In this document: piece by piece, positions 1 through 64,000 of the stretch
Layout of the letters: every line of letters begins with the position of its first letter
Numbering within the stretch: position 1 is the first letter of the stretch
Origin: Lingula anatina
Lineage: Eukaryota > Animalia > Brachiopoda
Length of the DNA: 64,000 nucleotides
Direction of reading: 5' to 3'
NCBI GenBank assembly: GCA_051362555.1
Contig: CM120649.1
Coordinates: 20,102,567-20,166,566 of the forward strand
Position numbers and translations under genes: made by a program
The notes under the pieces: model-generated
What the model saw: the letters and a program-made list of their open reading frames with translations, nothing else
Database searches by the model: none
Told to the model about the DNA's origin: nothing

Positions 1-256
1 CTAACTCACTTCTTTCACAAGTTATCAACTAATTTAGAGTTTTTTTTTCTTTTTTTTTATTTTTATAAATCCGTTCAAAACTTTCTCCTAGTCATGTCAA
101 TAAAATAATAAGCCGTAATGGTATATTTTTTTTTATTTCAAAAATATTTCATAAATAAATAAGATTTTATAAATCTATCATTCTTGCGTCTTGGGCACTT
201 CATGGCCAGCTCCTAAGCATATTTCCAGAGAAATAACAAGACAACCAAATACTTAC

Positions 257-3200
257 ATTAGGATGCAAGTTGCCCAGATAAAGATTGGTCGTCTCTCTAT
301 CATTGTCATACATAAAATTTTTTTCATCTGGAATAACACAATATATGCAGATCAAGATTTATCTTTGTCTTTTTAGATTATAAATGTATCACTCACTATA
401 AAAACTGATGTATATCATATTATTTTACACTTTTACAAACACATTCAACTGATTATTGTTGATATATTTCCCTACCACCAAATATATTGGAAGGTCTTCC
501 AAATGGAGACACCTCAGGAGGCTCTAAGTGGCTGACAGAGGCCGGCGGAAGACCTTGGTCCACAGCCATGTCACGTAGCTGCTTCTTGATCTTGTGCCTC
601 TCTTGTCTCTCTTCCTGAATCCTGGAAGAAAGCAAAGTTGAACTCTTAAGAGAGGTCTGAAAACTCCCTGTAATAATATCCCTGGACCAACAGTGCTGGA
701 CCAACACAGCCAGTGGTCTGAGAGCTGGACACCACACAGGACCAACAGTGCTGGACCAACACAGCCAGTGGTCTGAAAGCTGGACACCACACAGGACAGC
801 ATAATTACCTTGTCCAGTACAGACCTAACTTAAGGTAACAGACTCAATTTTGTTTAGAAGTTTGTATCTAAACATGTGGATTATTCCTGGTACAACTGAC
901 TCCTGATTTAGGACATCTGCAGTCACCTGTGCACAGAGAAAACACAAACTGCTGCTTACATTTTTAGTTCTTCTTTAAAAAGTTCCAAGTTTGTTTTCTT
1001 TTTCTCTGCTTCTTTCTTTTTCTTCAGTGACATTGGCTGTAAAAATAAGGAAAAAATTATCATGAAAAAAAATCTCTTTCTAAACAAAATGCAAAGATCA
1101 CTTTTTCATAGCTCTATTCTTATTAAAACCTGGGATCAAATAATTAATAGAATCAAACTAAGTTTGCTTATCAAAAATGAAAATATGTATATTCCATTCA
1201 TATAATTCTATTTGGGCATATTAAAGAAGTTTAACATGAGAAAGTCAAGTCTGCACCTTTTCCAAAAATGTTCTTTCATTTTCAAAATAGAAAGAACCTA
1301 CTGTGAAAAATATATACAATGTCGTATTGTTCACAAATACTAACTTGTTTGCCTGACCCTTTCTTCGTGTTTTTAATAGTTAAATTGTGGAACACATAAC
1401 TTAAAACTGTGTGCTCTTACCCTCTCCTCTTCTGAGTCATTTCTGTTCTTCTTCTGAGCATCTTTCACAGACTGGAAGGTGGAAGCCAACTCAGCCAGCT
1501 TGGAGGTGGGTTTGTACAGTCGGCTTTTTTCTTGGGCACTGGCATCAGCTGTAACACAGTAAAGTTAGAGGCTAAATACTTTCATGTCTTATAAAACTAA
1601 AATCAATTTCACTGGCAACGTTGAAGACTGCTTATTCCTATCTGTTAGACTTGATGAACACATGGAATACTGGTCATGCTTGAAGTTTGGACATGCTTTG
1701 CAAGCAACCTTAACCGAATATGCTTCAAACTGCACCATAACTTGTTGTGAAGTTATAAAATTGACAATTTTGAGGTCTCATGCTCAGACAGTGCCTTAAG
1801 TCCACCTCCTAGTCTGCACCACTCCTCCCATACTTACTGCTTCCCTTCCCAGCCTGCACCACTCCTCCCTTACTTACTGCTTCCCTTCCCAGTCTGCACC
1901 ACTCATCCCTTACTTATTGCTTCCCTTCCCAGCCTGCACCACTCCTCCCTTACTTACTGCTTCCCTTCCCAGCCTGCACCACTCCTCCCTTACTTACTGC
2001 TTCCCTTCCCAGTCTGCACCACTCCTCCCTTACTTACTGCTTCCCTTCCCAGTCTGCACCACTCATCCCCTTACTTACTGCTTCCCTTCCCAGCCTGCAC
2101 CACTCCTCCCTTACTTACTGCTTCTCTTCCCAGTCTGCACCACTCCTCCCTTACTTACTGCTTCCCTTCCCAGTCTGCACCACTCATCCCTTACTTACTG
2201 CTTCCCTTCCCAGCCTGCACCACTCCTCCCTTACTTACTGCTTCCCTTCCCAGTCTGCACCACTCATCCCTTACTTATTGCTTCCCTTCCCAGTCTGCAC
2301 CACTCCTCCCTTACTTACTGCTTCCCTTCCCAGCCTGCACCACTCCTCCCTTACCTACTGCTTCCCTTCCCAGTCTGCACCACTCATCCCTTACTTACTG
2401 CTTCCCTTCCCAGTCTGCACCACTCATCCCTTACTTATTGCTTCCCTTCCCAGCCTGCACCACTCCTCCCTTACTTACTGCTTCCCTTCCCAGCCTGCAC
2501 CACTCCTCCCTTACTTACTGCTTCCCTTCCCAGCCTGCACCACTCCTCCCTTACTTACTGCTTCCCTTCCCAGTCTGCACCACTCCTCCCTTACTTACTG
2601 CTTTCCTTCCCAGTCTGCACCACTCATCCCTTACTTACTGCTTCCCTTCCCAGCCTGCACCACTCCTCCCTTACTTACTGCTTCCCTTCCCAGTCTGCAC
2701 CACTCCTCCCTTACTTACTGCTTCCCTTCCCAGTCTGCACCACTCATCCCTTACTTACTGCTTCCCTTCCCAGCCTGCACCACTCCTCCCTTACTTACTG
2801 CTTCCCTTCCCAGTCTGCACCACTCATCCCTTACTTATTGCTTCCCTTCCCAGTCTGCACCACTCATCCCTTACTTACTGCTTCCCTTCCCAGCCTGCAC
2901 CACTCCTCCCTTACTTACTGCTTCCCTTCCCAGTCTGCACCACTCCTCCCTTACTTACTGCTTCCCTTCCCAGTCTGCACCACTCATCCCTTACTTATTG
3001 CTTCCCTTCCCAGCCTGCACCACTCCTCCCTTACTTACTGCTTCCCTTCCCAGCCTGCACCACTCCTCCCTTACTTACTGCTTCCCTTCCCAGTCTGCAC
3101 CACTCCTCCCTTACTTACTGCTTCCCTTCCCAGTCTGCACCACTCATCCCTTACTTACTGCTTCCCTTCCCAGCCTGCACCACTCCTCCCTTACTTACTG

Positions 3201-4523
3201 CTTCCCTTCCCAGCCTGCACGACTCCTCCCTTCACCCAGGTCCTACTTCCCTTGGCTGGCTCCTGGAATGCTGCTACAAACTCCTCATAGACCTGTGCGG
3301 CAGCTTCTTGCTCTTGCTAAAATAGTGAAGCAAATACAAATTATTTTCATGTATTATAGCAAAGATCTATTTTATCTTCATTTGATCTGTATTTTATATT
3401 CTGGGCAACTAAATGCTAGTATTGAACACTGGCTTTCATTTTTCAACTAATTAAAAAATCAACTGAAGACAATTTAATCCCTTAAAATGAAATGAATCCA
3501 TCAATATGAAACATTACATAGTAAATCAAAGCACATTACAGAAGAAAAAAAAACAGTTGCTGAATGGGTTCTGCATTCTAGAAGAAAATTTAATTTTTGG
3601 ATGTTATGGTGGTCTCTAAGTACCTTTTTCTTCATCTCCTCTTGTTCTTTCTTTGTCATTCCTTTCTTAGGTAAGTTCATGCTGCCAATGTTAAATGCCT
3701 TCAGTTTGCTTTCTGATATGTTCTAAAGTAAAATAAATGATAAATTTACTAAAATTAAAATTCAAAAACAAATGAAAATTTCTGACATATGAAACAAGTA
3801 ATTTTAAACATCATATTTCAAGTACATGGGTTTTTGATACAAAAAGTATTTTAATGCCATCAACAATTCTACAAGACTTGGCCTTGCAGAGTTCCATATA
3901 CAAGAATGTATAATCCTCAAATATTAGATTAGTTTATTTTTTCATTGAAGAATGTTGGTAAAATATATTTCAAAAAAATATATTTAAAGGAAATGTACAC
4001 ATACCTTCTGTTTATCTTTAAAAGACTGCAAAACAAATAAAATAATTATCTAGTATAATTCATAATAAATAAAGACACATCACAAATGTCATGATCTAAA
4101 CATATCAGCATTTCAGAGTCATCGATACATTCAATGAGGTGTACAGTTTAGGCGGGGAACTGTAACACATGCAGTCATTTAAAAAAAACTATTTTCTCCT
4201 CATCTTATATTGAAGCATTCAAGCAGACATGTCAAAAACATTACATAATTCTTAATTCTTATATTGTTAAGTATAAGCCAATCGTATCAATAGAGCTAAA
4301 GCGCCCACATGTGAGCAGTTACTTTTATTTCTTCGGCGTTGATGACAACATATTGGTCCGAGTTTTAAGTAATTTTATGCAAGTGATCTGACCCGATAAT
4401 TATATGCAATGTTTTGTAGTAATTATTCAGAGTGTTTACACGCCATAAAAACAGCTTTACCTTCATGGCTCCCGGAGAAATCCCCTCAGACTTCAGCCCC
4501 CACGGGAGCTTTTCGGAGGCCAT
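257..4523 (-). CDS. U2SURP: U2 snRNP-associated SURP motif-containing protein (SR140), 5' exons; gene continues past the window start
   Basis: GT-AG exons 4461-4523, 4005-4025, 3624-3722, 3199-3316, 1421-1548, 960-1036, 476-621 and 257-327 join in frame. Product: MASEKLPW...SKLKAFNIGSM...KKEQEEMKKKQEQEAAAQVYEEFVAAF...KGGVV...LYKPTSK...KKKTNLELFKEELKMIQEERQERHK...TTNLYLGNLHPN. This matches the U2SURP N-terminus and RRM start as I recall them. Confidence 0.93.
683..797. repeat. Two-copy ~55-bp intronic tandem repeat
   Basis: ggaccaacagtgctggaccaacacagccagtggtctga.agctggacaccacaca occurs twice; it does not overlap an exon. Confidence 0.8.
1810..3232 (-). repeat. 40-bp tandem array (~35 copies) spanning a U2SURP splice donor
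   Basis: Minus-strand unit GGAGGAGTGGTGCAGGCTGGGAAGGGAAGCA|GTAAGTAAG. The true donor GT is at 3198; copies recur every 40 bp down to 1837. Confidence 0.95.
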
Positions 4524-5031
4524 TTTGTCTTGCACACTTTGTTCTATAGCTATTTAAGCACGCAAATATTTGATATACATCAAGTCTTGATTATAGTATG
4601 AATATAGTTATAAGGCAGTCAGTATTATAACATCACTTTGAATATATTTATTTATCCTAAAATATATTATTATATGTTTTTGCCTTTCCATACATAAAAC
4701 TTTGTTAAAACAATCAATCAACGGTACGTCACGCGTAAGTCTTATTAAAGACAAGACAAATTACAAAATATTTCATAAGAACGGATATGGGGTTTCATTC
4801 ACTTCAAAACCATACCAATAAATTTTAGATTACCTAAGGGAAAAAATCAGAATCATAAGAAATGTTCATAATGTTACATTTTTGTAATAAGTATACAAAA
4901 ATCTTAATAATATATTAACAAAAGGTGGCGCTGATTATCGCGGGGAAAAAACTGCTATCCGATACAGCACCCGGCACGTTGCGGAGTCAGGTGTAAACAG
5001 AGAGTAAAGGATGATGATTTAGACCTGCAAG
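4524..5031. promoter_or_regulatory. Bidirectional promoter region between U2SURP and INTS9
   Basis: Head-to-head start codons at 4523 (-) and 5032 (+), about 508 bp apart, with CpG-richer patches next to both. Confidence 0.65.
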
Positions 5032-8000
5032 ATGAAACTGGTAATGCTGTATTTAAGCCTTGATATTTGCCATATAATAATATATTTATGCCTTGATATT
5101 TGACATATAATTAGAATAATGGATCTTACTCAGATTAACAGCAACATTTGGAAAGTAGCAACAACCCCTAAAGTTACATTGAAGGTAAAATGTGTTAAAA
5201 ACGTTAACAGTGTCTGTATAACAGTGTTCACCACTATTTCAGTATTGTCTGTCCCATGCTGCCAGGCATCCCTGCTTCATCCTCAAGTTCAATACAGTGA
5301 CCTTAATGTTGGACTGTGGTTTGGATTACAGCTCACTTCTCCATTTCCTGCCTTTATCTTTAGTACAGAGGTGGGAAGAAATTTTTAAGCACTTTTGTGT
5401 TGTAATTTTTCTTTTGGATCATGTACTTTGCAACTTGTAAAACATATTAATTTGGTTTCTGAATCATTCATTCTGTTTTAAAGAACTATAGCAGTTACTG
5501 TACTAGTACGTGTATCATGTCAGACCATTTATTTGAAAACCAAAATCAACTTTTTCTTTCTTAAGCTCCCGGTGGTCAGATTTACCAAAATGGAAGCCCA
5601 AAGAATACAAAGGACCCTATAAATTAGAAGGTGTAAGTTTATAGTTATACATCACCCTCTATGTTAGAAATGTTTTTCATCAAAATATTTTTATTGCTTC
5701 AGTTATGTAAACCTTGCAGCAAATATTTTTATTGCAGATTATAACATTTTCTAAAATTTAAATTAATAATTACTTAATATATTGCAGTAGAGTTCTAATT
5801 TGTTGGATGTAGAACATATAGTAGAAGGTGCTGGTGTTGGTGTTGTTTATTCTAGGAGCTGAGAGAATGTGCCGGTAGAGTGTTTGTAGACAGTGTCCCA
5901 GAATTCAATGTACCTAAGGTAAATGTTATACACAGTCACTGGTCAACATCAACCTTCTTGTTGTCATATCTTTGTAGGCAAAATAGTACTGAATTTTTAA
6001 GTATTTGTGTGGAGATATTATGGTGTGGTGATTAAGATACATATTTTCTCAGGTTGTTGTGACAAATTTAGTAGATTGATAGTTATCTCTAGATTGGGCT
6101 GTTCAACCATATTGAAATGACCCAGGTATGATGTCAGCCATGTTTTATGTTCAGATAACGCTGGTGGACCTGTCAGAGGTGGATGTCATCCTCATCTCCA
6201 ACAGTCATGCCATGTTGGCGCTCCCTTACGTCACTGAGTATTCTGGATTCAAGGGTGTTGTCTATGCCACTGAACCCACTCTGCAAGCAGGCAGGTAATG
6301 GAGGGGGCACAGGCTGTTTGGATATTGTTTATAACTGATACTTAAAGTTACAGTGTGTGCTTGTTTCCACTATGTGCATGTGTGTGTTTGGTAGTGTTTG
6401 TGTGTGTGTGTGTGTGTGGGGGGGGGGGGGTCTGTGAAAGTTTTAGTTGTGAGACAAGATTTATTTGTAACTGTCTCACAAAATGGTGCACTTCTCTGTA
6501 AAGATGACCCTTTTATTCATCTTGTATCTTTTCTCCTTGCAGACAGTTCATGGAAGAGTTGGTGCAGTACATAGACAGGTGTCCCAAGGTAAACCACGCC
6601 AGCGTATGGAAGCAACCAGAGGTCATCAAGTACGTCTGGATTTTCACTGATTTCTGTCATCAATTGGCCAAGCTTAAATGTGACTGTAAATTGTAGTAAC
6701 CTAGAAACAGTGTTTTATTTGTAGAAGATATGACTATACTTTTAAAATTGAAATGGAATTTTTGTTTAAGTAGTTTTAACTACTAAAAAATTAAAATAAG
6801 AGTTTTGTCAATTTACTTGTATGTCTTTTGCATGAATGTAGATATGATGACACATTTAAGATGCTGATTTGCTTCTTTGCCCAATAACTTTGCCAATGAA
6901 TGCATTTAAGGACCTGGTTGTTTCTTCTACTTGTCAGATGTTTACCTCCTCCCTTAAAAGATGCCATACAACCGTTGTCATGGAAACAGTGTTATAGCCT
7001 GCATGACGTCAATGCTAGCTTGTCAAAGGTTCACATGGTGAACTTTAATGAGAAATTGGTAGGTTACACCTTACCTGGCAAAACTTTAATGAGAAATTGG
7101 TAGGTTACACCTTACCTGGCAAAACTTTAATGAGAAATTGGTAGGTTACTCTTTACCTGGCAGAACTTGAATGAGAAATTGGTAGGTTACACTTTACCTG
7201 GCAGAAACTAAACTGGTACTACTAGTGTACAATGGGAATCTTCTGAAAGATCAGTTGTGCATTTTCAGTTCACTTAGAGTTGTAAAACTATTTGGTCATA
7301 ATGTATAAAAACTAAGGTTATTGAGGATATTGTTCATTCGATAAGGACAAAGGACAGTTTTTTTTTGTTTGTTTTTTTAATGAGGAAGAACTGATGGGTC
7401 TATTTGTCCTTACATTGAATGTGCAGACAGGAGTTGATTTCTAAGCAGCGTTTTTTTTGTGATTTATATGATACTGTATGACATACATGATATATAATTA
7501 CTTATAAAATTTCAAAATTTCAGGACATTCTAGGGGCATTGTGTGTGACTCCTCTCAGCTCAGGCTGGTGTATTGGAGGTTGTAACTGGCTGATACAATC
7601 TGCACACGAGAAGGTAGGGGTCTGCATGCATGCACACACGTACACTAACATACATACACACACACATGAGCTTGCACGTGCACACACATACATACACACA
7701 ATACATATATATTTTTTTCTTGGATATTGAGGAAAATTGTTGTACTAAAAGGTTAATATCATTAATTGTGAATACATAGATTCTTGCTTTGAGCATATAG
7801 CCTACTCAGTATTTGTGAAATTAATGTTTGGTTTGTTTTCCAGATCTGTTACGTGGCAGGTTCCTCAACGTTGACAACATTTTCCAAGGTAGGTCACTGC
7901 TTTTACCTATGATTTAGTATACTGCTCTTGATTTAGAATACTGTTCTTGATTCAGAATGTTGTTCTGCTTGAGATTGGTACATATATGTATGAAATAGAA

Positions 8001-11000
8001 TGTTTGTGCTTGTGTGTGTTGTATATCCAGTCATGAGATTACTCTTCAATGAAATGTATTAAACAATGCAAATATTCCATGTACTCCTGTTTACAGTTAT
8101 GGCTGCTGTTGTAATGAATACTATGTTTGTTTTCTCCATAATGTCAGCCTGTAGACCACACTGCACTGAAAAATGCTGACCTCATCATCTTATCTCAGTT
8201 GACACAGACGCCACACGTCAATCCAGACTCCATGATAGGAGAGTTCTGCCTCAATGCTGGTATGAAGATTTGTTTGGTTATTTTCAGAGAAATCTTTCAT
8301 ACTTTTACAGTTTAAAATTTTCCAATGAGTGCTTAATTTTTTCTACATTTTGAATGTTCTTGGTGATTTTCTCAGTAATGTTACCTAAGATTGTTAACAG
8401 TGTTTTAGTAATTATGCTCTATATTGAAATATTTTAATGTGATCTTGCTATTTCAGCTCTGACTGTTAAGAAAGGAGGCAATGTTCTGGTTCCTGTGTAC
8501 CCAGCTGGTGTGACCTATGACCTCTTTGAATGCCTCTCTGTCCACATGGAGAGCTGTGGTCTGGCAGGTGTCCCCATGTATTTTATCTCCCCTGTAGCTG
8601 ACAGCAGTCTGGCATATTCTAATATCTTTGCTGAGTGGTAAGTTAACTGTGGACTGGCAGGTGTCCCCATGTATTTTATCTCCCCTGTAGCTGACAGCAG
8701 CCTGGCATATTCTAATATCTTTGCTGAGTGGTAAGTTAACTGTGGTCTGGCAGGTGTCCCCATGTATTTTATCTCCCCTGTAGCTGACAGCAGTCTGGCA
8801 TATTCTAATATCTTTGCTGAGTGATGAGAAAGTCATCTCATGCATTAAAGCAATTGCTGACAGTGATTCCATGTTGATAGTTCTTAAGAAAATTTTATTC
8901 ACTTCAAACCAAATCAAATACTTGAATATTTGACTTTTTGATACAGTAACTACAGTAATGATCAATGTAATGTGTAGATCTGATGAATGTGAAAGAATTA
9001 GCAGATATATACAAACCATAATTGAACACTTTACACTCCCAGGCTCTCAGACAGTAAACAATCCAAGGTGTACCTTCCAGAGCCACCCTTTCCACATGCA
9101 GAGGTAAGCAAATCAATACGAACTGTTGTACACATTATATGGGCCGTCCTTCTCAAATGTAACTTATAGCTGAGTTGATTTAATTAAATATCTAATATAC
9201 AGGAAATCTTCCAAATCCTGAGAGCTAAACTGTTTTTCTGATTGCATTGTTTACTAACAGTAACAATATATTCCTTTTGCTTCCACTTCCCTTTGCACCC
9301 TCTCTCTCTGCTAACATTGAAACTCTTACTGTATTACTGCATTAACCATGATTGGTTGAGAGGCTAAGTACAAAGTCTTTCTCTTTTTAATGTCTCACAA
9401 AATTTTAGACGTTTTCAAATATTGGCTTTTCTGGGCAAAGCTCAACTCTTTCTCTGCAAATAAAAATGTTTGAGGATTTGAAGATCTGTAGATTTTAGAA
9501 ATACCACATCTCCACTGATGTTAGAACTACGTGCATATTGGTCAATCTGAGCAGAGCTGTTGCACATCAACATTTGGTCATCTCTCTTCGTAATTAAATC
9601 ATTAAGGGAAAGTGTGGTTTGAAATAAGATAATGAAAATGTAGCTCAGTAATTTATTCTCTTTGCAGTTGATAAGTGCTGGCAGACTGCGGCATTACCCT
9701 AGTATACATGGTGAGTGGGGACACTTTATATATGTAGCAAACAATTTTTGTTTGTGTGTTTGCATTTCTTCAAAAGATTTTGGTGTCTCAAAACTGGTTT
9801 CAATAAATATTATTAAGCAAAACAGAAGTTTAGAAGTCATGTGTTTTACTTGACTTCAGTAAAGACTTCAAGACTCCCTGTGTAGTATTTACAAGACATC
9901 CACCTTTGGGATTTGATGTAATAATATTTTGTGTTTTGAGATTTGATGTAATAATATTTTGTGTTTTAGGTGACTTCAGTAAAGACTTCAAGACTCCCTG
10001 TGTAGTATTCACAGGACACCCATCTTTGAGATTTGGAGATGTTGTTCATTTTATTGAAATGTGGGGAAAGACCAGTGCAAATGCCATCATATTTACTGGT
10101 AGGTGAAAATCTCTTGTTTATGTGTACTATGTGAAAGTGGTGATGATGAGGAAAATAGTTACCTAATCATTATGTTTAAAATGTCTCCATGGATATATAA
10201 TGAGCATGTCAAACATACCGATGACTCCCCAGATGGTTTCTTAGATGTGGATTTTGTGTGGCAATTATTAAGCTAAAAGTTTTTATTAGGAAAATCTTTG
10301 TGTTTACGGGATAAAGGTTGTATAAAAGTAGTGCAGAGTTAAAGTCATGAAATTTGTTAAATTAAATATTTTTTTTTCTTTTTCAGAGCCAGATTTCTAC
10401 TACCTAGATGCTCTGGCCCCCTACCAACCCCTGGCTATGAAAGTAGGAACAGGCCAAAGATTGGGATCAGCAATTTTAAGAATGAATAGATCAATAAATA
10501 AATAATAAAATAAATAAATGATTATGTTAATAAAATGTAAGATAATAACGATAAGAATTCATTGATGTATGATTTATTCCAGGTTCTTTGCTGCCCTATA
10601 GACACAAGTCTCAACTTCTCCCAGACTAACAAGTTGATCAAGGATCTCAAGCCACAGCATTTTGTAATCTCAGAGACGTACACACGCCCCCCTCCTCTGT
10701 ATCCACATAGAACTGACCTTGTGGTGGACCCAGTAAGTATATATACACACTGTATCCACATAGAACTGACCTTGTGGTAGACCCAGTAAGTATATACACA
10801 CTGTATCCACATAGAACTGACCTTGTGGTGGACCCAGTAAGTATATACACACTGTATCCACATAGAACTGACCTTGTGGTAGACCCAGTAAGTATATACA
10901 CACTGTATCCACATAGAACTGACCTTGTGGTGGACCCAGTAAGTCTATACACACTGTATCCACAAAGAACTGACCTTGTGGTGGACCCAGTAAGTATATA

Positions 11001-13764
11001 CACACTGTATCCACATAGAACTGACCTTGTGGTAGACCCAGTAAGTATATATACACTGTATCCACATAGAACTGATCTTGTGGTAGACCCAGTAAGTATA
11101 TATACACTGTATCCACATAGAACTGACCTTGTGGTAGACCCAGTAAGTATATATACACTGTATCCACATAGAACTAACCTTGTGGTGGACCCAGTAAGTA
11201 TATACACACTGTATCCACATAGAACTGACCTTGTGGTGGACCCAGTAAGTATACACAACCCATAGGTAATTGGCCCAAAATCCTAAGGATTCCTGTAGCA
11301 CAAGTCCTAGATAGGAATCCTGTAGGATATATCATAGACTTTCTAAAGAATCCTGTAGGATTTCTATAAAATCCAATAGAAGTCTTATATTGGTAAGGGG
11401 TTAGACTTGAACTTTACTGGTGTCATTAATCCCTGTAATAATTGTGGTAATGATGAGAACTTAATTCTTATTTAATTGTAATTATTTACTATCTGTATAT
11501 AACCTATATATTATGTTTTGTCTCAGGACCTGCAGGTGATGACATATAATCCAGGAGAGGTGCTCACTCTTCCTATCAGGAGAAAGTTTATAATTATTTA
11601 CTATCTGTATATAACCTATATATTATGTTTTGTCTCAGGACCTGCAAGTGATGACATATAAACCGGGAGAGGTGCTAACTCTTCCCATCAGGAGAAAGTT
11701 TGAGCAGATCAACATTGACCCAGAGGTGAGATGACATTATTGTAGTTGTCATAGAAACCTTATGTCAAGTAATTTATGTCCTTTCAGAGAGATTATAGTA
11801 TTCCTTGTTTTGATTTAAACTAATATGGATATCATAAACAACCCCATATATAAATATATACATCTTGTCATCCGATTGAACTGTAAAATTGTATTGATGG
11901 AAATTGACCCAGTCTTTTTATCATGGCAGCTGGCAGGCTCACTGATGCCTATAGAAGTGAGACCAGGAGTCTCTGTTGCCATGGTAACTGGAAGCCTTGT
12001 TACCAGGGACAACCAGCACACACTGAAGGTAAGCAGGGGAATGCTAGTGGAGTGTTTCATGCATAGTTTGTGTTTTAATTCTGTCACCTGACTGTTCGGT
12101 GGTGTTTGGTGGTGGTTGTGGAACCAGATCAGGATGTGCAGCTGTGGGAACCCCTTTTGCAATAACTGGTGTTGTATTGGGGGTTACAGCTTTTATTTCT
12201 GGTATTTGTATGGTCGAGATAGAACTTGCTATGGTGGTCTTGTATTGAGTGCTGTAGCTTGGATTTCTAAATTTTGTTTGGTTGTGATTTCATCAAGTGA
12301 CTACCATTGTTTATGTTGGCCATTTTTGTCATTGCCAGTTAATAAATATACCAAGGGAAAAAGTAATGAGGTCTTGTTTATTTGTCTTATTTAACATGCC
12401 ATATTTTTTTCTGGGTGAAGTTTTAAACCATACAATTCAGTAAAGATCAGTAGGTTGTTCTAGAGATTCAGAATTATGAAATGTACCCCAGGAAAGACAC
12501 TGAGACAGTAAGTGTATCCAGAATAGTAGACTAACAGATCTGTAGATCAAATATGGCGACCCACTTAAAAACTTGCTGCTTAAATCCCCTAACAGACACT
12601 GTTTAGATCTCCTGCGGGGATTCTGCAACAAGCATTCAAGTGGGTCAGCTATATTTGACCTGCAGATCTGCTAGATCCCTGTTCTGAATGAGGCCTGTGT
12701 TTTCCTTCAGCCCCTGCAGACGTCTGGTCTGAAGAGAAAACTTGAGACCAGCTCTGACAGGAAGAGGAGAAGTTATTTCTGGGGAGCCCTGGATGTGCAG
12801 GAGTTTGTTGATAAGTTAAACAAGGTAAGGTGTTGTAATGGAGTGGTATTGTGTTGTTTGTAGACAAAATTGTACAAAATGAAGCTGCCATCGGTAATTG
12901 TATTGAATGAAATTGTGGTCTATGTCACATTTGGCAAATGAAAGATATTTTGTAAGAGAGACATTGAACAAGGCCTGGTTAAAATGGATAAGGGGGGGGG
13001 GAGGATGGAGAAAGCCTCATATTCTGGTGAGGGTAATGAGTCAAGACTTCCATTTTCTATTATAATAATAAAATACTAATGATAATTTTTTTCTTTGTTA
13101 AACATACTGTATGTTAATTTCAAGCTGTCTCAAGTTTTGTGTGTGTAATGTTGTAGGAAGGTCTGACAGATGTCAAGGTAGAAGACAGTGCTGAGGGACA
13201 TATAGTCCACCTGGTAAGATACAGACCTAGGATTAGAACGTGTGATCTCTTTGATGAAATGCAGGCTCCTCTTAATACAGTAAAACCACATGGTCTTGTC
13301 ACTGATGTCTGATACACAGCAGAGGAAAATACAACACATGGCATTTGACCATCAGAGGAGCATGAAGAACATCAGTGGAGAGGCCTTGTGGGAACATACA
13401 GATATCTTGTTCTGAGTTTAGGCACTTAATTGACATGAAATTTTATGTAATTGAGCCTCTGAATTTACAAAAAAATGTATAATAAGTTACTATTTTTGAA
13501 AGGAACAGAAAAGAAACCAAAAGAAAATTTGCAAAGATATTCCTGTTTATACCACAGTGTGCTAGTAACTGGAGATCAAACATTGAAGTAATCAGACTGA
13601 GTGTGAAATGTTGATAATAGATTCATATATTCTCTGTGTTTCAGCCAAATGAAGACACCCTTATACAGTTGGAAGAGGGATCAACACACATCATATGTGA
13701 AGGCAATGAAGGACTGAGAGTGAAACTTAAAGATATACTACTACAGTGTTTGAATAGACTATAG
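5032..13764 (+). CDS. INTS9: Integrator complex subunit 9 (metallo-beta-lactamase/beta-CASP fold), about 21 exons
   Basis: Exons join as MKL|YCLS...LMLDCGLD...[17 protein letters not shown]...[12 protein letters not shown]...YATEPT...TPLSSG...[10 protein letters not shown]...[22 protein letters not shown]...FAEW|[20 protein letters not shown]...[19 protein letters not shown]...[10 protein letters not shown]...CPIDTSLNF...[27 protein letters not shown]. This is colinear with vertebrate INTS9. Stop TAG at 13762-13764. Confidence 0.96.
7041..7206 (+). repeat. 41-bp x4 array spanning an INTS9 donor
   Basis: Unit AACTTTAATGAGAAATTG|GTAGGTTACACCTTACCTGGCAA; first donor at 7059. Confidence 0.92.
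8554..8823 (+). repeat. 93-bp x3 array spanning an INTS9 donor
   Basis: 84 exonic nt ([28 protein letters not shown]) plus gtaagttaa; the third copy lacks the GT. Confidence 0.93.
9840..10035 (+). repeat. Decayed duplication of an INTS9 acceptor plus exon start
   Basis: gtgttttAC|TTGACTTCAGTAAAGACTTCAAGACTCCC at 9841 versus gtgttttAG|GTGACTTCAG... at 9961. Confidence 0.85.
10697..11256 (+). repeat. 51-bp x11 array spanning an INTS9 donor
   Basis: Unit CTGTATCCACATAGAACTGACCTTGTGGTGGACCCA|GTAAGTATATACACA. Donors at 10733 and 10786, then every 51 bp to 11245. Confidence 0.95.
11479..11701 (+). repeat. 112-bp duplication spanning an INTS9 acceptor
   Basis: Two intact ttttgtctcAG acceptors (11526, 11638), each followed by [20 protein letters not shown] codons. 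Confidence 0.92.
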
Positions 13765-13860
13765 CAAGTGTATAAAGATATACTACTACAATGTTTGAAT
13801 AGACTATAGCAAGTGTATAAAGATATACTACTACAGTGCTATAATAAAATGTAGCAAGTG
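13728..13860 (+). repeat. 45-bp x~2.5 duplication spanning the INTS9 stop codon
   Basis: Unit taaagatatactactacagtgtttgaatagactaTAGcaagtgta, starting at 13728, 13773 and 13818. Confidence 0.9.
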
Positions 13861-13952
13861 TTTGTATGATTTGTCTACACGTAAGCTATCTGAACAAGCC
13901 CAGAGAGGAGAAAGGCTTTAGTTCTGAGTGAGCAATGATGGGATGAGTATAA

Positions 13953-14253
13953 GACCGCATTCACATTGAGTTGAGCCATGGCTCTACAAAGCCACAAACT
14001 AAATATGGCGGACGTACATAAATGAAAAACGCCTAATCTTTTAATAGTCTCTCCGACTCTCACACGCCTCCCCATGCGTCGTCCCTGCGGTGGTACAGTC
14101 ATTAAATCTCGGCTCCATTGGGACGACACATGGGGAGGCATGTGAGAGACGGAGAGACTATTCAAAGATTAGGCAGTTTTCCTTTCATGTACGTATGCCA
14201 TATTTAGTTCGTGGCTTTGTAGAGTCATGGCTCAACTCGATGTGAATGGGGTC
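13953..14253. mobile_element. Palindromic MITE (Harbinger-like ends), ~300 bp
   Basis: About 135-bp imperfect inverted arms, gaccgcattcacattgagttgagccatg... / ...catggctcaactcgatgtgaatggggtc. Left flank TAA, right flank AAA. Confidence 0.75.
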
Positions 14254-14765
14254 AAAGTGACCTTCAAAGATAGTCATAAAATTCTATCCTGTTTATGAGA
14301 ATTAAGCTTCAGTAAGCTTCAGAAGTAATTCAGGACCAATGAAAGTGAAAGATATATTTCATTCGTGCTGGGGATATGGGAGGTCGTAATGACAAGTTAC
14401 AAAGATAGCAGTGTATTTACATAGAGTTGCCAGTTACTATAACATATTTCTCACTGAATCTGGACATTGCTCCTTTATTTGTAACATAGTCATGTTAAAT
14501 TTCCTTTTTTGTAAATAAATGAAAAGATACCTGCCATGTCTTTGTATGTGTTTATATGAGAATAATGCCAGCTTTGTCAGTTAACTGGATACCATTAGTG
14601 ATCGTTTACCTTATTTCTGTTAAAAGAAGACAAGCAATTAGCAGCCACAGTATTGCACACAGGTTTATTGGATCTAACTTTGCAGTTGTATGACTAATCT
14701 CCCTGATTATAGCCAAAAATGTGCATAAAGCCATATAATCAGATAATTTCCATTACTTCTTGTAT

Positions 14766-15070
14766 TGTGCTGAAATGACCAGGTCATCATGACACTGAAG
14801 TCACATGATGTGTTGAAATGACCAGGTCACCATGACATTCAAGTCACGTGATGTGTTGAAATGACCAGGTCATCATGACACTGAAGTTACATGATGTGTT
14901 GAAATGACCAGGTCAACATGACACTGAAGTTACATGATGTGTTGAAATGACCAGGTCAACATGACACTGAAGTCACGTTATGTGTTGAAATGACCAGGTC
15001 ATCATGACACTGAAGTCACGTGATGTGTTGAAATGACCAGGTAAACATGACACTGAAGTCACGTTATGTG
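14766..15070. repeat. 41-bp minisatellite, ~7 copies, intergenic
   Basis: Unit tgtgttgaaatgaccaggtcatcatgacactgaagtcacatga. Confidence 0.9.
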
Positions 15071-16058
15071 CATAATCTGCTGCGTAGGCCCAGTTATCAT
15101 GTGTAGATACAAACAATGACTGTAGTGATTATTATTACTGGCAAAGGATATAGAAAATCGGGGCAATTAGTTCAGTATCTTGTCTTTTGGAAGGAAAAGA
15201 TATCTGCCTTGGATTAATTTAGAATATATCTGGAACATTACTGCCACGAATTCAGATATATATGTGCAATCAGCGCTATATCCCAACAAACATCAGATTA
15301 ACAATTGCGCAACCTCCACTGGAAATATCGCTTATTTAATAATAAGGCATATGTGTCCAATCAGGGCTGTATCACACCAAACATCAGACATTGCGCAACC
15401 ACAACTAGAAATACCGCTGATTTGATAATTGATTGTTGATAATGTGACACACAGTATTCATAGTAATCAAAGTTGCCCCGTTGATGATAACCGTCAGGGG
15501 TGTGTCTGCATTCAGCCGGGGGAGGGGGGGGGGGGGGTCATCGCAGAAAACTAATGAAGTCCATGACATAGTTGACTGTGATTAGTGACGAATATTTCTC
15601 AGCTATTTTTGTTCATTTTGTACTCAATGGAATAAAATTCAAATTGGCAGGCAATATAATGCTTATAATGTGGAATTTCAACTTGCGTATCATCGGCACA
15701 GGATATCTACAGTGTGATTTCTAGACCACAAATAGGGCCTACTATAAAAACATTCCACGTCTAGTAAATTCATTCCACTGCCTAAGTTTTTGGATTAATT
15801 TTGAGTGCAAATATTTTAAAGGTGCTCTCCGGTATCGTTTCAAGTGCCCCCTCCTGGAACCACGTTGTCGAACAACCGACCAATGATGATCGAGATAAGT
15901 TATCTGTTACCCGGGCGACATTGCGGTGGTCATGTGACGTAGATTTAAAAGGCACGCCGAGCCATAGTCGGTGCATTTTGGCATTGGAACAGTACCCTGC
16001 GAGCATTGGTTCCTATAAATCCTGTTCTCTGTAAAGTTTGTAGAATTCCACACAGAAG

Positions 16059-18377
16059 ATGTTACTGGTAGCTGTATGTCTGGGGATACTGGCTGTGGCC
16101 GCGGCAGATAAAAAGCCCTGCTGTGCACCTCCACAGTGGGAAGGACTGATTGGAGAGACAATCGGTGGTGACCATGAGGGCAAACCCTGGCTTTTACAGG
16201 TACGACGTGGGTCAGCCTGCAAACGTTACAGCGTAGAATCATTGGAACTCAGATTGTAGATGTAATGCTTTATTTTACATGAAACACGTTGATATGTATA
16301 TCTTTTATTACCAACTAGAATACACAACACTGGGAATTATAATTATGCAGCGGAATAAGAAATATGATGGTAATTGTGTTTTTACTTTGCATGAACCAGT
16401 GATTCTAAATAAAAGCCTGTTATCTGAATTTGTGCGGTTTCTTTCTGATTTTTTGTTTTATCCTGACTGTCCTGACGCAGCCGTTATCTATTTTATATAG
16501 GGGAATTGCAAACCCTGCAAATGTCTGGATAAATGAGCAATTTCAGAAAGGTACGCAATCCTGTACTAGAAGCTGAATTCCGTAAGTTTATGTTCGGTTT
16601 TTGGTCGATTTCAGGAGGGTGCCCAGCTGTCGGTCTCGTGGCCAGATAAAAAGATGAACGTGATGGGCCAGGCCAACATGACTGGCGGAACCAGTGTCAT
16701 GTTCAGGGTCATTCTGGATTACAAGGCGGTCAGTAGGATATTTTATTTTTTATCGCATTCTGTCCATTTTACATTCATTCTCTTGCGTTTATTCGTTTAT
16801 TCATTTACGAAGGTAGTAACTGATTTTCATTTCAGAAACAACAATACACCATAGTCCACAAGAAATGCACTAAAGCTGCCATTGCAGACGAAATGATTAA
16901 CGGAGTCCCATGTAAGTATCATGGGATAATTTGGAACAACTCGGCTTTCGTATGCTGAGTCATGCCAGTGCCCCGTTTTGGTGTCGGAATCATCCGAGAC
17001 TTACCGAAGAACGTTATCCCTTTATTTTACATTTGTAGTTATGCAAAACAGAGATACAAAGACTATTGTTTTTATAGTTCTATTTTCAAAGATAATCTTT
17101 GTTTACTTCCCAATCAACGTACTGAACTGTTTAGTCCTAGCCAATGCCACGTCTTATACAGGGCGCCAAATTTTACCACTCTTTGAAACTATGAGGAAAG
17201 CTAGGGGAGGGGTGTCCTTCACCTGTGAGAAACACAATAAAAACCCAAAGATCATTCCTAAATGCATTAACGGCACTGTCCGCCATCTATTTAATTCCAG
17301 CCAACGCCACCTACGCTGGCACCTTCTACTTTGGCGCCGGCAAGGACAACGAGTTGATGTTCGACACGTGGCTGGTCAAGTACAAAGGCATGGACTTCCA
17401 GTCTGAACTGACCACCACTGTGAAGGACTGCATCCCCATCAGCTGGTTTGCCTTCGGGACGGTCAACAAAGGTACACAAACCTCGTGTTTCTGGCCAGTA
17501 TAACTACATCAGCGTATTTAACTCGAGGGCCGGCGTAGCACCGTTACCATTGTTGTCATTTTATCATTGACTGCTTTGTCATCGTTCTATCAGAACGAAC
17601 TAGATAAACTACGAATAATATACGACCATTTACATTTAAGCATTTCATATAATTATATGGGTATTTGGCTCATCAACCAAACTTTTGGTCCGAAAACTTA
17701 ATGGCAGAAAGCACCGTTCTGAAAAGTACTAGTTCAGTTGTCCGCGCCGTACCTTGTGGAATTTCCTTTGTTATTTTAAAACATTACGGCTGCGCTTGTG
17801 ATAAATAAGTATTTTTGGTATAACATGCAATAGCATATATCACTAACAGATAATAGCTTATATAACTATCAGATAAGATATCTTCATCATATATGAGCCA
17901 CGTGACATAACTTATGTGTATTATCATTTCAGATAAGCTGATAGAGACTGTTGGGTTTGTGAATGTCACACTTGGAATTAAGGACAACAGCGTTTTTACT
18001 GTGCCAGACATCTGCAAGAAGGCGTCTAATGAGGTAGGTCAAGGGACAGGAAGGGATCAGTTTTATGCAATGACGCTTGTTACACTATAGTAATAAATAT
18101 GTCCCTACAATATATACTTAAAGCGGTAACCATAGTCACATTTATGCGTGAATTTTTTTATGAAAAAAATTATTATGTTGATTGCTCTTATTTAACGGCA
18201 AATATTTTGGAGTTACTGATGTGATTTGAAATTAGCCATAAATATTTATCTAATGGTTTTGTAAATTGAATTTAAAACGACGTAATATGTCTGTAACTTA
18301 ATATGCCCTTGTTTCTTTTTCAGTACCCACACCCAGTACTGGCGGGTATGGATGGAATGTTCCGACTGAAGTTATAA
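16059..18377 (+). CDS. Ependymin-related secreted protein, copy 1 (6 exons)
   Basis: Exons 16059-16199, 16615-16728, 16836-16911, 17301-17471, 17933-18033, 18324-18377. Signal peptide, then CCAPPQWEG...DY...KCTK...VPSNATY...DCIP...NVTLGIKDNSVFTVPDIC, the ependymin-family pattern. Confidence 0.9.
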
Positions 18378-19619
18378 GTCAAGAAGCTATGACGTCACCA
18401 TAATCAATGAAGTCACATATTTCAGTGACGTCATATAGACACCAGTGGCAATGATGTCACAAGAAGACATGACGCCGCATCAAAAAGAACTTAGATACAT
18501 TTTTATGAAATATACATCTGTTTGGTATGATCAACGAGACGGGCGTGTTGCTCGGTTGTTATCATAAAGACAAAACACCTCCAATAAAGATTTATCTTAA
18601 TCGAATGACATTTTGTTGTTAAATTTATTTTACCTGTACCACGGAAGGGGACTCTTCTAACTGTTGAACATTATTTTATAAATGCAGGGGTGTGAATCCA
18701 TCTGATTTGATAAAAATAACTTTTGAAATAGTTGAAAAAACTTAAAGTGATAATAACTCTTCGTTTCGGCCAAAAAATGAATTTTCCTGGAGTAAACAAC
18801 AATTTTCCCATACTTACCAATGGTTAATGAATCCATTTTTACATTCAAAGTTAGTCCCTGTTTTTTCTCTAAAAAGTTCGGTTTTTTGTTAAAATCTCTT
18901 AAGAGATTTTAACAGAGTATAGACATCAATGGGGATCACGTGGTCTAAAGACAAGCTCAGATATCAGAATAATAGCTATAACAGCCGTTTTTGTGGGAAA
19001 ACAGAATATATTATATTTTTATGAGTCACTCACAATGTTTTTATTGTGAAATACAGATTTCATACGAAGAGTTATTATCCCTTTAAGTGCTTCAACCATT
19101 ACCTTAATGGAATTAATGGCCATCTTAAAAATACCCACAATGGAATCGTGTCAAATTTCAAAGATATTATACGCTAGTGTACATGATTAGGGCCTACAGA
19201 TATTCACTTCGGCTGCCTAGATTTTGTGTACAAGAGAATGCATGCTTCGTGCAGCTTGCTGTTGTTGACCTTCCAAAGCTTGGTCATCATTGGAATATAA
19301 TGTATATGGGTCTCGGGTGTTTTTGTTATATTATTTGTGTGAGGGCGCATATACATGTACAGTACGTGTATACGTGTGGGCGTGTATTTAGTCTGTATCA
19401 GCTAGATTTTGATTGGGCCTTGTTACATATTTGTGACATTTTGCCAGTAAAAGCTTAGTATTTAAAAAATGACTTTTTAGAAAAAATATTATATATTTAG
19501 TGAAAAATATTTTTTAGAAAAAAATCTTATGCTAAAGAGAAAAATACTGTAAATTACATTGCTATGTCAAATATTTTTTGTATGTTGATGTTTTTTCTAT
19601 CCAATTTGGTAACATTTTC

Positions 19620-19674
<55 letters not shown>
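19620..19674. repeat. (TAA)n microsatellite
   Basis: About 18 perfect TAA units. Confidence 0.95.
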
Positions 19675-19675
<1 letters not shown>

Positions 19676-20786
19676 TCTTTAAAACTGCCTTAGTGTAATG
19701 CATAATGTAAAATTAATGAGTAAAATCTAAATATGAATCGAAAGGTCAAGAAAACTCTGCAAACATATTTAAAACTTTTAAATTCTAAATTATTCCAAGA
19801 TCTACTGGATGCAAATGTTGCTAAAACAATAAGAATATTAAGATGAAAATTTTGTGACGGTAGGTTTAAACAATTTTCTTGAGTTCTTTTTAATAGTGAA
19901 GAAAAATTCGATCTAGTTGTCATAAATTCAGTAGATTTGATGTAAACGGTTCTAACATTGTAATAAGTATAAGGGCATTCTCTTCTAGCAAATCTTAAAA
20001 AACAATTAATTAATAATAAACATTTAAAAACTTTACTAAAAAACTGGATGCGACTGCATTTCTTTGAGAATTGTTTTGAATTTGACCTTGATGACCTCCA
20101 AATTTTTAATCTATATTAAAATGAGAGGGTCCCAAATATTTTGGGGTGTAATGTTTGAACATTTGTCTTTTTACTAAAATGCCTTGGCACAAGCAGCACG
20201 TCTATTTAGTTCATTCAGTAATAAAAACCTTCGAGTCTTTTCAAAAATATATGACAGCAAACTATCAAACTTTCAATTGCGCAACCTCCACTCTAGAAAT
20301 ACAGCTGATTCAACAATGGATTGCTGACCATGTGACCCTCAGTTTTTCACAATAATTGGTGATGACCCAGTTGATGGTGCGTCCTACTGCTGTCGGAGAG
20401 GGCACTACGGTGTACTATTATAGGAGTTACGGTGCTTGCTGTAAACATCTCTCCTTCAGAGCCGATAAAAATCCCTATGATATCCTAGCATTAGAAAAGT
20501 TTTTTTATTATAATTCTCACGAGTGAATTACGGTTATATGCCCATTTTTTCTTGGTTAAAAATACGTCCAGGCATTTGCCCTCTACCCCACCCCCCTCCC
20601 TCGGCACACCCTGTGTCAATCACGCAGTCACCCAGTGAGTGGGTGACCATCTGACAGTCAGGTGACACAGATATAAAGGCACGGTTCGTCAATGTTAGCG
20701 CATTAAAAACATCGGAACAGCATCGTGCGCGCATTGGTTCCTATTAATCCTGTACACGGTAAAGTTTGTGGAATTCCACACACACC

Positions 20787-21001
20787 ATGTTGCTGGTAGC
20801 CATATGTCTGGGGGTACTGGCTGTGGCCGCGGCAGATAAAAAACCCTGCTGTGCGCCTCCGCAGTGGGAAGGACTTCTGGCGGAGAAGATGGGGACAGAC
20901 CACCAGGGCAAGGCCTGGCTTTTACAGGTACCACACAATGTACAGGGGGCGGGGCATGGAGTTTATGGAGGGGTTTTTGTATGAGACGCCAGGTGAAGTC
21001 G

Positions 21002-21064
<63 letters not shown>

Positions 21065-22953
21065 TTATATTTTTTAAATCTCAAATATTTTAGACTTATT
21101 TTCAGTCCTGGTGATATTTCAGGAGGGTGCGTTGATGTCTGTGTCATGGCCGGACAAGAAGATAAACTTCATGGGTCAGGTAAACGCTACAGGGGGCACC
21201 AGTGTCAAGTTCAGAGTCATTCAAGATTACAAGGCGGTGAGTAGAAATACTTACACAGCAGTCCTTCCTTCACCGTCTATGCTTTTATTGACATATTCAA
21301 TCACTCGTCTTTACACTCACTTCTTTACTTAGAGATACATTCATTCTAGCCCCCCTCCCTCTCACCCACACACCAATACACGGCATATTTGTACCCGGTA
21401 TGTAACTACAAGGTACTTAGTCTGCAAGAAAAAAATTTTTTCTCGTAATTTCAGATGCATTAAAAACGATAGGGTGTTTTGTGTTAGTTCATCATTGTGG
21501 GTTACTTGATTGAATCTGTGATTTATGAACTTCATGATTTTTATTGTAGAAACAACAGTATGCCATAGTCCACAAAAACTGCACTAAAACTGCCCTTGCG
21601 GAGGAAATGATCAACGGAGTCCCACGTGAGTAACGCTGGAACGTCTGGAACACCTTGCAATTGGCTAATATAGGGGCAATTGTTTCTTCTTGTACTGGTT
21701 ACCCTGCTTAAACATGGCAACAGTAAGTTTTCTAACGAACAAAAGGGAGGGGCAAGTACAAATATCCACTGTTGCATTAACGACTCTTTCCACCATTGGG
21801 TTGTTTCCAGCCAATGCCACGTACGTTGGTACTTTCTACCTTGGCGCCGGCAAGGACAACGAGCTGATGTTTGACACGTGGCTGATCAAGTACAAAGGCA
21901 TGGACTTCCAGTCTGAACTGGCTACCACCGTGAAGGACTGCATCCCCATGAGCTGGTTTGCCTTCGGAACGGTCAACAAAGGTACGTAAACCTCGTGTTA
22001 CTGCATGGCCAGTTACCACATCAGAGTATATACAGTGGACAGTTAGAATTTTTTGGTATTTTTGTCATATGGAATAGTTTTATTTTATAATTGAGCATGA
22101 ATGATCATCAAACTTGATTACTGTGCTGGCTCCTGTTTAAATGGTCCAAGTGGGCCCTTTTGATTTGAAAAATCAAAGAAAAACAAAAACAGAGGATGTG
22201 ATGTAAAATGGGATTATCACATGTATGCACTTTTCTCTATTGCAATGATTATTAATTGTCCTGTTTCTAAATTCATAACCAGTGTTTCTAATTATCAGAC
22301 AACATATCATGATATCAGGCCCTGCTGACCTAACCTTTACGTTTTTATCACTTCAGGTAAACTCATCCAGTCTGCTGGCATTGTGAACGTGACACTTGGA
22401 ATTAAGGACAACAGCGTTTTTACTGTGCCAGACATCTGCAAGAAGGCGTCAAATGAGGTACAGTAAGTCGAGGGACCGGGACATTCCTGTTATACTGTGT
22501 GTTAACTCATGACAGCTTCATCACTGTTAAATATATTAAACCGCATATTATTTCAGTCCATACCGCTGCGATGTCTTGATTATATACCAGTACAGGGACA
22601 TACTGCTACTTGTAGAACGAAATACATTTCACTTTTTGATAACTGTTTAAAAAAAAAACAGATTTTAATTGGTCGATCAACGTACGTTTAACATACAATA
22701 AATTACCGGTACATACAGGCTACTGTACATGAACCTGTATGTATACATGTAATAAAAAAATTCCCTGTGTGCAAAGCAAGCGCTGTCGTGTTTGCCTGAT
22801 TGTCCAAAGGCAAGTGAACATATTTGTAAGAGGCACATGTACAGTTGTACGTGTTAAATGTCTGTAACTTCATTTGCTTTAACTTCATTTCTATTTCAGT
22901 ACCCACACCCAGTCCTGGCGGGTATGGCTGACCAGTTCCGTCTACGGCTGTAA
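20787..22953 (+). CDS. Ependymin-related secreted protein, copy 2 (6 exons)
   Basis: Exons 20787-20927, 21123-21236, 21550-21625, 21811-21981, 22357-22457, 22900-22953. Exon lengths are identical to copy 1 and the motifs are the same. Confidence 0.9.
21002..21067. repeat. (ATTT)n microsatellite in intron 1 of ependymin copy 2
   Basis: Direct inspection. Confidence 0.95.
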
Positions 22954-24424
22954 GTCAACATAATGTGAGGTACGCGTATAAACCGTGATTAACGACGTCA
23001 CATGTACACCAAAAAACAATGATGTCAAACGTACAGCAAAGTGACATCACATATGAACGAATAACAATGATGTTGTCAATGGACACGTTGCAGAGAATTT
23101 TTGTTGGACAAAAGATTCTGAAAGAACCTGTTTGTTTCTGTATTATTTCAACACATTGGTTTTATTCAAAGAAAGTGGTGTACATGTGGCTGTAAAGGTT
23201 ACATAACACTTTTTCAATAAAGATTTCTTCCTGACTTGAACCATTTTTGTTGTTTACGGTAGCAGTATTTAGGGCTCACCTAACATTATACTACTGCTTT
23301 GTAGGTGACAGACGTAAAACTGGATTTAACGTCAAATCTTGAAAGGAAGAATAGAATCAAAACAAAAGTTAATTTTTAAAATTATTATTCATTGTAGGGA
23401 TAAAATCTGAGGGGTATAAATAAAAAACACAAATGATAAATTAAAGTTTTTCACTAAAAGTACAGGCATAGTTTAAAGGCTAGACAGTACAGGTACTAGT
23501 ACATGGAATATGAGATACTAGTGGCATACCTAATTACTGGATCTATATATACCTGTTCATGTATTACAGAATGATGTAAAGTTTTTAAAAAAATTAGAAT
23601 CCTTCTATCTGCATTGAATAGATCTCCACGTAGTCTATAGAGACAAAAAAGACACTATCTTTTCTATTAGCATTGTGAATGTCACATAAAACCACTAAAA
23701 ATAAGTTTGATTTCATGTAAATAGGTAGGTATCTTCTTCCTGCATGCCACTGTTATTTTAACAAGTGAAAACGATATTAATACAAGTGACAGTGTTAACA
23801 TGCAAGTGTAAGATATATCTACAGGATACTGTCAGTACGAACTCTTCTCTCCATATATTATACTTGTAGTCATACTGGTCTCAACAGACAATGACAAAGT
23901 CAGCTGAGCTCTCAAAAAACAGAACAGACTAGTTTTTACCTGTGAATAAAACAAACCATTTAATATTGAAACTGCACAAGATATAATGCAGCAGTTGAGA
24001 ACTCAGAAGGGATTTTGAATAAATGACAGTATAAAATCCTGGATCCCTAAATGTACACATTAGTAAGAAGAGACAATCCAGCTGTCAGCCCTACTGTTAC
24101 TCTAATTTAGTAAGAACAGGACAGAACCAGTTTCTGTATAAAATACATGTACTAGTTATGTATTCAAGTCTACTGAAACATTGGGTACATTAACCATATA
24201 TTTCCCATTACTGTGAAGTAACTAATCTCAAAATTTAACCAAACAGAAGTTATTAACTTTGTGATTCTGCCACATAGGCAAAGAACACAATATCCATAAT
24301 CTAAGTACGTTTATATGTATATAATGCTCCATAGCGCGGCCCTCTGGGGTATTTGACAATTTTTGGGACTCAAGACACATGAAAAACATTGCAGCATTCA
24401 CATGAAAAAGGGGGGCGTCTTAAG

Positions 24425-24568
24425 AGTCTGAAGGTTCATTGGTCCAAAAAATCCTAGCATTTTTGTCAGTTTTTTAAGCAAGGGTTCGTTGGTCCAAAGG
24501 TTCTTTAGTGAAGTTTCAGACCAATGAACCTTCGGACTATTGAACCTTCAGACTATTGCTATGGCCCC
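24425..24568. mobile_element. Short inverted-repeat element (MITE-like)
   Basis: gaaggttcattggtc ... gaccaatgaaccttc inverted pair with internal sub-repeats. Confidence 0.45.
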
Positions 24569-24852
24569 TGAAAAACAATCTTCATCAATGGAGAGTTCTA
24601 CATTGTGAGCTGATTAAAAAGACTGTGATGTTACTGCTTCACAGAAGTATCTCCTCTACTGTCATCTGTAAACTTCAAGTGGGAGAGACACCTCACTTCT
24701 TCTGCAACAAAACAGTTCATGACTTTACTCACAGCTTCAATAATTAACAACTTAAGATGTGTGCCAATTAAAAACTATTGGCAACAGTACATAAAACACT
24801 AAGACTCTAAATTCATTGTTTTTGACCAGTTTATTAAAGATAGCTGGACTTT

Positions 24853-27800
24853 TTAGAACTGCAGAACGGGATTCTGAAAAATAATGTTCTATATTATTTT
24901 AATGTACTATAGTATGCTGTGAAGGGATTGGGAGTAAGGTTTGAATTAAATAATATCCCCTTCCATTAATATTTGCAGACAGGTTTACCTTTTTCTTTTT
25001 TCCTTTTCCCTTTTTCTTCTTCTTTTTAAGTCCTGTTGCCAGTTTACAGATTGCACTGAAGGTTTCGGAGGCCATTCTGGTTGTGGTCTTTAACTTAACA
25101 CCACCAAGTTTTCCTGGAGCTAGAACACCAAACAACAGCCAGGGAATTAGCACTGAGTGAATAGGCACGCACCACAATTCATTAAACAGAACACTCTTGG
25201 CTTAAGCCTATTAAACCTACTTCAACTTTTTGTTATAGCACAGTTAGAAATGGATAACTAGCAATTTGCCTTTACAACTGGCATTGTTTCAACCTAGTTT
25301 CAGTCATTTAATCTTTCTTAAACCACCTTTATGTAGCTTCATTGACATTAAATTTAGCTTTGAAGGGAAAGAAAAAAATCTTCAGATCCAGAAAATAGGC
25401 AATAATGACAGAACAAAAATCAAACACAATTCAATAAAAAATGGCAATGTAAACAGCAGAGCACCTGCAGACTGAAATGATGTAAAAACTGTTGTTCATA
25501 AAGCTTAACTTATAGGGGGTTGCCAGCAAGATGATGATGACCCTTTGGGTTTTAATTTGTGGAACTGTGTGAAATCAGTGCCCATTAATTAGTATTCTGT
25601 TATCTCACCTTCTTTCCTGTCTTTTAATGCTTCCAAGATTTCCTTTCCTCCCAGTTCTCCTATGTGATTGTCTTCAAGGTCAATTTCTTCAAGACACAGA
25701 GAGTTTGCAATAAGCCTGGAAGAATGTGTACAGTGCTGTACAGTGCTGTAGTAGTGCTCAATTCATTATCACACCCAACACAATGTTAGCAGCACAACTA
25801 CCACAATGAGAAACGACCAAATTCATCTCTAAATTATAAGAGTAATATGTTCATTCTTTCTAAATGCTTGAATTGCTTACTTCCTGAACAACCTCATACA
25901 TATGAGAGGTGCGAACTGGGAACCGGCGCCATAGGCATCTATTCCATTGTCCGCCAGGTGGAGCTTGTGTACCCAGGGACCCACGGCGGGAGGCGGAGGG
26001 GGCTCCTTCTTCTTCTTCTTTTTACCTTAACACAACAAGCATTAAACTGTCATCAACTTGGCATAAAAGATTGCATTAACTAGATTTCTGGACTTGTTTT
26101 TAATTTTCCTCCCTACAAACTCAAGTTCATTTAAAGCAACACATAAATATCAACATTACCAACCTAGAAACTGATTTACAGAAGTAACACCTCATAAGTT
26201 AAAAGATTTAACATTTTTCTATAAAAGCAGTTCAGTAACCTTTCTTTTTCTTCTTTCCTTTTCCTTTCCCTCCTGCAGAGCCAGGTTTCTCAGCGTCTTT
26301 TTTCTCCCCTCCTTCTCCACTGACTGCAGAGCCTATACGGTCAATGTGTCTGCCTTCCTTTTCTGGAAAAAGTAAGGTTCAAGTAATAATAATTCAAAGT
26401 TTTAACTGGTTATTGTTTTTTTTCTTCTTAAGTTACCTCAAGAGGGTGAATGCCACTTCGTTATGAACATTAATGCTAATTCTATTTATATGCAATTATT
26501 TTAATCCCATACATATAATCCACAATCTTCTCTTTTACCTCTTTCCCCATCCAGACTTATTCAACTTTCTATTCATTTTCACTTACATGTACCATGGAAC
26601 ACTAAATCTTTAAACACCTGTTCTCTCTCTCTCTCTCTCTCTCTCAGATTCAGTAAAAATGCTCCACGTACCCATGAGTGCAGCTTCTGCCTCTGCCTCC
26701 AGTCTAAGTCTCTCATTCTCTGCTCTCTCAAAAGCCTCCAACTCTGCATTGTCTGCACACAGTTTGATCAGCTCCATGGCTCCTTCACACTGGAGATCAT
26801 TGCCGTCCAGGTACAGCTCTCTAGAAGTCAGGCACAAAGTCTAACATTAAAGAACAAACAACTTCCCAACCAGGACTTCACACTATAATTCACTTGCACA
26901 TGTACATTGATTTAGCTCTCAAAAAGAGAGAGAGAGAGAGAGAGAATTTTGCCAAAGAGTACAGTGTCTTACATACCTGACAGCTGTGGTAGAGAGTATA
27001 AAGCCCAGTGTCTTACATACCTGACAGCTGTGGTAGAGAGTATAAAGCCCAGTGTCTTACATACCTGACAGCTGTGGTAGAGAGTATAAAGCCCAGTGTC
27101 TTACATACCTGACAGCTGTGGTAGAGAGTATAAAGCCCAGTGTCTTACATACCTGACAGCTGTGGTAGAGAGTATAAAGCCCAGTGTCTTACATACCTGA
27201 CAGCTGTGGTAGAGAGTATAAAGCCCAGTGTCTTACATACCTGACAGCTGTGGCAGAGAGTATAAAGCCCAGTGTCTTACATACCTGACAGCTGTGGTAG
27301 AGAGTATGAAGCCCAGTGTCTTACATACCTGACAGCTGTGGTAGAGAGTATGAAGCCCAGTGTCTTACATACCTAACAGCTGTTGTAGAGAGTATAAAGC
27401 CCAGTGTCTTCCCACTCTCTGGTCCCAGCTCACAGTAACACAGACTAATGGAGAGCATTGTGACGTTGTTCTCCAGACCCAGACACAAGTTTCTACAGCC
27501 CTCGTCACCAAACCTGACCAAGAAAACATACAGGACTGACAGACACAATACCAGGCAAATGTCTCCTTATAGACACTATTCACTTAGAGAATGATGCCCT
27601 TTTAGAAAGTTTGGTAATTTCATTTCTTAAATAAAAATTTCTTGGCAAAAATAATACTTATAATTATTATAATAATAATGCTCAATTGCAACAAAAATTA
27701 TGAACGGTTAAATAAATATGTGATATATGCTGTTGATAAAGGGATCAACAAATATTTGCATAATATTCCTATATATATATATTGTGACTTACTCATTGTA

Positions 27801-30471
27801 GTCCAGTACCAGTGTGGTGAGTGAAGGACAGAAGGTGAATGACCTGAAACAGGACAGTGACATGGTTACCATTGACAACAGAAGGTGAATGACCTGAAAC
27901 AAGACAGTGACACGGTCACCAATGACAACAGAACGTGAATGACCTGAAACAGGACAGTGACATGGTTACCATTGATAACAGAAGGTGAATGACCTGAAAC
28001 AGGACAGTGGCACGGTTACCATTGACAACAGAAGGGGAATAACCTTCATCTCTAATACATACTACTTACCTAGATAATCTCTCCACAGCATGAGTCTCTA
28101 CCAGGCAGTCCATCATCTCTAGTGTCCTCAGTGGATAAAAACCTTTCTCTAATACATACTACTTACCTAGATAATCTCTCCACAGCATGAGTCTCTACCA
28201 GGCAGTCCATCATCTCTAGTGTCCTCAGGGGATAAAAACCTTTCTCTAATACATACTACTTACCTAGATAATCTCTCCACAGCATGAGTCTCTACCAGGC
28301 AGTCCATCATCTCTAGTGTCCTCAGTGGATAAAAACCTTTCTCTAATACATACTACTTACCTAGATATTCTCTCCACAGCATGAGTATCTACCAGGCAGT
28401 CCATCATCTCTAGTGTCCTCAGTGGATAAAAACCTTTCTCTAATACATACTACTTACCTAGATAATCTCTCCACAGCATGAGTCTCTACCAGGCAGTCCA
28501 TCATCTCTAGTGTCCTCAGTGGATAAAATCCTTTCTCCAGTAGCAATGCCTGAAACAGAGGAAGTATCACTAAGCACTTTTGACAGAATGATGTCTCAAT
28601 CCACTGTTGTACATCAAATATGCAAACAGAAATAAATTAAATTTAATACTGAATTGAGCTTAAATCTTTTAAGCATGTAGATGGTGATTTCCCTCTCTCT
28701 CTTTCTTGGAATCTTAGGTGCCAAAAATTAAATAATAAAATTTATAAAGTTTAGAAGAGTTATACATAAATAAGTGATATGCTGTTGATAAATGGATCAA
28801 TTAGCAATATCCTCATATGTAGTACATATGTACAGACATACCAGAGTAGCAATATCCTCATATGTAGTACATATGTACAGACATACCAGAGTAGCAATAT
28901 CCTCATATGTAGTACATATGTACAGACATACCAGAGTAGCAATATCCTCATATGTAGTACATATGTACAGACATACCAGAGTAGCAATATCCTCATATGT
29001 AGTACATATGTACAGACATACCAGAGTAGCAATATCCTCATATGTAGTACATATGTACAGACATACCAGAGTAGCAATATCCTCATATGTAGTACATATG
29101 TACAGACATACCAGAGTAGCAATATCCTCATATGTAGTACATATGTACAGACATACCAGAGTAGCAATATCCTCATATGTAGTACATATGTAAAGACATA
29201 CCAGAGTAGCAATATCCTCATATGTAGTACATATGTACAGACATACCAGAGTAGCAATATCCTCATATGTAGTACATATGTCCCATACGTGTAAATCTTT
29301 GATGTGGACGTATCTTTCTTTACGGATTGCACTTATCATTGGTTCGACTAGGACTTTAGGATCATCTTTGCTCAAGGTGGGAATGGCCTCAAGAATAACC
29401 TGTAATATTAATAATTACAATACATGTGTGGCAAATAGCAGTGACATAGAGCATCTTTTATACTGTAAATCCTTACCACAATATCAATTAACCAAAATCA
29501 CTTTGCATTTTATAAATTGTGCATGCCATTTTGCCATCTTAATTAATCTTGTGAAAGATTGCAGGAAAATTGACCATCTCTCCTTTAATTATCTTCACTG
29601 TCTCTTCAATACATTATTATATTTAACACATTGACCTTTACTAAGACTGTGTTATTATCTTCACAGTTCCTTCAGTATATTATTGCATCTAATAGACTGA
29701 CCTTCACTAAGACTGTGTTATTCTCAATGCAGTTCTTCATCAGTTTCTTCAAGTTCAGATCCATGACAGAATTGGTTTCCTTGCAGTTGTTTTCATAGGT
29801 TTTATACAAACTTTTAACCATCTTATCTGGGATCTAAAACATACATGTATACGTACATTAAATCACTCTGCAAGTGGTATTCATACTAGTACTTTCTTTA
29901 TATTCCTATTCAGAAATCAGAGCTCATTATATGTATCTATAACTTGCATGCAAACATCAAAACAGATCAAAGATGAAAACATAAAAGAATGTCATGAAAG
30001 GTTGACAATATACACCTGCCCATCAAAATATTTATTGAAAATGCTAGTACTAGCTCATGTGCAACATTTATAAGACAGTTTTACAGCAATATTTTGATCA
30101 AGGTTGGACTGCAATACCCATGCAATGAAGTACTTGGATTATACATACTGGTAACTTTATTCCTCTTTTTTAAACATATTTTTTCAATAATGTTTGAAAA
30201 ACGTTATTGCCAATGATACCACATTGTTCTGAAACTGTTTCTAAACACAATATATGCTAATACCCATTCTAACTTATGATGATACTTATGAAGACTCATA
30301 TGTACAGTAACTTACCATGTACCAGTCGCTGTTTTTGTAAAAGTCAGTTCTATGAGAAATATTCAAATATCACTGCACTAGTGCAGCTACTATCAGATAT
30401 CCTACCTCTCCACTCTTCAAGGACTTCTTCTTCTTCCCCTTCTTCTTCCCCTTGCCTTTCTTCTTTGGCAT
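24853..30471 (-). CDS. Lys-rich, RNI-like leucine-rich-repeat protein (uncharacterised)
   Basis: Exons 30406-30471, 29702-29833, 29247-29399, 28458-28549, 27793-27843, 27373-27513, 26672-26820 and further exons at ~26240-26362, ~25881-26025, ~25609-25716 and ~24989-25119 join in frame. Product: MPKKKGKGKK...LRTLEMMDC...LTTLVLDYNEFGDEGCRNL...ELYLDGNDLQCEG...KLHLADNGI...EEIDLEDNHIGELGG...KKKKGKGKKKK. The last exon and stop position (24853) are uncertain. Confidence 0.8.
26962..27410 (-). repeat. 44-bp x10 array spanning an LRR-gene donor
   Basis: Unit AAGACACTGGGCTTTATACTCTCTACCACAGCTGTCAG|GTATGT; donors from 27372 down to 26976. Confidence 0.95.
27828..28045 (-). repeat. 50-bp x4 array spanning an LRR-gene acceptor
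   Basis: Unit tgtcaatggtaaccatgtcactgtcctgtttcAG|GTCATTCACCTTCTGT; acceptors at 27994, 27944, 27894 and 27844. Confidence 0.92.
28049..28537 (-). repeat. 97-bp x5 array spanning an LRR-gene donor
   Basis: About 79 exonic nt plus gtaagtagtatgtatta; donors at 28457, 28360, 28263, 28166 and 28069. Confidence 0.95.
28802..29281 (-). repeat. 45-bp x~10.7 in-frame array spanning an LRR-gene donor
   Basis: Unit ACATATGTACTACATATGAGGATATTGCTACTCTG|GTATGTCTGT; donors from 29246 down to 28841. Reads VCLYICTTYEDIATL in frame (ORF 28797..29375). Confidence 0.95.
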
Positions 30472-31039
30472 CTTGGCTTATTACTTTAACTTAGCTGCAA
30501 AACTATAAGGTGCTTTAAATGCTTTAACTGCATATTGTTTCAGTCAAGCTAGTATGTTGGTTATCACCTTTAAATTGATAGCAACTATTGACCTTTGTCT
30601 AAAGCACATACTTCAGCAAAATCTACAAATGTACACATCCAGTCTTACAGGCATTTTGAATGAAGTCAGCAGCTTAACTTAAGTTGTCTTAATATCTTAG
30701 CATAATTTTTCGTGATTACTTATGGTCGTATCTTTACTTTAGCTATCATACACCATACAATACCGTCCTGGAGTGCCCATGTACCAATACAGATGTGCCT
30801 GTACAATATACTAGTACATGCATGTGTACATGTACATGTACTGTAGAGTACATGTATTGTATGAGAGCGCCGCTAATCTCACAGAAATTCTTCCAACAGT
30901 TTGCTAAAAATTGCTTAAGCAACAGAATACATATTTGCCTGATGCAAATAAACCATTGTCAGCAAAATACAAAGTTTTCTTACCTTGATTTTCCCTGAAT
31001 GTCAGTCTAACACATGCTTTTTCCGAGCACCTGCTTCAG

Positions 31040-31310
31040 CCACCCACAGGTTGCCGGACCCAGGTTGCCAAGGCCGCCATTTTTGTATACAATACGCACC
31101 AAAAAGTTGCCAATGACTAGTTTTACATGTTTATGCAATATGGCAATGTGGTTTCAATGTTTCACAAAATAAAACATAAATAAGCTAAGAATGGGGAAAT
31201 TATAAGGTTTTTTATTCAAGATGGTTTATTTTTTGTATAATTTTGTGAAATTCTATGTTTTATGTCAACTCATCGTTGCGCGCGTTACTACTTATACACT
31301 AAGATGGCGA
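31040..31310. promoter_or_regulatory. Bidirectional promoter between the LRR gene and SELENOT
   Basis: YY1-type GCCGCCATTTT at ~31073 and AAGATGGCG at 31301. Three GTTGCC RFX-like half-sites at 31050, 31064 and 31106. A minus-strand 5'UTR donor lies near 30983. Confidence 0.5.
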
Positions 31311-33900
31311 CCAGGTGGCAGACCAGCGCTTGGCTGGTTTTCCTTTGTTTTCTAGCATGGCGGGATTATACCACAGAAATATCTGCTCACGAACAGTCAC
31401 ACAAATCTGCAAAAGATATCCGAGCGCCTAAGCTCTCAAAATTCACGGGTCCAGCGCTAAAATTTTTATACTGGTTCGTATCACTTTCTTTAGTTAGGTT
31501 TGTCCAAACGTATTAATAGTGTACATCATTGAAAATCGTTGATGATGTAATGTTATCATGTACCATATGGCTTATTTGCGAGATCTTAAGATACGATGGT
31601 AGACCTGCTTTTAAACTGTGGTTATTTTGTTTTAAATGTGAATATTTACATGGGTTTAAAATTTAAAGAATCAAAAGTAAAGAGTAGATCATAGATGATC
31701 TTAACGGGCCTCATTTACGATTACCGGAAATATCTTTTCATTTTATGATTCATCCTTTTGTATATACATTTATGTAATATATTCTGTGGGGAAAGGATCA
31801 TAAATGTCTTCAAGTATTAGATTACCGATGTCCAGGGTGGAAACTGTAATAAACCTAGATTTTAAGGCATGTTTATGTATTCACTGACTTGGACGGCAGA
31901 AATTTCCCCAGTTCTCTTTATGTTTCTAGTAAAAGCATTAAAAAAAAAAAAATTAAATTTGCTGCCAGGTCAAGTAATATGATTGGCAGAAACATTGATC
32001 AAAGTCACTACATAACTAAATTTAACAAAGCGTTGAGTATCGATCTATGATTGAACTTGTTCAGAGCACACTTGCCAGTGTCAGGGGAACTGTTCAGAAT
32101 GATTTAGTGAGCATTAACCCCATGTAGACTTTCACTGAGTGCATCTGTGTTAGCTATTATGACCGAACTTAATCTGAATGGCCTCAGAGTCAGTTTATCC
32201 AGCATTGTTCCACCACAAAGAGTAATTACAGTTCAGAGATATAATTACACTATAGGGATGCCAAGCATGCTTACCTTTGGGCTAATGTATGAAAGCGACA
32301 AAGCAAGTCACCTACACCTGAGGCAGGGAAAGGGGGTTGCTTGGAGGGGATCAGCTTAGTGTGCCCCAGTTATTTATATGTGATTATTTTCTGTTCCAGA
32401 TATTCCTGAGGGTATCAAAAGCTGTATGAGCAGTTTTCCTATGCCATACAGCAAAAGTACCCAGCCCTCAGTGTGCCTCAGTCATGTATATGTGATTGTT
32501 TTCTGTTCCAGCTATTCCTGAGGGTATCAAAAGCTGTATGAGCAGTTTTCCTATGCCATACAGCAAAAGTACCCAGCCCTCAGTGTGCAGGGAGGCAACT
32601 ACCCACCACCCCCACTGAAGGCCACCATAGCTCAAATATTAGGACTTGTCAAAATTGCTTTAATCATCATGATAGCTAGTGGATTTAATCCTTTCCCTGC
32701 TCTTGGAGTAGACACGCCATCAGCCTATACCTGGGCCTCAGAGAATAAGGTAGGAATACTTTTGCAGGCTTAGAAACTGGATTTTGGATTTAACAGTTTT
32801 TGGATTTTTTTCTGTACTCATGATATTAAAAAAACACTTTTCTATGAATTTACTAGTAGACAATATTTATTTATTTTTTTATAATCTGAAGAAAGTGTGA
32901 AAAAGCTGCAGTGCTTTAGTAGTGAACTGTGAAGGGTCTTGATGTATTTTATAAAGTGAAAATTCAAAATATTCTTAACAGTGAGCTGTTTATGTCACCA
33001 TGATAGCTGATTTGATAATTTCAGAGTTGTAGCTTGCACGTGTGTCTTATCTTCCAGGTCTATGCATGTTTGATGCTGTTTTTTATTTGCAATGCAGTTG
33101 AGGGACAGCTGATCTCTACAGGAGCATTTGAAGTCACATTTAACGGTACAGTTTTGTGTGAGTGTGTGTGTGTGTGTTTATTTTAAATGGAGTCGAGGGA
33201 AAGTTGATTTCTGCTGGGGCTTTGAAGTCACCTTTAACTGTTTTAAAAAATCAACATAAACCTAAATCAAACAACAGTGAAGAGCCTCAAGGACAAGAAA
33301 AATGTTTCATGAAGCACATTCTTGTAGAGCTGGGAAGGGGGGTTAAAGTCTGCAAATTGCCCTTCCAGTGTAATAAATGTTATGTAATGTAATAGTGGGT
33401 ATTTTACTTAGGCTCTGTTCTCACAACTTTTAGATCGATCTATCACCGCGGGGAGTCTCACTAGATTACTTTCAGATAATCCCCCTTAAGTGTCCGTCCC
33501 CGCCTACTACAAGCTTTAAGGGGTAATTAACTTTCGTGTCCGCCCGGCTGACAGCTATTTAGCGTGAACCCCCAGGGAGTTAGGTCGATCCAATGTAGGT
33601 CGATCTAATCTATGAGAATGGGGTGTTAGTCTGTTATCTGTCTACCGACTTGTGTCCATGTTATAATTAAAAACAGAATGGTGCAGTGATAAAAAACTCT
33701 AATGTTAATCCTGTTGTTTGAAATGTATGTTTATTTTAAAGATATTATGTCAATAAATTGGATGTTTTAAAGAGTAATATAAAATTTCAGATGTCCCAAT
33801 TTGGTCTAAATTAGAGACAGGTCGAATCCCATCTCCACAGGAGTTTTTCCAGATTATTGATAATAACATGCGTATGACTCAGGAAGGGGTGATGTCATAG
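31304..33900 (+). CDS. SELENOT: Selenoprotein T (thioredoxin-like CxxU; in-frame UGA = Sec at 32519-32521)
   Basis: Exons 31304-31473, 32512-32749, 33058-33145, 33791-33900. Product: ...GPALKFLYCYSUGYQKLYEQF...QKYPSLSVQGGNYPPPP...WASENKVYACLMLFFICNAVEGQLISTGAFEVTFNDVPIWSKLETGRIPSPQE...*. A SECIS lies downstream. Confidence 0.95.
32358..32588 (+). repeat. 112-bp duplication spanning the SELENOT exon-2 acceptor, including the UGA
   Basis: ttttctgttccAG at 32399 and 32511, both followed by (A/C)TATTCCTGAGGGTATCAAAAG... Confidence 0.92.
33411..33625. mobile_element. PIF/Harbinger-like MITE, copy A
   Basis: TTA on both flanks, inverted ends with tagatcga motifs, and a body closely similar to 54581-54786. 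Confidence 0.75.
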
Positions 33901-34181
33901 CAAGGTTCACTTTGACGGTAAGTGAATTGTGTTAGTTGTGACCAGTGTTTTGACCATTGTGTAATCTGTGAACATTGCATTAGTGGTGACCATTGTGTTA
34001 GTTGTGACCAGAATTGTGATCATTGTCAGTTGTAATCATTGTGTTAGTTGTAACTGTGAGTTGGTTCCAGTGTCAGTTGTTATGCATTCCCCATGCCTGC
34101 CTGTATTACCACACTGTGTGTATTCTGGTATTCTGAGTAGATATTATTATGTTTTCAGCTGATAGAAGCTGTCATTTCTGG

Positions 34182-34266
34182 GTGTTCCTGGCCCAGCTTA
34201 TGACTGTCTACACAGAAAGCAGAGTGACTGCCAGTGTGGACATGATGCTATTGGACCAGGAGCACC
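34182..34266 (+). promoter_or_regulatory. SECIS element (form 2) in the SELENOT 3'UTR
   Basis: ATGA at 34200 pairs with TGAT to form the quartet. Helix II tgtctacac/gtgtggaca, apical AAA, mini-stem gcag/ctgc, helix I gtgttcctgg/ccaggagcac. It lies in the exon after a 3'UTR intron (33918-34158). Confidence 0.9.
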
Positions 34267-35797
34267 AGGACAGGACACTTCACACAGGGTCAAATATGGA
34301 CTGATGCTAGAATACAACACAACTTACCTAAGACTAGTGTTTTTTTAATTATATGTATCCAGAGTTTTACTACTGCCTGCAGTTTATGAAGAGTGCGGGG
34401 CAGAGTTATCTTTGAAGACATTGAAGGCTGTAGGTTCAATGGGGTAGGGGGGGGGGGGGGGTATTGATTTAGGGGAATTAGAGTGAGTATTGGGGAGGGG
34501 GGGGGAAACAAAGGAGGGTATTAATTGGATTAAAGGGGGAGGGGGATTGAGTAAATCCTCCATGTTTAGATGGTGCAAATCATTTTTATTTTGATTAGTG
34601 GAAGATGGAATATTTCCTAGTACACAAGATACTGTTTCTATCAGATGGTTTGCTGGCTCTTTATTTCTTCTTTATTAGTAATGCAGTGATACTGTCTGCA
34701 CTGCATTTAGTTCAGTATAGAGATAAGACAGGGGGTTATAGGCATGTAATAATTCAGTTCAGTTTTAATAACAACCTATTTTGTCTTTATCTAATCAAGA
34801 TTTTGCCTCATTTTATATGTAGGTTGTTAAAAATAATTAACTTTGTGTATTTTGACCATAGATGAATAAGAAATTAATTAGGTGTTATTAAGAAGCTACC
34901 GATATATAGTTATAGTGAAGTTATGTCACTTGACACACAACCTTATTTAAGAGAACTGTGGTCCTTTGTATAATTACAGTATTAAAACTACATGTTTATG
35001 GTCCATAGTGCGTAGTGAATGTCTAGCCTTTGATTCAGCATATTTTTTTCTGCATATTTTAACTAGACATGGGTATTGTTCTGTCATACGAAACTGAATA
35101 AAACCAGATATTCTATGTGAATAAAACCAGATTGTAAATAACCATTCTTATTACACCACTTTATTTAAAGCCCAAGATATCCTGTAACACTAAGACTATC
35201 TTGGTGAGAGAGGTTTGTTGGCGAATCCTCTGAAAATCAAACAAATTCTTAGTCATAGTGCTGTGTTCCTCAATTTAGAGGGTAATGTTCACTTTCTTTA
35301 AGTTGATTATATTGATAAGATGTAATGTGTATTGATTATATGTAATGTGCAATAAAAAGGATGTTTTAACAATTAGTTCATTATTTTGTGTTACTTAAGT
35401 TATAAGTCAATAGTGTGGTTTCCTTAATGTAATTATTAGGGAAATGCTGGAATCATCTTGTAAACTTTACAGACCTGAATTCATTGGTAAACAAGACTAG
35501 TCTATGCTCAACATTTATTATGGTTCTCCTTGTCGGACAAAAATACAACCCATGAATATTTGATTTGACATTAAAACTATACACAATACAACAGGCAGTT
35601 CAATGGCAGCAAGATATATCTGAAACAGAAAATGGCCTGTCATTATCAGTATTTTTAAAATGTATTAAAAGGCACAAATCTTTAAAAATTACCACTGAGA
35701 ATAAAACTAATGATAAAATATTATTTCTCTTTATACACTTGTCAAACTTAGGGAACATCATACTACTAGTGATTGGGTCATCATCCTCTGCCATTTC

Positions 35798-36140
35798 CAT
35801 GACCTCTGACCTCTGTATGCCACAATGTATGTCATGACCTCTGTATGCCACAATGTATGTCATGACCTCTGTATGCCACAATATATGCATGACCTCTGAC
35901 CTTGTATGCCACAATGTCATGACCTCTGTATGCCACAATGTATGTCATGACCTCTGTATGCCACAATATATGCATGACCTCTGACCTTGTATGCCACAAT
36001 GTCATGACCTCTGTATGCCACAGTGTATGTCATGACCTCTGACCTCTGTATGCAATATATGTCCTGTCATTTGTATGCCTGTGTCCCGACCTCTGATCTC
36101 TTATGATAAAATGTATGTCCTGACCTCTGACCTTTATATG
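35798..36140. repeat. Degenerate ~28-bp minisatellite (catgacctctgtatgccacaatgtatgt)
   Basis: Tandem units between the SELENOT and IDO 3' ends. Confidence 0.85.
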
Positions 36141-36414
36141 CCTCCCGGGGTTCTAGTGGCCTGACGCTGACTGACAAAACGTGCCTTTTTATCAGAAACG
36201 GCATGTCAATTCTGATTATATTCAAGAGATCTTAGTACTCTAATGTTTGTGAAGTGTCAACACATAAATTACTCTCACGTAGTCACTTAACACCGCTTAC
36301 ATCACTACTTAAAAAGGCGCATTAATAAAAGGCAAGCGACTGGCACCAAGTTTCCTTCAGGTGTGTAATGACGCCAGTAGATGGGATACTTTTTCATTTT
36401 TGTGTAGTCCTACG

Positions 36415-39400
36415 TTACGTGTTTATATTGAGTTCTTTATTGACAACCGGCGTGTCGCCATCTAGCTGAAGAACACTCCTAACTGTCCGACCACGTGTTG
36501 ATTTCAGAAATGACACGAAATCTGAAAACAAAAATACAACCATAAATATTAATTGCTTTAAAATGGTGTGATTTATTAACAGTATACTAAAATTTCAGGG
36601 TGAAATTTTTTCTGAATGCAAACTTTTAAAGATGCATACAAAGTCAATTTTTTGTCACAAAAACCAACTAAATGCCAGTATATAGTTTCAAGTAGTATAA
36701 CTAATAGAATTACCAAAAGGCATTGTTTAATTTTACCAAAAAATGATGTTTGAACGGATTTTTCTGCTGCCATTTTAAGCTGTATGTCAATGGGGCATGA
36801 AAGTAGGTCACGAAAGTAGGTTAAATTTACAACCAAAAATTTAAAGAAAGGAGCAGTGTAAAGGTCTTTTATGGCTGATCGAGTGATCTATTCAGTTTAT
36901 CCCTTGGCATGTCGAATTTATTTGAGTCATATAAGAATCTAGTAGAAGTGGTTTACAGGTGTTACTGGGAATCCACGCTCGGTTCGTATGTACCTTTAAG
37001 CAAACAACATAACTGGCATGTTAAAATACACGAGAAATAACCAGTACTATCAGTGATCCTGTTACTATGGTAGCATGTAATGTGGATATGGAGCGTTACT
37101 TTACACAAGGTTACATCAGACCAAAAGTCGACCAGAATTGTATTATGAGAAGTATGAAGTAACGAAGAGGACTCTCGTTATGTTTGGAATCTTTGTGTAG
37201 GACGGCTTCAAAGTCGGTTTTCAGTCTAAAGTAGTCCTGATATCAACGCAGCCTCTGACGTCATTCTTACTTGTCCCTCCTGTCCCCTGAGCCGAGTGGT
37301 GTTGGCGTTCTTCTTTGTTTTGTGACGGTTTAAGAACGTAGCTTGAAAGATAATGAGAACACTTACATTAATAGTGCGATTATCTGAATATTAATAAGAG
37401 CCATCAGCCGAAATATCTCATATGAGTTACTTTTTACAGTTTGAGTAAAGAGTATCATAACAACTTCTTTTGGTGTTGTTCAGCTTTAAACTGTCTTTTA
37501 GACTCACTGCACATACAGTGATAACAGATGTTGTAAAGATAAAATATACGGCTTACTCTACTGCCATTAGAAGATTTCAATGCACATTACAGTTATATTA
37601 TGTATTGTTTTAAATATAAAATTGCTGTATACGGCTTACTCTACTGCCACTAGGAGATGAGATGTTCGAAAGTCCACCAAGGCCTTCAAGCACTGGTTGT
37701 ACGCTGTTTTCACTCCATCGTGCTGGGACTGCTGGACTGAAATGAGAAGGCGATAGAAGTATATGTGATTCTGGATCAAAGTATGACTGAAAGCACGCCG
37801 ATGTTTGTTTTTTAAATATACAATAATAGAACATGGCGATCCAAGAGACAGAAGTAGTTTAGAGCTAATTAAGTAATATAATTAGAATTGGTGTAAAATA
37901 TCGAACACGGGTACTAGTATGCAGGGATGATTCGTGAATGAGCGAAAAAAGATTATTTTCGGAAAATTCAATCTGGCTGGAAACTTCAGGACAGAATACC
38001 ATTTACGTTCTAGGCGACGGCAACAGACCAGAAGTTCCAAATGTTTATTTATTCATTTATTTTAATAATACTACTGATCAAATAAATGTTGTCATTACCA
38101 ACTCTATTAAATGTATAATTTCAATAAAATTAATTTACCCAAGCCTTCATACAGTAGGCCTATATAAAATAAACAAAACGAAGAGGTCTGAACTGTAAAA
38201 CGTTGTTCCTGTTAAGCACGAGTTCCCAGATCCTTACCGTAAGTCTTCAGGGATGGCCCAGTTTCAACGGTGTATAGGAACTCCCTGTGTCCGGCTGGCA
38301 TATACTCCCTGATTTGCTTCAGATAACGGTCCGCATCTACAACAAAGCATACAATGTGTTCATGTAATTCTCCTGATGGAAGGCAGATCATTTAAACTAA
38401 CCACAGGTTTGTTCTTTTTTTAGTTATTTGCTGTAGGCTTGTTTTTAGGACGATTCGACAATCGAATATTACTCGCAATTGTTAAAAAACGTTTTATATT
38501 GAGTTTTTTATGCGTAAAAAGCCGCGTTAGTACGAATCACATGGTACATGTTGGTGATAGGCGTAAAGCAGGCGACCAGGGTATGTAAAGGTTCTGCGAC
38601 AATCTGATCTTAAGTTGGTAACGTTCAGGCCGACTTCTGGCGCCGGTGTTTCAGAACCCGTCCTGGTGTATAGTATGTATCTGAACAGTTACCTTCTGAG
38701 TGTTCAACTCCCAGCACTGCGTCCAAGGCCTGTATAGTGGAGCTCTGTGCTGCACTGCCGCCTACAAACTGATAGACAGAACAATATCATCATTTGATTT
38801 AAGTTCAACTAGCATATAGACAACAAGCTAGCTGGCAGTGGTGGGAAAGAAGCATTCCGAATGCAGGACGGTATCAATTGAAGTTGATGGGAACTTCCTT
38901 TTAACGCTGTGCCCCACGTGCCCCCCCCCCCCCCCCCCCCCCACAAGCATTATCCTATCGTCAAATTAGCTTTGAATTTATATGATTTAAACGATACATG
39001 TGCGATATACATACCTGTAACGGCGTGTCGCTTATGCCTTCAAAAATCAAACCCTCAGGAAGCAGTTTGCTGTGGGCTCCCCAGCTGGAAAATGTACAAA
39101 CCTCGAAATGATCAAACCTGATTTTTATTAACATACTTGTAATTACACAGTCTCCTTCTGGCAATATTCAAATTTTATACAACTTTCAAACAATTTAAGA
39201 GCTTTCAAAATACGCTGAGTGTCAAAGAACACTGTTTCCTTTAACTCACCCTTCATAAAATGGTCTCAGAACATTATAAAACACTGCTGGATCAAGCCTC
39301 TCTGAAGAATTAAACAAACACTTGGGTTATTGCAATTATCTAGTCCCAGCTAGTATGGATTCCAAACGGTCCAATGCAATTTTCTGCCATAAAGTGAAAT

Positions 39401-42400
39401 AAAGTCCCAGAACCAAATACAACCACTGGCCTGCGTTTCCAGTTTTTCACAATATTCATTGCAATACGATGTGCAATACCTCCGACATTACATGTTAACA
39501 GGAAAAGAACGTCAGATGTCTTTGTGGTCTTGTCCAAAGTCTAATTTCCGTTCAATGACGCACACTTGTAATCGTACCAACTCCCATATAATGTATATAA
39601 GCAGATACTTCTATCATTCCTACATGTATAAGCAATGGCCAAGGGGAATTTTTTTTTTATAGAAAATCGACAGAAGCCCCAGTCTACATACCGTACATTC
39701 TGGTGGTAGTTTGCTGCATACGGCGCACGGTATTTTCGATGCCTTTTAATCCCAATATCAGCCTCCTCTCATCCTCAGAGTCCATAGAGTCGTAGATGTC
39801 AACGATATCCTATTAAAACAATAACCCGTAATCTTAATGGGAAGGATATTTCTAAATATACGGTAAATTATGTGAATACTTGTACGCTCGGTTTTCCACT
39901 GTTCTGAATATAAAAAATCGTGTATAATTATGCAAGGAAACTAGATAAAACGTAGCTATTTGCTGAGTAAGCCTGTTCTGCTGCCCCCCTCCCACCCCAC
40001 CCACCCACCCATTGCGCCAGGTAGCTAGGACGTCGGTGTAGGTATACCTGGATTCCTTTAGCGAAGTCAAGCTCCACCTGGATTAAAACCAGTGAAAACC
40101 AATCTGTGTGTGGACTTCCAGGGGCGGGGCAAATCACCTCCAGGTTGCTGAAATAACATATAACATAACAGATAACATATCACATAACATATCACATAAC
40201 AGATAACATATCACATAACATATCACATAACAGATAACATATAACATAACATATCACATAACAGATAACATAACATATAACATAACAGATAACATAACAT
40301 ATAACATAACATATATATCAGGCCGGGGCGTAGTATTTGAATGTACTAGAATTTAAGGACAACTTTAATTTAAAACACCAAGTTTACAAGAGTCACAAAA
40401 CCGGTTTCAAAGTAAGCCTCATGAACTAAGCTACGTATGCAACGCCATTATTTTTCAAATATAATGCCAGACGGCTCACAATTTGACAAAAAACGCAGTT
40501 GACGTCAAGGGGGCCAACTTGCCCCGCCACGGGGCAAGTTGGCCCCAGGGTCGGGGCAAGTTGGACCCCCTATACGAAAATGAAGTATATATCCCATGTA
40601 AACGCCTTGAAATACATTTTTGTACATTTTTAATTTATTAAATTGATGAATAAATAGTTCAAATGAGGCAGATTTATTGAGGTTTCCGTACGTCACGTTG
40701 TGTGTGTGTGTGTGTGGGGGGGGGGGTATGTGTTGCAAGAAATCTATCAATAAAATTTGTTTTGTTTTAACTAAGAATAAATTAATAATGTTATAAAGCA
40801 GGTTTTTATAATGAATGAAAACGAATAATAAATTTACGTTTTAAAAGAAAGTAACAAATTCAGTTTTAAACCATTGAGTTTGTTTCAACAATGGTCTCTA
40901 TCTAGGGAGGGGCGGAAAATTCCCCTTGGGGCCACATATAACACTATAAATACAATAAAATCACCTTACAATGAATTAAGGCAAAATAAATGTTTTTCTA
41001 AGGAAAGTCCAATGGATTTGCTTTCTAATACATACAATCAACAGAACATTTCTAATATAAATTTTCGAAAAGACACCAGAGAGCAAATTAAAAAAAAATC
41101 AATTAGACGGTAAACACCGGCAAGCTTTGTCAATTTCACCAACTTGTTTATTTCAAGAAGTTACAACTTCTTGTTTATTTCAAACAGCGTTGCGCGCAAA
41201 GGATTGTGGGTAATATGAGGGTCCAACTTGCCCCGAGTCAAGGGGGCCAACTAGCCCCGGGTGCACATTATTTATTTTAAGGGATGGCAGCCATTTATGG
41301 TGCTAGAATGAGCAACGATGATACATATCTGTGAAACTTGAAACAATGAGCTTCAGTTTGATGCCCTATACATATCTTATATTCGATCAAAAGCCTATGA
41401 AAATAGATTTTTAAATCTCTTAAACAAAATTACTTTTAGGTGCAAAAATAGTTTATTTAGACTCACCGCTTAATTAAAACTTTTTAATGGTCGACACTTC
41501 CTTAGCATTGTAGGCTTCGGTCACTTTACAAGAGTATGTGGCCAATTTTTTTACCTCGTAGTTACTTTTTCAGAAAATGACGGGGGGCCAACTTACCCCG
41601 GGGTCCAACTAGCCCCGGTCTCCCCTATAAACTTGTTCAAACCAGAATCTTCTTGATTCTAGTTTTGAGTACTGGCCGGACTTATAATAGTTTTTTTCAG
41701 CAATTAGAAAGTAGAATAACAACAAATACCAAGACTTACCTCAGATCTAATTCCCTGTAAAAATATAATAAATAAATTTTATGCAACAAAATATGTGCCT
41801 TGGGAGCACGTCATTTATTATCCAATCCAGATAGGAAACTTACAAAATGCTTGACATAAAAGTTAAATATGTATGTATGAACGTATGTATGAATGTTCAT
41901 ATTTACTATGTATTCATGTAAATGTTCCGTTACCAGCCTGGTGAGATTGGAAACTTACGGTTGCGCGGTTAGCTTCTCGCCTACGCCTGGGTCCAGCCGC
42001 ACTCAGAAGTCATCAACTCACCTGTTCGGGTCCACCTTCCTCCCCATAGCTAGAACGCAGTCCAGGTAACAATAGACTGGGTTGAGGCCCAAATACTGGG
42101 AAATGTGGAACCATGGAATGGCGACTGCCTTTGGAAGAATCTGAGAAATGGTATTCCCATAAATAATTTGTGAAAAGTCTGAAGAAATGCCTGTAATTAT
42201 CAACGTCACATTGCTAAGATTTGACCACGATATTACCCTTATATCTTCATATTTGATTGTATTCAATAGTGTCAAGGAACACCTACCTTGGGTATGTCAT
42301 TATCTTGCCACACAAAACAATGGGCAATCGTAGCCAACAGTGTATGGGCCAGACAATACTCCTCGTGGCCGTTCAGTAGGTGAAAATCTAGGAGTGGCAA

Positions 42401-45400
42401 CTAGGGAACAAGGAAGTAATCATATATATATATATATATGCTATGAAGTGCACATAATTAATCTGAGGCCCTGGTAGAAGATAGGCTTCTTCATATATAT
42501 GTTGAATGGGAGGGCAGGTGAGTAAATGTGATTTTGTGACATAATAATTTGCAAGCATTGTACACATGAGATTTGGTCAATTGATTATTTGAAATAATCC
42601 GCCGATGCTAAAGATGAATGAATAAAACATAAATAATATGTAAAATATATAAACAGAACGGCTTATAAAAAATTGTATAAAGTTTTAAAGTGTTAACGTT
42701 ATAATAATAACAGACATTCTAGTTTTTATTATAACCTACCTACTATACAACATTGGTCAAAAAGGTTGTCCCACCTTCAGTATCATGTGCTTTTATTTAT
42801 AAAAGATCACATCACAGGTGAAGAGTGTTATAAATAGTGATTTTCATTCCAGATATCATAACTAACATGATTAGTGATACAGAAAATACAAACTAGCGGT
42901 AAAGATATCAATATTTCATACCATTTATTCACATTTATTACATGCACCCCCTCAAATCCGACATTTCACTGTGATTTTCACAGAGGTAAAGAAATGTCCA
43001 TTAAATTGAAATGACACCACCAAATGTAACCAAATTTACACACATTTGGCATAAGAGTGTGCTCGTTAATTACTCCTTGTATAATAGCGTTTGCGTTTAC
43101 CGCGTACTGTTATTACTTCCTGTAGGTGGCGCGGCCTGCCTTGAACAAGGGTAATTGTCCCATTCTTCCAAAAGAGCTTGGGGGAGTTGGTCCAGATTAT
43201 TAGGAGTATGGTTCTCCTTTCCATTGCACACTTCAATTCATGCCACAGATGTTTAGTAGGGTTAATAACTTTGCTCAAAGGTGGTTGCTCTATCCTCTGA
43301 ACATTGGGTTTCTGCAACAAATCACTCAGCAGACGAGAGTTATGAGCACGTGCATTTCCACGATGACACCTGCAGTATCTCTGAAGTCACCTCTTTCAAA
43401 TGGAGTTAGACATTTGTTGAAGACGTTTTCGTGAATTGCCCCAATAACTTTTTTCCGGAAAGAACAATGCATTGAAACCATGGGTTTGGAATTCTCTCCA
43501 AACGTGGTCTGACCTGACACCTCAGGCGATATTATTTTGCACAAACCTTCCAAAAAGCATTATGCAACATGTCTACGGACCCTAATTTGACCAGCGAAGG
43601 CATTCAAGAAATACCTTGATTCTTCAGCAAAACCAATTTGTTCCTAGTGATGGTTGACCAAGTTCTGGTAGTTCTGGGGTCACTGAACCAAACATTCTCA
43701 ACTGATACCTCATTCCATCTGCAAGAGGGGACTTAGGGGTGTTCCAGGCTTCATCATGACAGCACACTTGCACGCAGTTCTCAGGTGGTGAGTGATTTGT
43801 TGCAGAAACCTTAAGTTCTGAGGCTGGAGAAACCATCTTTGAATCCTGATAATAAACCTACTGAGAACCCGTGGCATGAATTGAAGTGTGCAATCCAGAG
43901 GAGAACCAAACCCCAACTAGTCTGGACCAATTCCGCCAAGCTTTTTAGGAAACATGGGGCAAAATCAAACAAAACAGAATTGTTACCCTTGTTGAAGGCG
44001 GTGGCGCCGTCTACAGGGGATAATTATAGTGCGCGGAAGCCACACACGCTAATAGACACGTAACCTTTAATGAGCACACCCTAATGCTAAATGTGTGTAA
44101 ATTTGGTGACTTTTGGTGGTGTCATTTCAATTTAATGGGCATTTCTTTATTTCCATGGAAATGACAGTGGAACATCGGATTTGAGGGGTTACACGTAATA
44201 AATGTGAATTAATGGTATTAAATATGGATATCTTAACTGCTACTTTGTATTTTCTGCACCAATAATCATGTTAGTTATGGTATCTGGAATGAAAATCACT
44301 ATTTATAACAAATTTCACCCATGAGCTGATCATTTATAAATAAAAGTACATGAAATTGGGGGTGGGACAACCTTTTTGACCAATGTTGTATGTACAGGGG
44401 TACCCCTATCACATCACTGCCATGATAACACTTAAGTTTTATTATAACCTACCGACTTGGTACACGGGGTACCCCTATCACATCACTGCCATGATAACAC
44501 TTAGTTTATCAAGGAGTTATAACTGTTATAACTCCTTGGTTTTATTATAACCTACAGGCCCGTAGCTAGCAATTTCAAAGGGGGGGTTCTTTTTCTGAAA
44601 AAGTGGACCTTTTACCATATAATCCCCATGTACCTAGGTCAAATTTTACACAGAGTGGACCTTTTTCCAGCAAAAAGGGGGGTTCTTTCGAACCCCCCGA
44701 ACCCCCCTGGCTACGGGCCTGCTACTTTGTATTTTCTGCACCAATAATCATGTTAGTTATGGTATCTGGAATGAAAATCACTATTTATAACAAATTTCAC
44801 CCATGAGCTGATCATTTATAAATAAAAGTACATGAAATTGGGGGTGGGACAACCTTTTTGACCAATGTTGTATGTACAGGGGTACCCCTATCACATCACT
44901 GCCATGATGACACTTAGTTTTATTATTACCTACCGACTTGGTACACGAGGTACCCCTATCACATCACTGCCATGATAACACTTAGTTTTATTATAACCTA
45001 CCTACTAGGTACACGAGGTATCCCTATCACGTCACTGCCATGATGACACTTAGTTTTATGTCACATACAGTACATGTGCACACAATAATATTCTGTTACT
45101 GTACAACTTGCTGTATACAGTCGGTAAAGTATATTAAACCTACTTTGTACACTTCACTTCTAAGTTTCCGCGATGCCATAAGTTGGGCGGCATTCTTGCC
45201 GAGTTTTTCCCATGGTAAAAAATATCCAGGAAGATGATCCTGAAAGTAGAACGAGTGTTTCTTTAAGAATTGAATGGAATAGAACAAAAGAGAGTTGAAC
45301 TCCCAAGAAGAAGGCACGTTGGGTACAATGATAATTCTGGCACTCGCGTTAAAGAAAAGTGCACATAATGTATTAGCGGCCCTGGTAGAGGTGGGCTTTC

Positions 45401-46952
45401 TTCGTCTCTAAATGTGCCCACGAAATATGGCACAGGTGTTGAGCTTGCATGCTTATGCCGGGATTTGGCGAACATTTTGATGAACTCTTATATCAGGTCA
45501 TAGGTAAGTTGCCAAGTTTATAATTATTCACGCACGAATTATGCACGAATTAGCTTTTTCGGATGCGCCTGTTACTGTGAAATTGATAGGGATAGTGGGT
45601 CCAGAATGGTAACGTTACGGGCGTCGATAAAAAAAATTACTAACATAATGATGTTATATAGAGTTAACTCATATTATGTCATTAAATAAAATGTCTGCGA
45701 AAAATTATGCTCTTAGGTGTGATTGGTAATTACCTATAGCTCCCGCTGCCAAAATACATTTTTTATCGCACAAATTACAAAAGGGCGTCCGACACTGAAA
45801 TCATTGCACTGTATGGTCGGCTGACTGCAGGGGCAGTGGTGTCATAGCTGTATTCGGTATAGATGATATGTCCTCACTTACTGTCTATTTACTACTAGTA
45901 GTAAATATTATTTTACGTTCCACCGAGCTTGACAGAAACCAGTTCACCTTCGTACACCTTTCCGCCCACCATCAGTTCAACCGTAAATAACGAACTCCTT
46001 TCATACATTGACGTCACACTATATTGTTAGGGTTGATCAGTAATAAATGCTGCCCCATCCGGATAGTTGTTCCCTACCCTCTGATATATGGGGCTCCTAA
46101 AACAGTGTACCGAATTCAAGTATTAGCAATACATTTATAACAGAAAGTAGATGTTATCCTCTACCAGGACCACAGACTTTACATAAGGTATTCACAAATA
46201 CCGTGTGTATTTCTCTGACTAATTTTGTACGCATTTCTGTATTTTTTGTACAAAATTAACATTATCACTCACTGACCTCTGGTAGAGAGTAGATTGGTCT
46301 AGCTTGGACAGTTTCAATTATTTTTTCTTCCGGGCTTTTAACTTTTTAAAATTCCTCCTACACACGTTTTTATTATCGAAGTTATCGAAGTGTTTTTGTA
46401 GCTGTAATCCAATTTGTTACATTTAATTGCTAGTTTCTGACTTTTTAAATAATCATTGCACGATCTTTGGTATGTACGCAATTATACTTGATTTTTGATA
46501 TACTCATACATCTTGTCTACCTATTTTCCTTGTTCATGCAATTTTAGTTGGTCTGGTCTGATAGTAAAGACTGATACCATTACTTGATCTTATACAGTGC
46601 CCAATAGTATGCCAGTAACAGCCATTATAGGCAATCAGAAACTTTGTATGAAACATTTTCTTCTTTGTTGTAGTTTCGACTTGTCAATTTTTGGGCCAAT
46701 CAACATTTCAAAGCCAGCTTTGTGTATGTGTTTCACCCTTAATGCAAGGTTACGGCCTTCTTTTCTTCTGCCTGTCTCATAAATACTGATTTCTGTTTGT
46801 TAAGGGTAATCTTCATTATCTGTCATTACCGTGCGTGGTATCCATTACCCCACCTCGTGATTACTGTGCCCTTGAAGAAAGCGCTGTTAACAGTGGCCTA
46901 AGTCAGCCCTCGTTTTCTGAGACGACGGAGAATAAACAGACTAAAAAGACTT

Positions 46953-47018
<66 letters not shown>

Positions 47019-47429
47019 AGAGAGAGAGAGAGAGCGAGAGAGAGAGAGATAAATTGAGGTCTTAGAACCAAAATGACCATCTATCTATCTTGAGACATAT
47101 CTGTGAATATCTGTAAAAAATCTATCAGTCGCCCTGGTAGAGGGTAGATTCTTAGTAGCGTGTATAAACCACTTCTACTGGTACTAGTTTCTTAGACAAC
47201 TCGAATAAAGTCGACATGCCAAGGGATAAACATGATAAAATCATCGATCAGCCAATAAATAGCTTTAAACTGACACTTCTTTAAAAAAAGAATCCACAGA
47301 AAACACGTAGTTGCTACATGTACGTACCAAGGGGTTCTCCAAGAGAAATCCAACCTGGTGAGAGATGTTAAAAGTTTCCAGGTGTCTCCACCACTCCAGG
47401 GGCGTAGTCTGGCATACTGCAGTGGTCAT
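36415..47429 (-). CDS. Indoleamine 2,3-dioxygenase family protein, copy A (canonical motifs)
   Basis: Exons give MTTAVC...FNISHQVGFLLENPL|DHLPGYFLPW...|LPLLD...LAHTLL...FVW|ILPKAVAIPW...DCVLA|15-nt microexon at ~41740-41754|...VLIQVE|...DPAVFYNVLRPFYEG|W...PEGLIFEG|FVGGSAAQSSTIQALDAVLG|...REYMPAGHREFL...PSL|...YNQCLKALVDFRTSH|...GTGGT|NFVSFLKSTR...*. Confidence 0.92.
40153..40312. repeat. (ATAAC)-based compound microsatellite abutting an IDO-A acceptor
   Basis: Mixed ataac, acag and atcac units. Confidence 0.9.
40505..41627. mobile_element. Non-autonomous DNA-transposon fragment
   Basis: Clusters of GGG(G/T)CCAACT(T/A)(G/A)CCCCG at ~40510, ~41220 and ~41585, ending in ccggtctcccc-TA. The opposite terminus was not identified. 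Confidence 0.5.
42748..44388. mobile_element. Tc1/mariner-derived foldback element with TA target duplication
   Basis: TA|CAACATTGGTCAAAAAGGTTGTCCCACC ... GGTGGGACAACCTTTTTGACCAATGTTG|TA. Imperfect inverted arms exceed 600 bp and carry decayed NPxExxWHELK transposase codons. Confidence 0.85.
44390..45060. repeat. ~65-bp minisatellite interrupted by a MITE and a duplicated Tc1 end
   Basis: Unit tacacggggtacccctatcacatcactgccatgataacacttagttttattataacctacc. Segment 44722-44870 duplicates the Tc1 right end. Confidence 0.8.
44555..44721. mobile_element. Short MITE with CAGGCCCGTAGC/GCTACGGGCCTG termini
   Basis: 12-bp perfect terminal inverted repeat. Confidence 0.7.
46955..47050. repeat. (TA)n(GA)n microsatellite
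   Basis: Direct inspection. Confidence 0.95.
47160..47270. repeat. Dispersed repeat; inverted copy of ~36860-36958
   Basis: aaaccacttctact...cgacatgccaagggataaac...cgatcagcca is the reverse complement of tggctgatcg...gtttatcccttggcatgtcga...agtagaagtggttta. Confidence 0.7.
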
Positions 47430-49417
47430 GGCGTCCACAGGGCCCTGTCCTCAGAACTATGGCGGTCAAGATGCTGGGCCAGGACTTGGACGAGGAAAAC
47501 AAATGATCAGGTACGAGTGTTTGTCTGCTACAGGTACACAGATGTACCCCGCACGTTGACGGTTGACGGTAGAGTGATTTTCATCAAAAGTTTATCTGCT
47601 ACCGGTACTCATATGTACCCCGCACGTTGACGGTTAACGGTACAGTGATTTTCGTGCAATGTTTACGTCAAGACCTCAGGGGGAGTGGTTCTATTGTAAT
47701 CATCATTTGACACCAGATAGACCTCTACCTGTGCTGTATTTTAAGCTAGGTTTACATAGCCCTATAATTATCTGGTGTATTTCACATGTGTAATGTACAC
47801 TAACTCAGGAATCCAATGTTGTTTAATACATGTAAGAGCAGCCATGGTATCACATACCAGTGCCTCGCTATTGTGTGCTGAACTATTTATTGTCTGATGA
47901 ACTTTGTATTCTGATAACTTAACAGTGTGATGAACCTCCATCTACCTAAGTCTTGGTGTAGCAGGTGATATAGCGTATTACTCTCTCTCTCTCTCTCCGT
48001 CTCATAACGTGAGGTTCGTCCGATGAGCTAAAACACCAACATTTCTATTCATCTCATCCATGTCTTGGGCTTCATGTAGTTCTATAGGTTATAATTGCCT
48101 AAATAGGTAAATATTTCCTTTATGTAAAATATATTTAACTATATATAAGTACTGTATAAAGACATCAGAAAAAATTATAAATTTGTTAACTGGTGTGAGA
48201 TTGTGATCGGTTTGGGTGGTAACTTCGTCACAAGCCAATCATTATGATGAACATTTCCATTTAAGGGTGTGAAGTACAATCTACTGCTGCTAGCTTCAAA
48301 TATATTTTGTCTCCAGGGTGTGAGCCTGTTAGTACGGTGTTCTATCAACAGACAAAGATAAATTACTTTAAAGTTTATTTACATCAGAAAACACGTGGAG
48401 AAACTAGTTAAAATATGCTTTTTGTTATCAAAGTAATTTTCTACAAAAAAAATTTTAAACGTAAAAGCGTGGCTTTTGACCGACAGTCGTATGCAGTATA
48501 TACATATGCGGAATGCATTCCACGTAAAGGTTATGAAGAAACACCAAAGTGAAACTATTACAAAATCTGTGAAAACATCGACACCGTTACAGCAATATAT
48601 GTGTAACTCCGAGTGTAACAACTGACCGATTGCGACATTGCGTCCTCAACCTGACACCCTTCACTAGGTACTTGTACCTGGATGGACAGGTCACCTCATC
48701 TTTTGTCATAAGGCTGGGAATAGTGTCCAGTTCCCAGTCCCATACGGAGAGAGGTCCACACCGTTAGATTTACTATGGAGAATCAATATCCAAGGTCAAG
48801 CACTGCACATCACTCAAGTGAAGTGAGAAACCATAAAGTAGTTTCGGAATTTTAAAAGTTTTAAAAAGAGTTTTAGTGCTTGATTAAAATATAAAGACCT
48901 ATAAATATAAATGAAAAAACCAAGTTAAGAAAAGCTATGTAACAGTTCTACAAAGTTTTTAGAAGAAAACACATCTCAATATCATAAGTTCTGACGTAAA
49001 ATCTCTAAAAACAGTATGTAAACGAGTATTCATACATTGCTTAAGATGCTTTCAACTCTATGATCTGCCGTGCCGTGGGCAAATGTCTCGTTCTTAGGAT
49101 AAGTAAACTATTGTGACGTCCCCCCAAGCACGCATTGTGGCGCTAGGAGCAGCCCTGCAGCTAAACAGTGAAATGCGATTCCAAACTTATAAGTAGTTAT
49201 GTACTTAGGTGAGAGAAAAAAATGACTGTTGAAAAGCCAGTGTTGCGAGAGGCAGATCACGTCCGTCTTGCACATAAAATCTGTGATGCAAGTGATATTT
49301 GTGCAGATCAAGATTAAGATGTTACGATGTTACGAAAAGTCCTTAATTCTCCTCGCGTCATTACTAACATGTAGCTCCAATTGTCCGTAACTATGGTAAC
49401 AGTGACGCCATCTAGGT

Positions 49418-52400
49418 TCACACGGGAAGTATGTTGGCCACAGTACCGTCCCTGGCACCCCTGAGGTGCTTCATTAACGCTGAAATATGAGGCAAAACGA
49501 GAACGATAATTTAAACCTGATAAACAAGGCACAAAAAAACTGTTGGAATCACTTTCATAAATAAAAAGATAAATAAAACGTTTTAAGTAGCTTGGGGGCT
49601 TCGAGTTAAACTAAAAACTTTTCCAAGAATATTAAGTTGCACCGAAGAAGTGAACTTTCTCTTCTAAACTGTTTTGTGTATTATACACTAAAATGTTTGA
49701 TTTCAAACAAAACTTGAACGTAGTCAAGAAATAATTATCTAGCATGGGCCAAAACAGGACGTCAAACACGTGGCCCCAACCCTTGCTTTAGTTCCCGCCA
49801 AGGTGTTGTGACGTCACTGTTAACTCACCCACCTTTGTCGCCTTTACTTTTGGCCGCCTTGCGCAGTCTCTGTGACTCCAAATCATTGTTAGCTTGCAGC
49901 AAGAAAAACCTGAGAAAGGTCCATATTCTCAAAGTATTATATCAATACTAAGAACATGAAGATAATCGATTCAGTAGTAACCCAAAGATCTGAGCACAAA
50001 TAAACCTTTGCAAGTGTGACTGTGCCGCTATCTGCCGGACATGAGATAGTTTACAAGGGTATTTGCAAGCTGACAACCAATAAAGAAGTCTAGTCGTTCT
50101 TTGTTAAGAGTAAAACGAAATGCAGATATGTCACATTAACATTAAATCAACTTAACTCATTTATTATAACCTTTGTGCGAGTACGGCGGAAAATGAAACA
50201 TGGATCGACACTGTATTTTAAAATATGTGCTCATGTTGCGCCATTGAATAAAGTCAAAATAACCTTGGGGTGAAAGAATGACTCACTTGATTGCAATCTG
50301 AAGGTGGTAACTCCTCAGGTCTGCTAGCACTATAACACACTGGTTATATGCTAGTTTTACCTTCATCGTGCTCTTGCTTACTGAAAGAAAAAAAATATCG
50401 ATGATATTCTGAAAATATCAACTTGTACAATGATGGTTTACATTCACGTAGTCGAATCCCATTGTGTAACAGTTAATCTTGTCGACCTGTGTTAATACAC
50501 ATCAGTTACTTTATAAATAACTTATTATGGTAAATACTTATATGTATGTATATATATATATATATATATACTGAGCTTCAGACGCTCGCAGTGCCTCAGG
50601 GACGGGCTGTGGCGTTATTTACCATACTGCTTCAGCGACGGTCCTGTGGCTATGGCGTTTTTTACCGTACTGCTTCAGCGACGGTCCTGTGGCTGTGGCG
50701 TTATTTACCATACTGCTTCAGCGACGATCCTGTGGCTATGGCGTTACTTACCGTACAGTGTACTTCCTCAGCGACGGCCCGGTGGCTATGGCGTTATTTA
50801 CTGTACTGCTTCAGCGGCGGTCCTGTGGCTTTGGCGTTACTTACCGTACTGCCTCAGCGACGGCCCGGTGGCTATGGCGTTACTTACCGTACTTCCTCAG
50901 CGACGGTCCTGTGGCTATGGCGTTATTTACCGTAATGCTTCAGCGACGGTCCTGTGGCTATGGCGTGATTTACCGTACTGCTTCAGCGACGGTCCTGTGG
51001 CTATGGCGTGATTTACCGTACTGCTTCAGCGACGGTCCGGTGGCTATGGCGTTACTTACCGTACTGCTTCAGCGACGGTCCGGTGGCTATGGCGTTACTT
51101 ACCGTACTTCCTCAGCGACGGTCTGGTGGCTATGGCGTTACTTACCGTACTTCCTCAGCGACGGTCCGGTGGCTATGGCGTTCAAAAGAGACCGGTGACA
51201 GCTAGGCATGTAGTCGCGCATGCTCTTCAGGTGGGAAGCTACGTCTAGAAATCGAAATTTCTCCTCTATATAATAGTGAGACCGCCGGTTTAAGATATTA
51301 GTGACAACCATTTTTTTATTAGTAGGAACAATTCTAATAAGTGTAAACAAAGGAGCCGGTGAGGTGTATTGGTAGACGAATTGTTGGCCTATTGTATGAA
51401 TGTTTTAAAAAGATGTTCATATAATACATGAAGGCGCATGGAATCCTGGCTATGCTTTTATAACCATGTCTCACCCTTTGTGTGTTTTATCCCTAGCACC
51501 GTGTCGAATGCTTGCACTATGGGGCTATGGCCGGCACTGCAGCCTAGATACTGGAATAGAACAGAGAAGATCGTGACGTAATCTAGACCGTTGCTGACGT
51601 CATACTTCTTCCGTCTTGATCAATCTATTGACAGCACGGTCAAAACTAAATATCAAACGCTAACTAGTTTTGCTTTAATGTATATTAAGGTATGCGTACG
51701 TGTAGCGGAGCCTTCTTGACACCTTCATAAATCAGCCCCTTAGGAAGCAGTGGAGTATGGCTTCCCCAGCTGAAATGATGGAATATAGACACCAGCTGGA
51801 GCAAATGACGTCAGCATAACTGAACATTTGAGGTACTCAGTTAGTCGGTATTGCACCATTTTTGCACCATTAAATTCACTCTTTCTATTAAGTATTTGAA
51901 TTCAAAAGGTTTATCAAAATTAAAATGCCACACGTTGCTAAGATTAGAAAAAAGTATTAAGGTATTTCATTTGCTTTCCACATCTATATAAAAGCATTGG
52001 ATAAATTTGGTTTCATTTACTTTTACAGTGTGAATTTATGAACAGCAACATATCAGCTGTCCACTGTGTAACAGCAATATCAAATGTATTTTGATATCTT
52101 ACCCTTCATAAAATGGCCTCAGGATTTTATAAAAAGCATAAGGATCCAGTTTCTCTGAAATAGAAAAATTAAAACATAAACCCGTTACTAAATATAAAAT
52201 GTGAATTTGGATGTGACGTTCAAATGTCAGTGACACTGTACGAAGATGTCAATGTATGTTTGTGTAGATACATCTGAGGCAAACAATGTTTACCCACGTG
52301 TCTTTACAGACGTCTGTTTAAGGATTTTCTTACGCTTACTTGGTTTAATTACATACTTTATTCATATTTTTCCACTTAAAACAGGACAATATCTGAAATA

Positions 52401-55400
52401 TCTGAATCATTTTCTGACATGACCGTGCTGGCTGTTGGAGAAGCCAGCTACTCTGAGTGTAGAGCGGGAAGACGGTGGTTGTATACTATGGATACGGGAA
52501 TAAAGAGCAAATAATCCTTTTACTATTTCCACTGGTCACCTTTGCTACGAAAATCAAAACACAGAAATAAAAAGAATTAAAAAGGAAATGAAATTAATGT
52601 AGTTATAATGGCGTGCGTCGCCACCGTTTATCAAGAATTACCATGTAACATAGATAAGGTATCCTCCATCCTTTGGATAGTGTCCTCTATACTTGCTAGT
52701 GCTGAAACCAGGCCGGTATTATCACCGGACTCCACCGAGTCGAACGCTTTGATAAAATACTGAAAGTTGTGGAAAATAACACTGATCACATACTGGGTAC
52801 TATATGCACAGGAAGTATTGCAGTTTTGCATGCAGACAGGAGGCATTCGTCAAATACGGGTGTCAAATCAATCTCTGTTTATTGGTCGCACAGAGACATT
52901 GAACCTACTGAACTTCTTCGAAAGGTGAAGCATGAATTTGCTTTTAGGTGGTTATTTGCTAATGCTAAATGATTTAACAATAACAAAATTGAATGAACCA
53001 AAGGAATAAAATCTACAAAAGAGTTTAATAAATAAAAACAGAAAAGATTAAAGAAGGCAAACCGATTTACCATTTTTGTTAAAATCACTGGCTTAAGAAC
53101 CCTGACATTTTGTGTTTTACCTTAAACACGCATGCGTGTTCCAGTTCCACTTGTACTGCCACGTGATTGTACCATTCGGTCCTAGGACTGCCTGGCACGT
53201 GACAGATCATGTCCAGGGGACTGCCCAGAACAGGGAATGGAGGTCATAATAATTATTGGTATAATGTATATGATTCACTGATGTTATAAATGTAATCAAT
53301 ACATAACGAATTTAATTAATAAATAGAATGAATTTGATAAATAGACATAATGATATAATAAACATTATTAACAGAAATGATAATAATAATTTATACATAT
53401 AATTAAAATAATCAATAGTTAAAATGGATATAATTCTAATCGTTAAAATAACTATCCCTTCTACACTCTTGCTTATGATCATGTATTTTCTGATCACCAT
53501 AATGATCCCTCTCTAGCAGGGGCGGATCCAGAGATATTTTCTGACAGTCTTCCGAATTATCATTGTTGATCCGTCCTCCATTTTTGATTGTCTTCCGACA
53601 GAAAAAAATAGATACCCGTCAATGTAAATCTGACCGTCTTCCAAAAGACCCGAAGGCGGCCTCAATCCATCCCTGTCTGGCATCCTCACCACTGCAGTCT
53701 TCAGTCGTTGATTGGAATAGTTAGTTTGATAGTAAAGAGCTTGTTATTATTGTTGTTTGACTCACCAAAATTCAATTTTCCTTTTATTTACCTGGCGAGT
53801 AACAGTACAGTGATTTACCTTGCACGGGAGGCGTAGTGCCAGTTGGCCAGCATGTCCAGACAGCAGTAGACCGGTTTAAGTCCAAGGTACTCGGACACGT
53901 GATACCAGGGCACAGCAATACAGCGGGGGAGAACCTGGCGGCGGAGAGATGTACATTATGTTAGACGTCCAGTCAGACTTCATCAAACTTTGTCACATCT
54001 AACACAACCTCATTCCCTGATGAAGTCTGACTGCAAGCAGACAAAATATTGGCTGGTAAGACAAGACAAATATAAGAAGCTATAGACAAAGGAATCTTCA
54101 CAAGTCTATGACAATAACATAGCTAATGAAACTGATCTACAACAGTCCTGCCAATGTACTGCCCACTGCACGCCGTCAGCCTGTTTTCTTTAAACCAAAA
54201 TCTGTGCAGCTGCGGCTTGTATCAGAGTTGCACCAATTTCAGTTGCTTAAACAGCACGTACCTTTGGGACGCCCACCTCTCCCTCCTGCCATACAAAGCT
54301 GTGAGCTATGGTGGACAGCAGCAGGTGCGCCAGGCAGTACTCTCTGTATCCGTTCAGCTTGGTGTGGTCCAGGCACGGCATCTACAGGTAAGATAGATAG
54401 AATACTGTAGGGGGATGGACTGAATCTCATCCCCATATTTACAAAAATGACACGCCTCCTTGAACATCTAGAGGCGTTTTAAGTTTTAAGTTAAAACTTC
54501 CGTGTGCTGCTCGAGGCAGCATCTGATTGCATTTAGCGAGAGTTCCCAGAGTTGGATCGTTCTGCCTAGTACGATAGTTAGGGCGTATTCCCATAGATTT
54601 TAGATCGATCTATCCCCGGCCCCAGATTACTGTCAGATAATCCGGCTTAAATGTCCGTCCCGCCTACTGCAAGCTGTAAGGGGGTAATTAACTTTCGTGC
54701 CCGCTCGGCTGACAGCTATTTAGCGTGAACCCCCAGGGAGTTAGGTCGATCTAGTTTGGATCGATCTAAACTCTGGGAATGGGGTCTTACATCAGTACGC
54801 ACCCTAAGTAAAGGGTACATATGTGGAATTTGATATAAGAGCAAAACTGAACCTTCCTTTACGTCATGAGTTGATATAGAGCTAGTATAATTACATATTG
54901 AATTCAGTTGTAAATCTTACAGTTTTTGTTTGAGAAAAAAATTTGATCAACAAAAACAACAGTCAAAAATAAAACGCAAACGCCTGAATAACTTCTACAT
55001 GTGTGTGTACTTACCAAGGCAACCTCATTGCGTAAATCTTTTGCCTGCATCAGGGACCAGGCGTTTTTTCCTATATCATTCCAAATGTGAAAGTAGTTTG
55101 GAAGTTCTGTCTGTAAATATAAAAATGGTTTAACAGTAATAAACAGACAAAGGATTCACTTGGAAAGATCAAAATTAGGTCCTGACTACGAGGCGTTGGT
55201 TATACTTTTTCACGACAGGATCCCGCTAACGGTCTTTCTACAGCGATAGGAATTATAAAATAACCCACTGAGATGCAACATAAGTAATAAATGGTGTAAC
55301 GAGAAGTTAAAGTGAATTCGCTTAAGACTGATTGACCTCATTCGTGAGAATCTCCCTCAGTTCACTTGATGGTAAAACAACCCTATCCATATCTACAAGG

Positions 55401-56248
55401 CATAAAGCCATTTAAGAAATGCCAATGATCATTATCAATAAAAATCACAAGGAAACAAGGTATGTCATGTGCTCTCAAATGGGCGGGGCAGACATACAGG
55501 TGTCTGCTAATGACGGCCTTTAAGGACCCGTCGGCTCATTAGGAAGAGGTAATTAAGGTTAGAAGGTGTGACTGGAATTAGCCGCACGGTAAAATGCAGA
55601 GTAAACTGTTAAGTCGATCAAGGTTTGTGGCTTTCTTGATACACCTGTATGTTTTGTTATGCCTTTACATTTTCTTCATGGCAACATCATTTTGTTAGGA
55701 AATAAACCTGACAACAAATAAAAACTTTTCCGTATAAAGATGTTCCTACAGATGTTTTCTACAGAAACCGCGCGTTTACTTCATTAAACTGTACGTATTT
55801 TATAATGTCCCACTGACAAGGCTTTGTGTATGAATATCCTTCAAATCAACTTATCTTTCCAAATTTGTACCTTAAAAACGACAAAATAACTCAATTAAAG
55901 TACTACATGCAGAAGCAATCGTGAAATAGAAATTATTTGCACGCCGCTCCTATGCTTTTAGTATTGATAAGATGTAACACAAGCCCATACATAACTTAAG
56001 TAGCAGTAAATAAATAGTTTCATTTGTCAACAGCTATAGAAACTGTAACTGAATCCTACCAACCAATATTCTCCGTAGCAATGATTGCTATTTATTCTGC
56101 CCGACAGCGTTATATCATGTGGCCATTTGCTAAAATGTAGTAAAACAGATATTCTCACCAGTGGCTGCTCGAAAGCAAATCCATAATCCAGGGATACCTT
56201 GAAGTCGTGAAGCCTTTTCCACCACGGTGTCTTAGGGTTGGATCCCAT
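49418..56248 (-). CDS. Indoleamine 2,3-dioxygenase-like protein, copy B (divergent active-site loops)
   Basis: MGSNPK...VSLDYGFAFEQPL|TELPNYF...|MPCLD...LAHLLL...FVW|VLPRCIAVPW...LANW|...VAVQVE|...DPYAFYKILRPFYEG|W...PKGLIYEG|YLGCSAGHSPIVQAFDTVLG|...MRDYMPSCHRSLL...PSLRKY|...YNQC...LRSYHLQI|...KSKGDKV|ALMKHLRGARDGT...*. Exon phases match copy A. Confidence 0.88.
50601..51182 (-). repeat. 43-bp x13 array spanning an IDO-B donor
   Basis: Unit AACGCCATAGCCACCGGACCGTCGCTGAGGAAGTACG|GTAAGT; donors from 51145 down to 50622. Confidence 0.93.
53517..53675. mobile_element. Possible small MITE (CAGGGGCGGATCCAG ... ATCCATCCCTG)
   Basis: Imperfect terminal inverted repeat; no clear target-site duplication. 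Confidence 0.4.
54581..54786. mobile_element. PIF/Harbinger-like MITE, copy B
   Basis: TTA target duplication; ends gggcgtattcccatagattttagatcgatc / gatcgatctaaactctgggaatggggtc; homologous to 33411-33625. Confidence 0.78.
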
Positions 56249-57465
56249 GGCTGCCGTTATGTTTTCCTCCCTTTTTGGCTATACAGTGTAGAAACTCTCC
56301 TAGCCAGTGTGGTATTTGGTGTAAGTCCAACTCTTGTCAAGTCATCTGGCAGAGGTCTGGGCAGTCATATCAGCGTCACTTTATCATATAGGGTGTAAAA
56401 ATCAAAGGTACCGAAAGGTGCCCCCTTCGGGCTGTCAATTACGTCACGCCCCGCCCACCCCGCTCCTGAGATGACAATCAATCCACCAGCAAGCCGCTTC
56501 CTTTATTATCATCATGAAATGACAAATGTTATCCAGGCTACGCCCATGCTGTTCCCTAAAATAACTACTACTCTTCTTGTTAGTCTCTACCGAAAGCCTC
56601 ACTGCGCCCTGAATAGGCCTAATGGTTGCAAAGATTGTAGAGCTATAAAGGAGAACGCAGAATTCTGCTACAGGTAAAATAGAGGACCTCCTTTATTCTG
56701 CATGTTTTAAAATATACTTGGTGGTTTACATAGCAAAATTGAGGTTCATAATAAATGTTTCTTTTCTTAAGTTTTGTAGAGGTAGAATGTAAGAAAAAGC
56801 GTATTTCATATTAAATATAAAGGACAGCTAGCTATGCACATAATAAACATTTAACTGTTAAAACATATCATAACACTGGACAAATTTTACTTAATCCTTT
56901 CATCCAATAACACCTACTAATTCTTTGTAAAATTATGATGATATAAGGTTAAAAATGTTACTTAAATTTTAAATCTTTGGTTATTTTTAAACAAAGTTTC
57001 ATGTAATCATGCTCACTTAAATCATCTTAATAATCGATGCAACCATACAAAACAAATAATTTATGATCTCACTCTAATATTTAACATTCAATACATACGA
57101 GAATCAAATAAACTACAAAAAGATGCAACCCTCATATAGTTAATGCAGGTCACTAGTATTGTAACTTTAATAGCGATAACTTATATATAACAATACCATA
57201 TAATCAATGTCCTTTCCTTTTAAAATTATATTAGATATTTGTATTTGTTTTAAACATCAAATTATTTAAAGGCGTTTTGTTAATTAAAAGCATGATGCAT
57301 GAAAATCTAATCATATACATGTAAAAACGTGTACTGGTATTTCTTCAGCCAGTCCCTTCATCATGGAGACGGAGGTTTTGTCTTTTGCAATGTCTATCGA
57401 AGTTTTCACAGTAAGCGTATAACGTGGTGGCTGGTGATGACTATTCTATGTACGGCTGGATGCCT

Positions 57466-59859
57466 CTAACGCCCAATAACTAGGACTCCCGAGTTGGTCT
57501 TCAACTTCAAATCAGAATTTCTCACCTGGGCAAATGAAGCAAAATGATCATATATAAACAAAAACAATACAACAAGGACAGAATCGTACTGTAAAATGCA
57601 TGTGTTACTCTCTTTAGATTGGTAGAAAGTTGACAGAAAGCCCGCGCACGTGTAACTAACAAATCACAATTATCAGTATAACGTCAAAAGTTCCGAAATA
57701 AATATTAAGCAGACGATTAGCGAAAGGATTTTTACCACAAATATTTCCACTAAATATGTGTTCGTGATTAAAAAAAAATTATATCCTGATTTATATCTAT
57801 ATAGCCCACCATTGTTTGCGACTTTATCGCGTCCCCAGCATTGCTGACGACGGTGACCTCTGACCTCAGAGTAACATCCGGTAACGTGGCTCCACCTGGG
57901 GAGAGGAACAGGGTTGCAAACTTGCATTTCCCGCCTTCCACGCGGCACGTGCACTCCGGGGATGCGCACGTTCCATCTGAATTCTGAATTGGATTTAACA
58001 AATAAACATATTGTTGTGTAGATATCGCATTCCTGGTCACTTTACGTGTCAAAGTGGCCATAAGATAAACTTTTTTAACCCATGGTTCCTCTGCTGTGGA
58101 TAAAAGTAGAGAGGAAGCAATACGTTTGTTTTGACCTCTGTACGTTACTACTACTTTCGAAAGATTTTCAATATATAAATATCTAGCGGTGCTGATGACG
58201 TCATTAAAATAAAGGCCAATCACAACTTAGAAACACTCAGATATCGTCACAATATTAAAGCCCTCCATGGCACTGACCGAGTAGTTACGGCCGTACACTG
58301 CGGACCCCGTGCTGAGGATATAAAGTGTCCACTCGATGTAATGGATGCCACTTACTGACTCCTGGGCTTCGACGTGTATTCTGAAATATGTTCCTTTTTG
58401 TATTACTAGTTATAGTTTCAAATGTTTACAATGATAGGAATCATCGCACTAGAATTGAGACTTTCGGTTACTAAAGAAGTAAACGCGTTTTCTTTAATCT
58501 CTCTTGTTGTCTAAACTTCTTGTCCTTGCAGGACGTTGACTGTCAAGGACCTCCACAACTCCCTGTTTTCAGATGAAACACTCATCTTTCTTTAACACAC
58601 CCATCTTTCTTTAATATACAGCTAGAAATTACCTAAGAGCAGGCTACAGCTTGACATAGCAGGATATATGCTTCCCATAGTCAAATCTTGGGCATATATA
58701 TAACGTAATTTTGTCCATGGTTAAAGAATTACAATAACTGGAATACTACTGACCATGTGGTTAAATATATTCACAAAGTAATAGTAGCACACGTTTCTCT
58801 ACTATAACAAAATCAACCTAAAGATATGTTCTGTAAACAATTTACATGTGTTAGAGGAATGACGATATGTTTTTACTAAAGCATTACCTTCCGTTGAATA
58901 CGATCTGACGGCTGATGGTTGGAGTGGAATTATAAACTTTTACTGTAACACTGTCTATTACTTCACTTCCCATGAGGTCAACGGCCTTGACCCAGGCTCT
59001 GATGACCTTAGCTGTCTTAGGGACATGAAGTCTGTACTGTTGCTTGCTCGGATCAGCGACTACCTGCCAACTTGTTGGTTGTGATAATTTGGCAACTGCC
59101 TCAGAGTTGTACATTCCAACAGCAACTAGAAACTTGACAATCCCATTAGTGTTCTGGAAAAGTGCATCTCAAAGTGAAAATGGATATAAGAATAGAACAG
59201 AATTATTTGTAATCTATATTGATGCGATAACTGACATCAGGTAGACGTAATATACAGTAAACCTTACGAAGGCACAGACAATGCACAGTCAAGAAATCGG
59301 AATACAGCGGTACAGACCAACTGTCGTCTCTGTAAACATCGATATTTACCAGTACGCCTGAAATTGACTTGCAGTCATACCCCGGCTCTATGGCAGGTGA
59401 GAAACTACTAATGTCACCCAGGTAACCGTTGTCCTTGAGAAAACGATTCACAAACACATTATGGAAATCTACAGTCACTTCGCCACCAGCTCCATTGGAC
59501 CATCCCCCAGAGCTCCTGACTATCTTGACACGGGCACCTGCTACTAGTTCTGGTTTGTGCTTATTGACGTCATAATACAGAATACATCGCCTAGCCAACG
59601 TGCTGTGACCCGCCTTGTCTTGTACCTTTAATACAACGGAGTACAATCCGTAATGGCTCAGCTTAACGTCTACAGGTAACTTATCACTAGGGTAGACTAC
59701 TGCCTTGATATCTGAACCATTGCTTCTAAGCTCTTCGGTGAGAAACCCATCAGAACCGGTCTTCAGCGGGAAGATCATGTAGGTATAGTTAGATATACCG
59801 GAGGTAGAATCCGCCCAACCGGACCAACTAATACTGAAATTTGCCTATATAACAGAGAG

Positions 59860-59895
<36 letters not shown>

Positions 59896-62800
59896 TTCTA
59901 CGGTATTGGATTTTTAACGTTTAACTGCTATAAATCGGTCAGATGCTTTAATATTTTTTAATATGAAAATTTTATAATGCTGAGTACCTTTGCAAAACAA
60001 ACTCCCTATGCGATATCAATACATATTAAAATATGCACGATGGGTGGCTATGAAAGTTGCATGGCAAGTCGGTTGGAAAACTATTGTGGATGTGTAATAT
60101 ATGTACGGTATAAAGTGCGTATAGAAAGGCACTATTTAACGCATAATTCTGACAAAATCATGAACTTTTAATATTACCGTTTTAATAATTGGGTTTCCAA
60201 CGTCCAACATTTTGTCTTGACAGTTGTAGCTAATGGAGCAGTGAAACGGCTTCATAAAGTCAAAAGTCACTTCCACGTGTCTTCTCACTGTCTGGCCCTG
60301 GAAGTAACGGCGGTCAGCTGAAGACAGAGGGCCGCTATGGGCCGCAGGGGGTTGTATATCAACGTAACCGCCGTTTCTTGCAAAAACTGTCAGACTAACC
60401 CTGAGGTAAACAATGTCAATATTTAGCTGTTGAATGAAGAAGAAATTACTTTAATTTTATAACATAACGCAGCTGATAAAATTCTTCCCCAAAGTTACTA
60501 TACGAGTCGATACATTCACGTCCGCCATGAACGCTAATTCTCCGAGACTTAAGGACAAAAACGGTTTTGTGTCTTTTGCCCAAAACATCTCCCAAATGCT
60601 GTCTTACTTTCTGATATAGGTAGTTAATAAAGTGTTAGGTGTTCACTTACACATCTCCCTCCATAAACTCCCAGATGACATAAGTAGAACCATAGCAGTT
60701 CAAATATTGCATAGGGTTGTCCGGACTTGGCTGGATCCGACAACTTATATTTGCTTTTAGCTGTTCTGTGTGTCCTGAAATGTAGACGGCTGTTTGATAT
60801 AAATGATGTTAATCTTAAGTGTCTCTCATAAGTATTTTTATTTTAATATAACAACATATTCACGCAGGGGCAATACTATCAGTGAACTATTGTAATTGTC
60901 ACGGTAATTATATGGAAGGTGAATGGCGCGTCCATCCGTATTTCAGCTGATAGAAAAGCTTGTCACCGAGATTATTCTTTTACTAAAGTCCTGCTTAGAA
61001 ATTAACAACCTGCGAATTTTCAATTATGTCATCGCTAAAACTAAAGCCATGCTTAGAAGAGCCTCACCTCTCATAATAGAAAAAGTCGCACCGGCATCAA
61101 CAATCCCAACAGCTACAGACGGTATGTAGGCATGCCCGGGCGGGAGGGCAGGACGGGACGCTAGGGTCACGTTTATACGGATTTCCTGAGCTTTCCGCAG
61201 GCCACTATAACCTAAAACAGTGCCCTGTGTCATGTCAGTTAATTCCACGTCTAATGCATCACGTCCGTACACCACGGCTACTTCACCCGTCACAACTGTA
61301 GGGGGATCTGTAACTGAAACAATACAGGCGGTAATACAAGACATCTTGAATATTATCTTTTTATCCCCATTCTTGTAATAAAAGTTGAAAACTAATCCTC
61401 GAATACATTTGATGACGGAGACAGATAAAGTAAATTTCATTTCAGAAAAGAGAAGTATTATTGAGAGATCAGATAGGAGAACACCAAAATCCGGAAAGGT
61501 AACTTATGAATGTGACAATAAAAATTGTGTGCACGTGTGCAACATGTGCTTAAAAACCTGGTAACTTTTCTTCGGCAAAATTATAAACACAAGTTTTGTT
61601 GCATGTTTGCGTTTTGATCAGATATTAAAAAGTGTGGGTTCAAACATATTAAAAAGATAACAACTCGTCATATGACATGCATATTTCACAATAAATACAT
61701 TGTAAACAAAGAAAGAACATGTTCAGAAAAATGTGTGATAGTTGTCAAGTATTTTGAAAACACAGCGGAAACTTGTGACTGTGTTTTATTAAAAACGTAT
61801 ATATTGCATTTATCATACTGTCTGCTATGCTATTGGCTGTTTGTCAAGTCGTATTAAAAAAGCATCCTATGTCTCACAGTGAACCTCATATGATAACGAG
61901 ATAACGGGTGTGGGAAAAACAAACAGCGTGTTGTCGCTATGTGCCAATGATAACAAGTGTAACAGGAGGACGGTTATTGCACAACCAGTGTTTGTGTGCA
62001 TTCTCTTATTAATGACAAAGGACTCTGTGGACTTAGGCAACCATCACAGTTCGTAGCAAGTTTGGCATCCAAATGTATGCAAAGCCAGCGGGTCATGACA
62101 ACCAACAAATTACCAATAACCCCCAAACCAAATGTCTAGTCCATCCCATCGGACATACTAGTAACGTGCACGTGTTCGGACAACGCCCATCAATGATTTC
62201 TACCCCCAACTGTGGTACTTACCTATACATGACTTTTGGGCCACTTGGAACCCGGCCATGCACTCGCATCTGAAGCTTCCAGCTGTGTTCACACATTTAT
62301 ATTCACAGCCTCCGCCATTGGTCCTGCATTCGTCAATATCGACAGCCTCTGGAATGAATTCGAACAACAAAGGAGCAAATCAGGCACCAATTAATTCAAA
62401 AGCATTATCTTATATGAAGACTGTATTTCTACCAGATGGGCGTAGTATTTAAAGATCCAATATTGCCTACTAAACCGTTCTGTGCTCGGAAGTCCCATTG
62501 CCCACTCACCGTACTGTGCTCGGAAGTCCCATTGCCCACTCACCGTACTGTGCTCGGAAGTCCCATTGCCCACTCACCGTACTGTGCTCGGAAGTCCCAT
62601 TGCCCACTCACCGTACTGTGCTCGGAAGTCCCATTGCCCACTCACCGTACTGTGCTCGGAAGTCCCATTGCCCACTCACCGTACTGTGCTCAGAAGTCCC
62701 ATTGCCCACTCACCGTACTGTGCTCGGAAGTCCCATTGCCCACTCACCGTACTGTGCTCAGAAGTCCCATTGCCCACTCACCGTACTGTGCTCAGAAGTC

Positions 62801-63152
62801 CCATTGCCCACTCACCGTACTTAGCTCGGAATCCGTAATAGCGTTCATGACCATCTGATGTGAAGTGGAAGGTTAAAAAGCGTCCAGCCGAGTTGATCGG
62901 ATTAACCGGTCTGCCCCAGTGGCTGTTTTTTAACGTCCCCCTCAGCTTGCTGGTGCCATTGCTCTCATAGACATGGAGATAATCGCCAGCAGCTAAAGTC
63001 AAGACTGTAGTAAACGTCACCTTGATGGTGTAACCGTCTGGTACTACTATGTACCAGTAACAATCCTCGTTGTCCTGGTAGTAGGTGTTTTCACGAGCGG
63101 CAGCGAAGGTTCCAGACAGGTTGTCAAGGAGATACTTGCCATTATTGCATGT
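57466..63152 (-). CDS. Large extracellular protein: CUB domain, calcium-binding EGF and unassigned beta-rich domains (3' part; 5' end beyond the window)
   Basis: CUB exon ~62816-63152 (YQDNEDCYWYIVVPDGYTIKVTF...DYLHVY...LTFHFTSDG...GFRAKY). EGF-Ca exon ~62223-62349 (DIDECRTNGGGCEYKCVNTAGSFRCEC). Further exons at ~61068-61315, ~60178-60401, ~59340-59844, ~58888-59165, ~58278-58381 and ~57810-57983. The 3' end is uncertain. Confidence 0.7.
62462..62833 (-). repeat. 34-bp x10 array spanning the CUB-exon donor
   Basis: Unit TTCCGAGCACAGTACG|GTGAGTGGGCAATGGGAC; donors from 62815 down to 62509. Confidence 0.93.
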
Positions 63153-63238
63153 CTGAGCAAAAAGGAAACGGCCATTTAACTTTTATGACGTTCACTGTTC
63201 CATATATTTCATTAACAAAGCAAATGTTTTGCCAAAGA

Positions 63239-64000
63239 ACTCTCCCTCAAACACGCACTATACTCTCCCTCAAACACGCGGTATACTCTCCCTCAAACAC
63301 GCGGTATACTCTCCCTCAAACACGCACTTTACTCTTCCTCAAACACGCACTTTACTCTCCCTCAAACACGCACTATACTCTCCCTCAAACACGCACTTTA
63401 CTCTCCCTCAAACACGCACTTTACTCTCCCTCAAACACGCGGTACACTCTCCCTCAAACACGCACTATACTCTCCCTCAAACACGCACTTTACTCTCCCT
63501 CAAACACGCACTATACTCTCCCTCAAACACGCACTTTACTCTCCCTCAAACACGCACTTTACTCTCCCTCAAACACGCGGTATACTCTCCCTCAAACACG
63601 CACTATACTCTCCCTCAAACACGCACTTTACTCTCCCTCAAACACGCACTTTACTCTCCCTCAAACACGCGGTATACTCTCCCTCAAACACGCACTTTAC
63701 TCTCCCTCAAACACGCGGTATACTCTCCCTCAAACACGCGGTACACTCTCCCTCAAACACGCACTATACTCTCCCTCAAACACGCGGTATACTCTCCCTC
63801 AAACACGCGGTATACTCTCCCTCAAGCACGCGGTACACTCTCCCTCAAACACGCACTATACTCTCCCTCAAACACGCGGTATACTCTCCCTCAAACACGC
63901 GGTATACTCTCCCTCAAGCACGCGGTATACTCTCCCTCAAACACGCACTATACTCTCCCTCAAACACGCACTTTACTCTCCCTCAAACACGCACTATACT
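63239..64000. repeat. 23-bp minisatellite, >=33 copies, truncated by the window end
   Basis: Unit tactctccctcaaacacgc(acta/actt/ggta). Confidence 0.95.

What the first reader, a model, noticed from the sequence alone, without database searches (positions are those of the whole stretch)
28802..29399. In-frame, stop-free array of 10 identical donors: candidate splice-tunable protein repeat
Seen: a 45-bp unit at a phase-0 intron. Each successive CTG|GTATGT donor adds VCLYICTTYEDIATL with no stop, so 10 NMD-insensitive isoforms (0-9 extra 15-aa units) are possible at the start of the LRR region. The copies are almost invariant; the one change seen is at 29192 and keeps the frame open. This is the only such array in the window without a stop or frameshift. 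Inference: either a ladder of protein isoforms generated by donor choice, or a very young array not yet disabled.
Basis: partly seen in the sequence, partly recalled or inferred. Interest (0 to 1): 0.75.

Follow-up and report, generated by a model that had tools for sequence, protein, structure and literature searches.

The report
Repeated splice donor in LRR gene
The end of one exon and its splice signal are repeated ten times in an invertebrate gene, but all junction-spanning RNA reads found use the first signal, so the extra copies are likely ordinary intron repeat DNA of a kind already known from human and lancelet genes.

Summary
The array is real: 10.7 copies of a 45-bp unit (28802-29281, minus strand) give ten identical donors in one open frame at a phase-0 intron of a conserved 432-aa leucine-rich-repeat gene. 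The isoform ladder is not supported. In 8 of 9 listed RNA runs of the same species label, all 22 listed junction reads join donor 1 to exon 4, and depth inside the array (29170-29237) is zero in 8 of 8 runs. This bounds downstream-donor use at about 13-24%, if those animals carry the array (not known). The open frame is expected by chance: 35 of 45 nt are exon copied in its own frame, the window holds 10 donor arrays, and a null model expects about two open ones (P of at least one about 0.9). The junction lies mid-helix; 114 of 115 homologues spanning it have no insertion. It is a new member of the exon-intron-boundary minisatellites (amphioxus 'mirages', human F7 intron 7). The scan found such arrays before on other DNA. 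More notable is their density: 9 of 11 minisatellites in two fully annotated genes span splice sites (3 expected).

The parts
28802..29281 (-). 45-bp minisatellite, 10.7 copies; unit = last 35 nt of exon 3 plus first 10 nt of the intron
29247..29399 (-). coding exon 3 (153 nt, 51 aa) of the LRR gene; its last 35 nt are the first copy of the unit
   Evidence: reads; homologues
29241..29249 (-). authentic donor 1 (intron starts at 29246); used by all listed junction reads
28836..29204 (-). nine identical downstream donor copies (29201, 29156 ... 28841), in frame, no use seen
28458..28549 (-). coding exon 4; its start is the loose-end sequence of the junction reads
24693..31073 (-). host gene: 5' non-coding exon (about 30984-31073) plus 12 coding exons, 432-aa ribonuclease-inhibitor-like LRR protein; all coding introns GT-AG
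   Evidence: fold of homologue P0031
29588..29739 (-). older 66-bp donor duplication at exon 2 (in frame, stop in unit); reads use the first donor
28049..28537 (-). 97-bp donor array at exon 4 (frameshift and stop)
27828..28045 (-). 50-bp acceptor array before exon 5
26962..27410 (-). 44-bp donor array at exon 6 (frameshift)

Best explanation
This is a minisatellite whose unit straddles an exon-intron boundary, and the RNA reads found splice only at its first donor, so the nine extra donors are likely removed as ordinary intron and the normal protein is likely made. Shown: unit anatomy (35 nt exon, 10 nt intron), donor-1 use in the reads, no insertion in homologues. Inferred: a short piece of the exon end was first duplicated into the intron, then amplified and homogenised by slippage or unequal crossing-over; the spliceosome takes the most upstream of identical donors (as shown for human F7, not tested in this animal); the open frame is a by-product of copying coding sequence with a period that happens to be a multiple of three.
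For:: 132 reads laid from 8 runs; loose ends at 29246 equal to the exon-4 start in 22 reads (X1 3, X2 6, X7 3, X3 3, X8 3, X9 4; none listed for X4, X5, which fall under the 3-read listing limit); depth 0 in 29170-29237 in 8 of 8 runs; no read ran over the stretch end or fitted two places; 10 donor arrays in the window, 3 with a first period divisible by three, 1 open; null P(in frame and open) 0.19-0.22 per array, expected 1.9-2.2, P(at least one) 0.88-0.92; with this unit geometry 12 of 15 other phase-0 donors would also be open; the INTS9-like 51-bp array has nine open in-frame units behind a frameshifted first unit, so open units arise where no usable protein results; 114 of 115 homologues spanning the junction have no insertion; the junction falls inside helix 117-128 (pLDDT 97-98) of homologue P0031. 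Literature: F7 IVS7 (PMC1557585); mirages leave splicing intact (PMC3087553; PMC3902484).
Against: Depth is low and only 6-30% of each run was read: 0 of 22 allows up to 13% downstream use (24% if mates halve the count). The RNA animals differ from the window by SNPs and were not shown to carry the array. Tissues are unknown. In human 6-16 and CBS the two nearest extra donors are also used (PMC1557585 introduction). One homologue (P0096, bowfin isoform X1) has an unrelated 24-aa insertion at exactly this junction. An earlier scan note (e1-9353532, unchecked) reports a case that uses the last donor. The origin steps are inferred from one haplotype.
Confidence: 0.85

Rival explanations
1. Leaky use: donors 2-3 are used at a few percent, giving in-frame +15 or +30 aa isoforms that escape nonsense-mediated decay but are functionless or mildly harmful noise.
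For: Donors are identical and in frame; human 6-16 and CBS use the two nearest copies; the read bound is only 13-24%.
Against: 0 of 22 junction reads and zero depth in the array in 8 of 8 runs; F7, lamin B2 and PDGF use only the first donor.
Confidence: 0.1
2. A selected, splice-tunable ladder of 0-9 extra 15-aa units, perhaps confined to a tissue or stage that was not sampled.
For: Open frame over all ten donors, no indel, the one change is silent; only such array among 10.
Against: No reads; open frame expected by chance; a silent change has probability 33 of 135 and a non-stop change 128 of 135 under no selection; the insert would split a conserved LRR helix, and 15 aa is half the 29-aa LRR period; frameshifting arrays are equally homogeneous.
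Confidence: 0.03
3. The copy number (or the array) is an assembly artefact.
For: Copies are near-identical; no independent DNA holding the array was seen (one search listed RNA runs only; one search found no metagenome match).
Against: One copy carries a private change; neighbouring arrays are older and diverged (82-90%); the copies of the 97-bp array match an exon-4 allele seen in reads of other animals and not the window's own exon, which an assembler would not invent.
Confidence: 0.02

Closest known systems
Amphioxus 'mirages' (Adh3, globins BflGb6/BflGb9, troponin C, PGBD5); PMC3087553 passages, PMC3902484 passage
   Same: Minisatellite-like tandem copies of an exon-intron boundary, donor or acceptor side, unit 10-160 bp, many per genome, homogeneous inside the cluster, normal splicing kept.
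   Different: Host is not a lancelet by homology (best named hit Lineus longissimus, 57% over 333 aa; lineage inferred, likely lophotrochozoan); the unit here is in frame and stop-free; length polymorphism and somatic instability were not tested.
Human F7 intron-7 37-bp VNTR; PMC1557585 abstract, introduction, section 6, discussion
   Same: First unit spans the donor; identical downstream donors; only the most upstream one is used, including where some downstream donors would give no premature stop.
   Different: F7 unit is 4 nt exon + 33 nt intron; here 35 nt exon + 10 nt intron, so read-through would repeat protein sequence. Activation of the next donor after loss of the first was shown for F7, not here.
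Human 6-16, CBS IVS13, lamin B2, PDGF intron minisatellites (as summarised in the PMC1557585 introduction; original papers not seen)
   Same: Reiterated donor in an intronic minisatellite.
   Different: 6-16 and CBS also use the two nearest extra donors; no such use seen here.

Membership tests
Exon-intron-boundary minisatellite (mirage / F7 type) | Head-to-tail minisatellite unit (10-160 bp) | tested here: met
   45 bp x 10.7, 99% matches
Exon-intron-boundary minisatellite (mirage / F7 type) | First unit spans a genuine exon-intron boundary, reiterating the splice signal in the intron | tested here: met
   35 nt exon + 10 nt intron; boundary confirmed by RNA and homologues
Exon-intron-boundary minisatellite (mirage / F7 type) | Normal splicing at the authentic site | tested here: met
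   22 of 22 listed junction reads; low depth; array not shown in those animals
Exon-intron-boundary minisatellite (mirage / F7 type) | Copy-number polymorphism or somatic instability | not tested
   No DNA run was listed (RNA search); no genome held
Exon-intron-boundary minisatellite (mirage / F7 type) | Downstream donors are functional when the first is lost (F7) | not testable with these tools
   Needs a minigene
Alternative-donor protein-repeat ladder | Downstream donors in frame and stop-free | tested here: met
Alternative-donor protein-repeat ladder | Transcripts that use downstream donors | tested here: not met
   0 reads in 29170-29237 in 8 of 8 runs; bound 13-24%
Alternative-donor protein-repeat ladder | Conservation of the insert or coding constraint on the unit | tested here: not met
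   No homologue carries a similar insert; open frame at chance level; one substitution is uninformative; close relatives not available

The most novel reading that the evidence does not exclude
This animal makes splice-site minisatellites at very high density by a mutational process aimed at exon-intron boundaries (9 of 11 arrays in two genes, five in four consecutive introns), and in carriers the rare in-frame arrays such as this one release tissue-restricted protein isoforms whose repeat number is set by donor choice and by allele length.
Probability: 0.06. Interest if true: 0.65.

Novelty: new member of a known kind. Interest (0 to 1): 0.17.

Why it matters
As a single locus it matters little: it repeats in an invertebrate what F7 and the lancelet mirages show. 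Its use is as a clean natural test: because every donor here is in frame, decay of faulty messages cannot hide downstream use, so the reads speak for first-donor choice itself outside mammals. The density of such arrays in this genome also offers material for the open question of how mirages arise (stated as unclear in PMC3087553).

Tried and rejected
An upstream cryptic phase-0 GT at 29288 as the true donor: rejected, reads run through it to 29247, it is changed in some animals, and homologues conserve the segment. RNA structure as the reason for first-donor choice: the unit is unusually self-complementary (z -3.4, 1 of 60 unit shuffles as stable; strongest of 8 arrays tested, so weak after multiple testing), but all ten donors are predicted equally paired (0.12-0.19 unpaired), so it does not single out donor 1 (the z -5.0 uses shuffles that destroy the repeat and is not a fair control). 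Homologue search with exon 3 alone found nothing. Pfam on 7 pieces: only a weak LRR_6 match below cut-off on one exon, a Noc2 match at E 0.05, and spurious matches on the repeat peptide. No indexed RNA holder was listed; only raw-read runs by species label. Metagenome scan for the unit: 0 matches. No earlier notes on this genome. No whole genome held, so no genome-wide count. The search of protein representatives could not be run. The original mirage paper (PMC117041) and Zhuo et al. 2007 (PMC1783408) are not held and are known only from citations. Paper searches; none listed a report of such arrays in nemerteans or molluscs, but subscription papers are missing. First passes at gene models had boundary slips; the null uses the corrected models.

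Full report
Observation. The window is animal DNA; no whole genome is held. TRF finds a 45-bp array at 28802-29281 with 10.7 copies, 99% matches and no indels. On the minus strand it gives ten identical donors at 29246, 29201 ... 28841. Nine full units translate as VCLYICTTYEDIATL; the tenth is cut after 40 nt and ends in a stop beyond the last donor. The unit is 10 nt of intron plus 35 nt of exon.

Host gene. Twelve coding exons from 30471 to 24693, all with GT-AG introns, give an open 432-aa protein; reads add a 5' non-coding exon near 30984-31073. One exon found an abalone homologue, which found 130 relatives, 120 of them listed, mostly uncharacterised animal proteins with LRR_6. Against those 120 the best hit is Lineus longissimus P0031, 57% over 333 aa (model then correct to residue 351), so the host is likely a lophotrochozoan (inference). 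A model of P0031 (mean pLDDT 87.7; alignment of 87 of the 120) is a ribonuclease-inhibitor-like LRR solenoid whose top matches are axonemal proteins at 18% identity; a ciliary role is a lead only. The exon 3/4 junction maps to P0031 residues 123/124, inside helix 117-128. Of 120 homologues, 3 have no residues there and 2 are partial; 114 of the other 115 have no insertion at the junction, and one bowfin isoform (P0096) has an unrelated 24-aa insertion.

RNA test. 132 reads were laid. Loose ends at 29246 match the start of exon 4 in 22 reads from 6 of 8 runs; X4 and X5 have none listed (3-read limit). Mean depth in 29170-29237 is 0 in all 8 runs while the adjoining bin has 1.4-5.6; no read ran over the end of the stretch or fitted two places. 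Any message using donor 2 or later would cover that bin. The 95% upper bound on downstream use is 13% (22 independent reads) or 24% (11).

Is the open frame surprising? No. The window holds 10 donor-spanning arrays (periods 34-97), in the LRR gene, an INTS9-like gene, a U2SURP-like gene, a CUB-domain exon and one unnamed exon (gene labels recalled from the translations, not from a database call). Three have a first period divisible by three; only this one is open. When the period is a multiple of three the exon-derived part is stop-free automatically, so only 10 nt are at risk. Simulating duplications at the 33 other annotated donors gives P(in frame and open) 0.19-0.22, 1.9-2.2 expected among ten, P(at least one) 0.88-0.92; with this array's geometry 12 of 15 phase-0 donors would be open. 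The INTS9-like 51-bp array has nine open in-frame units (153 aa) behind a 53-nt first unit that shifts the frame, and the frameshifting 44-, 97- and 34-bp arrays are as homogeneous (97-98%, no indels). Homogeneity and an open frame therefore do not show coding selection.

Mechanism. Shown: anatomy and first-donor use in the reads. Inferred: a duplication of the exon end into the intron seeded a tandem repeat that grew by slippage or unequal exchange. A hint comes from the neighbouring 97-bp array: its copies carry an exon-4 variant that matches reads of runs X7-X9 better than the window's own exon, and in that variant the exon shares 9 nt with the intron sequence at the array's far end, the microhomology that slippage would need. 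For the 45-bp unit, self-complementarity is higher than in shuffled units (1 of 60; strongest of 8 arrays tested) and may favour expansion, but it does not distinguish the donors. First-donor choice is taken from human F7, where identical downstream donors are competent but unused until the upstream one is lost (PMC1557585).

Known kinds. Lancelet 'mirages' are tandem copies of exon-intron boundaries that do not disturb splicing and whose origin is called unclear (PMC3087553 passages; PMC3902484 passage). Human F7, lamin B2 and PDGF use only the first donor; 6-16 and CBS also use the next two. The array meets the tested features of this kind; polymorphism was not tested. Earlier notes of this scan describe like arrays in other animals, most with first-donor use and one with last-donor use (unchecked AI notes, read after my own RNA test). 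Supplements were not read; none bears on a claim here.

What remains of interest. In the two fully annotated genes 9 of 11 minisatellites of period 30 or more span a splice site, against 3.0 expected from random non-exonic placement (P about 1e-4; post hoc, one window, null ignores sequence context). Five lie in four consecutive introns of the LRR gene. That points to a boundary-biased process worth a genome-wide count. Verdict: real, new member of a known kind, ladder not supported; interest 0.17.

Noticed in passing
window:5032-13763 and 24693-31073: 9 of 11 minisatellites (period 30 or more) in the two annotated genes span a splice site; 3.0 expected by random placement. Five sit in four consecutive introns of the LRR gene.
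   Followed up: partly
window:10697-11257 (+): 51-bp donor array in the INTS9-like gene: nine open in-frame units behind a first unit that is 2 nt longer and shifts the frame.
   Followed up: partly
window:28049-28549 (-): The copies of the 97-bp array differ from the window's exon 4 at three silent positions and resemble the exon-4 allele in reads of X7-X9; that allele shares 9 nt with the intron at the array's far end, a possible microhomology seed.
   Followed up: partly
window:11479-11701, 27828-28045, 32358-32588, about 9850-9969: Acceptor-side duplications (112, 50, 112 bp with intact AG; a 120-bp-offset copy without AG). RNA use not tested.
   Followed up: partly
window:13728-13861 (+): 45-bp triplication spanning the stop codon of the INTS9-like gene.
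   Followed up: no
window:27694-27748 and 28746-28800: A 55-bp segment (75% alike) lies in two introns of the LRR gene; one copy begins right where the 45-bp array is cut off, so it may be a small dispersed element that truncated the array.
   Followed up: no
window:15900-18400 (+) and 20600-22960 (-): Two similar multi-exon genes in opposite orientation, apparently a local inverted gene duplication (seen by eye).
   Followed up: no
window:42700-44400: Degraded transposase-like sequence between inverted-repeat-like ends, resembling a Tc1/mariner element (by eye, recalled resemblance).
   Followed up: no
window:32400-33870 (+): Selenoprotein-T-like gene (label recalled from translation) head to head with the LRR gene.
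   Followed up: no
P0096 (bowfin isoform X1): 24-aa insertion exactly at the homologous exon 3/4 junction, suggesting a conserved intron position with an alternative extension in that annotation.
   Followed up: no
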